From Oikopleura dioica (lineage: Eukaryota > Animalia > Chordata), in contig OU015567.1 of assembly GCA_907165135.1 (NCBI GenBank), positions 13,144,001-13,208,000 on the forward strand: a stretch of 64,000 nucleotides of DNA. Reading direction: 5' to 3'. The translations under genes were made by a program, and so were the position numbers. Of this stretch, positions 1 to 64,000 are shown in pieces. How positions within the stretch are numbered: the first letter of the stretch is position 1; each line of letters opens with the position of its first letter. The notes below the pieces were generated by a model. The model searched no databases and was not told the origin of the DNA. It worked only from the letters and a program-made list of their open reading frames with translations.

Positions 1-117
1 ATATTTATCGTCGCTGTGCTGGTCATCATATTTTACCTACTTTGCTGTTGCTACAAGAAAATCACGAACCATAGAAGGGAAAGATACTCAAGAGGAAATG
101 CCAGTGAAAATGTTTAG
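1..117 (+). CDS. 3' end of a membrane protein (TM helix plus short cytoplasmic tail), partial
   Basis: Frame 1 reads IFIVAVLVIIFYLLCCCYKKITNHRRERYSRGNASENV*: hydrophobic helix, Cys cluster, basic stop-transfer residues, TAG at 115-117. Confidence 0.6.
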   Translation: MFIVAVLVIIFYLLCCCYKKITNHRRERYSRGNASENV

Positions 118-798
118 ATAGAGCTCTTTTGCATCAATCATTAATTTCGGACCCAAATTTTCTGACAAATAAATTAAAATTTTTTCCGAGTTATTTTATT
201 CGAAATTATCTGAGACAAGAGTAGCTATCAGATGAACGCCGCTAATACAGTAGATGACTGTATGATAATGGTTGCCTGACCTTGAGACAGAGTGAGAGGG
301 TGCTCGGGCCAATAAGCGAGGGGCGAGGGTGGCTTTCCAATTCAGCGCTCTCCCGAGTCCGCCTCTTGTTTTCAACTCGAACTGCGCTGCTTTTCAGATT
401 CCGAGAACTGTTTCGCTACTGAAGCAAATTTGGCCGCAGAGATTTTTCTTCCGGAAGAATTTCCTTGCTCTACAAACTTGTGAAAAAACAGATGATTCTT
501 CGAACTTTTTATTCTTTATTTTTAATTAATTTCTGATTTTTTTACTAAAATATTTTAGAATTAAAATTGTCGTCTATAGCATATCAATTAATCCATGTAT
601 AAATAGAAAATTGATAAAATCTCAAAAATAGCAAGTTCAAGAGCCACTTCCGTCTCAAAACTGGGGCTAATCCCTGTATTTTTCAATTATCGAGATTTCT
701 CCAGTACGATCAAAGTCAATTTCAGACTGTGTGTATTGTTGCTGCGCAAGAAGCACTTACGAAAGAGGGTTGAGTTTTTTCCTGCACCGAGTAATTGT

Positions 799-1541
799 AT
801 GAACAAAAGCCAGTGCTGCGCCGCTGCTAATGAGTGCCAAGAAGAAACGTCGCAAAATAGCCGTCAATCCGGCCCTGGCCAAGGTCGGAGAGTGCGGCCC
901 GCAGTGTAAGAAAAGACAAATGGCCAACAAAATGATTATGGACAATGACAAACGACAAGTAAGTTCACCTCCTTTTTTCTAATGAAAACTTCAATCCCCA
1001 TTTCAGAGCTTCTCGAATCGGCTCCAAGCTCCAACCCTGGTCACTTTGGACGAACCAGGAGCACTTCTGCCCGAGCTAGGCGAGGAAACTGCGATCGATG
1101 TCAATGTCCATGGAGTTTGCCACGCACTACAATTTGGTATGACAAGTTCAACGAGCGAACCGATTTCTGACTGTCTTTTTTAGAATGCCTGCTTTTTGAA
1201 AAAGCAAAGGTGATCGTCGTGGAGGGCAATTCCGAGGCTACAGCTTCAAAACAGGCTTTCGTCGAACTTCTGAGGTAAGAAGAGGAATTCTATTATTGAT
1301 GGAAGTTGACCATACATATGTATAGTTTTTGCGAAGACGAGTTACAGTATCAAAGCTGCATGATGGCGATCCCCAAGAATCGATCGGACCTTCGAACGAC
1401 AGGTACACCTACTAGCATCATTAAAACAAAATTCTTATGGCCTATTTAGTTCGAAATTTGTGTCAATTTCTTGACTTCGAGCTCATCCCTCCCGCCGCCG
1501 GTTGGAGCGAGGATCACATCTATCTCGCCTTGGACTTCTGA
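799..1541 (+). CDS. OAZ: Ornithine decarboxylase antizyme (ORF1 799-909 overlapping +1 ORF2; 5 exons)
   Basis: GT-AG introns (959-1006, 1137-1183, about 1275-1325, about 1402-1449) join to ...ASKQAFVELLSFCEDELQYQSCMMAIPKNRSDLRTTVRNLCQFLDFELIPPAAGWSEDHIYLALDF*, matching the ODC_AZ pattern (SK..LL.F.E....; FL.FE..P). Stop at 1539-1541. Confidence 0.85.
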
Positions 1542-2367
1542 GCTTCTTGTTCAAATCTCCGAATCTTCTGCTCCTCAATGTTCATCTCTAAATGTTCAAA
1601 ATTAAACTTTAACAACACGAATAATGAAGATTACCATCATCTCATTACAAAATAGCCTCGTTTTCTCGTCGTTCCAATTCTCAATTTTTTTAATCCAGAT
1701 TCATAAATCAGCGTTTTCACGGCGATAAATTCAAGTTTTATTTAATAAGATAGGCATCAAGAAAACGAACCATCAAATGTCGCCTCAAGATCAAAGTTAA
1801 TTTTTCATTTTTCTTCAAATTTAATTTAAATTTCTAAAAGATTTTTAGAAATTCGACTATTCATTTTTACTAATAATAACTGATGTTTTATGGCTCATTT
1901 CAAGCGCGCTTATGTCTTTTACTCGGTTTTCAAATTTCAAATTGTTCATTTTTGTCAAGTTTATTCTCCAGTTTCTCAAGTTCTTAAGTTTTCTCATCTC
2001 CTTTCCGAATAATAAACTTTTGACCGTTCTTAATATTTATCATCTGCGTGTCTTACTTTTGAATATAAAAAGTGGATGATTGATTGACTGATATTCGGAA
2101 TCAATCAAATTTCCACGTAAGCTGTCGGAATAAGGGCGCGCTTTTGTCACTTGGAGTGTTTATCCCCAATTGTTGGGTACAGTCGTTTTTTGAAGAAAAA
2201 ATAAGTAACGCGCCACGGGCGAAATCTTCTTTTTTTGGCAACGGAAGAAACTTTTTCACTTTTTGCGATCTAAAAATAGAGTTGAAAAGAAAACGCGGAA
2301 GGGGCAGAAAATGAGAGCAAATTTTCAAAACGAATATCCGTTCAGAAATGAGAGAATTATTGAAAAG

Positions 2368-5300
2368 ATGAAAGTTACAATCGCTTTCGGGTACACCAGG
2401 GTCGTTGTGCCAAGTCAATCGAGCCAGACTGTTCACGAACTTATGCAACAAGGTATGGAAATTCGATATATATTGGGACCTTTGACCTCAAATCTCAATT
2501 TTACGAGGTTTGAAGTATAAGGGTCCGTCAAATAAAGTGACCTAAAAAGATCGAATTTGATGTCTTTTATGAAAAATTATTGTTTTTAATTCTATTTTTA
2601 TAATTGTTCTTTTGAAGCTGCCTACCGCTATCTGAAATTGCTCAACAAAAACTGCCATGTATTCAAATTGGAAACTTCGGACGGCGCCCTGCTGTGCGGC
2701 GACGATTTGGTTCAAGACGTCGTTGACGACAAAGAAATCCTCGTCGCAGTCTACGACGAAGAAGAAGAAACACTAGAGGACACGACACCTGGGCTGATGT
2801 CCTCGCCTTATTGCCACCCGCGGCTGGCCGGAGAAGCTTCCCTCGGACTCAGTCCCATTCAGAATCCGAACCATCAAAGGTGAGAAAATGTCGGACGCGG
2901 AAGTCGCCGAGCTTTGAAGAGCAGATTTTTAACACCCCGAAAGGAGCTAATTTTACATCCGCGGGAGAAAGATGAGTGATTCATCATCCCTTCGAATAAT
3001 CCTTCTGATCTGCTCGTGACTCATCAACCGATCCCATGACCGGGTGAAAGGAGAATGACTGTGTTTTAGGCTTCAAGAGGAACCGGCTACTTCGAGTCCA
3101 CTGAACTCCATCGCGGAAATATCCACTTTCTCCCGCGGTGGAATGAATAGATCGAGACATTCCCTGAGAAGCAGCGAGTTTGACTATGAAAAGTTCCGCA
3201 GCGAAGGACACAATTTAGACGAGAACAAAGACGACGAGGGATTTTACTCGGACGCAACGATTTCAGTCTATTTTCAGGTTTGTAAATTGCGTCAAAGTTG
3301 ATAAGATGATTCAAATCAAGTGAATCTTTTCTTGATAGACAGTAAGTTTAATGAGTTTGATTCAGCATTCAACTATTTTGAAAATCAACCGAGATCCTCG
3401 TGATGAGATGAGAATCGAATTCAGCGATTGGAAAAGCTCAAGATCTGATGGAGCAGTTTTGGGACTCAAAGTTGCTTCAGTCAGAAATGCCAATAGAGAG
3501 CAGTTCTTTTTTCCTGGCGACGGAATTCTAGAAGGTCAGGGGTTGATTTTATTGTTACAGTCGGTTCGATCCTGTCAGTTATTGACCCAGTTACAGTAAA
3601 CAACATTTCGCTTGCCTCTGGATCGCTCAGGAATGGTTCACGAGGATTATTCTGTAGACTGCGAAATGCAGTATTTCACGAAACAGCGCCAATAATATTT
3701 TCTCTTAGGGGGTATTATTGACTCAATTTGTCTATGTCTACTCTGACGTGACGCAGCTTCATTTTTTAACTGCTCGTGAGCCAAGGTGTTAGTTCACGAA
3801 ACGAATTTGTTCAAAAAGCATTCAAAGAGCCTTCAATCGTACTCAGAGTGGTGACGCAAGACGTCATTCAAGAGATACAATCACTGGAATCGAGGTTAGT
3901 CCAGTTTAAACTTTCCAATCGCTCGTAAAAATAGCTTTATGTCTCATTTCCGCAGGCTTTTATTTTATTATTTACGCCTTTATTTTCTGAGTTATGACTC
4001 GATGAGTGAAAAGAGAAGCTTTGTAATGTAGCTTTTTATATAGAAACTTGCATTTTTCTTACTAGATCTTTTCAGTCTTATGTCCGATGATGCTCGCGAC
4101 GAGCAACATCTTGAGAATTCCTCAAATTTCGAGCTCAAAGCCGCTACAAATGTAATAAACGCGAATAGAAGAACAGGACGCTGGAAAAAGCTGGAGATAG
4201 AAGTCTTCAAAGGAAACAGCGGCCTGGGATTCACAATTACTTCCAGAGACACTGCTCTTTCAGGTACCTTTTCTTCATGAATTTGATGGATATTGTTTGT
4301 CCAGCGAACCGAGGAGTATCGCCGTTGATTGTGAATCGAATTCTACCCGACAGTGCAGCTCAATCCAGCGACTTACAGATAGGCGACAAGCTACTGAGCA
4401 TCAATGGCGACGATATTTCCTCACTGACTCAATCCCAAGTCGTGAAACTCTTAAAAGCATGTCCAAGCGGTGCTTTGGTTTCGCTAGGAATCTCCCGCCA
4501 AGTTCGAAAGGAGCGAAAATGCGCGCCAGAATCAGAAAACGAAGAAGATAAATTCACAGTTCACTCAAAAGTCTTGGAAATGTTCAAAGGCCCAACCGAA
4601 GTGTGCTCATTCAATATTCCGATGGTGAACACGAGTTTGGGCATTCAGCTGAAAGGAACTAATTCCGATAAACATTCCACGCTTTCTGGTTTATTCGTTG
4701 ACAAAATTTTAACGACAGGCGCTGCGTTCAAGGTTAGTACCGGTAGAAATCGGGCTGCGGGCTGAATACGATCACTAGAAATAAAATAGAAAGGAATTTT
4801 TTCATTTGATAGTTGCCTTTATGGTCGAAAATATTTTCTCTAATGAATTTTGAAATATTCGTTAGCAAGTTGTGTAGATCTGCTCCATTCAGTTGTACTC
4901 CTACAGGGTCCAAGTAAAGTCCATCCATGTTCTTGAATTTGTCGCTCCAGACCTTTACATCATCGAGAATCTCTTCAAAAATTAGTGATCAGAAAGAATT
5001 GATATCGAGTGGTACCGTTCATATTTCGTTGTTGAAAATCAGCGTCGACATATCCCAGGACTTGGGTTTGACCTGAAGTCGCAGAATCTACACAGGCCTG
5101 GATCGCTTCGATTTCTGTGTCGTCGATTTTTACTGGAGCATCTCGTGTCTGAGTTTCGATTTAATAAGCATTCGACTTTCTTGCCCTGATTTCTTACCTG
5201 AACCACGATATTCACATTGGGTCCCCCATGGCGTAAGCTGAGCCAGAATGAGTCTCTGCACTTTTTCTCCCCGGTATGATCCTAGAAAGTTTTCTTTACA

Positions 5301-7609
5301 CTGCCCTGTTTTCTTTACATTACCTCGTCGACAGACGGCCAGAAAAAGAGAGGAACATAGAGTTTCTGTTTCGGAGCACATTCTGGAGGAAGCGGAATTT
5401 CAGCCTCAACAGGGTCGGTTGTTATTCCTTCCAGCGCGTCGTTCATGCTGTCCATGATTGTTTGGATTAGTTCTTGGTTTGATGAGTGACCGACTCCATG
5501 TGGCTCTTGCGGGGATGATGTAGGGTAGGTCTTGAGAATATCATAACGGGTTGAATGAGGTTATTATACAGTACCTGAATTGATACTGGGTAATGATGAT
5601 CAGCGTCATTAGCGTTATGGACATCAACGAGTGGCACGGGCGCGACGTTGTCATTGATGTGAATACCATTCTGGGAGAAAGTTGGGACGAGTTCTATTTT
5701 GCCACTTGCACATTCTTCTCGTGTATCTTGAAAGTGCCGAAGCGATTTATCTTTCGCGATGCATCTGTTTTTGTACTCCTCGATCTCGCACTGCACACCC
5801 CCTTTATTTCATTGAAATTAACTTATTTTTCTGAGTAGACTTACCATCGAAACAACAAGCACAGTTATTTCCTAGTTCAGGTTTCCATTCACACACGCAA
5901 GATGATTTCTTTTTCGTCCAAATTTTAAAAGGAGCCAGTTCAGAATTATCTGCTGTGCAGATATTTTTATCGAGGCAGTCATAGCATCGATGTTTGTTGT
6001 GAATTCCGCATTGACACGCTCCCTATGATTTTCCATTTTCAATCATATGAAACTCGACTTACATTGACGCATTCTGCACAATCGGTCCTTGTCTTATCGA
6101 AATCACAGATTCCATCGGAGTATTTCTTCACAAAAATCTCCAAGGCTTCTCATCATCATCGTCGTGCATACCCACCATGTGTCTTGATGGAGAAAACGAG
6201 CTATCAATCTTTCCGATCTTTAAAAATATCGAAAATATTGTCAATTTTTTCATTTTTCGTGCTTCTCTCACTTTGTTCTTAGGCTAAGGCCAGTTTCTAC
6301 AAGTACCTTTTCTGGACTACATGAATAATAAAGCGAGCTACCGGACATTAGAAGCTGATTAAACATTTGCAATGCCCCTTGTAGTACTCGGCAAAGATCA
6401 CTGTTATTAATTTTCAGTGAAATAACACGTTAGAAGGGAAATTGCTCGTGACGCATTATTTTAGGACGGGCGGATCAAGGAAAACGACAAGATTCTCGCC
6501 ATTAATAATCATTCCCTGCACGGATATGGTGAGTTCATCTTTTTCTTTATCTCTTCAAATTGATTTCTTTAGACAATGAAACAGCACTAGAAGTCATCCG
6601 CCAAAACCTCGCGAGTTATAGTCGCTCCGAAGTTCTCATAAAAGTCGAAAGACCAAAAACATCTGTAAAGAAATCACTCTCATACCCAAACTCGTTCGTC
6701 ATTTCAAAGGTATCTCTCCTCCAGAATACGATTTTTACAACTTTCTCAGCCTCATTCACCCCGGAAAACCGACTCACTTCCTCGACAGTTCAACGATTCG
6801 TACATTATGGCAACTCAGCACGGCATCCGTACATTCTCACTCGACTCCAATTCCGCAAAATCCGGTATCAATAGATCGCAAAGCCTGCACGAGTGCAACT
6901 CCGCTCAAAACAAAATCATCAATAAATGCGATTCAATGAGTTATATAGGTACTGCTTGTCAATACGTATACTTGAACACAAAGCTTGATTTCGATCTTGA
7001 TTTGAATATTCTTTGGAATATTCGATTAAAACAATTTTCAGAGTGCTCGATCGACTCTGAAGAGTCCGACTATCTCGCCTTCGAGCGTGAGAGCTCAATG
7101 CGCAAAAGTTTCCACGAAAATCGCAAGCAATCGAACTCGCCCCCGGCCAAATTCTTCAACATGTATGACGCGTATCGAAAAAAGAAAAACGGTAAATTTA
7201 TCGACATTGTGATCTAATCCTTTCAATTTTATGCAATACTCTTCTCCTAACATTGTAAAATATATTGTTATAACTTCTGTATTGTGAGCTGTTCTTGATT
7301 TCGGAAAAATGGGGTTCAGGAGCGATCGCGCGGATAGTTCGCGGGCTAATCTACAGCGCGGGCAAAAAGGGGCGACCCGCGCGGGCTATGGCGAGAAAGC
7401 GCTCCGCTTCTCAACCAGACGTGTCTCAGGATTTCACCTGGGAGCCACACAGTAAGCTCACACTTACTCCCGTAAAAGTCACAAATCACGGACTGCGGCA
7501 CCCATCACTACTTGCTCAATATTTGAGCGCTTCATCCTTTTTTCGTTCTAATGTTTTCATTGATAATTTTCTTATAGAGCACTATGATTACACTCCAAAG
7601 GTATTCTAG
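2368..7609 (+). CDS. PARD3: Partitioning defective 3 (Par-3/Bazooka), multi-exon
   Basis: N-terminal MKVTIAFGYTRVVVP...LETSDGALLCGDDLVQDVVDDKEILVAVYDE (CR1); PDZ domains (KGNSGLGFTITSRD..., SLGIQLKGTNSD...GAAFK|DGRIKENDKILAINN); aPKC-binding CR3-like LAFERESSMRKSFHE near 7075-7125. 3' end approximate. Confidence 0.92.
4734..6366 (-). CDS. Nested antisense gene in par-3 intron: Cys-rich N-terminus plus spherulin-4/GH135-like domain
   Basis: Minus-strand exons joined by short GT-AG introns give ...LYVPLFFWPS...NVNIVVQ...TQVLGYVDADFQQRNMNEILDDVKVWSDKFKNMDGLYLDP..., resembling spherulin-4 (VPLYVYP; VLGYV...R...DI; DGIFxD). One apparent 1-nt frameshift at 6132-6136; start codon tentative. Confidence 0.7.
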
Positions 7610-8404
7610 TTTTCAAATTCAACTAAACCAAAGGGCATTTTTGCGCGTTTGCAGTGAACGATAATTAATTATCCCGCTTCACTCGAATATTCCATTCTAT
7701 GCATTTGATAACAACAGGGCTTATTAAACATCCTTACAATATTGGTATTTAGAATGTACAGATTTAAAATATCAATTCCACAAAAATATCAATTAATTTC
7801 ATAACTCACCTCGGATGAATTGGTAAAGTATTCTTAGTCCATATTCTTATTGAGTAGATATCTGCTAGAGATATTCTACTTTCTCGATCTATAAATAATA
7901 ATCGACACATTCTTTTTAAAATCTCCTCGTTGATTTCAAAATCCTTGGTGCTTTAGTCAATTTTTTTTCATCACTAAAACATATTATAAAATATATAATA
8001 TGCATGTTTGTTTATTGTTTGCTTATGTCGTCTTTCATGTTGCTTGTTGTTTGAATTCATGTTAACGCCTTCAAAAATATATCCACAATTCATGTTCGCT
8101 TTCTTTCAACTTCCAACTTTGTTGATGGAGCTTTTAGGCAATCATTCCCCGCGTTCGAGATCTATCGAGCGAAATCGACGAGCCACAGAAGGCAACAAGA
8201 TCCACAAACGTTATCAGACGAACGCGTCCGCAAGCTCTACGTCGAGTTTTCAGGTAGCTTCGCAGCCAAAGCCGTGTTTCGATAGAGTTTAGTCTTCACG
8301 TCGATCTTCCAGCTCTTCCAGAGGAAGAACGAGCTCCAACGAGTTCGGAAGCGGTTCAGAGAAGAGCCAGCTACTGCGTCGCTCGGCCAGCTCCGATCGA
8401 GCGA

Positions 8405-9064
8405 GTGTCAGCACCCGTGCCAGTACGAGCGGCGTCAGCTCAATCGGAGCCGCAAGCAACTCCGCTCGCTCGCCGCCGATGGCGCCGTGCTCTTACGACC
8501 CTGGCAGGGAGAGGCCCCCGCCACGAATTACCCCCGCCTCCGCTCCCAGACAGCAACACAACGGCCGACATTTCTACGCGCACTTCAGCGAAGAAGACCG
8601 TCGCAGATATGACCAGTAAGCGAAAACGACTCATAAGGAACTCATCGATTTCAGAATTCGTAAAGCAACGGTGGATCTGGGCCGCCGAAAAGTTGAAAGT
8701 AAAGAAAAAGACGACTGCAAAAACGGCAACGATGCACCCAACTTACGCGCTCTCAGCGGAAAGTACCTCCCAATCGTCACTGAGCCAAAGTATCCAACGA
8801 TCGGCCGGTAGTGCATATATTTTTCTTCGGCTTCAATTTTTATCTAGTGTGAAAATGGCGAATCGGTACCGTTCTCCCGGGACGATCTCTTGTCAAGATT
8901 TCCGACCGCATCAGCCGACGAGCGCCCGGCCCTTCTTTACTCCGGGCGCTTCGACACCGAAATCCTCCGAAACCAAACGATCCAATTCAGTCAACCGCCG
9001 CATAGACTACGATTCAGTTCCTCGCACCATGGGGCCTTCTATTTCTCGTTCAAAAGTTATTTGA
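8405..9064 (+). CDS. Uncharacterised Ser/Pro/Arg-rich protein (exon of a larger gene?)
   Basis: 219-aa ORF, frame open from about 8258, GC-rich relative to flanks, contains PPPPLP; no family recognised. Confidence 0.4.
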   Translation: MSAPVPVRAASAQSEPQATPLARRRWRRALTTLAGRGPRHELPPPPLPDSNTTADISTRTSAKKTVADMTSKRKRLIRNSSISEFVKQRWIWAAEKLKVKKKTTAKTATMHPTYALSAESTSQSSLSQSIQRSAGSAYIFLRLQFLSSVKMANRYRSPGTISCQDFRPHQPTSARPFFTPGASTPKSSETKRSNSVNRRIDYDSVPRTMGPSISRSKVI

Positions 9065-9300
9065 TTGTCAACACGCAAAGAATCACCAATTCCACCTTCT
9101 CATTATTTCCTCTTCTTAAAATATTGTTTTCTGCCTCTACTGCCTTCAACCCTAAATCAGCAACAAATCCACGACTTCACTGTATCTACGAAATACCAAA
9201 AATAAATTCGAGCTTTATTTCAAAGAACTTTTATTGTTTTATGTCATAAATATGAAGTCTATGCAGCAATGGAAGTTTCTTTATAAGCAGTGGAAAAGAT

Positions 9301-10783
9301 TCAATTTTTCCTTTTCATTTCCTTGAGATAATTCGTAAAGCGGGAGCCTTCTCTTCTCAGAAGCTCGCACCGTGCATCTACTTTCGATAAGTCAGAATTG
9401 TCGCAGAGGTGTTCAAGTTCTGCCCGAGCAATTTTAAGTTCTTTGACTTCCGTAGCCATTTTTTCTTTCCCGAAGAGTTCAATTTTCATGTCTAGTTCAG
9501 CACTTGCCGCTTCATAAAGAACAACATCCAGATGATTTTTCTCCAGAATAAATTTCTTAAAATTTGGCTTTAAATCAGCAATTTCATGTCAGAGTAGTGC
9601 TTGTAAAAGTAACCAATTTTTTCTGCTTATGTGCTCGGAGAATAATCATCACGATGAACATGACGGTTATTGATCTCAAAACTGTTTCTACACGATGCTT
9701 ACCGTCAGGTTTTGTGGTAAATCACCGACACCAAAGGTCTTTGCCGCGGAGTTGTCCTTTGCTTTTAGTGACAGAATATCATCTAGTTTTAGATGCCACA
9801 TGTCTTTGAGGAGAATGAGGCATTCATCGAAACGCTCAGTCAGCAGAATCAGGTCGTAGTATTCTACCGCCCATTGAGATGCTTCTTCGATTGTCGCTTT
9901 TTGAGGATCGATTCTGGACAGACCCAGATCGAACGTATTTTGACTTACGAAATTCTTGGAGGTCTCCCACGGAGAGCCAGGGAAAATCTGATTTCCTTCC
10001 ATTTTCATAAGTGCTCGCTGAAAGTCTTCGATGCTTCTTTCTTTGACACCAAATTTTGACCAGGCGGAGAAAAAATAGTGGAAATGCGAAACCACTTGTC
10101 CCAGAGGATGGCGGATTATAGTGAGCCTAGAGGCATTCGGAAGGACTTGATCTACGAATGGACTCTTTTCACGGGCTTCGTATAGTTAATCTTGATTAAT
10201 CTTTCGAGGATTCGTCAAGCCTGCTTACATTTGCATAATTTATATTTCAAGATATCCTGGCCACCGTGAATAATCGGCGTTTATTTTTACAACGCAAATC
10301 CTTTTCGACAAATACGAAGTAATTGAAGTCCTTAGGCCCGTCCCCAGTTGTTATGATTCGCGATAACGTCGTAATTTTCGTCAGGTTCATCCGTACAACC
10401 TTTGTGAAATCCGGAGTTCCCTTCGCATAACACTACACCATGGGGAGGAAAGCCGATTGTAAGGTTCCTTGACATGGCATATCTTTTTTGATGGTTGAAA
10501 CGATGAATACATAATAAATTATTATTAGCAATCTAAGTCTATTTCCGTGTTAAACTGTCCTGAAAATGATGCTCTGGAGAGTTGATCCTCCTGTTTTGTG
10601 GGTTTTGCAAAAATAAATTTGTTTTGGGTTTTCTCTTTTCCATTCGACAGCTTTGTCAAATTTAGCGGGCAGCTTATCTTCTTTAGAATATCTCTGATGC
10701 AAGTTGTTCGCGTTTATGATAATTAATAATACGCATAAAAAACTTATAACAATAGACTTCAGGGAAAAGAACTTTTCAGACAT
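9301..10783 (-). CDS. GAL3ST: Galactose-3-O-sulfotransferase family, type II membrane protein
   Basis: N-terminal TM; 5'-PSB motif YFCKTHKTGGSTLQSIIFR; FDLG; YDLILLTERFDECLILLKDMW; C-terminal CELLRREG...YLKEMK*. Confidence 0.88.
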
Positions 10784-11020
10784 GTCTGATCTAGACTTGT
10801 TAGATTGTCCGGCTTTTCACAATTTCTTGATCTCTCTCAGCTCTCGCGCGCCGCTTATTTTGTTTTCATGATCACGAACAAATAGTACTCTTGAATAACG
10901 AGAAGTGCCTTTTAGACCACTATTGCCGGTATAATCGAGACAAAATTGACAGATAAGGCTCATAATGCTAATATAATTCCGCCAAGTTGTAAAATTTTAT
11001 TATCCAGCTATTACGAAGGA

Positions 11021-13394
11021 TCAAATTGAACTCTGAAGATGCAGTTTGAGAAGAATTCCAAAGGAGGCGAAGAAAACTGTGGAAGTCAAAGCCAGCGCCC
11101 AAAAATGACTAAAATGTAACTCAAATTTCTATGTTCTTATCATGTTCAGAATATATAATTAACTCTACTTATTGAATTCTTTTATAAAAAACTTCATTAC
11201 ACTGGGTGCTCATTTTTTTATCATAATCTGAAATTGGGCGGCCCAATTTGGGCCACAAAATGGTCGTCATTCTTATACGTACCTGAACATCTTTCCATAG
11301 AAGCGCCAAGCAAGTGTTAAATCTTCTTCGGAGAACGAAATCGCATTTTCTAAAATTGAATTTATTACGCGGTGTAATTTACATTAATCATGCCAATTAC
11401 AAGTAAATATATTTTTAAAGAAGGTACCTTTTAAAGTCACCGTGTCTAGTGATGCACGTTTTTTATATTTTTCCTGCGGTTTTTCCTTTTCCGCTTTGTG
11501 GAGGATGACAGCCGGGATCACATAGCTCGCAAAATGAATTTTTTCGTAAAATTTTGCCGAGTAAAACGAAAACTTTGCTTTATAAATTGTAAAATTCTGC
11601 ACTTGATCGGGGGTCTTATCTTCGTTCCAAAGAACCATTACTGTGGTAAAAACGAGTTATATTAGGGCAAAAGAGAATAATACGTACCTGTTAGAATTTG
11701 AGCAAACACACTTGACAAGGTGCTCACAAGAAACAGAAGCAGTAATTCTGGGGAGGAGCTGGTCAGATTTTTGAAATCGAAGCATATAATAGAATTCCTA
11801 TTCTATTTGAGCGACATTCTGTCAAATATGTGTCAATCACTTTTAAAATTTCAAATAAGCCTAAGAGCGCCAAAAACTGGAATCGATTGTGTCAAAACGT
11901 CAAGATAGACAACAATTGTCAAGAGCATGGTCACCTTAATTATCATTGAGCCAACTTACCTTCAATCGTATTTTTAGGTATAAAATCTTATAACAATGAT
12001 TTTATTTTATTCCATACCTGAAACCCTATTGCCTCGCCACTGCTGACGGGTATCCAAAGCCCTAAAGTCCGTTAAATTGTGAACAATTATCCATCTTTAC
12101 CTAGGCACACTAGAATATTCATGCAAATAAGTGGGTAAAACAAGGTAATTTGATAATAGATAATATTTCGCTTCAGCGAAAACGTCGTCGAAAAGGTGGA
12201 AAAGACGCTTCCATCTGGTCCTTCTTTTTCAGAAATTTCAAACTAAAAGAGTATTTTTGAAAGAGATGGAGTGTGTTTACCTTGTAGGCTTTGAACTGCC
12301 ACTCTTCGTTTTCCTGGTAGAAGGCATTATACAAAACGTCTTCTTGAGTGTCATCATAATCCAATCCTGTCATGTTTGAGACGTCGCCCTGATATCCGTT
12401 TCGCTTGATCCATCGAGAAGCTGAGAATTTCAGCTCTTCGGTTTTAAATCCTGGTGTAGCGATGTCAATCGAGCATTCTTGCGAGTCGAATGGATACAAG
12501 CCCAATTGCATGTCGCACATAATAAGAGCTCGTACTTTTTCGTAGTAGAACACTTCGCCAATGTGGGAGACGTGAAATCGCGTCGATTCTTGACCCTTTT
12601 TCTGGTTCAATTTTTACGTCAGATCGTCAGTTTTTCGCAACTTAGCATATTACGCGGAAATTAAGCCATATTTTAGCGACTAGTAAAAGCAGAAACAGAG
12701 GCCTGAGATTTTCCCATAGTACAATGGTTGATCCTCGATTGGGAAGGGCACTTTATCTCGTCGCTTCCCAATCGAGGACTCGGCGCGCGCTTCCCAATCG
12801 AGGATCAACCATAGTACGTCCTGTAGTGATCCACTTGTCGACATTGGATATTTCAAGCTTTGGTTTCCAAAAACATTCGTTGCAGAGTGACATTTTCTGG
12901 ATCAGATCGTAATCTTCGGGAAACCATGCGAGTCTACTGTCGAACCAGGAAGAGTGAATTTCAAAAGTGACATCCATCAACGAGCCAGCGAGGTCGATTT
13001 CGTTAATGCTAATCAACTCGAGAAAAATGTCAACCTTGATGACGTTGTTGTCACGCCGAACGATCTCGTTGCCTTCACGCTTGTATCTTGGGTTGAGCGG
13101 AGAGATGCTCCTTTGGTAACCTTCTTCTAGCTGCACCAAAAGTTTCTCCTCCGTGAACTCTGCATCTTTATTCCCAAAAAGGAAGGTCCCATTTATCCTG
13201 CCTATCGGTATCACAACTTAGTGACACCTTACCCCATCATTTTTGAAGAAAACACTGAACCACGGTCGGGTCTATCATTTCTTTTTCAACTACTTGTATC
13301 TTACGGGTATCGTGGGACCTATACGCAGGATAATTGCGGCCTTCACGAAGTGAGAAGCGAAGAGAAATTTCAAGAGAAAAATCAAGACTTTCAT
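11021..13394 (-). CDS. Cys-loop pentameric ligand-gated ion channel subunit (5-HT3/nAChR-like, probably cation-selective)
   Basis: Signal peptide MKVLIFLLKFLF; W.D.RL.W; FWKPKLEISN; Cys-loop CDMQLGLYPFDSQEC; M1-M2 linker LWIPVSSGEAIGFQ; M2 VTMLLTIVVYLDVLTQSIP; M4 LVIFWALALTSTVFF before TGA at 11021-11023. Confidence 0.88.
12722..12814. mobile_element. 93-bp MITE (family A), TA TSD, Tc1/mariner-type ends
   Basis: TA|CAATGGTTGATCCTCGATTGGGAAG...CTTCCCAATCGAGGATCAACCATAG|TA with an internal extra CTTCCCAATCGAGGA; relative at 46930. Confidence 0.85.
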
Positions 13395-13888
13395 TTATTT
13401 GTGATAGAAAATTTCATCAGGTGGCATCTTTTATACTCGCGCAAAAGTATTGCACCAAATTTATAGCCGCAAATTATGATTGTCGACAATGCTGCTTATA
13501 CCATCAAAACGCCAATTATGCCACGATAATCCCATAAAATTACACGGTAGAAAGCTTTTGTCACAAAATATGCTGTATTTTTTGCGAGTGAAAAATTTCT
13601 TTCTTTTATAATTTGTGAGGTCTTTTTGGAACAAGCATTATTCTTTCATCGTCTTTAATGAAATCAAGGAAGAAAATCAAGTCAGATTCAGTATTTTCAT
13701 CGCATTCCTTGCTTTTTCTGAGATAGGTCAAAGTTCATTATATTAAAAAAGAGTTTTGAATAGGAGAAAAAGTGTACGAGAAAAACATATTTGCGGATGA
13801 GTATTTTTATATCTCCTTCACAAAATTTCTATTTGGATAGCCCATATAAAATGCTTGGCTCAAACGATATTCTTGGACAAAGAGAAAA

Positions 13889-15632
13889 ATGCTATCTTAT
13901 ATAGCTGCCACAGTATTTTCGCTTTTCTTATGTCGATTTTTGCAAATATGGCTCAAGTACAAATTCCATCCGATTCCAAGTCATCCTTACCCGCTTCGAA
14001 AAGATTTGAACGCAGAGGTCATCGGGAGAGCTGTTAAAAATGGAACACTCCCCAAAATTTTTCGACCAAAGATGTTTCCGTTCTCTTCCTACAGCAATGG
14101 TTACATTCTCACTGATTTCAAGATGATCAAAGAAGCTTTTTCGCAAAAAGAACTTTCGAACAGAGAGGGGTCAGAAAAACAGAGCCAAGAGATAGCCAGC
14201 GACAGGGCATTCATCGGACTTGATAAAAAGGCGCATGAAATTCTTGGTCCAGATGACCAACTTATAAAAAACGGCCCTGGAAATTTCATCGGCATCGGAG
14301 ATGGCCCATATGATGCTGTGCACAAATCATTCAGACAAATGTGGTTTGATACCTCAAAACGACTCACCGGAAAGAACCGAATGATCGAAATCATGCAGCA
14401 AAGTTCCAGCTCTGTGAACGAGATTTTACTCCGGGAAGGGAGCAAAGAAAGTGGCATGGATCCAAAAAGAGTATTTATGAACGGAACAATGAATGTCATC
14501 ACCGGCTTTGCTTTTGGAAACACCATGGAATTCGACGATCCAGGTACTGATAATTTCAAATATTTTCATACTTCATAAATGGTTTTTTAGTCTTCAAAGA
14601 AATCGCCAACGCTGTGACTACAATATTTAAATTTTTCAGCGTTTCAATTTTGAAAAGAACCATTGCCGGAAAAGTCCCATCTTGGGTCACTAGAAATTTT
14701 GTTTATCAGAGAATTTGGCACAGTTTTCTCAAAGAAAGAAACGAAGTCGTTCTAAAGTTTCACGAGTTTCTTCACAAACAAATCGTTAACCATCGGATCG
14801 ACTTGGACAAAAACAACCCTCGGGACTATCTTGGTAATAGCGAACTGTTTTTTCTTTCCTTTATTTCAAGATATGCTTCTTATTGCTGCTGAGAAAGAAA
14901 AACGACTTGGGTATGATGTCGTGGTCGCTACAGTTCTTGGAATATATCTTGGAGCGAGCGATACTCTTGCGTAAGATAAACTAAAAAGTAGAGAAAAAAG
15001 AACAATTTTATAGAAACCAACTCTCGTGGTTCTGCGTCACTCTTGCTGATCACCCAGAAGTACAAGAAAAGATGTACGAGGAAATAATCGCTTCTCTTGA
15101 TAATGAGAATGAAATCAAGAAGGAGAACTGCCCCTTTACGAGATCAGTTTTGCTTGAATGCCAAAGATGGAATCCCGTCGTCGATAGTTTGCTCCACCGA
15201 GCGTCGGAAGACATTGTTGTCGACGGAGTTTTTATTGAAAAAGGCTCCACTCTTCAAGGTTTGAAAAGGATTTTCTCGCAAATCGTGATTTCTAGCATCT
15301 CTGACGGCTGTAATGCACAACCCAGCAAACTTTCCGGAGCCAGAAAAGTTCATCCCTGATCGATTTTACAAAAACGGAGAGTTCGTTAATGACGTTAAAG
15401 TAGTCAGCTTCTCCATCGGCCTTCGGAACTGCATTGGCAAACAGATTGCAATCGATGAGTATTTCATTTTCACGACGAATATCATTCGCGACTTCCGCTT
15501 ATCTAGGTATGTACAGAGATCGTTGTGCATAATTTACTTGTTTTTAGAAAATCGAAATCTATGAAGATCGCGAACCATCGATTTTTACGAATCCCCGAAG
15601 AAGGCCACGTTCGATTCGAAAAACGCAATTAA
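13889..15632 (+). CDS. Cytochrome P450 (clan 2-like), multi-exon
   Basis: N-terminal anchor; I-helix GIYLGASDT; K-helix ECQR; PEKFIPDRF; heme motif FSIGLRNCIG; stop at 15630-15632. Confidence 0.93.
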
Positions 15633-15679
15633 TCTACTTTCTTCTTCGCTGAAATAAAACAGATCTTGATTGTAATTTC

Positions 15680-16021
15680 TCAATGAAGTTCAAGAAAAAG
15701 CTGGGCGGACTCCGAACCAGCTTGAGCCTTGCCCAAACACATGCTCAAGGCGAGTGGATTGAACTTGTTTACGAATGCGGCTTTGCCTGTCAAAACAAAA
15801 TGTTGGGTACTTGGCTTTTCAATACTCTGCCCAGTTTTTGAAGAAATAAAAGAGCAAGCTCGTGTTTCCGCTTGACCATTGTCCAAGTGTGCCTTAATTG
15901 CTTTCTGTTTACTTTTTCGCAATATCACTTTGATGAGAGACTTTTGATGCAGACTCCGCGGCTTTGGCGAAGAATACTGTATTATTCCTTTATTAAAACG
16001 AATATCTTTTATACAAAACAT
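15680..16021 (-). CDS. Possible terminal exon of an unidentified gene, convergent with the P450
   Basis: 113-aa ORF with coding-like composition; no family recognised. Confidence 0.25.
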   Translation of the reverse strand: MFCIKDIRFNKGIIQYSSPKPRSLHQKSLIKVILRKSKQKAIKAHLDNGQAETRACSFISSKTGQSIEKPSTQHFVLTGKAAFVNKFNPLALSMCLGKAQAGSESAQLFLELH

Positions 16022-17899
16022 TAGTTAAAGACCATTCGATGATAATTTTTTCGTTGGCGGAAGATAGTCCTCATTTATGTACTAATTAGTCCATTTTTCG
16101 CAGCGGAGGAAGTGATATCACGCCAGTGAAATTTTTCACGCCTTACTGACCGACAAAGCGAGTAGATCATACCTAGTACTAATGATGCACAATGCCCTGA
16201 TCGTATCAAGCCCAAAATACGACATTGAAATGGTTATTTGAAAGTTTTAATCAACCTAAAAAAGTGCTCTGAATATAAATCGATTAGCTTATGTTTTTTG
16301 TAAGTGACTCAATTATTTCCGCAAACGAATCAGACTTTTTGAACAGTAAATTTTTAAATTCCCCTTTCAATTTAGATAATTTAACCTTCTGCCGCTCTTG
16401 GGCTCAATTTTCCTGTCAAATTATTCAATCGCTAATCTGACAATTTCGTTATTGAACCTTTTCAAAAGCTTCCTCCTTATTTATTCCTTTATTTAGCGAG
16501 AATATCAGCATTAACCTTTTTTTAATGAGTATTACGTCGAAATACTGTATACTTTCATATAATTTTTTTTCTGAAAAAGGACCCCTAGCCTGTCAAACTT
16601 TTGTAGGCTGTCTAAGTGGGGTCGCTCGGGCGCCGCGCCTCAAATCGCTAACGCGCGAATTTTTACCATCTTCTTATGGACCTAACTTTCTCAAATTAGC
16701 CTTTTCACAACTTTCCCCTTTCTCACCTTTACAAAGTACTTTTGCCGCTTTTTCGAATTGATAGAAAGAGAGAGGAAGTCAAAAAGAGATTCCATTCAGA
16801 ATATTCTTGGACGGACGTTTTTCTTGGCAGAATTTAAATGACAAGCTGATTGAGAAGAAAGAAACGACAGATTCTTAGAACATGAAGATATCGGTTCTAC
16901 TAGCCCAAGTAAGTAAAAAAGATTCCATCAACTAAAAAGATGAGCAACAATTGGGTGCCCAAAATTAATGACGCGATCAAGAATGGTACCCCTTTTTATA
17001 ATCAAAGATTTCTTGATAAAATTGATATCTTTTACAATTTTCGTCAGTGAATTTGCCCGGGGGATGTCGAACGTGCCCTCAGGGGTGCGTTTTAGTACGT
17101 ACTGTGTTTTGGTCAAGCGCTGAAGGAATCAACACTGGATTATCGTTGAACACTGGACGCGTCAAAAAATACCCTTCGCCCCAATTTCGTGCAATTTGAT
17201 AATGACCTCTTAATCTTCTCAAATGAGTGCTTTTTCCGCAGTTTAGGACCTCCTCTCTTGATCAAGAAAAAATTGAAGCGTATAATGCTAAATAGTCTTT
17301 TTATGTATGATCTCTTGCCAAGGGGTGTCCCGGACACGGGTTTTTTTCGACAACAAGAGGGGCGGAAACTAAGTTTAGAATTTTAAAGATTCCAAAAACG
17401 CAACTTCAAAGGGGCTCTTTGTCAATACAACTCCTGGAACTCGAAGGTGTTTATTCAAAAACTTATATCAGAAAAATAACTGTTTCGCTGGAGGAAGCAA
17501 GTTCCGGCTGATTATTGTTTTATGTCGCTTCTTCAGAGAGAAAGGAACGTTTTACTACTTCCGCGCATGTCCCCCATCATTGCCTGCGCGGGTGATTAAT
17601 AGCCGCCAATGAATTTGTTCTGAACATGCTATAAAGAGGAAAAATCGCTATATTTTCGGATTCGGGAAAATCGAAAATTTTGCTAATTTCTCCAATAAGA
17701 AAGTTTTAATGATTGATTTGGAGACGGTTCTAGTGCCTATTAGTGAAATTTTCAGGTGTAGAAAGATTCAAGGCGTGAAATTCCGAAAATAGCTACCGTA
17801 GCTGCGTCTCCATATTTTTTTCAATATTGACTTCAAGTTCTTTCGAGGAGAAGATGCGGGTGGCAATTTTCTGCGTGACCGAGCGCTCGCGGTTGCCGA

Positions 17900-17970
17900 T
17901 CACGTGTTTGATGATGGGCGAAGGGACTTTCTGTTGATGATCACCATGTGACACCGGAAGTGACCTCTGA
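17900..17970 (+). ncRNA. Candidate box C/D-like RNA, or promoter motif cluster (E-box, ETS)
   Basis: TGATGA (17909-14), second TGATGA (17935-40), CTGA (17967-70); also CACGTG (17901) and ACCGGAAGTG (about 17952). Confidence 0.2.
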
Positions 17971-18931
17971 GGGTCGTGGCTTACGCGTGGCTACAGATTG
18001 TCTAGACTCTAGACGCGAAAGGTTACGGCTCCCGAAAATAGGGAAAAACTACATTTTGGATAACCCAAATTAGAATTTTTAGTCTGCGAGTGAAAAAGTC
18101 AAGATCAACGCCGTAATTATGACAAAACTTCATCGATAATATTTGAGCTCCCGTTTGCGGACTTGGCCGTTTCCGCATTCCCCAGTTTGCTTCCCTGAGT
18201 TTTTTTTTCTTGAGAAGTGTAAGATTCAATAATTCAATCGACTTATTCGCGTAATAATTCAGAATCGTACATTCTTTGTTGGCATAAAAAGTGCGTCAAA
18301 ATGCGGTGACAGCATTTCTAAGCCACTCGAACATGTTTTGGTGCTCTCTGTCGGAGGTGTTTGGCGCTTGGAGTTGATCCAAGACTGCCGCCTCGCTCCA
18401 CTGTCAATTTCTGTTCTTGCGGTTTTTCTGACTCAATTCGGATTTATTTTAAATGATATTTCGATTCACGAGCTTTTCTCAAATCTTTGCTCAAGCTGTT
18501 TTATACTGTTTTGTTTATTCAAAAAACGCAACAAACAAAAACAGCTTATCCGTTTTGAAAGAGTGTCGCTCTTTTTCAAAATCATGAAATTGGGCGAGAA
18601 ATTTGTTGTTTTAAAGATACCGCACCTTGCTAAATAGGGATTTTTCCTTCACACCTGAAAATCTAAATAATGTGCCAAACAGCCAAACATGCCAAAAAAG
18701 ACGCCAAACAACAAGATTCCGGAGTTTTCTTGAAATTGAGTACCCATCACCTTGAAAAGGAACTTTTCTTCTGCCTCCTTTGAAATTTCAAAAAAGGGAT
18801 TATTTCCGGCGAATAAAACAATTCAAGTTTATCCCGCTCGTCGATCAGCGTACCACTCGCTACGCGACTTGCTGAAGTTTTTTTTGATTGATCATTTTTC
18901 CAGGGAGGAAAAAGCTAAAAACCTGCTTTAG

Positions 18932-21900
18932 GTGGCTTGGAGCTCATGCACGGATTGCACGAAGCGGAACAAGATCAGGGAAGAAGTGACGAAAATTAGA
19001 TTGAGGAGGGATATTGGAAACACGCAGCAAGAAAATTTACTCAATGAAGGTGTTATTTCAGGTAAGCTCGAATCCCTTTCCTATTTATAATTTTTTCGAA
19101 AAGGCCGAGAAACAATCTCTCTCGCAAATCCGCTCAAGAAAAGCTGGAAATGGACCCAAGACGAGTGGAAATTTGAAGACGACTTTGTTCAGCCAAGTTT
19201 TGTCCTCAAGATGAACGAGATGAACACAGAACCGGCAAACTTACGCGACCAGTTCAGTAAGCTCAAAGCCGTCCACACCACTGATGATGAGGATCTCATG
19301 ATCGAAGGCTCTGGCGAAGAGTTTTCAGGAGACGGCAACTTCGAGAGTGACTATGGCTTCGCTGATTATGATGAAACTTATATGAAAGAAAACAAGCCCG
19401 ATTCAAATGATAAATCTTCACCAGCAACAGAAGAAATTTCATCAACAACTAATCCGCCTTCAACTAGCACTACTTCAACAACAACCACTTCTACTTCAAC
19501 TGTTAGCACAACTACTTCAAAGCAACCAACAACCACGACAACTTCAACGACCACGAAAACTTCTACAACCACACAAACTTCTACCACAACGACAACAACT
19601 ACGACAACGACAAGCACTACTAGTACAACAACTCTTCCTCAGACGACCTCTTCAACATCGACGACTTCTAAAACATCCCGTCTTACAAGCAGTGCTAGCC
19701 ACTCATCACCACAGTCGTTGTACTCATCCTATTGTTATCGTTACAGCCGTGCCCGAGTCAATTTTGGCAGTTCCATCGACATGGCTGGCCAGACAGAATG
19801 GAACTACGATTCCCCCACAGAGCGCAACAATCGTTTTCTCTTCGAAAGCGAGCGTATAATGCGTGTCTTCGAAGAAGAATACGATCGAATCCCTGGCCAC
19901 TACGAAGTCACTCCAATTCAAATCAAAGAAGTCAATGGCGATGTCATGGTCTTCATCGACATAGGCTGTCAATTGGTCAATTCTGCTTGTGATGCTGACG
20001 ATACTGAAGAATTTTTGAAGAGTATTGTCGAAATGAAATACATTGAAAACTATGTTCTGAAAGAAAATGGATTTAGATTTACTGATCTGGGTATGCAAGG
20101 ATGTGATAACTACGTTATCCCACCAACCATCACTCCTGATGTTGTCGATGTCAGTGGCCCCGAGTCATCAGAATACGAATATGAACCTATTGAATATGAC
20201 TTGCCCGAGAGAACCACTACAACTGAGATGCCAAAAGCAACTGCCCCAAGAACAACTCCTAAGAGCACTAAATACATGACAAAATACACTGCTCAGAATG
20301 GATATGACAATATTCAGTGCAATCAGTACACAGAAATGAGATGTCACAATGGCAAAGATTGTATTGATAGATCTCAAGCATGCGATGGAGTAAAAGACTG
20401 CTCTGACGGATCTGACGAGTGGGGATGTGGAACTTTTGAAGGCGGTGCTGGAGAATGTGAGCCAAACGAATTCATGTGTGGAAACGGCAAGTGCGGATCG
20501 AAAGTATGGCTCTGCGATGGCGACATGGACTGTGCCAATGCCTTTGACGAGAGCGAATGTCCAGCAAGCTTTGAGGGTCCATGTGAGAGCACCCAGTTTC
20601 AGTGCAAAGCGAGCGGTAACTGCATTCCCAAGTCTTACCAATGCGATGATCACCCTGATTGCTCCGACAGTTCTGATGAGCTTGATTGCGCCGCTCCGAC
20701 TGTAACAAATCCACCACTTCCTGAAGTGCATGCTTCTGTTGGCAGCACTGTTGTCCTTGAATGCACAGCGGTAGGAACTCCAATGCCCATTATTTCCTGG
20801 AGAAAAAACTGGGGCCACACTTGCTCCGCGCCAAGATGTGACCAGAAAACCCACCTTGGTCACGGCCGACTCACCATTCGAAACGTCACAAAAGAGGATG
20901 AAGGAGCATATTCTTGCGAGGCGATGAATTCTCGTGGTAATATTATCCCTGTACCTGACGCAGCCCTTTTTGTCCGGAAACCAACCGCCGGACGATGTCC
21001 TGACAATACTTTTAAATCGCCAGACGGAGATTGTTTGAACTGCTGGTGTTCTGGCCAAAGCAGCGCCTGCGCTCAGCTTCATAGAGGTTACGCTCGAGTA
21101 CACCTTGATCCTGATGATTATTCCGAAATCAAACTTGCTCCCCTTGATGATCATGCTTCTTCATTTTACCCCAAGCCCGAGCAAGTCATTCGAGGTCACA
21201 AGAAAATAACACTGATCGATCTTTCAAAGCGCTTTCTTGCTTCTGCTAACTACTGGTCGCTTCAAGAACCATTCTCCGGCAGCATGATCCAGACTTATGG
21301 TGGATCCCTGGAATACACCGTCTCCTTCAAGTCCCAATACGACACGCCGATCGACCTGCCAGATGTAGTGATACAAGCGGCCGATGGTTCGCAACTTTCA
21401 TATCGCTTCCGGACACCAACACTGCCGAATCGGGACAACACCAGACGCGTTTCTTTCCGCGAAGATAACTGGCAAGACATCAATGGCCGGTCAGTCTCAC
21501 GAGAAGACTTTTTGAATGTTTTAGCGAATGTTGCCGGCGTTTTCCTCAGAACAACATATGACGAGAATATGTTCGAGACAAGCTTATCGAATGTGTCCAT
21601 TGAAAAAGTTTCCACTCAGCGAGGATCAAGCTACGTCGAGCATTGTTCTTGCCCATGGGGATTCTCCGGAACTAGCTGTGAGAAATGTGTCGAAGGTCAT
21701 TACAGAAAAGGAAATGAATGCATCGAATGTCCTTGCAATGGATACGAATGCGAGCTTGATGATGTATCCGGTACGGAGCCTATTTGCAAATGCCCGGCTC
21801 ATCTAAATCAGGAAGACTGCTCACTCAAAATTGAGAAAACAACCTCTAAGGCGGCGACAACAACACCAACGACTCAAACAACAACGTCGACGGAAGCTCC

Positions 21901-24900
21901 TGAAGTCTCTCCATGCAATCCAGCTGGGACAGAAAACTTTGATGGTGACTGCAATTGCAAGAATAATACTGTTGGAAGCAGATGCGATCGCTGCAAGATC
22001 AACACTTTCGATGGCCCAAAAGAGGAATATCCAGAAGGCTGTTTAGATTGCTGGTGCTCTGATGTCACAAAGAACTGCAAAGCCTCGAATCTTTTCTTCA
22101 ACAGATTTATTCCACAGGACATGGATAGATTCCCAATCGTCGAGATTAATTCACACGGCGGCCTGGACCAGTTAGAGCGTTCCGATATCAACCACCAGAG
22201 ACAAGGTGGCTACCACGCTCGTACTTATCGAAAAGAGAACTGCTACTGGCTTATTCCTGATCGATTCCTTGGTGACAAGCTAACATATTACGGCGGCTCA
22301 ATGGTCTTCGATATCATCATTGACGGAGAAAGGAACCCTGGCGGACGAGTTGAACTTATTCTGACTGGAAAAGGAAAAACCCTCAAGTATAATTTCGGCG
22401 TCATTCGAGGATCTGTTAATGTCAAAATCTCTGAAAATGCTGGCTGGGAGCTTGAAAATGGAAGGAGTGCAAGTCGGGAGGATATTTTATCAGTACTTGC
22501 AGATATTCAAAGAATCCTTATTCAAGGATGCATTGGATACACTGAATTCTCAGAGATCGCCAACTTCCAAGTAGATATGGCTAGCACTCAAAGTAAAGCC
22601 TTCTTTTATTATTTCTATAAATCAATGTTTTTAGGAAGCTCGATCCCAGCTACATCCGTCGAAAAGTGCTTCTGCCCTCGCGGCTATCGAGGTTTGAGTT
22701 GCGAGGAATGTGCACATGGCTATTTCCGCCTTACCACTGGTCACTGTCAAAAATGCAACTGCGGTGATGACAACGACTGTGAAGACTTTACCGGCGAGTG
22801 CCAGGTGTGTTTGAGAAATAGAACCTTTTAACTTTCCAAGGCGGTAATTAACCAGCGCACCGCATGCGTCCAGCCATATTTTGATAAGCTTATCAGAGCA
22901 CTGTTTACTGCGGCATTGATCCCGTTTGCTCGCCGAGAAAGGTTCTAATTTGAAGTGCGAGTGAACTTTAAGAAACCATATTGTTTGCGTTTTTACTAAA
23001 GTATTTTGTATTTTACTACTCGTTTTTCTAGTGAAGAAACACAAATATTTTTGTTAGGCGTATCTTGGCCAAAACAAGTGTTTAATTATCTTGCACTTTT
23101 ATTTATTATATATTTAAGTCAAAAGTCCTTTGCAATGAAAACCCATCGACCCCTTTGTCTATGCCCTGCTTCTGCATGGGACGATCGGATGACTGTAGCT
23201 TTGACAAGCTCAAATGGAGCACCGTTCAAGCCAAACAACTTACAGGTTTGACTTTTTTCTCTTCAAAATTTTAATATTTTAGGAACCCATTTGACGGACA
23301 AATTCGGCCGATCAAAGGACAATGAAGTTCGAAGTTGTGGAATCGGCTGTTTGTACGCTCCATTGAAGATTTCTGAAAATTATGATGCTTTTTGGACGGT
23401 TCCTTGCAGCGTTCTTGGAGGAGAGCTGGTTCAGTCTTACGGTGCTTCCCTGAGATTTGAGCTTGAGTTCAATGGCCAAGTTCACAACAAGTTAGTTTTG
23501 ATGGAAAATACTTTTAAAACAGTGTTTTATGGACGATGATCTAATAATTTTTGACGTTTAATTATATCTGTGGTCACTCACAATGTATTTAAAAACATCT
23601 TAAAGAAAATTTTGTTCGTGGAGTTATGGTTCTAAAATTTTGTAGGGGTTTCGAATGTGCTATCATCCGTTCCCGCCATGAACCCGATCTGATCCAAAGC
23701 TGTGGTCCATCCCCACACACTAAGGGAGCAAACTCAATCGAGCTCCATGAAAATTCTTTCGCCCGAAGAAACGGAAAATCCGTCACTCGCGAGGATTTCC
23801 TGATGAGCTTGGCAACCTGTGAGACGATCTCAATCCGCGCTCAATACAACAAAGACGGCAGCTCTGTGAAAATCTCAAATGTGGAGATTGACAAAGCTTT
23901 GCCTGACCGAGGCGAGCAAAATGCTGCGACAGTTGAGCTTTGCCAATGTCCAGTTGGATATGAAGGTACAAACTCAACTTAAATCTGATTTCGAATGAAA
24001 ATTCATTTCAGGAACATCTTGCGAAAAATGCACAGATGGATACTACCGCGGAAAAGGCCTTTACCTTGGACAATGCATCCCTTGCGAATGTAATGGAATG
24101 GCAAAGACCTGCAATAAGCACACTGGCGCGTGTATTGTAATTATTTCAATATTTTCAATTCCTTGAAAATGTTATTTCAGGGTTGCCAAGGATCAACTGC
24201 AGGACCAAAATGCGATCAATGTAGACATGGGTATCAAAAAATACGAAGTGGTGATTGCGTCAGAATTCCAGCTGTCCCTTGCCAGACTGATGATGTGAAG
24301 GAGATTTGCAAGGAGCAAATGCTTGATATTGTTTTCCTTGTTGATGGTTCAGGTAAATGGATTGCGGTGAAAACGGCATGCTACCATACTAGCACACGTT
24401 AAAAATTAATTGAGTCTGTTATCCTTAATGTTTGTCAAACAGCAGTGACAAAACTTAAACATTAATACATAAAATCAGATTTATGGTTTTTATAAAAATA
24501 AATTTTAGATTCAATCCCGCCAAACGATTTCGCGAAGATTCAAAAATGGATCTCCAAGTTCACGTCCGACCTGTCTCCCTCCGAACTCACTCAGGCACTA
24601 CGAGTTGTCGTCGTTCAATTCTCCGACATCGTACTGACAAACGTTGATTACCAGCTTAATTCGGCGTCCGACTTGGCCGAGTTTGACTTGCGCTTGGCCG
24701 TGATCCGGCAAATTGCGAAAAACACCATGACGGGCAAGGCGCTTTCTTTCGTCGCTGAAAATACCCTGCCCAGGTGCGTCGAGGATTAATTTTGCTTTTC
24801 CTTTGATACTTTTTGAAATCACTCGTTACGCCTTTGTTTATTAGCTTACGCGCGGAATCGCTCAAGACGATGATTACTTTCACAGATGGTGGCTCACGTG

Positions 24901-27900
24901 ATCACATTCGTCGGGAGGACGTCAAAACGCTTCAGGAACAGTTTGACTTCATGCTCGCTGTTGGAGTTGGCCCAAGCGCTCGCGATGACGAGCTAAGGAT
25001 GCTTTCCACAAAGGGCCGATCAATTCACGTTAAGGAATACGATGGTTAGTTATTGTCGTCGGTTTTCTTCCTTGATTGCAATCTTTAGCACTTGCGGATC
25101 TCGTTGAGAATATTCTGCAATCTGTTGCTTCTCAATGCTCGGAGAAATCCTCAGGCTATACTAGAACATCGCAAAGCTCATCAAGAGAGGACCAGCCGAC
25201 AAGATCATATTCTCGAAAAATTAGTAGGCCAACTAATCGACCTCAGCTTCCTTCAAGTATAATAACTCCCTTTTTCTCCTGTTAACATATTTCAAGGAGG
25301 CGACAATGAAGAAAACAGATATTCTAGCTATCGATCTCCCCAATACCTAAAGCGTGGAAATCCTAAAATATCAGTCTATCTTCGATCGAATGAGTCCCGC
25401 AAGGTCGTCAGAGCCGGGTCAAGAGTGGAACTCAAATGTTCTGCGCACTCTTCGGTAATTTTTCAATTTCCATATTCATATAAGAAATTTTATAGATTCC
25501 ATCTTATGCACTCAATTGGTACAGAAACGGACAAGCAGCAATGCCCAAGGGAACTGCTGCTAATTCTAATGGTCTGCTCGTTATCAAGGACATTCAACCT
25601 AGCTCAGCTGGCACTTATACTTGGTAAGGGAGTTTATGTTGGATCCATTTCTTAATTTATTTTTAAAGCATCGGCGCGAATATTTATGCCCAAGACGAAG
25701 TATCCATCGAATTGGTGGTCATTGGAGGTAACTAAAGTCATTGCAAAAGAAGCATCGCCACCTTCATTAGTTCAATTTTAAACTATTTTATTTCAAAATT
25801 CAATTTTGTAAAAATCATCATCTCTGTACATTTCGCATATTAACTGATCGTCATCAACACTCGCAAAGTATGTACATTCATCATGTATGTATATTCTGCC
25901 CAGTCTCCTCTCTCTCTCGGAACTTTCATTTCTGCAAAATATTATTTGTATATTCTGACACCTGCCCATAATGCCACAAAAATAATAAATTGAAGCGAAT
26001 CCGATCTATTCATTTACGATCTCAAATGAACTATCAATTTGCGATTGAGCATTTAAAGGTCACCAGAAATGATAACATGGAAAATTTATAGATGCACCAG
26101 GTAGAAGTCCAGTTATTGTCCACAACGGGCACAATATTTCTAACAGAACAATGTCAATTCCTTCTTTCCCAACAAGCCAGAATTTCAAAATGAAATCAAG
26201 GAAGACTATGCTTTCTTTGCTAAGATAGACCTTGAAAACTTCAAGGCTTGAAAAAATTTCATTTCTATAATTCTTCAAAAGTCTCAACTGCAAAAGCCAG
26301 TTCCCGATTATCTGGAGTATCAACCAGCACGTGTTTTCGCACTCTCCTCGGGTGAGCATCAACCGTGCTGGTTTATTCGTATGCCGAGCTGTCACCAATC
26401 AGACAGATGTCAGCTTTGTCAGGTTTGTTTAGCAATCATTTTTCATGGAAACTGGATTTATGCGGTACTTGATTGAACTGACAGTTCAGTGAACTTTGTA
26501 AGGTTCAAATCTGTGCGTCTGAACTCCAATCGTGTTCTTTTTCTATTCTGTCATATTTATAAAGCTTTAATGATTATTTAGCTGGGCTAATATCAACAAG
26601 AAAATTGGTCCGATTGGGCCACAGAATGTGCAGATAATCGGTCCAGATAGTGCTCAAATCGGACAGCCGATAAATTTTGAGTGCAAGGCGACGGGTAATG
26701 GACTGAACTTTCGGTGGATGGACGGACAAAACAACAATATCTCAACAGACGCGCAGCTGTCTTTCTACCCAGAAAGTACGATCAATTTGACGTGTATTGT
26801 CAGCGACTTGGATGGACTGCAAACATCCAGAATCCACGAATTGACAGTTGGAGAGGCTCCATTTTTGAGGACATCGACCGAAGACAGCCTCTTGGAGTTC
26901 GTTGAAGGTTCAAAGTTGGAGAAAATATACTGTTTCTCGAAAGACGGGGACGTGTTCTGGCGAGTTTATCTAAACTCAACAGACGAGCTCCCACGAGAAA
27001 TCCAGTCTGACGAGGTTACTGTTGGCTACAGTCTATGGAAAGCTGTTCAATGCGGAGCGCGAAACGAGTTTGGAACGCGTCTCTCGAAAATTATTGAAAT
27101 TGCGAGTATTCCAAGCTCCAGCCTACCGCATAATGTGAGAATCGAACAGCCCGATCTTTATGCAAGAGTAGGGAGCAACTTGTCTATTACTTGCTCAGCG
27201 CTAGGAATTGACGTCAATTATCACTGGTCCAAAGATGATGTAGAATTGGAAGAAATTGGCGCTGAATTAGCTTTTGATGATTTGACAGACGAAGATTCTG
27301 GATCTTATAAATGCACAGCTTCTAATAAATATGGGAACGCGACGAGTTTACCAATAACTGTTCATATTGGAATCCTTCCGACTGTCAGCATCGACCCTTC
27401 TCCAGAAGATATCGCCACATTCCCAATCAACATAACTTGCAACGTCGAAAACGGCCTCCCAACCTGGATTTTCAAGAAAGATGGTGAAGAATGGGGTCAA
27501 GATCATCCCGTAGCGCTAATTGAGCTAGGTGAAATGGACGAGGCTACATGTTTCGGCTACAATGCTTTTGGCAATCAATTTGGCCCTTCTATTCCTTTGA
27601 AAGAAATTTCTCTTTTATACGAAGCAATTCAAGAAGCCGAAGCAAAGCTCAAAGCTGCTGAGTTTCAAAAAGCAGCAGAAGTACTCAGCATTCACGCGTC
27701 ATCTGAGTACGTCAGAGTAAATGAAAGCGTCACTGTCGTTTGTGAACTGGATAAATCAAATGCAACCGTGACATGGACACATTTTGCCGCAGAAAACAGT
27801 ATTAGAGTCATTGAAAATTCTGACGCGCTGCTTGAGCTTACTGATGTCAGACTTGAAGATACTGGAGTCTATTTCTGTTCAAGTGGAGGCAACAATAAGT

Positions 27901-29712
27901 CGGTGGAGATCTTTGTCTACGAAGAACCAGTCATTTTGGCGCAACTTGAAGTTGTTCAGATGAATCAAACGGAAGTGAATTTGGAATGCCAAGTTGAAAA
28001 AGGATCGGATTTAACTTTCACTTGGATAGCGAGTGAGGAGATACAGGAAGGGTTGACAAAAGAACGATTTCAAATGAATAATATATCATTGTTTTTCTAA
28101 TTATTTTCAGCCCTCGGAGATAACAAAAACCCAGATAAACTCTGCTCATGTCATATACGAAGGACAACAGCCGATTAACATCACGTGCATCGCAAAAAAT
28201 CCTGTCGGATTTGCTGAAAAAATCTTCCTCCTCGAACCTATGGATGTTTTGACCTTGGTAACGGAGCCCGCTGGCACTGTCTTCAAGGCTGGAGAAGGTG
28301 TTTCGTTCAGATGTGACTTGAGAAGTGAAGGCGATAATTTGACAAAATGGATCTTCAATAATAGAACACTCGAGCATGTAGGCAACATGCTAAAATTGGA
28401 GAATCTGGAGCCAGAAGATAGTGGAACATGGAAATGTGTAAATGGCGAATTCTCGTCTCAGACTCATATTTCTGTCCTCGCCGTGCCAACTGTTGCCATC
28501 GAGAAACTCAGCCAAGCGCGAGTAGACTCTGAACTAGAGATCACCTGTAAATCTGAGGGTAATCCTCCGCCGAAGGTTTTCCTCGAGGTTGGAAATTTCA
28601 AAGCAGAAGGACTGGGCGAAGTAAGCCTCTTAATTTCTGTCACAAGGAATGTCTGCTCGATACAGTCGACCTTATGTCACTTATTTTTTTGAGAAAAAAC
28701 AGTTTGTTCGTAGCACAAAAATAGACCTGGCATGGTAGCAAAATGCACAGCTAAAAATGCGATCGGCGGAACAGAGAGAGTTCTCGACCTCGATGTTGAA
28801 CCAGTCTGGGTTGATCCGGTCAAATCATCTGTTCCTTCAGGATCCCGACTGGAAATTCAGTGTCACGCAGGAGGAGCAAGAACTTGGCTAAGCCCTGTTG
28901 GGGAGGAAATTCCTTACCGTCCTCCGGCAGCATTTGATCCAGAAGACAGAGTTTTCAATAGAAATGGAACGCTGATTTTTAAGAAGATTTTCAAAGATGA
29001 TGCTGGAGAATATTCCTGCTTTAGTGGCGATGATTTTACGAAATCGACAGTGTCTGTTTTCACCCAGGTAACTGACAATTGGATTGCTCTTTTTTATATA
29101 ATCAGGCGATGGAATTCACGCATACTCCTTACTCCGTCGCTCGATTTTCCGTACCTCGAACTTGGTATGAATGCGTCGATATCAGCTTCAACATCAAGCC
29201 GCAATATTACGATGGAGTTTTGCTGCTAATAACCGGAAGCAACAATGTTGACTTTCTGCGACTTTTCATGAAAGGAGGCATAATTCATTTGGACTACGAT
29301 CTCGGGAGTGGTCGAGGAAAGACAGAAAGTCACATGATCAGAACTGGCGTTTGGAGCTCAATCAGGTGCTGCAATTTTATAATGGCAAAATAATTAATTG
29401 ATTTGAAGTCTTCGGCGATGCGACAGAGAAGCCACTTTGACAGTCAACGATGAGTCCTATCGAGCCCAGTCACGTGGACTCTTCCGAGGTTTCGATCACG
29501 ATCTTTATGGGTACTTGGGGAACGCAGATGGCGAACAGGGCTTTTATGGATGCATGAGCGATCTCAAAATTGATGGCGACGAGATTGACTTTGCGGCATT
29601 ATACTCTGAGGAACAGTTTGAAATGTTAATTTTTAGACTAAATAATATTCATTCAAAAGATAATAATATTTCAAACACAAACTAGGGTCTCACGACATGC
29701 TCTGGATTATAA
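18932..29712 (+). CDS. HSPG2: Perlecan-like basement-membrane proteoglycan with inserted VWA domain
   Basis: SG glycosaminoglycan sites (EGSGEEFSGDG), Thr-rich mucin, SEA-like region, 3 LDLa, Ig, 3 laminin-B domains with LE repeats, VWA (LDIVFLVDGSDS...FTDG), many Ig domains, one LamG; TAA 29710-12 followed by AATAAA. First (signal) exon not located. Confidence 0.88.
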
Positions 29713-29949
29713 AATAAACCAATCTATCTTACTGCTCAAAACTAGACAGATAAATGGTGTAAACCTGCAAAACAAAGCTTTATTTCTGTGGGAATTCTTC
29801 AGTCTGCAAAAAGTTCAAATATAATAAAGTGAACCCTGGTACGGTAATTCGACAGATTCTCTAATCTTTTATGAGAATTACGCACGTGGTCAGAGAACGG
29901 CGTTTTGAGAAATTAATAATGAAAAAGTGGATATTATAATTTTTTGGAA

Positions 29950-30624
29950 ATGAAGGTTTTTGCTCTTTTTGGATGCGCTGCTTTTGCTCAAGAAGTTTTC
30001 ACTACAGAAGCTGTTATCGAAACCACCACGGAGAATCCTGTGAGTATTTATTGATGCCTTTATTAAGAATTTTTCTTTTTTATTTCTTAGAAAAATAAAG
30101 TTCATAGGGTCTGATACGTGATAAGTCTTCATTTCACATTCATTAAAATCATTTTCACGACAATTTGTACTTTTTTGGGCACTTTTCGCCCTTTTATTGG
30201 AAATTTTTCTTATCCGAAAATCGTCTAAGATCAAAATCTCAAGAACAAACTACCTTCTTTCGACCGAACTAACATGCCAATTCGAACCTTTTCCACCATG
30301 ATCTGATCAAATCATTTTTCAAGTTCCCCCACGATCCTGTCGCTATGGAATTCTGCGCTAGCGGCTGCAAAGACACTGATTTTGAAGATCCTGCCGGACA
30401 CTGCTTGGACGGCTTCTATCCGTATCCTGATGAGTGCTCCAAGGTAAAAAATCCTTAATTCAAGTTCATGATCGTTAAATTCATTCTAGTACATCGTCTG
30501 CTGGGACCAAGGCCTTTTCGGAGATGGATTCGATTGTGCTGGTGGACTTGTGTGGAACCAGCGATATTTCATTTGCGACTGGCCCTACAATCTTCCAGAA
30601 GATCACCCATGCTTTAGTGCCTAA
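29950..30624 (+). CDS. Small secreted chitin-binding protein (CBM14/peritrophin-A)
   Basis: Signal peptide MKVFALFGCAAFA; HCLDGFYPYPDECSKYIVCWDQ...DCAGGLVWNQRYFICDWPYNLPEDHPC, the six-Cys ChtBD2 pattern. Confidence 0.8.
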
Positions 30625-31235
30625 CTTTCCTTCAAAGAAAGACTTTTATAATAAACATTCTCAAATAAATCCCTCCCAAGAGAGTTTTTTTAGTGGTCTT
30701 CAGTTTTTGATCTGACAGCATTTTGACGTACATTTTCCCAAGTTGAAAAAGTTCAAGCAGAATATAGACAGAGTCTGATTTTCTCCACAAATTCTAACAC
30801 GAAATCTACTGTGCATCTCGAACTTAATGAATAATTTCCAAAGCGATTAGAAGATAATTGCTCGATGAACGAGGAATGCTCATTCTTGCACCCCTGGTCG
30901 TCATCTGTGCTCATAAATACCCTCCTCCGAGGCGCCCTTTCGCCCTCTTCTTTTCAAGTTTTTTTCTGCAGCTCATTTTTCTTTTCCGAATCCTTCAATT
31001 TTAAACTAAATCTGAGTCGCTAAAAAAAAAGAAGAGAGATTTTTTGATATCTTCGAAAAGAGATTTAATATGAAGAGCAAAAATAATCGAAGACGATGAT
31101 TTATTTTATAATTCTTAGTTGTTTGTCTATGACAAGGTTCTACAAAAAGAGTAAAATCTTCAAATTTCATGAAAATTATTTGCCAAAATTGAACGTCTAA
31201 GGGCAAAAAAAGGCATCAGATGGAACCTGTAAAAG

Positions 31236-33524
31236 CTTATAGTATGGATTTGTGTAATCAACTTTATGTTCATGATCTACTTCATCAGACGAAAAATGTA
31301 CAGGCCGCCAGAAGTCTTTATTTTCTCCCTCTCCATTGCAGATTTCTTTATTGGGGCCACCATCATGCCAATAGGTAGGGCTTATCTCTCGACCGAAAGA
31401 GGGATGAGTAAATATATAACCCGCCAAAAATACAGTAAGAGGGTCAAATAGACACTAAAAAGATGGTTACCCACGTGACGTGTTCTTGCAAGCGGGTCTA
31501 TTTTTTTTTATAAAACAGGCGGTTTGCCATGAAAATATCCAAGAAATTAGAATCTAAAAATAATAACAAAACAAATATGTATAAATATATTCATGTGATT
31601 CGATAGAAAAAGACATGAAATAATGAAATCGAATTAGACTTCCTTGATTATTCTTAGACTCAATCTTGTGAAGAGACTTTCTTCGGTAATTGCTCGACCT
31701 TTAGGGCTATGGCGAGCATGTGAACTTGAAGTGCCCGTGCTACTCTGCCGAGTCTGGAACTCGCTTGACATCGTTTTCTGTACAGCTTCAATTCTTTCAA
31801 TTCTGCTAATAAGTTTCGACAGAAGCCTCGCATGTTTTTCACCACTTTCTCATCTCAAATACAGGTTCAGTCTACTTATAACTAGAGACTTAAACTTGAT
31901 TTGATCAATTTTAGAAGCTCAAATACTGCCACACGCTTTTTAATCACTATTTGGTGCAGGAAAGGTTTAATCAATATCAGAAAACATCAGAGAAGCTTAA
32001 AAATAAACTTGGTAATTCCTTAACAAAGTTCAATTGTCGTTGGAAGCTGGGCCTTTTTCATTCACGACGAAAAATCATACGAACCCGAAGTGGAAATTTC
32101 CGATTTTTCTTCTGGAGACGCAAATGCTACTAAAGAGTAAAGAATTTCGATCTCTTTGAAAAGTGAATGTTTTCAGACTTCAAAATCGTTACAGAGAACA
32201 ACTCGAATCAAGCGTCAATTCAAGAACGTCAAAAATGTATTCCATATGCGACTTGAAGATGGATCCAACTTTTGCCGTCTGGAGTTCGACCATATCATTT
32301 TACCTTCCTATACTTTTGAGAGGGATTAACCTTAAAATAGCCCTCGCTCCAAAAAATATAAGCATTATCCCCACTTTAGATCCTTTGCTGCACTTGCATA
32401 CTCTATCAAGCGGGTTCAAATGCTTTAAAACGGTAAGCCTCTTTTATAAAGGATTTTACTGCGTAGTCTATAAACTATACGAGTCAGTATTTAATCTCAT
32501 ATGACAAGGAAGAAAAGGATAAATCCATGAAACGTTTCTTTAGGTCGGGACACGTCTCATCTGATCAGCTGCGCGCTCTACAATCTAATAAGGAAATGGC
32601 TTATTTTTTTGCTGAAATAATGATTCATTTGATATTTATACAAAATATTTAAAAGACCCTAACTTTAGGTTCTGAAAGAAAACAAAGAATTACCATCAGC
32701 ATCCCATCATTATTATTCAATCATAAAATATTAAAAGCGAATTCGTTCTCTGACAAAAGATAAGCCAACAAACAGCACGAGATGTCACCGGCATATTCCC
32801 GTGAGTTCACAATTAGCGCAAAATAAACGGCTTTGATGCTCTGATCAGCAGTAATAATCTGCTGTCTCCTCGTTTTGATTCTTTTTTCAATTTAATCCGC
32901 CGTGTTCACCATTCTATTCGCGAAGTTCTGCATTGATCAGAAATAGCCGCTAATAATCAGAGTTCAGTGTACCGAACATTATCTGAGAGGATGAACGCGG
33001 CAAAAAGTCCATTAGCGAAGTCGCCCAGCGTCAAGAAATCACCATTTCCTCTGAACGACTGTGCTTCGAACGCAAGCACAGTAAATTCTGGCACACCGAT
33101 GGTTGCTCCTGATCCAGCTCAGACCCCAACTACCAGTGTAAAATACACTTCGTCGACTTCTGTGAATGCGACGAGACTATTGAGGTATTCTTCTTTGTCT
33201 TTTGAGGGGCTTTTAACGCGTCTAGGACTTGCTTGCTTGTCTGTATATCGTTCTTGGTTTGCTGGTTCCCATTTGCGTGTATAAACCCTCTGAAGAGCTA
33301 TTATCCGGGCTGGTTTACCGAGGAGGTCGGCCGAGTTCTCCAAGAGTTTTCAATCTGGCTTGGTTGGATCAACTCAGGATTTGGTTTCAATTAATCTTTC
33401 TCTTCAAATATCATTCTATGCAATAATGCTATAAGAATTCGATTTAGATATAAAACCATTCTAAGCGTTCAATCCAGTTATTTATTACTACGTGCTTGGA
33501 TCCAAGCGTCATTCAAAATCGTAA
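31236..33524 (+). CDS. Class A aminergic GPCR (dopamine D1/adrenergic-like); N-terminal exon not fixed
   Basis: TM2 SLSIADFFIG; TM3 LDIVFCTASILSILLISFDRS; TM5 SSTISFYLP; TM6 CWFPF; TM7 WLGWINS|AFNPVIY; stop 33522-24. Confidence 0.88.
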
Positions 33525-33815
33525 GCATTTGCCGAAAATGATCTTTGACGGGTCAATAATTGATTCAAGTGCATTTTTAAGCGATACGAAAAACACCTCA
33601 ATGCGACGGGTGATTTTGTCCCCGATGAATAGTGTTAGTGACAATGACATTCGGGTGCCTTCTTCTTCTGTTAAATAAATTATCAAGACACGCTAATCAT
33701 AAAATAATTCATCTTAGTTTCATGGTTTCAAGTTTTGTTATTTGCTACAGTTATTTTATTGAGCAAGAAAAGTAAAGAAGGGTGGAGAAATGAATCTAAG
33801 ACTTGTCGATTTTAT

Positions 33816-35395
33816 CTACTTTCGGTAGTATTCGCCGAAGGTTCGCCCGAAGTCTCGCGGTTGAAATTTTCTGAAGAAGTATTCACAAAGAAAATGATTA
33901 ATGATCAGACCCGTAGTTGGCGAAAGTAGAATCGCCAAAGTTCATCATTTGATTATTGTTGCCAAGCATCGAGATGATGTCTAAATGTTTGAAGCTCTAC
34001 CCTAGATATTAAAAAACCTACCCATAATCTGACCATCTTCAATTCCAAGAGCTTTCATCAGTGGAGCAGCATTGTCAACGAAGGTTTGAATCATTTTAGG
34101 AGCAACTTTAGCCAAAATCGCAAAGGTTTTGTCCGCTTGCAGAGCTTCAGAAACAAGTGATTGTTCTCTGGCAGATGGGATTTCGGAGCGAAGAAATTCA
34201 AAGACTGTGTCGTTGATCTTTTTAATATCCAAGTTTTGGATGATCTGGCTAATGGCACCAGATTGGACCATTGTGAACATTTGTGTCAAGGGATCCATAG
34301 CTGCTCCAGCCATCATTTCGTAGCCGCTGTTGTAGCTCGAGCCATAGCTGGAGTAATCAGCAGCAAAGGGAAGTTGCATCAATGGAGCAAGAAGATCAGA
34401 CATGTCTTGGATGAATCTGGTGCAGGCTTGCTCGTCGAAAAGGAGATGCTTGTTCACTCGGTAAGTAAACTCAATCATCTTGCCAACGCTAAGGAGGTTT
34501 TCTTGGCCTCTGAATTTTCGACAAAGTAAGTAAATAAATCATTAATTCTTTACCTGAAGCCTTCAAGAAGATCCTCAATCAAACCAACTGCAAGTGGTTT
34601 TACAAAGTTGATGTACATCTCAGCATCCTCCATAACAGCGCAAGACCGATCAATTTCATCATCGTAGAATGATGGAAGAGATTTTAAGGATGACATCTGA
34701 GGATTTGTATCCATGTTGCTAAGGATTTCCTCAACTGTTGCCCAACCAGCCGAAGATCGTTCAAAGATGGGACCCAATTTGAGCTAACGGTTAGAAAATT
34801 TAACGATCTCCAAATACCAGTAAGCTTACCAAATAATCTCTGTTGGCATCGACGAAGTGAAGGAGATTTTGAAGCTCTGCATTGGTTCTGAGGGCAATAA
34901 CAAATCTTGTACTGAAGTTTTAGACGACTTACCCAAGAGTCTCCAGAATTCTAACTGTCTGGCCAGAGCTAGCTTTGACGATTTTTCCGATATCAAACCC
35001 GGCCTCCATGACAGCAGTGACGATCCTGTTGCACCAATTCTTGTCAAAGTTTTCCATAAGGACTTATGAAATTATAATTCTATCAATAAAAGAACAAAAC
35101 CTTCAGTTATCTTCAAAAGATCAGTCAGAGAGAGTTCCGTGAATCTCCGATCGTCAAAGAGCTTCGAAATCGCGAATTCCGGCTGTTCCAGCATCTCAAA
35201 AACACCACGAACGTAGTTGAGAGCGATGTTAACTGGATCCTGGTCGTAATTATCAGCTTTGCAGTAAGAACTGAAGTCGAGCATGCCATTACCGAAGCTG
35301 CTCATGTAGTCGTCGAATCCATAATTGGAAGAGTCGAAGCTCAATTTTTGAGCTCCAACTAAAGAAGACGCCAAAAGCGCGCTATGAAGCTTCAT
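33816..35395 (-). CDS. Uncharacterised secreted, mainly alpha-helical protein, multi-exon
   Basis: Signal peptide MKLHSALLASSLVGA; four or more exons in compatible ORFs (35072-35395, about 34826-35050, 34550-34777, 34002-34478); 3' end approximate. Confidence 0.6.
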
Positions 35396-36204
35396 CTTTC
35401 TCTCTCTCTCTCTATCTCTTTTAATAATGGAAAAAAGCAGAAAGCACGGGGAGAGTGGAGGAACTCAGGCGTAACGATAATGTCAGAAGATTAACCAGAA
35501 TGTCATTCAGTTTATCCTAGCTATATTACACTCATGCTAAAGAACGTAAAAGATAGATATGTATTCTTTGAATAAATATATGATCTTATACCGGATTCAT
35601 AATTTGTTACGATCAGAATTCGCCGAAAACGATTAACAGCCTGTCACCACCAAATTTACGACGTTCTTTCAAGACACTTCCGGAATCTGTGTTCGCTTTA
35701 AAATGTTTTAAAACCTTGAATTAGTCATTTCAGTTCGTCCATGAGATAACCTCAAATTGCTTTCCGTGGAAAAAGCGGGTTCAAGGCTGGGTTCAGCTCC
35801 TATCTTCTTTTTTTCGAAGAAATAGAGAAACAATTGTTAATTGCAAAGTTAGTTTCGACAAAGCATTTTGATGAGACATAAATCTTCGTTCCATCAGATC
35901 AAAGTCGTGTCAAGTGAAGAGTTGACCCGAGAAGGTGTCGACCATTTCGGGTTAAGCCAAGGAGTGAACCCTGCTCGCTGTTGATCCAGTTACTATCATT
36001 CAGAGGAATATCCAACAGAAGATTCTGAAATTATTTTGCCAATCTATAACTAGAGAAAGCTCAAAAACAGAAGAGAATAAAAAAGAAAGGAAGAATTGAA
36101 ATCAAGGATGAGAATATTTTTGTCTGCGGCGTTATTTTTCTTCGTTCTGGCAGACAGAGATAGTGATAACAGTACAAGTAAGTTTATTTATGGATCGTTT
36201 AAAG

Positions 36205-36844
36205 CAGTGTTTGAAAAAAGAATGTGCGCGGGCTGCGAGCGGGCGAGCGGGGCGCGGGCGGGCGCGCTCGTCCATCCGACCACCTAAAATTTTGACAAAT
36301 TTTGCCCCTGCCCATCCGCCCGTCAAAAAATCAGGGCTCATACTGCTCGCACGCGCACGTACCGCTCATGCTCCCCGCTCGCCCGCCCTCCCCTCCCATG
36401 CTCGCCCCTTGCCCGTGAGTGCATGTGATCGGACCGGGTATTATCGAGTAAAATGGACTCATTTTACACAGAACAAGGACTTATTTTACATAAGATTGGG
36501 ACTTATTTTACACAGAAAAATAGAAAATCGTTTATGATCTGTGTAAAATAAGTCCGTATTCTATGTAAAATAGGTCCCTTTTCTGTGTAGAATACGTCCG
36601 TTTTTTCCAACTCTGTTTTGGTCGGTTTTGGTTTATTTTTACGTTTCTTTCGGTTGGTTTTCTTTGAGTAGAATTTAGCGCCCCGGGAGGGTGAGCGGGC
36701 GGGCGCGGGAGGGTGCCCGCGCACATCCGCCCATCCGAAAATCTGGCCTTTACATGCCCGCTCCCATCCGCCCTTCCAAAAAATCGGACCCTTCGCGCCC
36801 GCGCTCGTCCGACCATTCGATTCTCAGGCTTTTTTCAAACACTG
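36205..36844. mobile_element. 640-bp non-autonomous hAT-type element
   Basis: 8-bp TSD GTTTAAAG (36197-204 and 36845-52); TIR CAGTGTTTGAAAAA; GC-box-rich subterminal regions; central inverted array of GGACTTATTTTACACAGA-like repeats. Confidence 0.9.
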
Positions 36845-38027
36845 GTTTAAAGTTCGATTTGAAGAATTATATATTTTAAAATCATATTCAGAAATGTTCA
36901 TAAAGAAGAAAGATTCAGTTGACTTGAACTATCTTTTTTAATTTTTTTTTTCTCAATAAATGAAACACGGAACTAGTATTGTTTCGGATTTCCTTGATCG
37001 TGAATGTTTCCGTCTTTTTGAATTCCCGTCACGTTGTGGCACTCACTCGTGGCTGCTCTAGAATGTCGCCGATAAAATAATCTTTCGTAGCTATCCTTAT
37101 CAGTGACTGTTCACCAGAATGTAAAGAAACAAAAAAGGGGCAAAGGTCAAGAGGCAACCTTTTTATTCAAATGAGGAGATCTTCTATCGCCCTGGAAAAA
37201 AGGTTGAACCTTTGCGAACTTTTAGCTTCCTCGATTTTGCCAAAATTTTGACGGATGCGCGCGGCGAGATCAAGAAATAAAGTGTAGAGGCGATGAAAGT
37301 AAATCGAGGTTTTATAACGTGTCCAAAGTGACAAGCACGATTATGTAAATCACTGGCGAATCACACCATGTGTGTGGCGCGCAGCGGACAGAAGAATTAT
37401 TGACCCTTCAAATCTTTTCAAAGGAAATCAAAAGTACCCTTTGGGCGCTTTTTAAATGTCGGATTAATTACAAGGAAACCTTTCAAATCGGAAACTTCGG
37501 AAATGTTCTCTTTTCTGGAGACAAAGGGGATCACGTTTGAGGCCTTTGAGGATAATTTTATTCATTTTTTATTAGAAGTTTTGATTATTTTTGCGGTCAA
37601 TAAATAATTTTTGAGGACAAGCGCGGCGACGTACGGGGCGTCTAACTGGTGAAGCAAGACTACGGTAATTCATCAACAGAACAAGTTCATTGTTTAATTT
37701 GGACCTTGAGGTTTTTAGGCGACAGGTTAAAAAGTTGAAGAAAAGGGTTCAAGCGCAAGAAGATGCTTTTAAAATTGTCGTTGAAGGAAAAGATTCACTC
37801 ATTTTAAAGAAAAAAGGTCTAATGCAAGTTTTATAATTGCTAGAAAAATCTGATGAGATTTTAAAACAGCGAAACGTCACAATTAAAAAGGATTGAGTCA
37901 GTAATGCTCTTTGTGTCTTGAGTGATTCCCCAAAAAGATTTGGTCGCGGTGATCAACAGTCAAGCCGGTCAGATCAACGCCATTTGGAGGGACGTTGTTT
38001 GAACTCGCTTATTTGCAATCTAGGATA

Positions 38028-40578
38028 ATTATTTTCAAACATCAACAAAAGCATGCTCAACGTCACGACGATAACTGAAACGACCACGACGACGACTACA
38101 ACGACGACGACTACTACCACCACGACAACAGAAGCTCCTCCAGAAGGGCCAACGATTGGAATTATTGGCGGCATTGGACTTTCAGGCCTGGGCTCGGCAA
38201 CCATGGAAAAGTTGAGTTAGGTTCTGAAAAGCTTCGATATAAAGCCGCGTAGCGGCTACTTTTCAGACGAAGCCGCAAAATGACCGCAGTATTACCATTT
38301 CAATCTATGTCTTCGCTTTGCGGCTTCGTTTTAAAAGCCGCTACGCGGCTTTCGATTTAGGCGTTTCAAAACCTGACTCAGGTTTCTCCACAGGTTGCCA
38401 AACCCATTTTCAGGCTGGTTTTGAGTTCTTTTTGTTTGAATTCTAGGATCGTAAGTCGGATTTTCTACGTGTCCAAGTTCACCCGAAAAGGTTCAAATTT
38501 ATTATTATAATTACAGCGGCTTAATTAATCGGGCTAGTTCCAAGTTCACGATTAGAAAGAAGAAAAAGCATGATGCTTCGCTTTATTATGAATCACGGTA
38601 ACGTGTTCCGCAGAGTGTAATTTGAAATTTCAAAAACCATCTGCAAGAGACATCAAAAATCACTCCATACGACAGGTGGGAGAACTTCACGACTACTGCT
38701 CACTTCTTCGCTGAAGAATATGCTCAGCTACCAGAGGAGAGGTATCATCATTGTAAAGGGGATCAAAATTGAACTCAATATAACTTTTTGTCAAGAAAAA
38801 AAATGCAAAATAATTTTTTTTCCTCGAATTCTTCTGCAATATTCAAGTTTCCTGTCGTAATGCCAGACAGAAAAATTGATTTTTCTTGACGCCTTTTTTT
38901 AATTATTGAGTTCAATATTCTTGATCTCCCGATGAAGTTCCGTAACGCTGTCTGGGTCCGTCTACGTCATGGGAGGCATTATTGGCAGGGCGACGAATCG
39001 ATACCAAAGGAAACCCGGGTTGAGAAAGCAAATTGACGGAGTAGTTTCACGCGTCAAATCTGACCGTTCCCATGCTGATTATCCGGGTAGACGCTTTTAT
39101 ATCCGTTTGCGAATTGCAGTGAATTTTTGATAAATTCTGCAATTTTTCCGTAAATAATGTTCTAGGGCCATTTTCCTTGTGTAGTTGTTTTTCTTGTGTT
39201 TTCGCAACCTGTCGCCAAGTGTACAAGGAAGCACCCAAGTGCGGACAAATTCCGTTCTGCGCCTAATTCCGAAGAAAAAGCTCTGGGTAGATGCGCACGA
39301 TATGATCAAGGAGAGGTACCGTAGCTCGAATATCCCAATCTCTTCAAAAATACGTAGATCGAATCACGTGTGCACCGCCTGGAATGGGTACATTTGGGCT
39401 TGTGGGCCGGAAACAAGCTGCGAAGTGATGAAGCCAGGGCATATTGGCTCCGCGCCCTGGCAACAAGCGCCGCCCATGTGGAGAATGCGTTCAAGATCAG
39501 GAACTTGTTTAGAAAGAATCTCTCCTTTATTGAAGAAAAGTTCTTCGAAGAAAAATGAATCCAAACTGTCCGTTCTGTTTGATAAACAAGTAACGAGCAA
39601 TGGTTGCTACGCCGAGCCGCGGAATAGTCGTCATCGGCGGATCTGGCACGCGTTCTGTTGAGCAAATTCCATCCCACGAACTATTTTGGGCGGAAGGGTA
39701 AATAATAAATTGCTTTTAAAGTTAAAAGTTCGAAATTAGAAGCTTAAATAATCCACTTTTTTACGCGCTCTCTCGAGTTTTTGCTTTGTTGGCAAAAAAG
39801 AAGTGAGGGTACGTTTTTAGACAGTAAAATTTGAGAAAAGTCAACATGTTCTTTTCAGACCAAGTTTGCCGTATGTTCTGGAAGATATGGCTGCCGTGGC
39901 GATTGGCGAGTCGATCTACCTTCTCGGCGGATGGATGTCGATTGGAGCCACGGATAATATTCTTATGCTATCGTAAGTCAATCTTCTTAGAATTTTTTAG
40001 AACCTATGGTCTTTCTCGGTCGCAAGGCGGTTCCGCTAGAATATAAAATTGATTGAAATTGTAACTATGGCGAAGCCGCTTTGCGGCTTCGTTATTAAAA
40101 AAAGCCGCTAGGCGGTTTTTCATTATAGCCTCTTCAGGAGCCTGACTCAGGTTTTCTACACAGGTTACCGAGCTCTGCTCTCGGCTAATTCAGTTTTTAG
40201 GGAGGGAGGAATTCGCTGGATGAAGATCGCAAAGCTCCAACGTGCCAGACATTGGTATGCAATTTTGTTGTTGAAGGATTATTTCTGATTTGCGGATCCG
40301 CAAGGGTTAAAAAAAGATGGAGATGATATTTTGCTAGGTTTGCATCGGTGCGCTATGGCAACGACCTGTGGTGCATTGGCGGCGAGTTGGACGGAACATC
40401 AGAAGTGTTCCATTCAGCTGACAATACTACTGAATTGCTACAGGAAGGGCGCGCGGATCTTGCAACGCGGACAGAAATGCAATTCCGCCTGCAATTCCGA
40501 TACACGGATTTTTCAGATTTTTTCCGGTCTTGGCTTTTTTTCGAAATTGAAGAATATTTTTTCTGTTTTTGCCTCTGA
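38028..40578 (+). CDS. Kelch-repeat beta-propeller protein with N-terminal poly-Thr stalk
   Basis: Repeated GG motifs (GSVYVMGG, GIVVIGG, ESIYLLGG, NDLWCIGG); poly-Thr run at about 38065-38130; both ends approximate. Confidence 0.7.
38214..38400. repeat. Palindrome-rich intronic repeat, copy 1
   Basis: AAGCCGCGTAGCGGCT / GCTTTGCGGCTTCG motifs then CCTGACTCAGGTTTCTCCACAGGTT; homologous to 40070-40170. Confidence 0.65.
40070..40170. repeat. Palindrome-rich intronic repeat, copy 2
   Basis: GCCGCTTTGCGGCTTCGTT...AAAAGCCGCTAGGCGG...CCTGACTCAGGTTTTCTACACAGGTT aligns with about 38315-38400. Confidence 0.65.
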
Positions 40579-41467
40579 TATCGCAAATTCTAAGTCCACC
40601 AGAATGATATCGAATGACCTCGGTTTTACAGTAGCATCGGAATTTGATCAAAATCGACCGAGGAATTAGTGAGAGCCCCCATTCAGAATGTGTTGATGCC
40701 CACGGTTACGATGTTACCGTTAGCCACAAAATCCAACCGCGGCAATTTGACCATGAGCCGAGAACAAGGAATTTTGTAGTGGTCGGTTTTTTCTAGCGCC
40801 CGTCCAAAGATCGAAGGTTACAAGCCAACTAAGGGCACTACTGCTGCCATTATTCCTGCTCATTAATTTTATTAAATCAAATTCTTCATCTAAATGCACT
40901 ACTGGTATCTCAAATCGAGATTCTCAATAAACTTGACTTTTCTACTTCCCATATCGTCTTTTTTTCAATCTTTCCCAGCGATTAACAGCAGAAAAGGCGT
41001 GCGCAATTGTCAATTGAGAATCCATGCTTTTCTTGCATGAAAGAAAGAGTCAAAAAAGAAGAATAAACAGGGCAAGATAATAAGTTCGTCTCCGACCCTG
41101 CTAGAAAGTACCGAAAACGTCAATATTTTCTCTTCAAGAAAGAGTCAGATTCACAAGAAAAGCATTTGACTCCCATTGATAGAGATAAAAGAAGAGCTTG
41201 ATAATCAATTTTCCTATTTGAAAAAGGAACAGATTCAATTTTAAATCAATTATTTGATGACTGAATGATCAGCTTAAACGATGAAATTTAAAAAGCCGCG
41301 CGCGGCTATCTTGATGACATTTAGCCGCGCTACGAATTTTTATTGAATAAAAGGGCGAAATGAGTAATTCTTACATGCCAAATTATTGGTCGAAATGTGC
41401 GCAGAGTTTAAAATCATCGATTCTATTTCTGGAACTAAAAGTTTTTTATCTGTAGAAAAGAGAGACA

Positions 41468-43735
41468 ATGAGCTTCTCGGAAGACAAGGACGACCATTTT
41501 ATGGAGAAGGAGAAAAATGTAATCGGAATGCCGGAAAAGGCGGAAGAGCCTGAGAAAAAGAGTCATTTATTGGCAATTTCTTTGGTACTTGGAATGGCGT
41601 TATTTAACGTTGCTGCGGAACAGGTCAATTTTTATAAAAAAGATTAATTTAAAACAGAAGCATTTTGAATTTCAACTTTTCGCTCTTCGGGGTATTACGT
41701 CAATTTCAAAAGAGGTCGTAAAGTTTCATTCGTCTGCTTTGTAAATTTGCTTTGGCTGGTTTAGGAACTTTCACCTTTGACCCCTAAAAAGTTCGTGAAA
41801 ATTCAAATTAGAACTGGAAAATTACAGTAAAAGGGGGATGAATGTACTCAATTAATAAATGAGCCAGCTAATGATTACAGATGAACTTTTGCTATGAAAT
41901 CATCCCGTATTTCGCCTCATCTTATCTGGAGCAGAAATTATCCATCTCCGTAAATTTTGACGTCAATATCGCTAATTTATCGGGGCGGTTTTATTACGCC
42001 CAATTATTTTAATTCTTGAGCCTGAGGAATAACCTCCATTATTAAAATTTGACTCATCCTACAGTGACTTTTAGACCTCAAAAACACTTGTGGCAGACTA
42101 TGACTTTCCGGCTCCTGTCTTTATACAGTACTTTTCGACCTCATGGATGGTCATTTGCGCACTCGTGTACTCGGCGGGTGTGTGGATTCAAAATTTACGC
42201 AGGAAGGGTTCAATTTGTAAAACTGAGTTTTTTTCCCAAGCGATCCACTCAAAATGGAATAGGCCAAATTTTCTACATGAACTTGACGTGAGTGAGAAAG
42301 TATTCATTTTTGAAACTGACAAAGAGGCTTTCCGTGGAGCGAAAACATCATCCCAAACTTGGAACCGATCGGTTTTACTCCTGGACATTCGATTGTCTTC
42401 AAATTACGCTTCTGCTTCTTGTTCATGTTGATTTATGTCGGCTGTAACGTGCTATACGTTGAAGGGCTGCGTTTTTTGCCAAACACCATGGACGGGCTAA
42501 AAACTCGGCAAATTATTTTGGGAAAAACTCCACCGCCGTCTTTCTAAACGACACCATTAAACATGCTCAAAAAATTAAGCTCGCGGACGCATTTAAGCTC
42601 CTAACAGAACTGCAAACAAAAATGCTATTTTTTTTCTCCACATTTTCGAAATTCTCTAAGTAGTCCAAAAAAGCACTTCTTCGATAATGGCGATGGATCC
42701 AGCGATTGTATTCATGTTTTCAATTTGCTTCCTTGAGAACTTCAAGATGGGCTGGAGGCGCAATCTTCTGCAGATTATTGCGAGTGCAATGGCTGTAACT
42801 GGAACTGTTCTTTTTGCTGTTGATGGGCAAAAAAGTGACGACTCGAATTTTTCAGGAAAAAGTCGTAATTTTTGATTCTTCTAGTTTGAAAACTTTTTTG
42901 CAAAAGCATATTTAGACTTTGAATAAAGAGGATGGAATCAACGATACCATTATTGGAATTCTTCTTATCTGCGGATCAGTGAGTTTATCTTCGACTTATA
43001 AGGTCGCCTTCGCCAAATGCTTTCCCTCCGACCTCGGAATCGGTCAAGTCAGCTGGTTCCTCGGAATTATTGGAGTTTTGAATGCTTTGTTCATTTGGCC
43101 GCTAGTTCTTGGTCTCTCTAAAGTTCGGCTATCTTAATAACGTGAACGGTCGGTATCACGTGTCTGTGCTCGTTACGAGTTTCTTATCCGCACGTTTGAA
43201 ACTGCACCTCATCAATGAGTCGTTAGATAGCCTAAGCGCAGCCGGAATAGAAGTGATTGATGCTGCCGATATCCCCTGGGACTTCCTCGCCCTCTCCGCC
43301 TTTCTAGGACTCTGCTTCAATCTTACACTCAATTTCGGCGTCGCCTACACTTATCTAAGAGTTTCAACTATTTTATCCAGCAGAAGTGTTTGCTAAAAAA
43401 TATCCAAAAGAAACTCGTTACAGCCACTTTATATGGCGATTGGGCAGGCTCTTGTCCCGCCTCTCAATTTTGTGGTGGACCTGATCTTCCGCGAGTTTGA
43501 CTTCAGCACGCTGCAAATTGTCGGATCCGTCGTCTCAGTTTCTGCCTTTTTAGTCGTCCTAATTCCAGTCGAGTCCAGGAAAACAGCAGGCAGGGGTCAA
43601 CTTTCTTTATTTTTTGATCAAACAATAGTATTTTAAGAGCATTCAATTGTTAAATTCAAGTGGCAAAATGACCCCAAAATAGATCCAGAAGACCTGATTG
43701 AAAACCGCGAAGACAAAAACTTCACGACTTTTTGA
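41468..43735 (+). CDS. SLC35F: SLC35F3/F4-like EamA/DMT transporter
   Basis: About 10 TM helices; DFPAPVFIQYFSTSW; STYKVAF; FLGIIGVLNALFIWP; NLTLNFGVAYTY..PLYMAIG; stop 43733-35. Confidence 0.82.
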
Positions 43736-45869
43736 CTTCCATCGCGATTCGCGAATAGATTTTAATTTACTTTAGAAGTTGATGCAACATCGACTTTGAT
43801 CTTATCCACTAGCCTTGTTCAATTCAATTAATTTATGCCGCAACAAAGTTCAAAACCTTGCTGGTGCTTTTAAATAAACAGCCAAAATTAGTGTTTGGTG
43901 GTGCAACGTTGACGATTTAATTCTGATGATAAGGACATTGATAAGAACTTATCGACGCGTCAGGGTCAACCGCTGGGTGACCGGTAACCAAACACGTGAC
44001 AGCGGATCTAAAATGAGCAGGACAGATTTATTTAGCACAGGATTTGAGGATTGAGCGATTAAATTGAGCGGAATATTGAGGTTAACTCCTTACAGCGGAC
44101 AAATTTAACTTTTTCGATTATTGTCATAAAAGGCTAGACCTTCACTAACCCAGACATTAGCGACTGTATTTTCTAGCAGACATCATTTATCAGTCTAGAC
44201 ACAATTTGTGATGCACTGATTTCTCCACCGGAAATAACTTTTTTTGGAGAATCGATCAGAACTAGGTTGCTCTTGTGCTAGAGAAGACATTGCTAATTAT
44301 TCGTCTTCTGTTTTCGCACGTTATCTTGCAAGTGTAAGTATCCACATCTTCAGAAAAAAGGGAGTGCGAGAGTGCAAAGCCTGACCCTGACGTTCCAGAG
44401 GTCTTTCATAAATTATGGAAATCCTCCAAAAAGGGGAAATTCCGCTACGTTTGCCTCTTTCCACCACTCACGTCTAAAAATCGCAACGAAAATTTAAAAA
44501 TTCGGAAAATCGCAAATTGAATGACGCAATTTCATTTTAATAAAATAATGATATAAAACGCCGAAACGACAACAATTCAAGACAGTCGGCAAAACAAAAT
44601 TAGTACCCAAAATTATGAATTAAAATTTTAGATTGACGCAGAATAGCTCTGATTAGCATTTTCTCTATCGGTTCCAGTGCTCCGACACCTAATCTTTTCA
44701 GAGATTGACGTAAGGAAAATTGTCGCTAGAGTCATTTTCCACAGCTTTTAAAACGCTCAGGCTGTGAAGCGTTTCCATCATAACTCGAGTGAAACTACTC
44801 TCTACTCGACATTTTATTTAAAACTCTTTATTTAAAAAACAATGACCGAAGATCCACAAAAAACACCAGTACCATCCAGCAGCTGCTTGCTTGTTTCAGT
44901 CAACCACGAGCGATTCCAGAGCACCAGATTTTGCAAGAACATTCAACACTGCAAGAGACGACTTTCTGGGAAGATAATTGAAGTTTCGAAGAAAAATTTG
45001 AGGAAATCGAGAAGAAGAAAAATCGGCCTCGTTTTTATGGGATGCATTTCTGTTGATTGTCACGATTAACTGGGAAAAAGCATCCTTTTCTTTATTTATG
45101 TTTCTGTCAAAAATCATTAAATTTATGTTCATGAGCTCGAACTTTCGTTCAATAAACCGGAGAAAATTGAAATAAAAAATCGACCTGTAGGAAATGAAAA
45201 AGCACTTGAAAGTGATGAGTGCACGTTCCAACGGAAGTTCCTGGATTATTCGACTCGAATTTCTGCACGTTCCAAAGAATTACATCAAAATAAGCTTTGA
45301 ACTTTTTAATTTGCGAGAAAATCAGCCTGCAAGAAAGAAACACAGGGAGTTTAATTGTTCTTCGAAAGTATATTACAGTTAGATACCACACAATTAGCTA
45401 TGTACAATTTACAAAAGCTTCATTTTAGGATTCTTTTCTTTTTTAGCAAAACTCAAATCATCTGGGCAGTTAATGCAGCTTGAGGGCGAAAATGTCCACC
45501 CAAAGCTTGGAAAATAAATATTGATGATCTTCTTTTTCAAAATTATCTTTTGGTAGTTTATCATTTTTAACAAAAGATGCTCTAGTTCTCAGGAACGGCC
45601 TTATACTGAGCGATCTTCTTGGGCTTCTTTATAAAATTTACATTATTTCGTATCATACTATTCAAGCATAATTATTGAAGCAATAATTATGATTTTTATT
45701 CTAGTGATTTAAAAACAGGCAAAGCGGATTTATGCCCATTAAAAATCGGACTAAAATATAAGCAAAAAAGCTAAAAAGTTATCTAGGGGGCGTTAAAGTT
45801 GAAGGATATTTACAGGAAGAGGACAGTAACGTTTGTTCAACATTAGTTCTTTGCAAGTATTAGGCATTT

Positions 45870-48800
45870 TTAGCACTCGAGCGATTTGTTCCAGGCACAG
45901 ACGGCAGTTTTTGGATTGCAGTTGCACTTCAGCTGCTTCTGCAATTTCGACGAGTCACTTGCACATGTGACACTCTTGCATTTACCAGCCTAAATGAATT
46001 GATGCTTTTTCAACTCTCTTTTTGAGTAAATATCTTACCCTCGGAGCGTAGAAAATCTTTCCAGCGAGGCTCATACTCCTCGAAGACTCGACACGGTCGA
46101 TCACCTTCTTGCTAACTGGCTTGATGCAGCTTGAATCGTCCCAGCCGATTGGCATCTCGCAGCCTATTGTTAAAATGATAAGAAATCAAAATGAAAGAAG
46201 ATAGAAAGGGGAAGGATTTGATACCAATAGGACAAATCGGGGGCGATTTGCTCCAGTCGCAACTGCCATTTTTGCAAACGCAAGTTGTCTTCGATGCATT
46301 TGGCTTCCATAAAAATCCGTAGAATGCCTGGTTTTGGTTCTTAAATTACCGCAAAAAAGATGCTTTCCAGAAAAGCTCGTACTTGAAAAAATTGAATCTG
46401 AACCATTCCTTGTCGCAGAAAATTCTTCCACACTGAGTCCCTTCTGGATAAAATCCGTTCTTGATGACGGCCTTCTTCTTATTTGCGCCCTTGCATAGAC
46501 CGTATTTATACTGTGCTTCAATTTTGCAACCAGCAGCTTGTGCTTCTTCCACCGCTGCTTTGGGGCAATCTGAAATAAAATAATTTTAGACGATTGAACT
46601 TAAGAAGACCCTTGTCTATGAATAATCCCGAGATTAGGATCGAGCTTACCTTGATTAGAACACTGCTGGCTTTGTTGAGCAGTTCCTTGACAAGTTTCGC
46701 CATCCGGGCAGGATCGTGTACGCGTTTGTTGTCCCTCTCCGCAGCTAGCGCTGAATAAAGCGTTTTAGAAACTTGGTTAGTTTCGTTTTCGAGGATTAAT
46801 AGAATCAAAGAATCGGAGCTCTTGTTCAGTTCTTGCCGTAAGTACTCGGGAAAAGTAAAATAAACAGATATTTGAGGATGTTACCAGAGCATGTTTAATT
46901 TACTTATTTATGTCTCCTTTCGAAGACTACAGTGGTGAATCCTCGATTGGGAAGGACGCGCTGAATCCTCGATTGGGAAGCGGCAGCGCATATAGCAAGC
47001 CAATCTCTAGAGAAGTGCGGTGCGGACCGAATCCTCGATTGGGAAGCGGCAAGTCAAAGTGACCTTCCCAATCGAGGATTCACCACTGTACTTTAATCAG
47101 GTCGCGGAAAATCGACAAAAATTAGCATATTAGCTTGAACTTTTCTCTATTCTAAAAACTCGCGCGTGCCTACTTTCCATTTCAAAGCTCCGTAAAAGCG
47201 AAAAAAACGCGCTGTTACCTGCACTGAGTCCAAGCTGTCCAGTCCGCCCAGCCAAGTGCGACCGGGCATTCTTCTTCACCGCAGCTTCTCGATTCGGCTG
47301 TAATGAACTTACGACACTGAGGCTTTCTTCCAGAGCAGGATCGGCTCCGTTCTTGGGTTCCTCCTCCACAACTGACGCTGCAAGAACTCCACGAAGTCCA
47401 AGAACCGAGCATGCTTGCCGCTGCCGTTGGTTTTTTCACATTATTGGCTGAAATAAAAAAGTAAGTTAAGAACAATCAAGATTCTTTTTTTTAACTTACC
47501 ACAAGCTTTCTCTGTGCACGTTTCCATTTCAGCGGCATCTGCAGCTGGGCATTCCGAACTTCCGATACTTGCGTAAAGGCAGCCTCTGGATCGTGCTCGG
47601 TGGCCTTGACCGCAGGTGCTCGAGCATGGGGACCAGATTCCCCAGCCACTCCAGCTAGGGCAAGGAAGACCTCCGCAGAATTGGAAATCTTGCTCGTCCT
47701 TCTTTGGGCAACTAGAACTTCCTACCTGTGCGCCCTCGCATTCCCGTGTTCGACGCTAAGAAAAGTTGATTATCTAAGCTATTCTGTTGAGCGCGCGTTT
47801 ATTATCATAGAACTTTGATTCCTGCGTAAAAATCAAAAGTGTTCAAGTATTCCAAGTAGGCCTACCTGTTGTCCGTGGCCGCAAGTTTTGCTACATCCTT
47901 CCCAAGCGCCCCAATTCGCCCAGCCAGGGCAAGTGTGCGTGTTACACTGTTCAGTTTCAATATTATCAAAACGGGAGCACGAGCCTTGCCCGATAAAACC
48001 TCCATCGCAGAGTCTATTTCTCCTGCGCATTCCGGCGCCACAAGAGCGTGAACAACCGCTCCAGGCTCCCCACCCGCCCCAGGCGATGCTAGATACTTCC
48101 TTTGCGCCAGGGGCGGAAACGGCCTCTGGCTCGAATCCGAGGCAGTTGCAGGATTCGGACTCGACGTTCTGTCCTTCGGGGCAGCCTACCGCGTAACCAG
48201 CCTGGCCTCCTTTGCAAAATCTGAGTCGCTTTCTTGAACAGTTGCCGCGGCGGTCAGCTTGACAGGAATCCCATTCAGACCATTCACCAAATCTGAAAAA
48301 TTAAATTACCGAAAGATTAACTCCCAGACTCCGCCGACGTGTTATTTCAGCACGCAGCGAATTAGGGGATAAACTCAATTATCTCTTCTCTTTATTCCCT
48401 TATGCTAAAAACTATTGACCGAGAATCTATGGAACTATTGTCTGTCTGGGAGTCAATGTTGTGGCCAAAATTGTTGTTTTAGAATAACAGGTAGTTCCGC
48501 TTTTTCTCGCTCAAAATTGCAATTTTCACCCCAGAAACCACAATTCTCCTTATTTTCTCACCTCGGTGCATTAGCACAGCTTGCCCAGGCCCACTTCCAA
48601 GCACCAGACATTGAACTTCTTATGTGCATATCTTGCGGGCAGAGTTGCTGCTCGAAACTGTAGCCGTTGACCTGGAGCGTGTTGATTTGATCGCTTATAA
48701 GCCAGAAGTTATCCGTTGCTGTCGAGTAGTAGTACAGGAAATACTCGCGTCCGGGCCCTTCAAGTTCGTAGATTGGTCGATCATTTAGAGATCGTCCTTC

Positions 48801-49385
48801 TAATCGAGCGAATACTTTGCCTTGCACAGGGTTAGAAAATGTATGCATCGTTCACGTTTGATTAAAGACTACCATGCAATCACGAAAAGATAATGTGACG
48901 AGATTCGACTAGAAAATAGATACTTTCAGCCACTTTTCTGCTTAGCTTTTCATTCAGCAGACTAGGCCATCTGTAGCAAGTTACGATTGCGCACTTTTAC
49001 AAATTGGTTGTTTCGAGTAGCTCCCGTGATAAAGAACCATTACTCAAACACGAGTGCTTTTGATAATAAATTGGAACACCTCCGAAAAGTGCTTTTCCAA
49101 GTGGCTGCTACGTAGAGTTCGCGAAACAATTCTTTTTTTTTTGACCTAAATGCGAAAATTTAACCCTTATCCTTCAATTTCGACGCGGTCGCAGCAAACT
49201 TTCTCGACGCAGCCGGCTTCGTCGGATCCATCAGCGCAGTCGACCAATCCGTCGCACACCTAATCAAATATTTTAGAATTTGGCTGGTTGAAGACAGTCA
49301 TTAACATCTCGCGTGGTTGCGGCACTGTAACAAGCAGCAATTTCCTGAGATGAACACGCGTCTTAGGTAAAAAGTAAGTATTCAT
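45870..49385 (-). CDS. Extracellular LDLa plus multiple thrombospondin type-1 repeat protein with Cys-rich C-terminus
   Basis: CDGLVDCADGSDEAGC; several WTSWSSCSVSCGGGTQERSRSC / WGAWSGCSRSCGAG / WGAWEGCSKTCGHG repeats; stop at 45870-72; 5' end tentative. Confidence 0.75.
46930..47088. mobile_element. 159-bp MITE (family A), TA TSD
   Basis: TA|CAGTGGTGAATCCTCGATTGGGAAG...CTTCCCAATCGAGGATTCACCACTG|TA, perfect 25-bp TIR; two more internal AATCCTCGATTGGGAAG copies. Confidence 0.9.
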
Positions 49386-49566
49386 GGCGAAAATTTACAC
49401 AGTACAAAAACAGTAGCTTTTTAAGTTATCTGAGCGAGCTTGGGGACTGTCGACATCTATTTACAGTGCCAGTCAACAGTAAACGAAATTTTAATATTTG
49501 CGATTCAGCTTTTGCTTCTTTCTCTTTCCCTCTTTTGGTTTCTCTGACTACCACTCATAAAAACTC

Positions 49567-50795
49567 ATGGCGGAGAAAGAGAAATTTCTTGATCCTAATT
49601 TGGATCCTTTTACTTCAATTAGAACAAGAACGTAAGAAAACGGATTGATGATTAAAATTATATATCTAGTGCTGCCGAGGAAATTGTGAAAGATCAAAAT
49701 CAGTGTGTTAAAGATTTGAAGGATCTAACCGAATGCCAAATTGAGATTGAAAACATTAAAAAATCTAGGTCAAGAAAAAAACACGAAGCGAAGGAGGCAA
49801 AAAGTTTGTGAATTTCGAACTTTTTTAGCTAAAATGTTATAAGATGCAAGAGAAAGATTTGAAAAAGAATGCGAAAGACTGGAAGGCGAGAAGAATGAAT
49901 TACAGAGAAAAATTACAGAGATTAATCTTAATCTTGATCTTGAAAAAATTGAAGTTGCGAAATGCTAAGGTTCTTCACTATTCATTTGTTTTAATAATGC
50001 TTTGCTATATCTGAGTGAAGTGATAAGACATACAAGAAACTTCAAGACCGAATCAAAGAAGATGACATCAAGCTTGAACGATATGAGGAAACAAAAAGAA
50101 AAATCACAGAAAGAGCATTTCGTGGACGTAAATGTGCTCTTTGCATGAAGTCTTTCTCAGAGAGTGTTCAAGAAGCTTGTATTCGAGTAAATATCAATTA
50201 ACTTCTCAAAACACGGGCGCGCTACTATACCCTCAAAACACGGGGTCCAATAATTGGACCACAATGCATTATGCAGCCCCGCGCGGCGCGCCAAATTCAT
50301 AGTGTGAAAAATAGCGCTCAGAACTTTTGGCTCTAATTGACGTTTCCATTGAGTAAAAAAGATTATAAATATATTGTTAGAGAGCTTGAACCCTCTTCTA
50401 TAATAATTTACAATTGTAAATCGAAAAATCCGTTTCGATATTCCACCAGAGAGCGAAAGAGAAATATGGCGCAAAACGCCACCACTTTTGAGTTTTCATT
50501 CGAAACTTCACAGAGTGGTTCGTTTTCGTCCTATCAGCTCACATTACAAAATTCAGGTCAAACAGATTACTAGAACGGGAAATACAGGGGGTAAAAGTCG
50601 CCGTGGTCCAATGATTGGACCACGTGCCTTGAGAAGTTAACAAGAATACGTAAACTTTAGCTTGAAGTTAAGTGCGGTCATCGATTTTGTGAAAGCTGCT
50701 TGCAGAATAAATCTCAGCAAAATCTAGATAAAAGCGAAAAATGCCCAACATGCGGCAAAAAATTTAAGAAGGAGGACATTCGACGTCTCTTGTGA
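49567..50795 (+). CDS. Coiled-coil protein with C-terminal C3HC4 RING finger (BRE1-like RING ending)
   Basis: Glu/Lys-rich heptad exons; KCALCMK...|...KCGHRFCESCL...KCPTCGKKFKKEDIRRLL*. Confidence 0.72.
50202..50636. mobile_element. 435-bp non-autonomous element with TTAA TSD (piggyBac-like) in the RING-splitting intron
   Basis: TTAA|CTTCTCAAAACACG...CGTGCCTTGAGAAG|TTAA; subterminal palindromes GGTCCAATAATTGGACC and GTGGTCCAATGATTGGACCAC. Confidence 0.8.
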
Positions 50796-51494
50796 TCAAC
50801 AAGCTGGAATATTGAATACTTTTCTTTTTGAAAAAAATAAATTCACTTTCTTTTTACTTTATCATAAAAATTCTTCGCGGAACAGACTTTGATAACGATC
50901 ACGAAATAATATTATAATAATGATATTCTCTCGAATGGGACTTGAAGTGATCTAAGCTGGATTTGAACTAACCTTGTTGACGTAAGTGTGTCCAACGCCG
51001 CTTCGGCATTGCCACTTGCCGCCCATGCACTCGTAGCCCATTCCACCGCAGTTGTAGATTTCGCAGATTTGGAGAGCATCGTTTTGGGAAAATCGGTTTC
51101 GCTGGACGACGACGGGCTTTCCGGATTCTCGGTGAACAACTGTTGGTTCTCCATTCACCGAAAAAGCGTAACCACCTTATAAAAAATCGTTAATATTAGT
51201 CTTCCGATTTCGTGGATGTCCTTGTTACGGAAGTTTATGTATCAAAAATTCATCGCTTAGAGATAATCTGGGATAAAATACGCGGCTTCCGTCCTTTCGA
51301 AATAATGAAAAAACGTGCGTGCGTTCGCCCTTCCTGAAATTCAAAAGCATGTCAGAAAAGCGTACATAAACTCGCCACGGAAAGTTAAAGGGCCAACCTC
51401 TCTAAGTGAAATTGTTTTTTTTTTTCGAGCAACGTCCTCAAAAAAAGTCTCATTCTTCCACTGCTTACCGTAATGCATGACAGATTGGAAATCG

Positions 51495-51647
51495 GAGAGA
51501 GGCGATTTTCTGGCAGTTAGATTTTCTGGCAGTTAGACTTTCTGGCAAAGGCGATTTTCTGGCACTGCCAGAAAATCTAACTTCCAGAAAATCGCCTTTG
51601 CCAGAAAATCTAACTGCCAGAAAGTCTAACTGCCAGAAAATCGCCTT
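51495..51647. repeat. Left TIR: self-palindromic array of 16-17 bp units (ATTTTCTGGC-AGTTAG/AAAGGCG)
   Basis: 4 forward units then 5 inverted units, forming a long hairpin. Confidence 0.92.
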
Positions 51648-52260
51648 TTTAGTATGCATATTATTTGAAACTCTGCAAAAAACTCTTTTTAATAAAATCA
51701 TTTATAAATTCGAAAAACTGGTGATTATCACACAAATTTCATTCCGGAGCAGTTTCAGCAGGAGTTTGCACCTTTCGACGGGAGCGTTTGATCTAAAAGC
51801 CGACTATTCAGGGCGCTAAAAAAGACGACGAATTTGGAATTGAAATTTCTGCGCTAAAAATAGAATGAGGGCAGCATCCACAGTTCGTTCTTGCTATTTT
51901 CGGAGTAACAAACGGGTTAACAGGCAGCTGAAAAGTTAGATTTTGATTTTTCTGAGAAAATGGAGGATGATGAAGAGAATGCGGATAGAAAAATGTTGAA
52001 ACTGACACCGATTCCACCACCTTCTGAGGAAGAATTTTCAGGATAGTTTTATAACAAGTTCAGTTTCAAAAAGCATTTGCGTGCGCCATTATCTCAGTGG
52101 GTGCTCACTGTGACCAAGTACTCGAAATCAGATGCAAACACCGGGTGATTAACACAGAAATTCCCGGAAGAAGCTGATTTATGTTTGCTACAGCTATTAA
52201 TCTTGAATAAATGGGTCAAAAGTGGCCTTTGTCAATGAATTTTTATAAAACGTGTAAGAA

Positions 52261-55200
52261 AACATTGGTGGTACTGTCGAAAACCCTGCCTTGGTAACGA
52301 TTCAACGAAACTCAAAAAACAATGCATCCTTCCTCGTCAAAGTTGCTTCCAGATCATTTGCTTTCAAAGCAAGAAAAGCGAAGAAAACGATTCTGCATTC
52401 TAAAAACGACGATCCTGACTTCCGTTTCAAGATGCGAGTCGAGTGTGAAAATCAATCATATTCGAAAGACGCTTCATTCCGCTGTTCAACGAAGATTTGG
52501 ATGTTTGCAAAAGTTGTTGATATGGAATCTCCTCGTTTTTTTGAGCTCAGCAATTGGCGATGTGGAAAGCTAGAGTCGAAAGTAGACATTCACATGAATA
52601 AATGTCTGAAGAACGATGCACTCGAAAAGAAGCGATTACAGTACGCAACGACTGTGTCCATGCTCAACAGGAACCAAATTCGCCCAAAAAGTCAACAGAC
52701 AATTCGTGGAGAAGTTCAAAAAGATTCACAACTTTCGAGCATGGAAAGAGGCAATCTTTTCACGAAAAAGGAGATGAGACGTCTTGCTCAGAATTCCAGA
52801 AAGTACGAAAGAAAAATAAAGGCCGCTACAGTTCCTGATCCTCGACGCTTGGAAGACTGGATGACAGTACTAGGAAAGTGATTTATTTGACCGAGCACAG
52901 ATGCACGAAAGAAATGACAGTGAATATAGTTTAGTTAAATCTTGAGTTGAATTATCCTTTAGAGCTTGGGACATCCTTGATACGGTAGAAAAGCAGAGGC
53001 CGTGCGTTCTTCTTTTTCCTTTGTCTTTCCCTGAACTAACATAAATTCGAAGCCGCAAGCGGCTTCTCTTACGATGCAGGAGTTCTTGGGGCTTCGAGGA
53101 CCCGAGCAGCGGGAGCTCCAGCTCGAGCGGGTGCTTTCTTTGCTGTTGTAGAAACTGCAGCGAATTTGAAGCGGGAGTCACACCAGCGTTCGCTCTCGCA
53201 TGAACGGGACCAAGAGGTTCTCCCTTTGAAATCAGAATTGAAAAAGGATTTCGCGTTCTTTTTGATTTACCTGATAGTTAGCGTCGAAAAACTTTTTAAA
53301 CCATTGAACGAAGTGTGAGACACTTGACAGTGGTGAAAGGAAATTACTTTGCATGACGTTGTCGCCACGGAAGCAGATTTCTCCTTTTCCTTCGCGCGCA
53401 TAATAATCCATGTCGGGCACGTCAACAAGTTTAAAAAATATTAGCCATCGGCAAATAGCTGAACCAGACGTCGCTTGTTTTCCAAGGCTCTTTAACCGAG
53501 AAGATTGTAATGCCACAGCAGACGGTGCAGATGTTCTTGTGAGTCAAGACGACGCCTTTCGGATCGCCAGTCGTGTCGGATGTGTAATTGATCGTAGCAA
53601 TGTCTGAATAATGAAATTAAATGATCGCCCCTATTTTTATCATTTTTACCTGAAGAAGTCGGCGGAACATTATCAAACGAGCTGTCTTTTCCGATTGCAA
53701 TAAAATCGTCGAAACTTATGATTTTATAATTGGAGGACTTGACCTTCTTGAATTTTCGAAACACAACGATTGTTTGAAGATGAGCAGGCTTGATTTTGAG
53801 AATGAGGTCAAGTTTCTTTTGATTTTGAACGAAGCAGATTGGAGCTTCAATCTGAAGAAAAAGTAAAAATAATCTCGTAAAGAAGTTGTAAACTTACGTG
53901 CTCGAGAATGTATTTGACTGCTTGTTCACCAAAAGTATCGTAAAGCGAAACATTGCATATATTTTGATAGTATCCTCCAATGATTACTGCGTCGTATTCG
54001 TAGCAATTCGACGAGTAGATCGCAATTTTGCTTTCTCCACTGATAAGTCCGTGCTTTTTCAGTGAATTCGCCAGGTATTGAGATGTTGCAGCGAACTCGC
54101 CATAAGTACGGGTCGTGTAATCTGTCAAATCTGGCGTCGGAGTGCCTCAAATGATAGCATTATCACTGGCGGTCTCTCTTCCTCGCTGGAAGCACTCAAG
54201 AATTGTCTGAATAACTGTAAAGAAAGTTCTGAGTGATACGCTTTACCTGTGGATAATCAGCTGGCAGAGTCCAGAGTCCTTTCTTCTCGCAGAGAATATT
54301 GTGTCTTGCGAAGGTTTCAGAATCTGCTTCATAACTTTGTGGCGCGTCAACGTAGTCTAATTTCTTGTTTCTGTGTAGAGTTATAATTTTGATGAAGACA
54401 AACCTTATCTACGCCCATTTTTTGAACGAGTTTTGCAAGACTTTGAAGTTATTGACATATTCGTGCTCGTGTTTTGCATTGTACTTTACTGTCTTTAGTC
54501 GGATGGAACCTAAACCAAATGTAGCTTGATTAAAAACGATTCGAAAGATGAGGGGTAAGGTGGAGACAACGAGGACATCATTTTTGTTTCACGAAACGAA
54601 CATTGAAAAGTAATAATTCATTAATAAATCACGAAAAGGCGATGGTGAAACAAAATGGATTCTAATGAATGAGTTTCTTTCGCCGGAACAACGAAGCCCG
54701 ATATGGGATGAAGCTCTAGCTTTTGCGACTCAACACGATTTGCGCATGCTGACCTCTTCAAAACACTGGTTTGTTGACGGTAAATTCTTTACGAAAGGCC
54801 AGCAAAAGAAGTTTGGCTACCGTCAACTCCTCATTATTGGATCAAGAGACCGAGATGATAGTGTTAATCCTAGATTCTTTATTATTCTCAAGGGTCAGTC
54901 TAAAGAAGGCTACAAGATTGTCTTTGAGGCTTTAAAGGAAATGATCAATATTGAAAATTTTGAACTTACTTGGTTCGGCAGCGAATTTGTCGTGTGTAAT
55001 AACGTTGATGAGGACCACAATCGGCCGTTCGGTAGTTTTGAATAGCAGAGCAGCCGATTTTCCTGAAAAACTGTAAATTGATCTACAAAAAGAAACTTTG
55101 TCCTGATTCTGAATTTACAACTGTCTCGTCCGATTTCGAACCTGGGCTCAGAAATTCGATTCGCGAAACATGGCCGGAGAAGAATCTACGCATGGTTGGG

Positions 55201-56017
55201 TGCTACTTTCATTGGTTACAGAGTGTTAGAAGATATTTACAAAGTCATGGACTGTTGGCACTCTGGGAGAAAAATGGAAAGATACTCCAAGCACTCATCC
55301 ATGCGATCCCATTCATTCACTTGACCGAACCTACATTCTACGACACATTTATGCAGCTTTTGCGTCGAACACTTGATGAACTGTCTACACCACTAATCAA
55401 AGACGAGATTAATGAGTTCTACAGATATCTTTCTACGACGTACTTGAATGACGATGCTAAATTCCCTCCTAGTTCATGGGCCCTTGCATTATCGATAGGA
55501 GCGAGGAATGGTTCAAAATTCTTGACTAATAACAGTCTTGAAATCATGGTAAGTTACCTTTTTCGATGGGAAATCTTGTAAAAACATCGAATTCGTGAAG
55601 ATGCGATTCCAACTAAAATTAAATGTTTAGAACTCATCCCTGGTGGATCAAGGAATCAACAATGCGACAGAGCTATCTACGGTCATCTCCATTGCTAATG
55701 GCTTTAAAAGTGAAAGCTTCAGTACGGAAATTGCTAAGCTTGAGAGCAACAGCCAGCAAAGTACTAAAAATGACAGATTGTGCGCCTTAGTTGCGGTTGT
55801 ACGCTACGAGCAGCTAGCAAGATTTGACAAAAAATGCGCAGAAAATGGCTCAATCGAAGAAGCAATTGTTTCTGTCGGCTTCGGCTTGATGAGGGCCAGA
55901 TCAAAGGCCGAGTCATTGAAATCTACTCAGAAACTCCGACATTTTATCAACAACGCCACGCAACCAGAAACTGCTGTATTTCAAAATTTGATTAAAGAAT
56001 CAACAGCTGACGTATAG
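52261..56017 (+). CDS. MULE transposase, multi-exon (possible further upstream exons from ATG 51960)
   Basis: N-terminal Cys/His region (ECENQ...RCSTK...HMNKC) at 52291-52873; catalytic core WFVDGKF...QL...Y..VF..L...SDFE...GCYFH...TNNSLE at 54639-55550; a GA-AG intron 52874-54638 joins the halves in frame (WMTVLG|DGETKWIL). Confidence 0.85.
53348..54370 (-). pseudogene. ACSL: Captured, decayed long-chain acyl-CoA synthetase fragment
   Basis: [38 protein letters not shown] (P-loop G to D), SYLPMA joined directly to [21 protein letters not shown]; in-frame TGA (NAII*GTP); retains its introns. Confidence 0.85.
54404..54509 (-). pseudogene. MAPRE: Captured single exon of EB1/MAPRE (CH domain)
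   Basis: Bounded by TTTAG| and |GTTTG; reads [36 protein letters not shown], closely matching the EB1 CH segment; neighbouring EB1 CH exons are absent. Confidence 0.88.
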
Positions 56018-56073
56018 TTACTATTTTTTATACAAAAATAAAAATTATTTAGTCATACCAGTTTCAAGAAGCA

Positions 56074-57322
56074 ATGCCTGTGATGTCCCCAGTTCGCGAT
56101 GAGCAAGAAACAGCTGGTGAGCAAGTTGACCCAGATCCTTTCGCTCAGCAAGGAGGAGAATTCGATTTGAGAAGAGTTGCGGCGCCAATCGCTCAGCCAG
56201 TTCAAAGAGTGGAAAGAAGAGTCGATGAGGAGACGAGCAATGATGAAGTCGATGTGCCAGCTGTTATCCATGAGTTCGACCCACCTCCAGTGGACTCTTT
56301 ACCGTCGGACAATGAGGATCGTGAGCCTGAAAACTGTAATATATCAAAAATGTAAATATCAAAAATTTAATATTTCTAGTTGAAAAATCGCCATCTCCAA
56401 TACATTGGGAACGACTTCTGGATAAAACCGATGAGATAGATGAAACGATCAGAAAACAGTTTCCAAATCGTCCTTCGTCTTCAGAATCGGAGCAAGGTAA
56501 CTGTCCATATTTAAAAAATAAATGACTTTCATTTAAGAAAATGACGAAGCCGGACAAGCTAATCGTTCTCGTCCAACATCTGATTCTTACCGGAATTTTG
56601 ATGACAGAACTAGTCCCGAAAAGCTGGTTCTATCTGAACCCAAGCAGCCACGGAAGTATATTCGCAGCGCAAAATCCGCAAAACAGCGCAAAACGCGGGA
56701 TCTTTCATTGTCAGATTCTGAATCGGATCGTAAGTTTAGTTTTATCAAGCAGAATGTTAATTATTCTAGATGAGCGCCCCGAATCTTCGCAAAATACGCG
56801 TAGTTTGTGCGCAAAAGTGAAGCGGAATGCGAAAAAATCAACCTATTGCGAGCATGATTCCCCACCAAAAAAGAAAAAGAAGAAAACTGAAGCCGAAGTG
56901 CGTTTGGCAGCCCAAATTGCGAAAGAAAAGAAAATTCTTAAAGAAAGAAATCGAAAAAAAAGAGAAAATGATCCTAAGGTAATGCTTGTATGTTTCTTTA
57001 AGAAAATAGCAGAATATTTAGGGCTACTATGCTGATATAGCAAATAAACGGCGTCAAACCATTCAAAGAAAAAAAGAACAAAATGAAGAGTTGATCGCAG
57101 AGTTACGGGAAGAGCTGGAAAAAATGAAGGCGGAAAATGCGAAATTGCGAAAACGCGAAGAAATGAGAAAAGCAGATATCCCAGGATTGTTTACACGTAT
57201 ATAATGGTTTCTTATTTAATTGTATTTAATTAGAATAACTTGATAAATAATAAAAAGACGATGACGATTTGATGCGCCAATTAAAAGAAGTACTCGCCAC
57301 TTCCGACGAAGAAGACTTCTGA
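56074..57322 (+). CDS. Second element-borne gene: acidic N-terminus, basic region and coiled coil (bZIP-like)
   Basis: Exons with GT-AG boundaries: MPVMSPVRDEQ...; PPKKKKKKT...KERNRKKRENDPK|; ...KRRQTIQRKKEQNEELIAELREELEKMKAENAKLRKREE; ends ATSDEEDF* at 57320-22. Confidence 0.6.
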
Positions 57323-58485
57323 TGTTCTATAAAAAAAGCTCCTTACATTTTCATCAAACTCGTTACATTCGTTACGGACGATTTCCATAGGTCAGAGCCG
57401 TTACAAAATTACCGGGGCAAACTTGCTGTTGCTCTAGCGCCTAAGGGTTACATTGTAGCCCAAGACATCTTTATACGTATCGACGGAGAATCTCAAGCTC
57501 TATGCCAGTATCATCTCAGATTTTCGAGATCTCAAAAAATTTCGGATTTATGGCGATTTTTCATTTTTCAAAGGACTACGTGTCCCTAATTCAGCCAATC
57601 ACAGCACTGTATTTGACGCATTTGCACCGGTAAATTTGTAACGTCTCAGTTAATTGAAGCCGCTGAAAAATAAACCAATAAGTGAAAAAATTGATTGCAA
57701 AAGAAAATTCGAAACTCCTTTCCTATATATTTTTCTTCTTCGTTGGAGCTCCTAAAGATGGAATCGAGCACGTCGTTTTGTTGATTCATCGAGTTCCTAG
57801 AATTCGGAAGCTTTCTTTGTTGTCTGCGAGAAGAATACTGGCAGGAAGTTCTTCAATATCTTTCGAGGAGTTCAAAATCATGTTAAATTAAAGAAAGGGC
57901 ACAATTATAACGGGTAAATTCTTCTGGAGGCCCACAATTATAACGGGTTCAATATTCTCCCCGTTGTTATTTTATATGGTCAATTTTCAACACTGAGTCC
58001 TTTCTGAAATTGAAATTCTGAATTAAAATTTAAAAATGATAGACAGTATTTTAGTTTCGCAACTCGTAAAGCTTTAATGTCAAAAATTGAAAAAAAATAG
58101 AAACATTTAACTTATCAACGGTTTGTGCATCGAAAGAGAGAAGAAAACGCATCATACATTAAATACGAAAGGTTGAAGTTTGGAGGCGAAACAAAGCGGA
58201 AACACAGTTCATAAGTTTTAAGCGAATTGGGCAAAATTTTATAGGCAGTTAATTCTTCTCTAATTCCTCTGGCAGTTAATTCTTCTCTGATCTTCATCAT
58301 TTCCGCTTGAAAAAAACCGTTGATTTATCAACTAAATTCAGGCGAGCACAGCGCGGCGAATAAGGGAGGAGCGCGCCGCCCACGCGCGCCTGACTATTTC
58401 TCAGAAGAATCAGAAGATGAATTCCGAGCTCTTCTTCTCTCCGTTTTTATCTTCCAGGATCATTAACTATAGATGTGAAATCAAA

Positions 58486-58606
58486 GAGGCGATTTTCTGG
58501 CAGTTAGACTTTCTGGCATATTAGATTTTCTGGCATTGCCAGAAAATCGCCTTTGCCAGAAAGTCTAACTGCCAGAAAATCTAACTGCCAGAAAATCGCC
58601 TCCCTC
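58486..58606. repeat. Right TIR: self-palindromic array of the same units
   Basis: 3 forward plus 4 inverted units; its reverse complement matches the left TIR over about 86 bp. Confidence 0.92.
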
Positions 58607-60629
58607 TGGAAATCGTAGTCGCCACCTTCGGAAGATGATTCCCACTCATGGAGGGGCAGCTGATCGAATTGCGCGTTGCAACTCTCTTGTCCAGTTGAGC
58701 CGCACATGTTTCCGATGTTTTGGTACTAGAGAACAGCATTTTTAAACAATCGAAAATCAAGATGAATCTGACAAAATTAAGTTAAGATCAACTAGTTTTC
58801 TGCGAAAAATACAGTAGATGTTTCATAATGTGAAAAAACTCTTATTGAAAAGTGACGCTTATCACACATTTTCATCGAAATAAATCTCCGTTTTAAGCTT
58901 GTTACCTTGACTTCGATGTATTTTTGGCGTCCGGTCGAGCCTGTTCGTGATAAAATCCAAGCGCATGCATAAATTCGTGCTGAACGGTTCCTCTCGAGAC
59001 GCAACCCAGCGATCTAATGGAGATCTCCTGTTCGCTCACGCCCTGAAAGCCGACGTAGGAATAGCAGCCCGATCCACTCGTGATTTTGATCTTGCTGTCG
59101 TAACTTCTGTCCTTTGCGTTGACGAGTCGGAAGTCAATGCAGGTATTCGATCCAAGATCAAAGAGAGCTCGCTTGATGTCCTCTCGCAACTCGGCTGGGT
59201 AATTGTCTTGGAAGTAGAACGGAATCACGTGCCTGAAAAACAAAAGGTTAATTCAGGGAGAAAAAGGAAGATGAGCGGTGAATCCAATCTGGGCAAAATG
59301 GAATTCCCCGTCTTCAAAAAAATGTGACGGATGGGCTGACTGGCTAAACCAAAGCCACTGAGCTCATTTGCCACCTGCCCTGTTACTCGGGACGGAGAAA
59401 TCGCGCAGTAGCTACTGTACAAGAAACACGTGTATTTGAAACTTACTTGTTGTGTTCTCTGTATTGATCCCACTTGACAACAGCTCCAATAGCTCTGGTG
59501 AGCTCTCTTCTTCGTTCCATCGCGTCCGTTGTTTCGTTTCTGTTCATTCCATTCCTCGCCAAATACTGCCGGTAAAGAGGGTTGATGTCGAGAGTTGGGT
59601 CAATTCTATGTCCAATCGTCGATTGTCCCTTGTCGCGCATCTTCTGCGCCTGCCACTCGCCAAAAATCATATCGTCTTCGCGTCCACCGCGTTCCAATTC
59701 GCTTCCTGCAAATCGGGTATCAACAAGTTTACACAAGTTCCACGACAGTTCCCTCATTTAGAAAGCGATTAATGGCGGACAGTTACACGCGATCGCTTCC
59801 GTTTACGAGAAATTATAATGCAAGTGAATTTAACATAGATTATATTCCGATGGAATCGCTCATCAGACAATTTTCAAGAGCAATTTTTAGTTGAAAATCA
59901 AAGAAATAAGGCCAAAGAATCAAAGAGATTTTAGATATTTCGACTACTAAGAGGCTTATAAGATCATTTTTAGAAGGACTTGAAAGTAAGTGTTCTATGC
60001 GAAGGAACGCGTGGAAATCGGATCGATGCTCGGTGTCACCCAGAAGATGTGACAGTAAATACGATTATGGTTTCTCTAGGCAGCGCGCTCCCAACCCGTT
60101 GCGTCTAATTCTGTTGACGCTTTTCCAAAGATCAGCCCCTCCTCAGCTTTGCCGAGCCCACTGCCGACTTTTTAATTTATAAACTTAGCTTGGATTCCTC
60201 CTCTGATTTTCGAGAAAGCCGAGGTCTTACAAGACGAAAAACCGTAACAGTGGAGAGGCGTGAAATTTAGAAGAAACTTGTCGGAAGTGAATTTCCCACG
60301 GTGAATGATCGAATTTATTAAAACAAGAAAAATAAAGTCAATTGGTGTGGTGGAAGCTCCCGGAAGTTATTACGTACGGCGATAAACTACCGACCAGCAA
60401 TGTCGTGTAGGAATAATCTTGTTTCACCTTTAATTTTCAGAATGATGCATTTTTAACTTATTTTAGATTCTATCAATGAAGAAGAAAGATTGGGAGAAGA
60501 CACGAATCGACAAAAAGGCGAAAAACTTTTAAACCAATCAAATATTCGTATTCGGCCCGCGAGCCAATGAGATTACAGAAAAAAAAGGCACAAAATTTGA
60601 GTTGATTGTAACATTTTTGCCGATTCAAG

Positions 60630-60647
60630 CTAACCCTAACCCTAGCC
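60630..60647 (-). repeat. Very short telomere-like tract
   Basis: CTAACCCTAACCCTAGCC, about 2.5 TTAGGG units on the minus strand. Confidence 0.25.
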
Positions 60648-61299
60648 TAGGGTCCCTAGGCCTAAAGATCCCTAATTTTGGGTAGATGCAGACGATTTCT
60701 CCTCAGTTTAAAAAGTGTATATATATAAACAAATACATCGCTTATTTATATTATTTTATATTCCTTATCATCTCAAGAACGCCTTTATCCCTCTTAATAA
60801 ATATTTGACTCTCAGAAGACCCTATCGACTGTTTTGGCGAAGCCATTGAAATGCAGGAAAATAAATTCATGAAAAGCTCAGCACTTTCTGATTACGTGGC
60901 TAAGTCCGTAAGTTTAGTCTTGGAGCGCGTCAATGTTTTCGATTCGCTTCCTTTTTGCAAAGAGGCTTCATCCTCTTTTTTTTCTGGGCGGAGTCGACAT
61001 TCTGGACGAAAGTTGTACGTTCGCGAAAACAAACAAACGCCAGATTTTTAAAATTAAAAAAGAGAGTTTCTAGCGGCGGGGCAAAAATTGAACACGTTCT
61101 CGTAATTCAAAAGTCACTTCCGCAAAGAATAAACTCGAAACCTGTTCACGTTTTGTAAGGGCTTAGACAGGTTAAAACCTCTTAATTCTTTGGCGATCAT
61201 GATTTTACGCAATCTTAGCCGATATTTTATAAAAACGATATCTGACACAGTGTTTCCTTGGAAATAATTTTGGGGAATCCTTTGTTTGTCCACGAACTC

Positions 61300-63455
61300 T
61301 TTGGTCATTACGCGGTTGTTTCAGCGGTTGGTGAAAAAAAGTCTTCCGTTCAATTTATCCGTTCTAATTATGCACCCAGCTAATTAGCAGCTCTGGGGCT
61401 GGATGAAGAAAGTTGTTACCCTCTCCTTGGCAGAAATCAGAAGTGAGCTTTGTTAGGCGCGTCCACGTGCAGCCTTTGTTGATTTGTTTTCCATTGCGAT
61501 TCGGGCCATTCTGAGACAAGCGGTGCCAAAAGTTCCTTTCGCGACATTTTGTTTGTTAGGGGCTGATTGACACTTTTTTTTAATTAAAAAATGCTAGAAA
61601 AAATGCCTCAAAAATATTGTCGAAAAAATCCATATCATTGGCTGAACATCCTATTTTTGCTTGGCCAAATTAAGGGGTAGACCTAACATATTTTTTCTCT
61701 TCAAAATTTTACATTTACGCCCTTATTGCATCAAAATAAGGGTGTCACTAAATTATTTCTTGAAAAAAAATTTTTGCTGAGAAAAAACGGGTCTTTGTCG
61801 TTTTCTGACAAGAATTTGACCAGATTTTATGCTACAAAATGGATGAAAATTCTAGTGTCTGAAGTTTTCTTTTAGTTGAGCGAAGAGAACAAAAGAAGGA
61901 TGTGCTTTATCTTCGACTGGTTGCGATTTTGGATTATCTCATTTCGATCTGGTGGAGTTGTGCTTTTACAAAAAGCGAGCTAGTCACGCTAGAGCATAAT
62001 GTGAGTTTGTTGCAAAAACACGCAACTGATTTCAATCGACACGGACTGCGCAACAATGACACTCAACAATTTTATTTCAAAGCGTAATTTTTCTTTTTAC
62101 CTGAAACAAGACTCAAATAAAGAGGCTGAATTTTATTATAATTTTGTCCAAAAATGCTCCCTTTATAATATAAAATCTTCAAAAAGATGAAGTTATCTTA
62201 AGCCAAAAATTTCGGATGCTTTAGAGACGAATTTCGATTAGAAGTTTTGACAAAATTCTAGAGGGAAATTTACGAAAAGGAGGAGACGCCGTGGAAAGGA
62301 TGAAGGGCGCTTGTTTTTCATGACAACTCCTTATTACAAATCCACTTGTCCAAAAAGTGCAATCTTGCAATCTTGCAAAGGCGTAAAGAAATATCCTCAA
62401 AAAGCATTAAAAAAGGCTTGAATATTAATCAAAGGGCTTATTTTCTTTTGGCACCACTTTCCTTACAGACACATCTGGACGTCTTTATCCTTGGTTTGTG
62501 TTTATTTATACATTGTAGTCGGCAGGTTCCTGGGTTTTCTACATTGTCGCACATCAAAAGTACTTTTTTACTGTTTTTAAAGATGTTGCTAAATGCTTGA
62601 GAAGCAAAAAATGTCGAGAGTTACGAACGGGTTGACGTTAACTTTCAGATGTCCTTCCGCTTTTGCCAATCAGTCAGTTTAAAATGTGATTGATTCATCC
62701 ACGTTTGAGTACTCGGGCAATGGGGATATTGATGATTTGCGTCTGAGACTCTGAGACCTCGAAAATATGCGAAACTTTTATTTAATAAACCTAGTTTCGC
62801 ATGTTTTTCGATGATAAAACTACAAAGAAAGGCTAATTGAGGTCGATTTTACAGATTAATCTCACAACAAATGTTGCTAGAACAAATTGAAGCAACAAAT
62901 AGTTGTTGAATTCTGTATATGGTTTGTTTGAATAGAACACGATAAAAACAGAAAACATCGATCCCAAGCATTCTATTGAGAAGTAGCTCTATTTATAGCT
63001 TCAACGCGCAATCGTTTTAAACCAAAATAAATATGAAATAATTCGAACTAGACGCCTGGCACAAATTTTCTAAAATTTAATCTCAGACTTAGAATTCTCG
63101 ATCTCTCGAACTCCGACTTGCCCAATCTGCAAATTTTAGCAGTAGAGTAATCAAAGAATGACACCATATCTTTTCTTCGAGAAATGGTTGATCAGAAATA
63201 TGAAAAAGACCTTATTCTTGTTCGATATTGAAAAAAATACATAAAGTTTATCCACGACTCAATCAATTATCTCGTTCCCTTGCATATGTGTTCTAAACAT
63301 TCCCCCTCAAATATTTGAAAAACGGTTCCTTGATCATGTAAACCAGCTTTAACGAGTTCGCTTCCGAAATCGTCACAAGCTCCTGCTTGCGTCTTCCAGT
63401 GCTGATCTCTTTTTCTGGCCACGCAAGTAGCCACCAGCGCGGAAAAGATCCGCAT
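61300..63455 (-). CDS. Putative secreted Cys-rich protein, exon structure unresolved
   Basis: Signal-like start MRIFSALVATCVA; downstream Cys-rich minus-strand segments (GTCRLQCINKHKPRIKTSRCVCKESG at about 62430-62530; QINKGCTW at about 61470). Confidence 0.35.
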
Positions 63456-64000
63456 TATGTTGTGTTATTTCTCTTTTTTGTTGTTGTTGAAAAGCTTCTT
63501 CTTTTCGTTAATCTCTTTCTCTTCGTTGATTTCAAAAAATCAAATAAAAAAAATCGACTGTTGTGTTATTTACAAGTGGCTCTGTCTATTACAAGAGTAC
63601 CATGTATCAGAAGATAGGACTTCAATCGACCAAAAACTCCAGCGCCCACTCCTCGATCGTGAAAACGCAAGCGCGCGCCGCCTCACCGTCGCCACCTATC
63701 GCAAACTTACGAACCCAGCGCCATGGAGCAGCGAAATCCGCTACTCCTTCGCCGCGAATCGTCAATCGGGCAGGAGTTAACGGTCAAAATTCAATGTCAA
63801 TAATAAGCTAATAGTCAGTAACTTCGAACTTTACCCGAATATTTTCCTGAAGCTAGCGTTTTTTTTAATTACTGATGAAATGCTATCATACTGTATGTTT
63901 TCTGATACCAAGTTCATTGTAGACTACAATTTGTAGTCCCTTAGTCTGATTTTTTTCTATCGATTTATCAAAGAAAGGGTCTAATTTTGTGCTTGGTTCC

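Follow-up and report, generated by a model that had tools for sequence, protein, structure and literature searches.

The antizyme gene and its mature mRNA

The window, a stretch of 64,000 nucleotides of the Oikopleura dioica genome (contig OU015567.1), contains a five-exon antizyme gene whose product belongs to the Pfam ODC_AZ protein family. The parts of this gene described here lie on the forward strand. The coding part of exon 1 (830-958) starts from AUG830 with the MSAKKKRRK... module, in the +1 frame relative to an upstream open reading frame, ORF1, and is followed by exons 2 (1007-1136), 3 (1184-1274), 4 (1326-1402) and 5 (1450-1541), the last of which has a TGA at its end. The ATG830 frame reads MSAKKKRRKIAVNPALAKVGECGPQCKK... 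(MSAKKKRRK...GECGPQC...) and is open to the GTAAGT donor at 959, where intron 1 begins (959-1006, GTAAGT...TTTCAG). Removal of four tiny GT-AG introns gives a product of 172 aa, which matches the annotated Oidioi.mRNA.OKI2018_I69.chr2.g7696 (P0001) residue for residue (100% identity, full length); the window thus belongs to chr2 of the Okinawa O. dioica assembly (OKI2018_I69). The spliced translation of exons 2 and 3 agrees with this protein, and the O. dioica annotation likewise places the protein start at ATG830.

The ODC_AZ core begins in exon 4, and Pfam and PDB matches were found for exons 4 and 5. The ODC_AZ family (PF02100) was matched by residues 99-159 with 26.1 bits, above the gathering cut-off of 24.2, which places the protein in the family, and PDB antizyme-1 chains matched it over the ODC-binding core at 1e-4. 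Because of these two kinds of match, the gene is the Oikopleura dioica antizyme. PF02100 was also found in most orthologues.

The likely last exon of the upstream gene, within positions 16-175, ends at 117 with a hydrophobic and then basic tail, and an AATAAA is located at about 170. Some 550 nt separate this AATAAA from the antizyme trans-splice acceptor, so the antizyme is probably not a downstream gene of an operon.

The acceptor, tttcag, lies at 719-724, and the mature mRNA starts at 725 with a 5' leader (725-798) that contains no AUG ahead of ORF1. A junction at 724/725 had been guessed in an earlier reading made from the sequence only, and it is supported by an RNA contig with a spliced-leader (SL) end as well as by orthologue junctions. 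The contig, X1, comes from a marine metatranscriptome and matches 730-943 with one difference; TAACAG+AC precedes the match, which is the 3' end of the SL joined at the AG|AC acceptor 724/725. The match starts at 730 and not at the junction because the (TG)n run at 727-732 differs by 3 nt, being shorter in X1 than in the assembly, which looks like a length polymorphism of the leader. In the orthologous mRNAs L001, L003 and L006 the SL is joined at the homologous ACTG... site, with 22-23 nt of SL letters present in L001 and L003; the full 40 nt are present in L015-L017.

RNA-seq reads from another O. dioica lineage (X9-11; three poly(A) runs) also cross the ORF1 region into the leader, but not into the SL. 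There were 37, 48 and 38 such reads (about 123 altogether), with an agreement of 0.98-0.99. Reads of this lineage are less than 90% alike and therefore align only at 795-931 (137 nt, at least 88% identity), the rest of the mRNA being too diverged. Low identity outside 795-931 indicates that lineages labelled O. dioica are far apart; between the assembled OKI sequence and L001, nucleotide identity is 89% over CDS nt 1-102 and 60% over nt 103-174.

Since the SL is joined at 725, the mature mRNA retains ORF1 and AUG799 is not removed by any trans-splice site. The sequence-only reading had named a 5' end or trans-splice site 3' of 799, which would remove ORF1, as the finding that would speak against it; this was checked, and such a site is absent. 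In one relative (L011, 863-989 of a genomic or unspliced contig) an extra upstream ORF was found whose UAG abuts the ORF1 AUG (AUU UAG AUG); it is removed by trans-splicing, according to the SL-joined form P0019.

A GTAAGA at 906-911, over the ORF1 stop, looks like a strong donor, and its use was rejected. With a joint from 905 to 1007, both ATG799 and ATG830 would be out of frame with the antizyme, and no contig or read contained it; X1 and about 50 reads per run continue through 906. The orthologous mRNAs all splice with a donor of the 958 type. A 103-aa orthologue model on a JGI genomic contig (P0007, L006 837-1148) was also discarded as a gene-caller artefact, in which translation runs through the leader in the ORF2 frame into intron 1; it does not translate from the stored locus.

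Two overlapping frames at the 5' end

ORF1 (799-909) consists of 36 codons followed by TAA and overlaps the start of the antizyme frame, here called ORF2. Its tail reads ...CGG CCC GCA GTG TAA with the stop at 907-909, and the frame is stop-free back beyond 725. The ATG at 799, the opening back to the acceptor, the CCC GCA GTG TAA end and the +1 position of ORF2 had all been described from the sequence, and all are present in it. AUG799 has a U at -3, a weak context by the general rule. It lies 31 nt upstream of AUG830, and ORF1 ends 77 nt after AUG830. With an upstream AUG (uAUG) in the mature mRNA, out of frame with the main AUG and opening a reading frame that ends past it, ORF1 has the form of an overlapping uORF.

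Word and profile searches recovered 12 full-length appendicularian orthologues with 39-100% identity, from transcript or metagenome contigs that represent only partly independent lineages. ORF1 is conserved among these relatives in start, frame, context and openness. Each complete leader contains one upstream AUG, 28, 31, 34 or 40 nt before the second AUG (AUG2, which is AUG830 in the window). This offset is always 1 modulo 3, so that ORF2 is always in the +1 frame in all relatives examined, and the indels in the spacer between the two AUGs are all multiples of 3. ORF1 followed by a partially overlapping main ORF in the +1 frame, the geometry of the canonical cassette, was found in all relatives. 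The arrangement is not due to chance, because ORF1, AUG830 and the +1 geometry recur in every relative examined.

The position -3 of the uAUG is a pyrimidine in 11 of 11 sequences, with a P of about 0.003 calculated from leader composition over eight lineages. The first codons of ORF1 encode MNKSQCC in O. dioica and MVKSQIC in L012, with MVKLT or MGKLS in others; the N-terminal pattern M-x-K-S/L-Q/T recurs, with CAG/CAA and TTG/CTG exchanges that leave the ORF1 amino acid unchanged. Beyond this N-terminus, the body of the peptide shows no conservation.

The ORF1 frame is open over 24-34 ORF2 codons in ten representatives, while in the remainder of the CDS the same frame has a stop each 9-36 codons. 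For each sequence alone this openness is not significant (P 0.05-0.49) and is informative only across lineages. A third-position U that would create an ORF1 stop was never found at ORF2 codons 3, 8 and 12/13, where C, A and G occur; at downstream sites of the same kind U is present at a frequency of 0.31. The P for this avoidance of U is 0.07-0.23 per lineage and about 1e-7 over some eight lineages if these are treated as independent, which they are only in part. Within O. dioica, synonymous variation is depressed in codons 1-13 (1/12 vs 43/86, P = 0.01), as predicted by dual coding. Judged from these comparisons, stops are avoided in the ORF1 frame for at least 24 codons and ORF1 is under selection.

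The other start, AUG830, is shared by the relatives as well. MSAKKKRRK stands at the beginning of 12 of 12 orthologues and is the longest invariant and most conserved block of the protein; the ATG at 830 that had been proposed as ORF2's own start is thus present in the sequence and invariant. The block itself (830-856; residues 1-9 in P0001-P0013) resembles a nuclear localisation signal of the classical basic type.

When the codons of six species were aligned, the amino acid was kept at 12 of the first 13, and 7 of these 12 varied synonymously in the ORF2 frame. The synonymous changes occupy third positions of ORF2 codons, each of which is the first position of an ORF1 codon, and they alter the ORF1 peptide, as in NECQEETSQNSRQS (window) versus NERKKETSKNSSKQ (L005). 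The pattern indicates that the ORF2 frame is selected at the amino-acid level already ahead of every possible ORF1 stop or shift site. Such selection would require initiation at AUG830, and evolutionary evidence therefore suggests that AUG830 is a real start, at which translation of the antizyme frame begins. In the canonical arrangement the main ORF lacks a separate start, and its product needs initiation at ORF1 plus a shift; this does not apply here, because AUG830 is invariant in the 12 orthologues and the ORF2 frame appears to be selected before the ORF1 stop.

A purine at -3 favours initiation as a general eukaryotic rule, which may not be Oikopleura's. The main AUG has a purine at this position in 7 of 7 non-dioica sequences and a C in O. 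dioica. In O. dioica both AUGs have a pyrimidine at -3, and leakiness therefore gives no clear preference for AUG830.

The recoding cassette and the end of ORF1

Antizyme is the textbook example of a cellular gene whose programmed +1 frameshift serves a feedback loop as sensor and effector at once. In canonical antizymes of the OAZ1 type the shift takes place at UCC-UGA (Ivanov & Atkins 2007, PMC1874602). The antizyme survey, which took in three ascidians and no appendicularian, recorded no site other than UCC for chordates, and the stop was UGA in 97% of cases; the sequence UGG-UGC-UCC-UGA is conserved from human to S. pombe (PMC1874602).

Positions 892-903 of the window, GUG CGG CCC GCA in the ORF1 frame, represent a decayed remnant of this cassette, as seen by comparison with relatives and with the published cassette (PMC1874602). 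The canonical antizyme mRNA L018 reads ...ACG CUG UGG UGC UCC UGA UGU, which translates in ORF1 as TLWCS-stop and in the +1 frame as RCGAPDV; ODC_AZ matches the product of L018 (P0042) with 56.7 bits. The +1-frame conceptual translations P0040 and P0038 contain GAPDV and GPDV, respectively. In non-dioica appendicularians, ORF2 encodes H-C-G-P-D/E-C (CAY UGU GGN CCN GAN UGY), and the same stretch in the ORF1 frame is YUG UGG NCC NGA (S/P-L-W-x-x). The appendicularian relic thus corresponds to CUG-UGG-UCC-UGA without the UGC codon, with 10 of 12 letters matching; the differences are two replaced U's, those of UCC and UGA, both at ORF2 third positions. The chance of a 10/12 match is 1e-3 to 1e-2 by a rough post hoc estimate. 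O. dioica lineages have drifted further, to AUG CGG UCC UAA in X9-11 and CGG CCC UAA in L001 and L006. Of module A (UGG-UGC) only a remnant is left, CUG-UGG in the relatives and GUG-CGG in the window.

Since CGAPD of L018 matches the appendicularian HCGPD in ORF2, and LW is matched in ORF1, we infer a one-to-one homology of the two frames with canonical ORF1 and ORF2, without fusion. A fusion in which the N-terminus of ORF2 would be the canonical ORF1, and CGPxC the canonical GPRWC, was considered and rejected on the same one-to-one correspondence. The sequence-only reading had likened GPQC to GPRWC, which is a comparison in the wrong frame; CGP(D/N/E/Q) is the old cassette read in the ORF2 frame. 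An exhaustive profile search gave 33 matches, with canonical antizymes at 1e-5 to 1e-3, and among them no intermediate lineage by which the gain of AUG2 could be dated.

The end of ORF1 differs among lineages. The terminal codon and stop in the window, GUG UAA at 904-909, had been proposed as a shift site and are followed by G; the site is indeed not UCC-UGA, as had been stated. At the homologous place L003 has CUG UAA A, and L001 has CCC UAA C six nt earlier without the second stop, while both stops are present in L006 (CCC UAA CUG UAA) and in the RNA-seq lineage X9-11 (UCC UAA CUG UAA). UGA is the stop in L004 and L007 (UUG UGA A), L005 (CUG UGA G) and L010 (CUG UGA C), and UAG in L011 (GUG UAG A), L002 (AAG UAG A, at +92) and L015 (GUG UAG G, at +101); L012 ends with AUU UAA G (+95). 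The stop position ranges from +71 to +101, with eight codon-plus-stop combinations at three or four positions. L001 and L003 are 92% identical, yet their ORF1 stop codons differ. Each of these differences is synonymous in ORF2, where it exchanges CCU and CCG for Pro or UGU and UGC for Cys.

A shift site conserved among related species was therefore not found, and GUG-UAA does not correspond to any entry in the table of known antizyme shift sites. The sequence-only reading had counted lack of conservation of ORF1 and its stop against itself; ORF1 proved to be conserved and the stop did not.

No stimulator of frameshifting was identified by the two approaches used. The 93 nt from the ORF1 stop showed no stable 3' fold in ten mRNAs (MFE z -0.5 to +1.1 vs shuffles), and the Rfam antizyme frameshift element was not found at E ≤ 1 in nine spliced orthologous mRNAs and window positions 500-1800, where two matches were at chance level only. 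A pseudoknot or an unlisted stimulator beyond MFE folds and Rfam may be present. The proposal of GUG-UAA as a novel programmed shift site lost ground on both counts, since even closely related O. dioica lineages differ in the ORF1 stop and its preceding codon, and the search for a stimulator gave none.

Candidate routes of antizyme synthesis

From these comparisons we consider it reasonably likely that leaky scanning yields the Oikopleura antizyme independently of frameshifting and that the ancestral ORF1 survives as an overlapping uORF; frameshifting would then not be obligatory for this antizyme. The sequence-only reading had offered two alternatives. The one with an own start under overlapping-uORF, leaky-scanning control is supported, because the AUG830 peptide is invariant and AUG799 is a conserved uAUG in a weak context; the other, GUG-UAA as a novel shift site, found no comparative support.

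Under leaky scanning, the capped mRNA carrying the SL would be scanned by 40S subunits, some of which would start at the weak AUG799, translate ORF1 and stop 77 nt inside the antizyme frame, producing no antizyme. Those leaking past AUG799 would start at AUG830 and give antizyme without a frameshift. In this way ORF1, as an inhibitory overlapping uORF, would control how much antizyme is made. In an appendicularian ancestor, the second frame may have gained an AUG some 24 codons before the shift site, which may then have decayed under selection on the new peptide; the ancestral UCC-UGA, just upstream of the present stop, would have been lost via changes silent in the antizyme frame. Leaky scanning, repression by ORF1 and any polyamine dependence are what we infer from the sequences.

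Several features fit this scheme less easily. Continued frameshifting would also predict that ORF1 stays open as far as the old shift region and that the exact +1 geometry is retained, a purely repressive overlapping uORF does not obviously need at least 24 open codons, and a constitutive start offers no evident route for polyamines to raise antizyme synthesis. We hold it rather unlikely, but worth weighing, that two routes coexist, with the AUG830 isoform accompanied by a polyamine-stimulated +1 shift of AUG799 ribosomes at the ORF1 stop (GUG-UAA in the lineage of the window); the second, shifted isoform would bear the ORF1 peptide, and the ancestral sensor would persist beside the new start. 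Coexistence would suit the canonical +1 geometry retained in all lineages, the selection that keeps ORF1 open to the old shift region with closure then within 0-10 codons, and the conservation of the ORF1 N-terminus at the amino-acid level, and polyamine feedback would have the correct sign. The UCC-UAA, CCC-UAA and AUU-UAA ends of some lineages carry known antizyme P-site shift codons, and UAA was nearly as effective as UGA in mammalian tests; GUG, CUG and UUG are absent from the tabulated antizyme P-site codons (PMC1874602). The stop position, stop identity and P-site codon flip between close lineages by ORF2-synonymous changes, which is difficult to reconcile with a working shift site, as are the lack of a 3' structure in MFE folds and of the Rfam element at E ≤ 1. 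Moreover, MSAKKKRRK...CGPxC, the block in which the protein is most conserved, would be missing from a shifted isoform.

Two further explanations appear very improbable. In one, the shift at a novel GUG-UAA would be obligatory and AUG830 unused, the conserved upstream sequence serving as an RNA-level stimulator. The ORF1/ORF2 geometry agrees with this possibility, and so does the stretch 795-931, in which the nucleotide sequences of O. dioica lineages are more alike than anywhere else in the mRNA (89% vs 60% further on); the variation before the stop does not, since it falls at ORF2 third positions, where it is synonymous in ORF2 and changes ORF1. Its shift site is not conserved either, and AUG830 is invariant and in a good context in most species. 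The other explanation, which we judge just as implausible, takes ORF1 as fortuitous or untranslated and without function, leaving the antizyme an ordinary single-ORF gene. An annotation pipeline did call a plain 172-aa ORF, and most of the ORF1 peptide beyond the N-terminus varies, but the uAUG keeps the same frame, a distance of 28-40 nt and a weak context in about eight lineages, the spacer indels come in multiples of 3, and the frame that the uAUG opens avoids stops.

As a tentative proposal, itself on the doubtful side, the polyamine sensor of antizyme may have been rewired in appendicularians, with the shift becoming dispensable after the gain of the second-frame AUG and ORF1 now being either an overlapping uORF that responds to polyamines or the way in to a residual shift at non-canonical NUG-stop sites. 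If this were true, one mRNA would offer two competing decoding routes whose balance sets the antizyme level.

According to reviews (including PMC2811004), practically every antizyme depends on the shift. In the literature searched, outside which most subscription journals lay, no paper was found that mentions both antizyme and Oikopleura, and no natural frameshift-free antizyme was found. A chordate clade with its own conserved main-frame start would represent a natural experiment in loss of dependence, showing that a recoding site can be bypassed without fusion of the frames, with the site decaying silently, ORF1 remaining under selection and the relic still visible. It also raises the question whether, and how, polyamines still control antizyme synthesis in Oikopleura.

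With canonical OAZ1-type genes the Oikopleura gene shares the ODC_AZ family, a short ORF1 (34-45 codons) followed by a +1 main ORF, and a CUG-UGG-(UGC)-UCC-UGA remnant at the homologous place. It differs in that its main ORF has an own conserved AUG and N-terminal peptide upstream of the old site, that UCC-UGA has been lost (CCC-GCA in the window) and ORF1 stops at a UAA that is not conserved, and that it has no intact 5' modules and neither a 3' pseudoknot nor the Rfam element was found. Bacterial prfB (RF2) genes without a frameshift (PMC12421855) are likewise a lineage-specific escape from an otherwise widespread autoregulatory +1 shift, again in a gene whose product belongs to the pathway that it senses; in prfB the frames were fused, whereas in Oikopleura both ORFs persist and overlap and a new second-frame start would bypass the shift.

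The overlapping or polyamine-responsive uORFs of SSAT, SpmSyn, AdoMetDC and AZIN1 (uCC) (PMC2811004) are conserved, have an inefficient start, overlap or precede the main ORF of a polyamine-pathway gene and follow a leaky-scanning logic, as putatively here. The Oikopleura uORF derives from a former coding ORF1. The same review describes no such uORF for antizyme, which it presents as a shift from a uORF into the main ORF (PMC2811004). Mammalian antizyme-1 ORF1 has two in-frame AUGs that give isoforms by leaky scanning, with the first AUG skipped by some ribosomes, as putatively in Oikopleura, and alternative N-termini as the outcome; both AUGs lie in ORF1 and their products need the shift, whereas the second AUG of Oikopleura is in the +1 frame.

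Follow-up and report, generated by a model that had tools for sequence, protein, structure and literature searches.

Gene content of the locus

The window, i.e., the whole 64,000-nt stretch of Oikopleura dioica DNA that was analyzed, carries a host gene identified as Par-3, a polarity gene, by two exons matching PF12053 and an exon encoding PDZ domains. An intron splitting PDZ3 was reported in a preliminary description of the locus to hold an antisense gene. This arrangement is confirmed with intron bounds of 4733 and 6464, as splicing across the intron was observed in 110 RNA reads from three runs (X4, X5, and X6). The coding sequence of the nested gene extends from 6253 to 4734 and is located wholly inside this single host intron on the opposite strand. 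Reading of the minus strand and joining at splice sites resulted in eight certain exons, in agreement with the approximately eight exons described before, and in one putative first exon.

4277..4732, plus strand: host Par-3 exon encoding PDZ2 and the N-terminal half of PDZ3 (PF00595 PDZ, E 1.4e-14); the 3' end at 4732 is defined by spliced reads, 4277 is the start of the open reading frame and not a mapped splice site
4733..6464, plus strand: host Par-3 intron of 1,732 nt, GT..AG, splitting PDZ3, with spliced RNA reads
6176..6253, minus strand: putative exon 1, ATG at 6253, 26 codons (MKKLTIFSIFLKIG..., MKKLTIFSIFL...), possible signal peptide
6063..6137 (acceptor 6137 or 6125), minus strand: exon 2, start of Cys module 1; open frame, GTAAGT donor at 6062
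5845..6022, minus strand: exon 3, remainder of Cys module 1 and start of Cys module 2; 40-nt GT-AG intron upstream, phase-1 donor
5575..5801, minus strand: exon 4, end of Cys module 2 and His/Asn/Asp-rich linker; open spliced frame
5324..5530, minus strand: exon 5, linker followed by the spherulin-4-like domain from approximately 5395 (beta1, KLYVPLFFWP)
5198..5281, minus strand: exon 6, helix 1 and beta2 (NVNIVVQ); the NPxNGPG motif of the family is lost
5016..5148, minus strand: exon 7, beta3 with VLGYVDADFQQR; family motif GYVxTxYxxR
4817..4972, minus strand: exon 8, beta4 with DGLYLDP replacing DGIFFDE, then helix 4
4734..4774, minus strand: exon 9, beta5 (VIVFSPQ replacing vvlNPG), PDFYRY, and stop codon TAA at 4736-4734
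4690..4695, minus strand: candidate poly(A) signal AATAAA approximately 40 nt past the stop codon, antisense within the par-3 coding exon, as read from the sequence

After splicing, the nested gene forms a single open frame of 388-392 amino acids with 19 Cys residues in total. A possible signal peptide is followed by two 8-Cys modules, a linker, and, at the C-terminus, a domain of approximately 155 amino acids. Both Cys strings previously quoted for the two modules preceding the linker, DCAECVNGACQCG..HRC and NCACCFDGGVQCE..NRC, are formed only by splicing, and DGLYLDP is found in the same spliced protein. The introns between exons 2 and 9 comprise 40, 43, 44, 42, 49, 43, and 42 nt. Except for the last intron, which is of the GC-AG type in the window and of the GT-AG type in the orthologous contigs L002 and L003, all joints are GT-AG. 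In the more distant contig L001 the last intron is missing, and the frame reads directly into the same C-terminus. For exon 3, which contributes to both Cys modules, no match to a Pfam or ESM Atlas family was obtained.

Exon 1 is connected to exon 2 by an in-phase GT-AG intron of 38 or 50 nt (donor GT at 6175, acceptor AG ending at 6138 or 6126) and represents the sole in-phase route found that supplies exon 2 with a start codon. Its hydropathy reaches an 8-residue maximum of 2.59; neither the exon nor the signal peptide has read or orthologue support. At the opposite end, the stop codon is formed by the strand complementary to intron bases +2 to +4 in the host donor GTTAGT. A continuation of the gene beyond 4734 via a GT at 4740 was ruled out, since the stop codon is kept in L001 despite a different downstream sequence and a C-terminal family signal is absent from the window. 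The spliced Par-3 intron, the host-type introns of 40-49 nt, the local GC content, and the shared synteny in independent contigs demonstrate a true genomic integration rather than a contamination.

Conservation, selection, and expression

The orthologous contigs L002, L003, and L143 have identical exon lengths and share 88% amino-acid but only 79% nucleotide identity, and in related marine-metagenome contigs the nested gene adjoins the same par-3 exon. Due to the retention of exon lengths and the better conservation of amino acids than of nucleotides, a chance string of open reading frames is excluded. The nested gene is under strong purifying selection, with a pN of 0.063 versus a pS of 0.748 (saturated) and introns that are only 56-69% alike. 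The C-terminus ..SPQPDFYR[YF] and the following stop codon are common to the window, L002/L003, and the 60%-identical L001. In case of exon 4, the orthologues in L143 and L003 are 59% identical, and the Cys residue of VQCE is lost in L143, so that Cys module 2 is incompletely conserved.

All matches to single-exon queries were appendicularian-type metagenome contigs, three to four in number. Among 1.84 billion representatives, a phmmer search with exon 8 returned two orthologous fragments and one chance match, P0003, a bacterial Cna-B repeat adhesin, which was rejected. A metagenome scan with an exon 8 alignment added one further contig of the L002 lineage, and the protein collections queried with exons 4 and 8 lack the nested gene. 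RNA depth over the nested exons was 0.2-0.7x in X4 and X5 and zero in X6, all of them unstranded bulk runs from a lineage that is less than 90-95% alike; among the splice joints listed for the three runs, none falls within the nested gene. Within a compact, appendicularian-type genome, the locus probably represents a functional protein-coding gene that is restricted to its lineage and nested, in antisense orientation, in the Par-3 intron splitting PDZ3.

Relationship to the Spherulin-4/GH135 family

Sph3 of Aspergillus belongs to GH135 and to Pfam family PF12138, Spherulin4 (PDB 5c5g, 5d6t). Family profiles were built from Pfam-verified PF12138 members: all bacterial ORFs fetched by motif (10 out of 10) proved to be PF12138 with 108-169 bits, and the bacterial members used in the profiles match both Sph3 structures at 60 bits. 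The spherulin-4 assignment of the nested protein rests on these home-built profiles, the PF12138 model of Pfam having been run exon by exon only.

An HMM of 23 members matched the spliced protein at residues 205-329 with 38.3 bits and an HMM of 143 members with 38.5 bits, whereas the best of 2,000 shuffled sequences attained 6.0 bits. Comparison of a three-lineage profile with the family by hhalign gave a probability of 97% (E 8e-11) over family columns 29-173 of 260. Exons E7, E8, E5, and E6 match the family profile collinearly, exon 7 being the best single-exon family-HMM match in the window (8.7 bits, profile positions 76-103). Furthermore, the three ESM Atlas clusters nearest to exon 8 are all PF12138, with scores of 0.78-0.80 that are to be taken as a lead only; Atlas queries with exons 7 and 3 were uninformative.

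Individual exons carry little signal in other searches. Pfam gave no match for seven single exons at E values up to 10, no spherulin-4 protein occurred among the exon 8 phmmer results, and Sph3 was not found by a PDB profile search with exon 8. These empty results, together with Atlas scores below 0.9, would fit a chance likeness of a domain that is a lineage-specific novelty, but such an origin is very improbable in view of the distance between the profile scores and the shuffle maximum, the hhalign probability, the five successive strand motifs in correct order, and the collinearity of four exons. As judged from the profile comparisons, the C-terminal domain can be regarded as truly related to Spherulin-4/GH135, albeit with very strong divergence. 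The spherulin-4-like domain of the preliminary description is thus recovered, by profiles from Pfam-verified members and with the Pfam model itself remaining blank on single exons.

Truncation and loss of catalytic residues

The domain contains beta1 to beta5 only. The alignment ends after beta5, short of the complete (beta/alpha)8 barrel of approximately 239 profile positions, and the last third of the family profile has no match anywhere in the window. The stop codon is situated at the same place in three lineages, which agrees with the C-terminally short barrel noticed previously.

Invariant columns of the family were judged from alignment A2. Relative to these, E123 is replaced by P and N153/G155 by S/Q, while D167 and E173 are absent. 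The DGIFFDE motif, whose alteration to DGLYLDP had been noted before and is now read in the spliced frame, corresponds to NGIYLDP in L001, and the change of DE to DP is present in all three lineages (3/3). The window and L003 retain the Asp of the DE pair; in L001, NG stands in place of the preceding DG. After beta2, NPxNGPG is replaced by VQTRDAPV and, after beta5, NPG by SPQ, which affects the A2 invariants N60, P61, G64, N153, P154, and G155. For Sph3, the numbering Asp166/Glu167 was reportedly used by Bamford et al. in 2015. The catalytic pair of Sph3 is given elsewhere as Asp196/Glu222 (PMC12054363). E173 of A2 equals Sph3 chain residue 172 and lies beyond the C-terminus of the nested protein, which consequently lacks the acid/base Glu of beta6.

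Due to the replacement of DE by DP and of NPG by SPQ and the absence of the catalytic Glu of beta6, the nested domain is predicted to be catalytically dead and not a glycosidase, in line with the earlier suspicion of a non-catalytic protein. Family homology and the Asp retained in the window and L003 would speak for an active endo-alpha-1,4-N-acetylgalactosaminidase of GH135. Judged by its residues, such an enzyme appears scarcely credible: the Glu of the DE pair is Pro in every lineage, DG is NG in L001, the Asn of NPG is Ser, and neither the beta6 Glu (A2 E173, Sph3 Glu222) nor strands beta6-beta8 are encoded.

Origin of the domain

The tree comprised the appendicularian pair and 23 family members, all of them prokaryotic. 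The pair is placed on a branch of 4.56+0.93 substitutions per site outside all 23 prokaryotic members, and no donor clade emerges among these. The best single-sequence phmmer scores to the nested domain were 28.3 bits (L073) and 27.1 bits (P0099), and none of the viral relatives from IMG/VR is closer than the bacterial ones. All retrieved family members (23 genome loci, 120 metagenome proteins, and 19 IMG/VR contigs) are prokaryotic or viral. Likewise, a family-profile search of 5.8 billion proteins yielded only close bacterial relatives among the matches listed, and no eukaryotic members. In the literature, GH135 is described as fungal and bacterial (PMC12054363), a secreted Spherulation-specific family 4 protein is annotated in the nematode H. 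polygyrus (PMC10531923), and no paper linking Oikopleura with spherulin was found.

The analysis does not demonstrate the horizontal transfer put forward in the preliminary description: with nine exons and a host-like composition, the gene lies on a long branch outside every sampled prokaryote, and no donor emerges. The phylogeny proposed there was run against the 23 prokaryotic members, but is uninformative owing to the long branch and shows no nesting in a donor clade. As to sister lineages and other animals, the single-exon queries match appendicularian-type contigs only, and a family member is annotated in a nematode.

Two origins have to be weighed. A microbial GH135 gene (bacterial, fungal, or viral) may have been acquired horizontally by the appendicularian lineage, with the gain of introns, a fusion to Cys modules, and a truncation as later changes, which we regard as conceivable, if somewhat short of an even chance. 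This would be consistent with the prokaryotic or viral nature of all members retrieved, the fungal and bacterial distribution reported for GH135, the finding of exon 8 phmmer relatives in only three marine-metagenome contigs from organisms of this kind, the lack of GH135 in the published O. dioica glycoside-hydrolase list, and the accepted tunicate precedents CesA and GH6 (PMC7464555). It is opposed by the missing donor clade and the branch of 4.6+0.9 substitutions per site outside the 23 prokaryotes, the best single-sequence score of only 28 bits, a phylogeny that is incomplete without fungal, amoebozoan, and animal members, the presence of the family in animals, as given by the annotated, secreted nematode protein, and eight or nine spliceosomal introns in a local base composition.

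Alternatively, the domain could go back to an ancestral eukaryotic spherulin-4 gene, lost in most animals, of which a very fast-evolving remnant was inherited vertically. The occurrence of the family in several eukaryotic groups, including at least one nematode by annotation, the extremely long branch joining no prokaryotic clade, and the fully eukaryotic gene structure with fused Cys modules point in this direction. Nevertheless, we consider this origin unlikely, as many independent losses across the Metazoa would be needed and other chordate or tunicate relatives were not seen with the short single-exon queries.

Proposed role and significance

A hydrophobic exon at the N-terminus, Cys modules with even residue numbers, and a parent family of extracellular proteins suggest that the protein would be secreted. 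Its domain may act as a non-enzymatic module, most likely as a glycan- or matrix-binding or structural component. To our knowledge, there is no established way for a five-stranded TIM-barrel fragment to fold alone; closing or capping of its sheet would require pairing with a partner or with another copy of the fragment. Its source would be an old horizontal acquisition or the relic of an older eukaryotic gene. It is tempting to speculate, although we hold it doubtful as a whole, that a microbial or viral GH135 gene was captured by an appendicularian ancestor, cut to a non-catalytic five-stranded fragment, fused to Cys modules, and selected as a secreted glycan-binding or structural protein, e.g., of the house or gut. 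The supplements of the house-proteome paper do not contain peptide strings of the nested protein.

In the appendicularian feeding house, cellulose produced via a horizontally acquired synthase is combined with lineage-specific proteins whose origin is unknown. To the story of the house, a conserved descendant of a microbial-type polysaccharide hydrolase would contribute a second kind of carbohydrate module, either borrowed or relic. If the gene was indeed captured, the locus would provide a natural "partial TIM barrel" maintained by selection and, for tunicates, one more matrix gene of horizontal origin. Independent of this, strong purifying selection on a (beta/alpha)8 barrel cut after beta5 offers a natural case for studying the folding or pairing of barrel fragments. 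Since the gene is missing from the searched collections and from the published O. dioica glycoside-hydrolase list, in which GH6, GH9, and GH16 are present and GH135 is absent, nested antisense genes in compact genomes may be under-annotated.

Comparison with known systems

With Sph3 and its extracellular family, the nested domain shares homologous strands beta1-beta5: VPLFFWP, GYVxxxFxxR, DGxYxD, and vIVFSP align to the family motifs vPxYxyP, GYVxTxYxxR, DGIFFDE, and vvlNPG. In contrast to Sph3, it lacks approximately 85 of the 260 family columns (beta6-beta8), has DP for DE and SPQ for NPG, has lost NPxNGPG and the acid/base Glu, and is joined to two 8-Cys modules and a linker in an intron-rich, chordate-type genome. 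The spherulation-specific family 4 proteins of bacteria, archaea, and viruses (L087 of the Chloroflexota, L073 of Legionella wadsworthii, and IMG/VR L124-L142) belong to the same Pfam family, but are full-length barrels with all invariant residues, and the nested domain is located outside their whole radiation.

Like tunicate CesA and GH6, the nested gene derives from a microbial-type carbohydrate-enzyme family and is intronised and integrated in a tunicate-like genome. The phylogenies of CesA and GH6 reportedly indicate bacterial donors, and both are shared across tunicates (PMC7464555), whereas for the nested gene neither a donor nor an ascidian counterpart was found, and its domain is predicted to be dead. 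In nested antisense genes of compact animal genomes, a single intron of the oppositely oriented host likewise contains the coding sequence, and the host splices across it. The locus differs from the usual cases in the overlap between the nested stop codon and the 5' splice site of the host, in a probable poly(A) signal located antisense in a host coding exon, and in the retention of the arrangement across lineages with saturated synonymous sites.

Gene Structure and Overlap with par-3

Three-frame translation and splicing at GT-AG sites yield a coherent multi-exon gene on the minus strand (4734-6253), the exons of which are listed below.

Exons of the gene nested in the par-3 intron
6137 or 6125-6063, minus strand, exon 2, GT-AG splicing
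6022-5845, minus strand, exon 3, GT-AG splicing
5801-5575, minus strand, exon 4, GT-AG splicing
5530-5324, minus strand, exon 5, GT-AG splicing
5281-5198, minus strand, exon 6, GT-AG splicing
5148-5016, minus strand, exon 7, GT-AG splicing
4972-4817, minus strand, exon 8, spliced
4774-4734, minus strand, exon 9, spliced, preceding intron GC-AG

From exon 2 to exon 9, the introns measure 40, 43, 44, 42, 49, 43, and 42 nt, the last one being of the GC-AG type. Both Cys strings quoted in the preliminary description arise solely across splice junctions, which is evidence for this gene model. The proposed multi-exon minus-strand gene in the par-3 intron is thus confirmed by open exons, GT-AG splicing, and these junction-spanning strings. 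Exon 2 lacks an ATG and has in-frame stop codons just upstream. The sole in-phase start found is that of a putative 26-codon first exon (ATG at 6253, MKKLTIFSIFL...), joined via a 38- or 50-nt GT-AG intron; both this exon and the signal peptide it would encode are inferred from the sequence. Including it, the predicted protein comprises 388-392 aa with 19 Cys.

The plus strand encodes Par-3: two of its exons match PF12053 (E 7.5e-6 and 3.6e-11), and a PDZ match (E 1.4e-14) occurs in the one that ends at 4732. RNA reads splice from 4732 to 6465 (GT..AG, 1,732 nt skipped; 49, 24, and 37 reads in three bulk runs), so that the par-3 intron is genuine and contains the entire nested coding sequence. 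The nested TAA stop (4736-4734, minus strand) and bases +2 to +4 of the par-3 donor GTTAGT (4733-4738, plus strand) are reverse complements of each other, and thus a single hexamer is used by both genes, an arrangement shared by the orthologous metagenome contigs L002 and L003. An AATAAA at 4690-4695 (minus strand), approximately 40 nt past the nested stop, is located antisense within a coding exon of par-3, opposite the Leu-Phe codons of GLFVDK; were it used, the 3' UTR of the nested gene would extend over coding sequence of the host.

The RNA runs, unstranded libraries carrying the same species label, are mostly below 90-95% in identity to the window and therefore derive from another lineage; they match the par-3 exons (window 2800-7600) at approximately 85-95% identity with many fixed differences. 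In these unstranded, divergent-lineage runs, depth was 5-20x over par-3 exons, and 0.2-0.7x in two runs and zero in the third over the nested exons; among the reads of the three bulk runs no splice joint of the nested gene was listed.

Relation to Spherulin-4/GH135

Single exons of the nested gene gave no match in Pfam or PDB, and phmmer retrieved nothing beyond orthologues; three PF12138 clusters in the ESM Atlas (0.78-0.80) served as a lead only. Family members were gathered by a DNA pattern for DGIFFDE, giving 120 prokaryotic loci, 23 ORFs of which also contain NPxNGPG, GYVxTxY, or NPG motifs; all ten ORFs tested out of these 23 are PF12138 (108-169 bits). An HMM of the 23 domains scored 38.3 bits against the spliced nested protein (residues 205-329) and an HMM of 143 members 38.5 bits, compared to a best score of 6.0 bits in 2,000 shuffles. 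By hhalign, a profile built from the three appendicularian lineages matched family columns 29-173 of 260 (97% probability, E 8e-11), and the strand motifs occur in the same order in both.

Strand motifs of the nested protein and the family consensus
beta1: nested LYVPLFFWP, family iaVPsYfyP
beta2: nested NVNIVVQ, family glAIiNP
beta3: nested VLGYVDADFQQR, family VlGYVhTsYgaR
beta4: nested DGLYLDP, family DGIFFDE
beta5: nested VIVFSP, family vVlNP

The bacterial family members used above also match the structures of Aspergillus Sph3 (5c5g and 5d6t), with 60 bits, and the best single-sequence score of a family member against the nested domain is 28 bits. Taken together, the HMM scores relative to the shuffles, the hhalign result, the ordered motifs, and the family match to Sph3 support a very divergent homology of the predicted C-terminal domain to Spherulin-4/GH135, as the preliminary description had assigned it. 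No Pfam or ESM Atlas family was found for the two N-terminal 8-Cys modules.

A 37-residue open stretch at 63889-63999 (minus strand) matches family HMM positions 67-93 with 7.2 bits (E 0.51); being isolated and without collinear neighbours, it is taken as a chance match.

Orthologues and Selection

Searching 1.84 billion representatives by phmmer, exon 8 retrieved two orthologous fragments, and the nesting is conserved in both. The fragment of L002 (JGI metagenome) is 88% identical, with a PDZ gene directly downstream on the opposite strand, and that of L001 (Tara Oceans) is approximately 60% identical and followed by an antisense PDZ exon. L003 and L143, both of the L002 lineage, were added by a metagenome scan and further protein search. 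Exons 5-9 of L003 have the same lengths as those of the window and are 88% (protein) and 79% (DNA) identical to them, with pN 0.063 and a saturated pS of 0.748 (Nei-Gojobori), whereas the introns are 56-69% alike; the nested protein is therefore under strong purifying selection. The saturated synonymous sites, together with the divergence of the RNA runs at par-3, indicate that the "species" comprises deeply divergent lineages. In L001 the last intron is absent, and the frame continues uninterrupted to the same C-terminus (..IIVFSPQPDFYRF, then stop). The GC-AG intron is thereby confirmed, and this C-terminus is shown to be old.

The Cys modules are less conserved than the C-terminal domain, exon 4 being 59% identical in L143. 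There (43-120), exon 4 begins ..ITSQFEDFKERC versus GVQCEIEEYKNRC in the window, and the Cys of VQCE in module 2 is not kept, so that lineages may differ in their N-terminal architecture.

In L001, the most divergent relative, a tRNA-Thr(AGT) gene (54-126, minus strand) is situated approximately 60 nt upstream of the acceptor of exon 8 on the opposite strand, within the expected exon 7-8 intron; none occurs in the window or in L002/L003. Elsewhere in the window, a 229-aa ORF without Pfam domain (13889-14578, plus strand) has relatives solely in marine metagenome and Logan contigs (96, 70, 56, and lower % identity) and seems to be another lineage-restricted gene.

Truncation and Loss of Active-Site Residues

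The nested protein ends six residues past SPQ, which replaces NPG, leaving approximately 85 family columns (beta6-beta8) unmatched. When all 64 kb were searched in six frames, the family HMM recovered the nested exons collinearly (exons 7, 8, 5, and 6) and gave no credible match to its final third. With the same end in L001, the C-terminally short barrel noted previously is thereby supported. Eleven of the 30 invariant columns of the bacterial alignment are kept (P35, P40, G84, G89, Y90, V91, R98, D117, G118, D122, and P154), and several show conservative changes. N60, P61, G64, T93, E123, N153, and G155 are replaced; the stop precedes D167, E173, Y191, T226, and P233. Column E173 is chain residue 172 of 5c5g and, with the construct offset, Glu222, the acid/base of Sph3 (PMC12054363). 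Since the Glu of the DE motif is a Pro in all three lineages and the acid/base position lies beyond the stop, GH135 hydrolase activity is excluded for the predicted protein; the replaced E123 and absent E173 agree with the earlier reading as possibly non-catalytic.

Origin of the Gene

Horizontal transfer of a microbial GH135 gene into the appendicularian lineage, as suggested initially, is a tentative explanation that we rate somewhat below even. All family members retrieved are prokaryotic or viral, GH135 is described as fungal and bacterial (PMC12054363), it is absent from a published inventory of O. dioica glycoside hydrolases, and exon 8 has no non-appendicularian relative at E up to 1e-3 among the 1.84 billion representatives (phmmer). 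However, in a tree of the appendicularian pair and 23 family members, all of them prokaryotic, the pair falls outside all 23, set apart by a branch of 4.56+0.93 substitutions per site, and thus no donor is indicated. Furthermore, a protein annotated as Spherulation-specific family 4 is secreted by the nematode Heligmosomoides polygyrus (PMC10531923), so that the family does occur in animals. Vertical descent coupled with extreme divergence appears rather unlikely. The fully host-like introns and composition of the nested gene show integration, and to great age if it was transferred, and have no bearing on its origin. In case of the viral relatives, 19 IMG/VR contigs (L124-L142) encode full-length PF12138 domains 28-44% identical to a Chloroflexota member, none of them closer to the nested domain than bacterial members.

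Proposed Role

Most likely, the nested protein is secreted and non-enzymatic, and what it retains of a polysaccharide-hydrolase barrel would act in binding or as a structural element. This relic would be presented by the disulfide-rich modules, and the five-stranded fragment would probably need a second copy or a partner. Secretion, fold, and binding function are inferred here, while gene model, homology, truncation, absence of the catalytic residues, selection, and conserved nesting are shown. The role in house or gut suggested initially is a possibility. The gene adds a new, truncated, catalytically dead member to a known family, in a host where this family was not expected.

Follow-up and report, generated by a model that had tools for sequence, protein, structure and literature searches.

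The capture of host gene sequence by Mutator-like elements (MULEs) is well known in plants and, to our knowledge, hardly recorded in animals. Plants also possess autonomous MULEs that carry host-derived genes, such as KI-MULE with its ULP-like protease and MuDR with mudrB. The combination of a FLYWCH domain with a MULE domain is the architecture of the Phantom elements. The Pack-MULEs of plants are said to have been described by Jiang et al. in 2004, from rice and maize.

Published surveys find MULEs to be nearly absent from chordates, with a single sequence from Ciona savignyi (PMC6446971), and among 100 reference genomes of animals Tan et al. (2021, PMC8277862) detected no Pack-MULE. The present work concerns a 7.1-kb Mutator-type element of Oikopleura dioica which occupies positions 51486-58615, including both copies of its target-site duplication (TSD), of a 64-kb stretch of DNA that was analysed as a whole and is called the window below. 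This is probably a recently amplified, gene-carrying, cut-and-paste MULE of the Okinawa lineage of the species, with a multi-exon transposase of its own. A multicopy and essentially undiverged MULE that holds host gene fragments together with a transposase, in a chordate that can be cultured in the laboratory, would make it possible to test in an animal how MULEs acquire genes, what relevance their cargo has (antisense RNA, conflict with silencing) and how they mutate genes (here an astacin exon), and if the MULE is active it may offer a tool for transgenesis or mutagenesis in Oikopleura.

Ends, insertion site and copies of the element

The borders of the element, and the exon within which it lies, comprise the following features.

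51465..51485, minus strand: downstream end of the interrupted astacin exon (SVMHY, followed by a GTAAG donor)
51486..51494, no strand: left TSD, TGGAAATCG; its minus strand gives the DFQ codons of the astacin exon
51495..51650, no strand: left terminal foldback, with the TIR 51495-51580 as its outer arm and an inverted copy of this TIR as its inner arm
58483..58606, no strand: right terminal foldback, with the TIR 58521-58606 as its outer arm
58607..58615, no strand: right TSD, TGGAAATCG
58616..58707, minus strand: upstream portion of the interrupted astacin exon (...CGSTGQESCNAQFDQLPLHEWESSSEGGDY)

The initial annotation had claimed a perfect 9-bp direct repeat and TIRs of about 86 bp with two mismatches, and both hold: the repeat directly adjoins the two ends of the element, where a flanking 9-mer match would arise by chance with a probability of about 4e-6, and the TIRs are 86 nt long and 98% complementary. 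The left TIR begins GAGAGAGGCG and continues with 16-nt subrepeats GATTTTCTGGCAGTTA. Each end is a near-perfect foldback made of such subrepeats, the palindromes being 124-156 nt long; the arms of the left foldback (51500-51562 and 51584-51646) match at 97%, and the computed DNA folds have energies of -73 kcal/mol (z -18) on the left and -50 kcal/mol (z -13) on the right. This foldback structure did not figure in the initial annotation. In the proposed mechanism the ends would be bound by the transposase, with the 16-nt subrepeats as putative binding sites. A pattern scan of JGI metagenome contigs gave no match to the exact TIR 21-mer, and the only contigs there that matched the subrepeat pattern were two unrelated high-GC bacterial ones.

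The astacin exon that precedes the split one (58905-59243) is recognized by the Pfam Astacin family at E 4e-27, and deletion of the element with one copy of the TSD exactly restores the reading frame of the split exon (...DYDFQSVMHY). The copy in the window landed in a coding exon of astacin just before the Met-turn, and the astacin protein is truncated by the insertion if the element is not spliced out. Exact splicing-out was considered and rejected, since sliding the borders within the TSD yields no G-N...A-G pair. Of the empty alleles for which a search had been proposed at the outset, none from the same population was found, but the orthologous site holds a single TGGAAATCG and no element in the marine-metagenome contigs L001 and L005, which are all the astacin contigs that reach it and which come from diverged Oikopleura lineages, with about 83-87% nucleotide identity to the flanks. 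L005 is syntenic with the window over 18 kb, and the astacin contig closest to the window, L004 (89.7%), stops short of the insertion site.

Three further full copies are found in the Okinawa assembly of O. dioica (GCA_907165135.1), one on chr1 (L002) and two in the PAR (L011 and L012), each with its own perfect 9-bp TSD (the three being CAAGTTCTT, CACTTCACG and CTATCTATC). The flanks differ among the four copies, all four TSDs are distinct, and the copies show one substitution in total over 7.1 kb, homopolymer lengths aside; their coding sequence is identical except for one homopolymer in L002, which frameshifts the tail. A fifth annotated locus, chr2.g7706, may be the window copy itself. It is extremely improbable that these 7.1-kb repeats are the product of segmental duplication or an artefact of assembly. 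The differences between copies, which are nearly all of homopolymer length as is typical of Nanopore assemblies, would suit an artefact, but in each of the four loci the similarity stops precisely at the tips of the TIRs, every locus has its own 9-bp repeat and unrelated flanking genes, and orthologous sites are empty, and on these grounds both mis-assembly and segmental duplication were rejected. The empty orthologous sites and the four near-identical copies in different contexts instead establish transposition of the element, and the whole unit has spread very recently to at least four places.

The transposase gene

The coding blocks on the plus strand of the element are listed here.

52258..52878, plus strand: exon A, an N-terminal coding block of about 205 codons, conserved and free of stops
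54665..54967, plus strand: exon B, covering the first half of the catalytic MULE core with D1 (VDGKF); borders approximate
55093..55548, plus strand: exon C, which completes the core with D2 (SDFE), GCYFH and TNNSLE
55631..57322, plus strand: exon D and the C-terminal tail exons, matched at 100% identity by P0023 and P0181

Exons B and C are colinear with a MULE profile built from 39 homologues, matching its positions 160-243 (E 2e-12) and 243-375 (E 5e-35), respectively, and the motifs VDGKF, SDFE, GCYFH and TNNSLE, which had been cited initially (the last two as CYFH and NNSLE) as the signature of a MULE transposase, fall in the D, D, CxxH and E columns; the consensus motifs common to animal MULE transposases are DGxF, DFE, GCxFH and NNxxE. 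A library search with exon C matched 212 homologues. Nine of the ten homologues scanned score above threshold with the Pfam MULE family PF10551, the exception being the element's own P0023, and two of the ten (P0031 and P0041) combine MULE with FLYWCH. Applied to single exons, PF10551 gives 14 bits for exon C, against a cut-off of 27.6, and no match for exon B, because the intron splits the domain. At the level of sequence, the core catalytic exons are intact and of MULE affinity. Computed against the related element L003/L010, dN/dS is 0.13 for exon A (76% amino-acid identity to L003), 0.17 for exon B and 0.09 for exon C, and such values relative to a diverged relative indicate long-term purifying selection on all three exons.

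No in-frame ATG precedes position 52432 in exon A, and no upstream exon was found. A DNA-binding domain was sought in exon A with Pfam, which gave only a sub-threshold match to a UTP6-like family, and with a PDB search, which gave nothing; FLYWCH had no Pfam match even at E<=10, and hhalign comparison of exon A with the N-termini of the homologues returned a probability of 3.7%. The AF2 model of exon A is too poor (pLDDT 41) to serve in a fold search.

The exons downstream of the core lie at 55631-56011, 56053-56335, 56380-56495, 56537-56729, 56770-56978, 57022-57184 and 57257-57322. Their introns are of the GT-AG type and 40-47 nt long, with one GA-AG intron, and the intron between exons C and D measures 82 nt. 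This region is what had been taken initially for a separate bZIP-like gene. Pfam gives no match to bZIP families at E<=1 on 57022-57201 and none on P0023, and in the public gene models P0023 and P0181 the reading frame of the transposase runs on into these exons by splicing; a bZIP transcription factor was rejected for both reasons, and the supposed second gene most likely consists of the C-terminal exons of the transposase gene.

In-frame GT-AG splice solutions for the core exons can be computed, and the spliced reading frame from exon C onward has 606 codons; in the related copy L003 there is a stop at the border of exons B and C. Spliced as predicted around exons A-C, the gene would encode a DDE transposase of about 900 residues, with an N-terminal part from exon A, a core from exons B and C, then a part from exon D, and at the end a long coiled-coil tail of basic/acidic character. 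The element may nonetheless be mobile without being autonomous, with a dead transposase gene and copies moved in trans by a MULE that has the same ends, in which case it would function as a large Pack-MULE. What speaks for this is that the A-B and B-C splice junctions are predicted ones and the 5' start is tentative, that the public annotation has no single gene that joins exons A-C and begins its models at an internal Met, and that the searches for a DNA-binding domain in exon A detected none. The proposal is unlikely, since the coding blocks are all stop-free and, apart from the L002 homopolymer, the same in every copy, the catalytic motifs are intact, the dN/dS values point to long-term selection, and no other source of transposase was seen. 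On the preferred reading, the element would make its own transposase, this protein would catalyse its moves, and the element would be autonomous.

The cargo of the first intron

Host-gene cargo lies in antisense orientation between exons A and B, in the first intron of the transposase gene (about 1.7 kb), and is arranged as follows.

52879..53315, minus strand: EB1-like cargo block; a 15-residue motif (53315-53271), then an intron, then an unrecognisable exon-like stretch
53316..53434, minus strand: ACSL cargo segment 2; the end of parent exon 5 and the start of the next intron
53435..54371, minus strand: ACSL cargo segment 1; exons 1-4 of the parent and their introns, from 10 nt after the parent ATG
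54372..54617, no strand: the rest of the intron or "cargo bay", with no match to L006 or L003 and no Pfam match

Fragments of two host genes had been reported initially, and the two have fared differently. The ACSL fragment stands: its 1.06 kb are colinear, introns included, with L006, an ACSL locus on a Logan contig from another Oikopleura sample which represents a diverged lineage (pS 0.24), apart from an internal deletion of 539 bp. Segment 1 is 90.7% identical to L006 912-1845 and segment 2 is 96.6% identical to L006 2385-2503, the Pfam AMP-binding family matches the cargo at E 7e-12 and 9e-16, and pN/pS relative to L006 is 0.11. In segment 1, moreover, a nonsense change has turned TGT into TGA, and the TSGTTG motif has a G>D replacement. 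The alignment traces this cargo to an ACSL parent locus. For EB1 the evidence is thin, namely the 15-residue motif, which matches the end of the CH domain of EB1/EB3 (PDB E 0.0015) and is followed by a 47-nt GT-AG intron (53270-53224); outside the motif, no stop-free segment on the minus strand of 52851-53360 had a relevant match in Pfam or the PDB. On these 15 or so residues, an EB1 origin of the short piece is probable.

In the public annotation of O. dioica the cargo fragments are called genes and the transposase is truncated. A minus-strand gene is placed over the EB1-like block with 131 aa in L002 and 104 aa in L012, and in L011 the EB1-like and ACSL blocks are merged in one model of 395 aa.

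In the proposed sequence of events, the ACSL piece, and probably the EB1 piece, would have been copied at the DNA level with their introns, and then rearranged and partly decayed. The cargo would thus have been gained first, and the whole 7.1-kb unit would then have moved several times, producing a 9-bp target duplication at each event.

In a related subfamily exon A, a cargo bay, exon B and exon C follow one another as they do here, with an antisense VPS28 fragment at the position of the cargo (Pfam E 9.5e-13). This conserved order bears on the proposal that the element is a composite transposon, in which two foldback, MITE-like units bracket passenger DNA that includes the transposase gene, in the manner of FB-type elements like Ssk-FB4. 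The composite arrangement would account for the fact that each end is a self-contained palindrome, and capture of a gene flanked by FB4 has been described (Tan et al. 2021, PMC8277862), but it is distinctly improbable here: the shared order indicates that the element has long been an integrated unit and was not bracketed by chance, the 9-bp TSD fits the internal MULE transposase, and no solo hairpin units with the exact subrepeats were found in the window or in the JGI metagenomes.

If the unit is an integrated MULE, as preferred, a tentative and somewhat doubtful extension is that the first intron of the transposase gene is a dedicated "cargo bay" of Oikopleura MULEs, which would repeatedly take up antisense pieces of expressed host genes, with ACSL and EB1 in the present subfamily and VPS28 in its sister subfamily as examples. 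Elements so loaded would stay autonomous and go on spreading, and transcription of the transposase would yield antisense RNA to host genes, which might shield the element from RNA-based silencing or modulate the genes; any effect of the cargo may be of this kind. The compact genome of this chordate would then be a live animal system for transposon-mediated gene shuffling.

Class membership and comparison with known systems

Membership of the MULE/MuDR superfamily is recognized by a TSD of about 9 bp (8-11), TIRs, a transposase with DDE and CxxH homology and evidence of transposition, all of which the element has. The reading of the initial annotation, a recent, possibly autonomous, gene-capturing MULE in a chordate, is sustained by the near-identical copies, the distinct TSDs, the empty sites, the selected core and the ACSL parent locus. 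Its label of Pack-MULE applies in part: host-gene fragments do lie between MULE ends (1.06 kb of ACSL and a short motif of EB1), but the element keeps a transposase gene with intact MULE core exons under purifying selection, and it fails to qualify in the strict sense because the term denotes non-autonomous elements.

Like the Pack-MULEs of plants, the Oikopleura element combines MULE ends and a 9-bp TSD with the capture, at the DNA level, of rearranged and intron-containing pieces of more than one host gene, and it was amplified after capture, with a distinct TSD for each copy; it departs from them in keeping the transposase gene, in having a chordate host, and in holding its cargo antisense in the first intron of the transposase.

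It resembles the Phantom/Foldback-type element Tm1 of Meloidogyne in its 9-bp TSD and in having composite TIRs, built of short tandem repeats with foldback potential, the subrepeats being 13-15 bp long in Tm1 and 16 nt here (PMC3169594). Unlike Phantom and Tm1, it has no FLYWCH detected in exon A, its protein is much longer, with many introns and a large C-terminal tail, and it carries fragments of protein-coding host genes.

Ssk-FB4 of Drosophila (PMC8277862) is likewise an animal element with MULE-like TSDs of 9-10 bp, foldback ends, a captured host gene and several copies. FB4, however, is non-autonomous and has TIRs of about 700 bp, and the Ssk copy that it captured is a coding one which may be functional, whereas the Oikopleura cargo is decayed and antisense and travels with a transposase. 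Muta1 of Aedes aegypti (PMC5225508, PMC5499845) is also an animal MULE with evidence of current activity; compared by description only, it differs in being compact and in having no reported host-gene cargo.

The element finally resembles KI-MULE and MuDR in being a transposase-encoding MULE that carries host-derived sequence. In those two plant elements the extra component is a separate gene in sense orientation, while in Oikopleura the host-derived sequence consists of antisense intronic fragments, and the additional coding exons are joined by splicing to the transposase itself.

Insertion site, element ends and mobility

The element is an insertion into an astacin exon. When it is removed on the minus strand together with one target-site duplication (TSD), …EGGDYDFQ joins SVMHYG… in a single frame, giving the Met-turn region of an astacin, and the preceding exon (58905-59243) matches Pfam Astacin (E 4e-27). 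The site is empty in two marine-metagenome contigs, L001 (2.4 kb) and L005 (8.7 kb), where the astacin exon is unbroken, carries a single TGGAAATCG and ends MHY/GTAAG; L005 is syntenic with window 63051-44899, and both contigs, at 83-87% identity to the element flanks, come from diverged Oikopleura lineages. In the window the astacin frame enters the terminal inverted repeat (TIR) and meets a stop after 34 codons. On the minus strand the TIRs carry a GT at 58585-58584 (21 nt into the right end) and an AG at 51511-51510 (15 nt short of the left end); in a purely theoretical reading of the sequence these could bound a 7,076-nt intron, which would leave a 45-nt in-frame insert, REAIFWQKSPLSDFQ, just upstream of the Met-turn. 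Exact splice-out of the element through an AG acceptor is not possible.

The perfect 9-bp direct repeat described in the initial annotation is present as TGGAAATCG at 51486-51494 and 58607-58615, abutting both element ends, and the TIRs directly inside it (51495-51580 and 58521-58606), put there at about 86 bp, measure 86 nt at 98% complementarity. Beyond plain TIRs, both termini are near-perfect foldbacks made up of 16-nt subrepeats of GATTTTCTGGCAGTTA:

51500-51562 and 51584-51646: arms of the left foldback
58483-58606: right foldback

The 18-mer GATTTTCTGGCAGTTA, with up to 3 mismatches allowed, occurs 9 times in the window (0.13 expected), always at the element's two ends, and as single-stranded DNA the left end folds at -73 kcal/mol (z -18) and the right at -50 kcal/mol (z -13).

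A library search with transposase exon C (55093-55548) returned P0023 (CAG5105060.1, Oidioi.mRNA.OKI2018_I69.chr1.g1797, Oikopleura dioica), a protein model that matches part of the element at 100% identity and whose 90%-identity cluster includes PAR.g10185, PAR.g9076 and chr2.g7706; the last of these must be a fifth copy, unless it is the window copy itself. The Okinawa assembly of O. dioica is GCA_907165135 (10.1101/2024.05.09.593300). Around these genes, three loci besides the window copy each hold the complete 7.1-kb element from tip to tip.

Full copies and their TSDs
Window copy: TGGAAATCG
L002, OU015566.1, about 6.85 Mb: CAAGTTCTT
L011, OU015568.1, about 6.46 Mb: CACTTCACG
L012, OU015568.1, about 2.37 Mb: CTATCTATC

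At every locus similarity ends exactly at the TIR tips, the neighbouring genes are unrelated and the 9-bp repeats are perfect. The four-copy alignment contains one substitution in all, beyond which the copies differ only in the length of homopolymers, possibly through Nanopore error; since every indel between copies lies in a homopolymer, assembly error is indistinguishable there from real variation. Full copies with distinct TSDs and near-zero divergence indicate at least three very recent transpositions of the entire unit together with its cargo. These copies and their TSDs, together with the empty sites and the intact core described below, support the earlier proposal of a recent gene-capturing MULE in a chordate, and it can be said with high confidence that the element is a recently mobile MULE carrying captured host DNA.

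The transposase and its C-terminal tail

An intron divides the MULE domain, so the Pfam model barely matches exon C (14 bits). Searched with phmmer against 1.84 billion representatives, exon C found 212 matches at E<=1e-3, and PF10551 was passed by nine of ten scanned homologues, two of them also with FLYWCH; the tenth, with no Pfam family match, was the element's own P0023. A transposase profile built from 39 full-length exon C matches aligns to two stop-free blocks colinear with it, 54617-55042 (profile positions 160-243, E 2e-12) and 55042-55578 (positions 243-375, E 5e-35), and each catalytic motif initially reported falls on its profile counterpart: VDGKF on vDGTF, SDFE on vDFE, GCYFH on GClFH and TNNSLE on TnNavE.

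A related subfamily (L003 and L010, 99.7% identical to one another, from two ENA samples) shares 78% nucleotide identity with the element in exon A (52258-52878) and 70% in exons B (54665-54967) and C. Against it, dN/dS is 0.13 in exon A, 0.17 in exon B and 0.09 in exon C, at pS 0.56-0.73, which argues that all three, exon A included, have been kept as coding sequence. The A-B and B-C junctions have several in-frame splice solutions, canonical GT-AG ones among them, and GA-AG solutions also exist. In exon A conservation starts abruptly at about 52262, the first in-frame ATG does not precede 52432, and domain searches found no domain. Its C-terminal part (52729-52830, +) has a sub-threshold match to the UTP6 N-terminus (PF08640, E 7e-5; 23.1 bits, the cut-off being 24.7) that weakens to E 0.028 in L003 and may reflect chance or an ancient in-frame capture.

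From exon C onward P0023 and a second model, P0181, map at 100% identity with GT-AG introns of 40-82 nt; splicing accordingly gives a 606-codon ORF, after which one GA-AG intron precedes the final, acidic exon, whose end is at 57322. In P0181 this non-canonical intron is 57185-57256 (+) and the acidic exon reads DDDDLMRQLKEVLATSDEEDF; introns in the OKI2018_I69 annotation have a median length of 49 bp, and 11% of them are non-canonical (PMC8008620). The separate bZIP-like gene proposed at first (from 56074) is not supported: it joins exon D in frame through a 41-nt intron whose splicing drops the stop codon at 56015, and Pfam detects no bZIP family in it. We interpret it as the C-terminal tail of the transposase, basic, acidic and coiled-coil-like, though retention of the intron might still yield a separate downstream ORF. 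A one-base homopolymer difference (A8 at window 57068, A9 in L002) frameshifts this tail in the chr1 copy; P0023 stops at …RKKRTK and P0181 runs on as …RKKEQNEEL…. In the public OKI2018_I69 models (481-535 aa) the transposase starts from an internal Met, which leaves out exon C's first half as well as exons A and B.

Captured host sequence

Between exons A and B (52879-54617) lies host sequence, on the strand opposite to the transposase. Its ACSL part is matched by L006, a Logan contig (SRR23998815) with a multi-exon AMP-binding gene beside a sulfotransferase.

Segments of the interval
54372-54617: rest of the A-B interval (no match to L006 or L003, no Pfam family)
54371-53435, minus: ACSL segment 1 (L006 912-1845, 90.7%)
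53434-53316, minus: ACSL segment 2 (L006 2385-2503, 96.6%)

The match takes in parent introns and begins 10 nt past the parent ATG; 539 bp of the parent are absent, and the cargo shows a TGT>TGA nonsense change, G>D in the TSGTTGDPKG motif and H>N beside the junction. Across five exons pN is 0.025 against a pS of 0.236, a ratio of 0.11, which suggests that divergence mostly accumulated under selection, that L006 is thus an orthologue from a diverged lineage, and that capture was recent relative to the split from it.

At 53315-53271 (minus) 15 residues match the end of the EB1/EB3 CH domain (best E 0.0015), with nine RP/EB-family sequences among the top matches; a 47-nt GT-AG intron and a further exon follow, and no other part of 52879-53270 is recognisable. 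Of the two host-gene fragments first reported, ACSL is confirmed, being colinear with L006 introns included, and derivation from EB1 is probable but thin, the match being about 15 residues long. The two ACSL segments abut directly at 53434/53435; at 53315/53316 an ACSL intron joins mid-EB1 exon, and the pieces share an open reading frame across that junction (53235-53543, minus). The OKI2018_I69 annotation calls decayed cargo as protein-coding genes, e.g. 256-aa and 395-aa 'AMP-binding' products.

Annotated cargo 'genes' (all minus)
L002 7517-9065
L011 7518-9067
L012 7599-9066

In the L003/L010 element exons A and B are separated by another spacer, of 1.0 kb, opened right after exon A by an antisense VPS28 fragment (L003 932-1099, minus, Pfam E 9.5e-13; two ENA marine metagenome samples). 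VPS28 there and EB1/ACSL here, at the same position, show that cargo at this site varies between subfamilies.

Mechanism and comparison with known systems

The ends are of MULE type with a 9-bp TSD, the whole loaded unit has transposed, and the DDE core is intact and selected. The element's own transposase would bind the 16-nt subrepeats and carry out cut-and-paste, and autonomy is favoured by a modest margin. Cargo may have been gained by the repair or template-switching routes put forward for Pack-MULEs, and kept because an intron tolerates it; the antisense cargo may be transcribed together with the transposase.

The previous record of chordate MULEs was a single Ciona savignyi sequence (PMC6446971), and a literature search found no paper on Oikopleura MULEs. 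The ends resemble those of Tm1 (Phantom/Foldback-type), whose composite TIRs consist of repeats of 13-15 bp and whose TSD is 9 bp long (PMC3169594), in being subrepeat-built foldbacks with a 9-bp TSD, but no FLYWCH finger was found in the Oikopleura element. The feature is real, the initial annotation is largely confirmed, and its interpretation is supported once two points are corrected: the second gene, which is most likely the tail of the transposase, and the label Pack-MULE in its strict sense. A survey of 100 animal reference genomes found no Pack-MULE, the sole animal case being Ssk-FB4 of Drosophila (PMC8277862). Of the label Pack-MULE-like, gene capture stands, and the element behaves as a MULE that captures genes; it falls outside the strict Pack-MULE definition, which requires a non-autonomous element.

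Follow-up and report, generated by a model that had tools for sequence, protein, structure and literature searches.

Antisense host gene fragments within a probable GA-AG intron of the transposase gene of a Mutator-like element in Oikopleura dioica

The window analysed here, a stretch of 64,000 nucleotides of Oikopleura dioica DNA (contig OU015567.1, positions 13,144,001 to 13,208,000), contains a Mutator-like transposase gene whose N-terminal and catalytic parts are separated by 1765 nt in which fragments of the host genes for EB1 and ACSL lie in antisense orientation. An earlier note, made from the letters alone, proposed that this DNA is an intron that lets the element carry host DNA and stay autonomous. 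The locus thus raises the question of whether the cargo has broken the transposase gene or resides in an intron that is removed from the RNA together with its contents. The analysis argues for the latter, and it is probable that an old GA-AG intron of the transposase gene has taken up cargo that is spliced out with it, so that the element remains mobile.

The element and its transposase gene

The element and its ends are composed as follows:

51495-58606: Mutator-like element of 7112 nt (~7.1 kb), containing the cargo intron
51486..51494, no strand: left target-site duplication, 9 bp, TGGAAATCG, identical to 58607-58615
58607..58615, no strand: right target-site duplication, 9 bp, a perfect match to the left copy
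51495..51650, no strand: left end, 86-nt terminal inverted repeat (51495-51580) within a foldback of short repeats
58483..58606, no strand: right end, foldback with the terminal inverted repeat 58521-58606

Mutator-like elements (MULEs) are characterized by target-site duplications of 8-11 bp, and the two identical copies found here measure 9 bp. The long terminal inverted repeats of this class are represented by 86 nt with 98% complementarity and G as first base, which is shorter than the hundreds of bases typical of MULEs. The element is inserted into an astacin coding exon on the minus strand, the empty site of which encodes YDFQSVMHYG in the Met-turn region; as it interrupts this exon, the insertion is recent. 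Other short foldback or MITE-like repeats are found in the window at 12710-12817, 46918-47092, 36450-36604, and 38208-38385. From the end of the transposase frame up to the right end (57330-58480), ~1.1 kb of sequence contains short open frames on both strands, which had no family match; this sequence is possibly further cargo. In the DNA run X5, which is derived from another population, read depth at 51947-52340 and 57266-57650 is 15-30 times that of exon 2, which suggests many short non-autonomous derivatives in that population.

The transposase is predicted on the plus strand as 11 stop-free exons with consistent phase that encode 953 residues, as checked exon by exon:

51960..52041, plus strand: exon 1, with a homologous exon in the related lineage L003
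52042..52258, plus strand: intron 1, GA-AG, phase 1, with a 9-bp terminal stem
52259..52873, plus strand: exon 2, encoding the N-terminal part, in which C, C, H, C are conserved
52874..54638, plus strand: intron 2 (cargo intron), GA-AG, phase 1, 1765 nt; same site in L011, L002/L020, L003, and tentatively L012
54639..54937, plus strand: exon 3, with the first catalytic D at 54776
54938..55092, plus strand: intron 3, GA-AG, phase 0, with a terminal stem and a 41-nt piece matching host RNA (54974-55014)
55093..55548, plus strand: exon 4, with the second D at 55132, CxxH at 55201, and E at 55540
55631..57322, plus strand: predicted exons 5-11 up to the stop, with five 40-44-nt GT-AG introns and one GA-AG intron, from sequence only

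The residues of a DDE transposase with the CxxH motif of MULEs are present (D 54776, D 55132, GCYFH at 55201, E 55540), and a FLYWCH+MULE protein can be aligned with exons 3 and 4. Exons of relatives match PF10551 at E-values of 5e-6 to 2e-3, slightly below the curated cut-off; the split exons of the window alone did not reach the PF10551 threshold, and a JGI scan returned three weak generic MULE matches and no more. P0011 as a longer exon 3 protein was rejected as a gene-calling artefact in which TGA is read as Trp. Within exon 2, the C, C, H, C residues are invariant; a comparison with N-terminal zinc fingers of the FLYWCH or WRKY/GCM1 type gave no significant match, no family was found by Pfam, profile comparison, or Atlas, and a U3_assoc_6 match stayed below the cut-off. 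The exon 2 product may have a DNA-binding role. In the predicted model, the acidic/coiled-coil region at 56053-57322 is joined in frame to the transposase via a 41-nt GT-AG intron (56012-56052). The dN/dS ratios in comparison with L011 (0.15 for exon 2, 0.18 for exon 3, and 0.13 for exon 4, at dS of about 1-2) indicate that the exons flanking intron 2 are under purifying selection, although these values are means over the whole split between the window and L011 and say nothing about selection after the arrival of the cargo. The GA introns of the element are 73-1765 nt and its GT introns 40-82 nt long, and all cargo found is located in GA introns.

The probable cargo intron, its contents and its relatives

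The borders, length, and phase claimed for intron 2 agree with the sequence (CTAG/GAAAGT at 52873/52874, GAAAAG/GCGAT at 54638/54639, 1765 nt, phase 1), and the proposed join of 52873 to 54639 is in frame, yielding the junction peptide L-G-D-G-E-T-K-W. Left unspliced, the frame of exon 2 reaches a stop two codons past the donor, and the frame of exon 3 is closed by two stops immediately upstream of the acceptor. Sequence features of Oikopleura GA-AG introns are found, namely an AG/GA donor, an AG acceptor, and restoration of the frame by excision; AGGA occurs at ~0.4-0.7% of positions. Two canonical GT donors (52867 and 52878) were considered unsuitable because their only in-phase acceptors (54673 and 54696) remove invariant residues. 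The word CACGAAA, which is present near 52905 and again near 54630, was considered as a scar of insertion, an idea given up since its 3' copy belongs to the stem and acceptor conserved in L011. A paucity of cryptic sense splice words in the antisense cargo was unsupported by a simple word count, as the sense strand of intron 2 contains 7 donor-like and 5 acceptor-like words, not fewer than the antisense strand. Judged by the comparison with relatives, intron 2 is very probably spliced out of the RNA.

The cargo consists of the following pieces:

52910..53036, minus strand: captured piece matching the end of a host RNA (X7 record 9, 4 differences in 127 nt)
53072..53312, minus strand: EB1 3' pieces (end of the CH domain and linker), host intron retained at ~53223-53269
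53313..54370, minus strand: genomic fragment of ACSL (acyl-CoA synthetase) nested in the EB1 fragment, with host introns kept, an internal deletion, and in-frame stops
54402..54511, minus strand: EB1 5' piece (CH domain, human residues 54-85), with a frameshift near 54418

Both gene assignments of the earlier note were confirmed, EB1 by matches to PDB EB1/EB3 chains (E 2e-8 and 3e-4) and ACSL by the Pfam AMP-binding family (E 7e-12 and 9e-16), and all of these pieces are indeed antisense and inside 52874-54638. In human numbering, EB1 residues 54-85 lie at 54402-54511 and residues 106-120 at 53270-53312, with the ACSL piece between them. Host RNA connects the two EB1 parts across the inserted ACSL fragment and leaves out three antisense GT-AG introns, with CT..AC joints at three places, so that capture was from DNA and took at least two steps. 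Divergence between the cargo and the host RNA of run X7 is only ~1-10%. The cargo is decayed, non-protein-coding genomic DNA with stops, a frameshift, and an internal deletion. No gene identity was found for the window pieces 52910-53036, 54512-54600, and 54974-55014 and for several cargo pieces of L001 and L003. In runs X9 and X12, a host RNA was found to match the 41-nt piece in intron 3 (54974-55014); the antisense peptide of this piece presumably resembles UNC-45, for which a PDB search gave no confirmation.

The same intron was found in four other lineages represented by marine metagenome contigs:

L001/L011: intron 2 of 1042 nt, 75% protein identity, antisense VPS28 cargo (E 7e-14)
L002/L020: intron 2 of 322 nt, ~40% identity in exon 3
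L003: intron 2 of 91 nt without cargo, 39% identity
L012: intron 2 of 100 nt, tentative, as the contig begins three bases before the donor

An AG/GA donor, phase 1, and an A-rich AG acceptor occur at the same codon position in four lineages and tentatively in a fifth. In the window and L011, all 10 bases following the donor are identical, as are 17 of the 20 that precede the acceptor, whereas the interiors are not alignable. Continuity of the gene in cargo-free relatives had been named by the earlier note as evidence against an intron; the cargo-free L003 has a 91-nt GA-AG intron in the same codon phase instead, and two other lineages carry other cargo in the same intron. Since the intron is shared by relatives with other or no cargo, it is far older than the present cargo and does not represent a break that the cargo caused. 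Among the lineages compared, no relative without intron 2 was found. Intron 1 is absent from L020 and intron 3 from L019, and each reads through the respective junction with the predicted residues. A sister contig of L002 has a weak antisense Sortilin_C match at the place of intron 2, and intron 3 of L003 is a GA-AG intron of 1122 nt with LIS1-like pieces. Altogether, cargo occupies these introns in four lineages, in each of which the exons on either side are open, and every lineage with enough sequence has some cargo. The contigs L012 (4-103) and L019 (1-45) are copies of one lineage that have the intron 2 acceptor in common and differ further upstream, so that the interior of the intron varies within that lineage, too. 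A further contig, L004 (338-2740), is a deletion derivative of the L003 family that runs from the left end through the LIS1-like cargo of intron 3 to the right end.

The identified cargo genes are antisense in five of five cases (EB1, ACSL, VPS28, LIS1-like, and sortilin-like), which is only suggestive of a real antisense bias because mainly antisense frames were scanned.

The ends of intron 2 can pair with each other through two arms:

52878..52887, plus strand: 5' arm of the stem, GTGATTTATT
54623..54632, plus strand: 3' arm of the stem, AATAAATCAC

The arms form a perfect 10-bp stem in which +5 to +14 are paired with -7 to -16. Intron 2 of L011 keeps 10 bp by a compensatory change from T-A to A-T, while swapped ends pair over 8 only. 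Terminal stems better than in shuffled sequences were found in 10 of 11 GA introns of the family (p 0.001-0.033, with p 0.051 for the eleventh) and, by the same shuffle test, in none of nine GT introns; L020 adds two more stem-bearing GA introns. Folding of whole introns retains the stems with a pair probability near 1, and the expected number of end pairs is 11.6 as compared to 0-6 in 12 control stretches, with long folds being rough. No description of terminal stems of GA-AG introns was found in the accessible literature. The pairing of the ends may render GA introns tolerant of inserts. The earlier note had credited a tolerance of GA donors with helping the element to carry cargo; the property that helps is probably the terminal stem of these introns more than the tolerance of GA as such.

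Proposed mechanism and alternative explanations

According to the preferred explanation, intron 2 would be an old GA-AG intron in the gene for a Mutator-like transposase, and its paired ends beside both splice sites would let the spliceosome define the intron whatever its interior. At least two rounds of copying would have brought host genomic DNA into the intron, with EB1 arriving before ACSL, which was then placed into EB1, most likely by template switching during break repair in the element, as the Pack-MULE literature suggests. Insertions into exons would kill the element, whereas insertions into these introns would leave with the intron; as the cargo would be removed in this way, the transposase would stay whole and the element could move with its cargo.

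Contigs of the DNA run X5 cross the border between exon 2 and the intron as well as that between cargo and exon 3 (records 2 and 8), so that the arrangement is no assembly artefact; a partial list for the X5 copy contains numerous amino-acid changes, and its exons 4-5 are uncovered. In the RNA runs X7, X9, and X12, no reads or contigs were found on the catalytic exons, no read spans the junction 52873^54639, there is no RNA on the flanking exons, and RNA on the cargo is host EB1/ACSL only. X7 is a shallow plankton sample, and X9 and X12 stem from a lineage that is less than 90% alike, which weakens their blank. We infer that the loaded intron is spliced, that the transposase is expressed, and that the element mobilizes itself.

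The missing transposase RNA is also in line with a real and old intron whose present cargo spoils splicing, in which case this copy would be a non-autonomous Pack-MULE of young age, mobilized by a sister element with less cargo. An AATAAA and words resembling canonical splice sites within intron 2, as well as the deletion derivatives of the family, such as L004, are consistent with this explanation, which is nevertheless unlikely: none of the 11 exons has lost its open frame, although stops and a frameshift have gathered in the cargo, open exons flank the cargo-bearing introns of four lineages, and the stem has been kept. It is extremely improbable that there is no intron at all and that the cargo broke a continuous transposase gene with GA-AG borders arising by chance. 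The lack of a junction read and the non-canonical nature of a GA donor with a purine-rich acceptor would fit such a break, but it is contradicted by the cargo-free L003, in which a 91-nt spacer with stops and a stem occupies the same phase, and by borders that are conserved around a replaced interior.

The short inverted ends and the GAAA flanking the stem on both sides are reminiscent of a small mobile element, either an introner or a MITE with cargo, that entered the transposase and whose terminal repeat would be the stem. This is very improbable for the 1765-nt piece, as the same site is occupied in lineages that are only ~40% alike and differ in stem sequence and contents, and as the donor-stem word occurs just once in the window; the empty intron may have originated from an ancient introner. 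Finally, the cargo could be kept because it is useful, if the excised intron, being antisense to host genes, gave rise to small RNAs or blunted silencing. This is quite unlikely, yet compatible with the preferred explanation. The uniform antisense orientation and the presence of cargo in every sufficiently covered lineage speak for it, but the cargo differs between lineages and is decaying, the antisense count is biased by the way in which frames were scanned, and an antisense bias could result from the purging of sense inserts.

Relation to known gene-capturing elements

Gene capture by Mutator elements is known mostly from plants and from elements devoid of a transposase. Plant Pack-MULEs were reportedly described by Jiang et al. 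in 2004. By definition, Pack-MULEs lack a transposase and are moved in trans (PMC6446971, PMC6431247). The present element resembles plant Pack-MULEs in its MULE ends, its 9-bp target duplication, and its chimeric, decayed host fragments of genomic origin (PMC6446971, PMC6431247): EB1, ACSL, and two further pieces lie between the ends, host introns are kept, and ACSL is located within EB1. It is unlike them in that its cargo lies within the introns of an open transposase model; with 953 stop-free residues, catalytic residues, and signs of purifying selection, there is no indication of transposase loss and movement in trans. The element is therefore a transposase-bearing variant of a Pack-MULE in an animal. 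As a multicopy DNA transposon with terminal repeats and host gene sequence it is similar to animal Pack-TIRs including Ssk-FB4 of Drosophila (Tan et al. 2021, PMC8277862). Like MuDR with mudrB, KI-MULE with Ulp1, VANDAL, and the Chenopodium CACTA element (PMC8978399), it bears a transposase and has acquired host sequence. In these elements, the additions are a separate open reading frame, an added domain, or sequence upstream of the coding region, and the gene pieces of the Chenopodium CACTA element lie outside the coding region (PMC8978399). In contrast, the acquired sequence of the present element is non-coding and situated in transposase introns, repeatedly at homologous sites. Reports of cargo in transposase introns or of capture by MULEs in Oikopleura were not found in the accessible literature.

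In O. dioica, GA donors with an upstream AG are supported by RNA (PMC7072748), 11-12% of introns are non-canonical, and the median intron length is 49 nt (PMC8008620). The element follows this pattern with its AG/GA(A) donor (PMC7072748) and with GT introns in the size range of that genome, whereas intron 2 is far from the median with its 1765 nt (PMC8008620).

Intron lengths of 91, 322, 1042, and 1765 nt at the same site, together with compensating stems, form a natural series in which the splicing of the many non-GT introns of Oikopleura can be tested, and L004 illustrates a route from a loaded autonomous element to a classical Pack-MULE. Capture seems to be recurrent in homologous introns of transposase-bearing animal elements, which shows how the conflict between bearing cargo and remaining mobile can be circumvented. 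It is conceivable, albeit still tentative, that stem-closed GA-AG introns of transposase genes serve as standing cargo bays throughout this clade in these tunicates, in which over 1 kb of host DNA in antisense orientation would be taken up, swapped, and spread with autonomy kept and antisense RNA released on expression. Such elements could acquire host DNA without breaking themselves, while their distant relatives fill the same spacers with other scraps.
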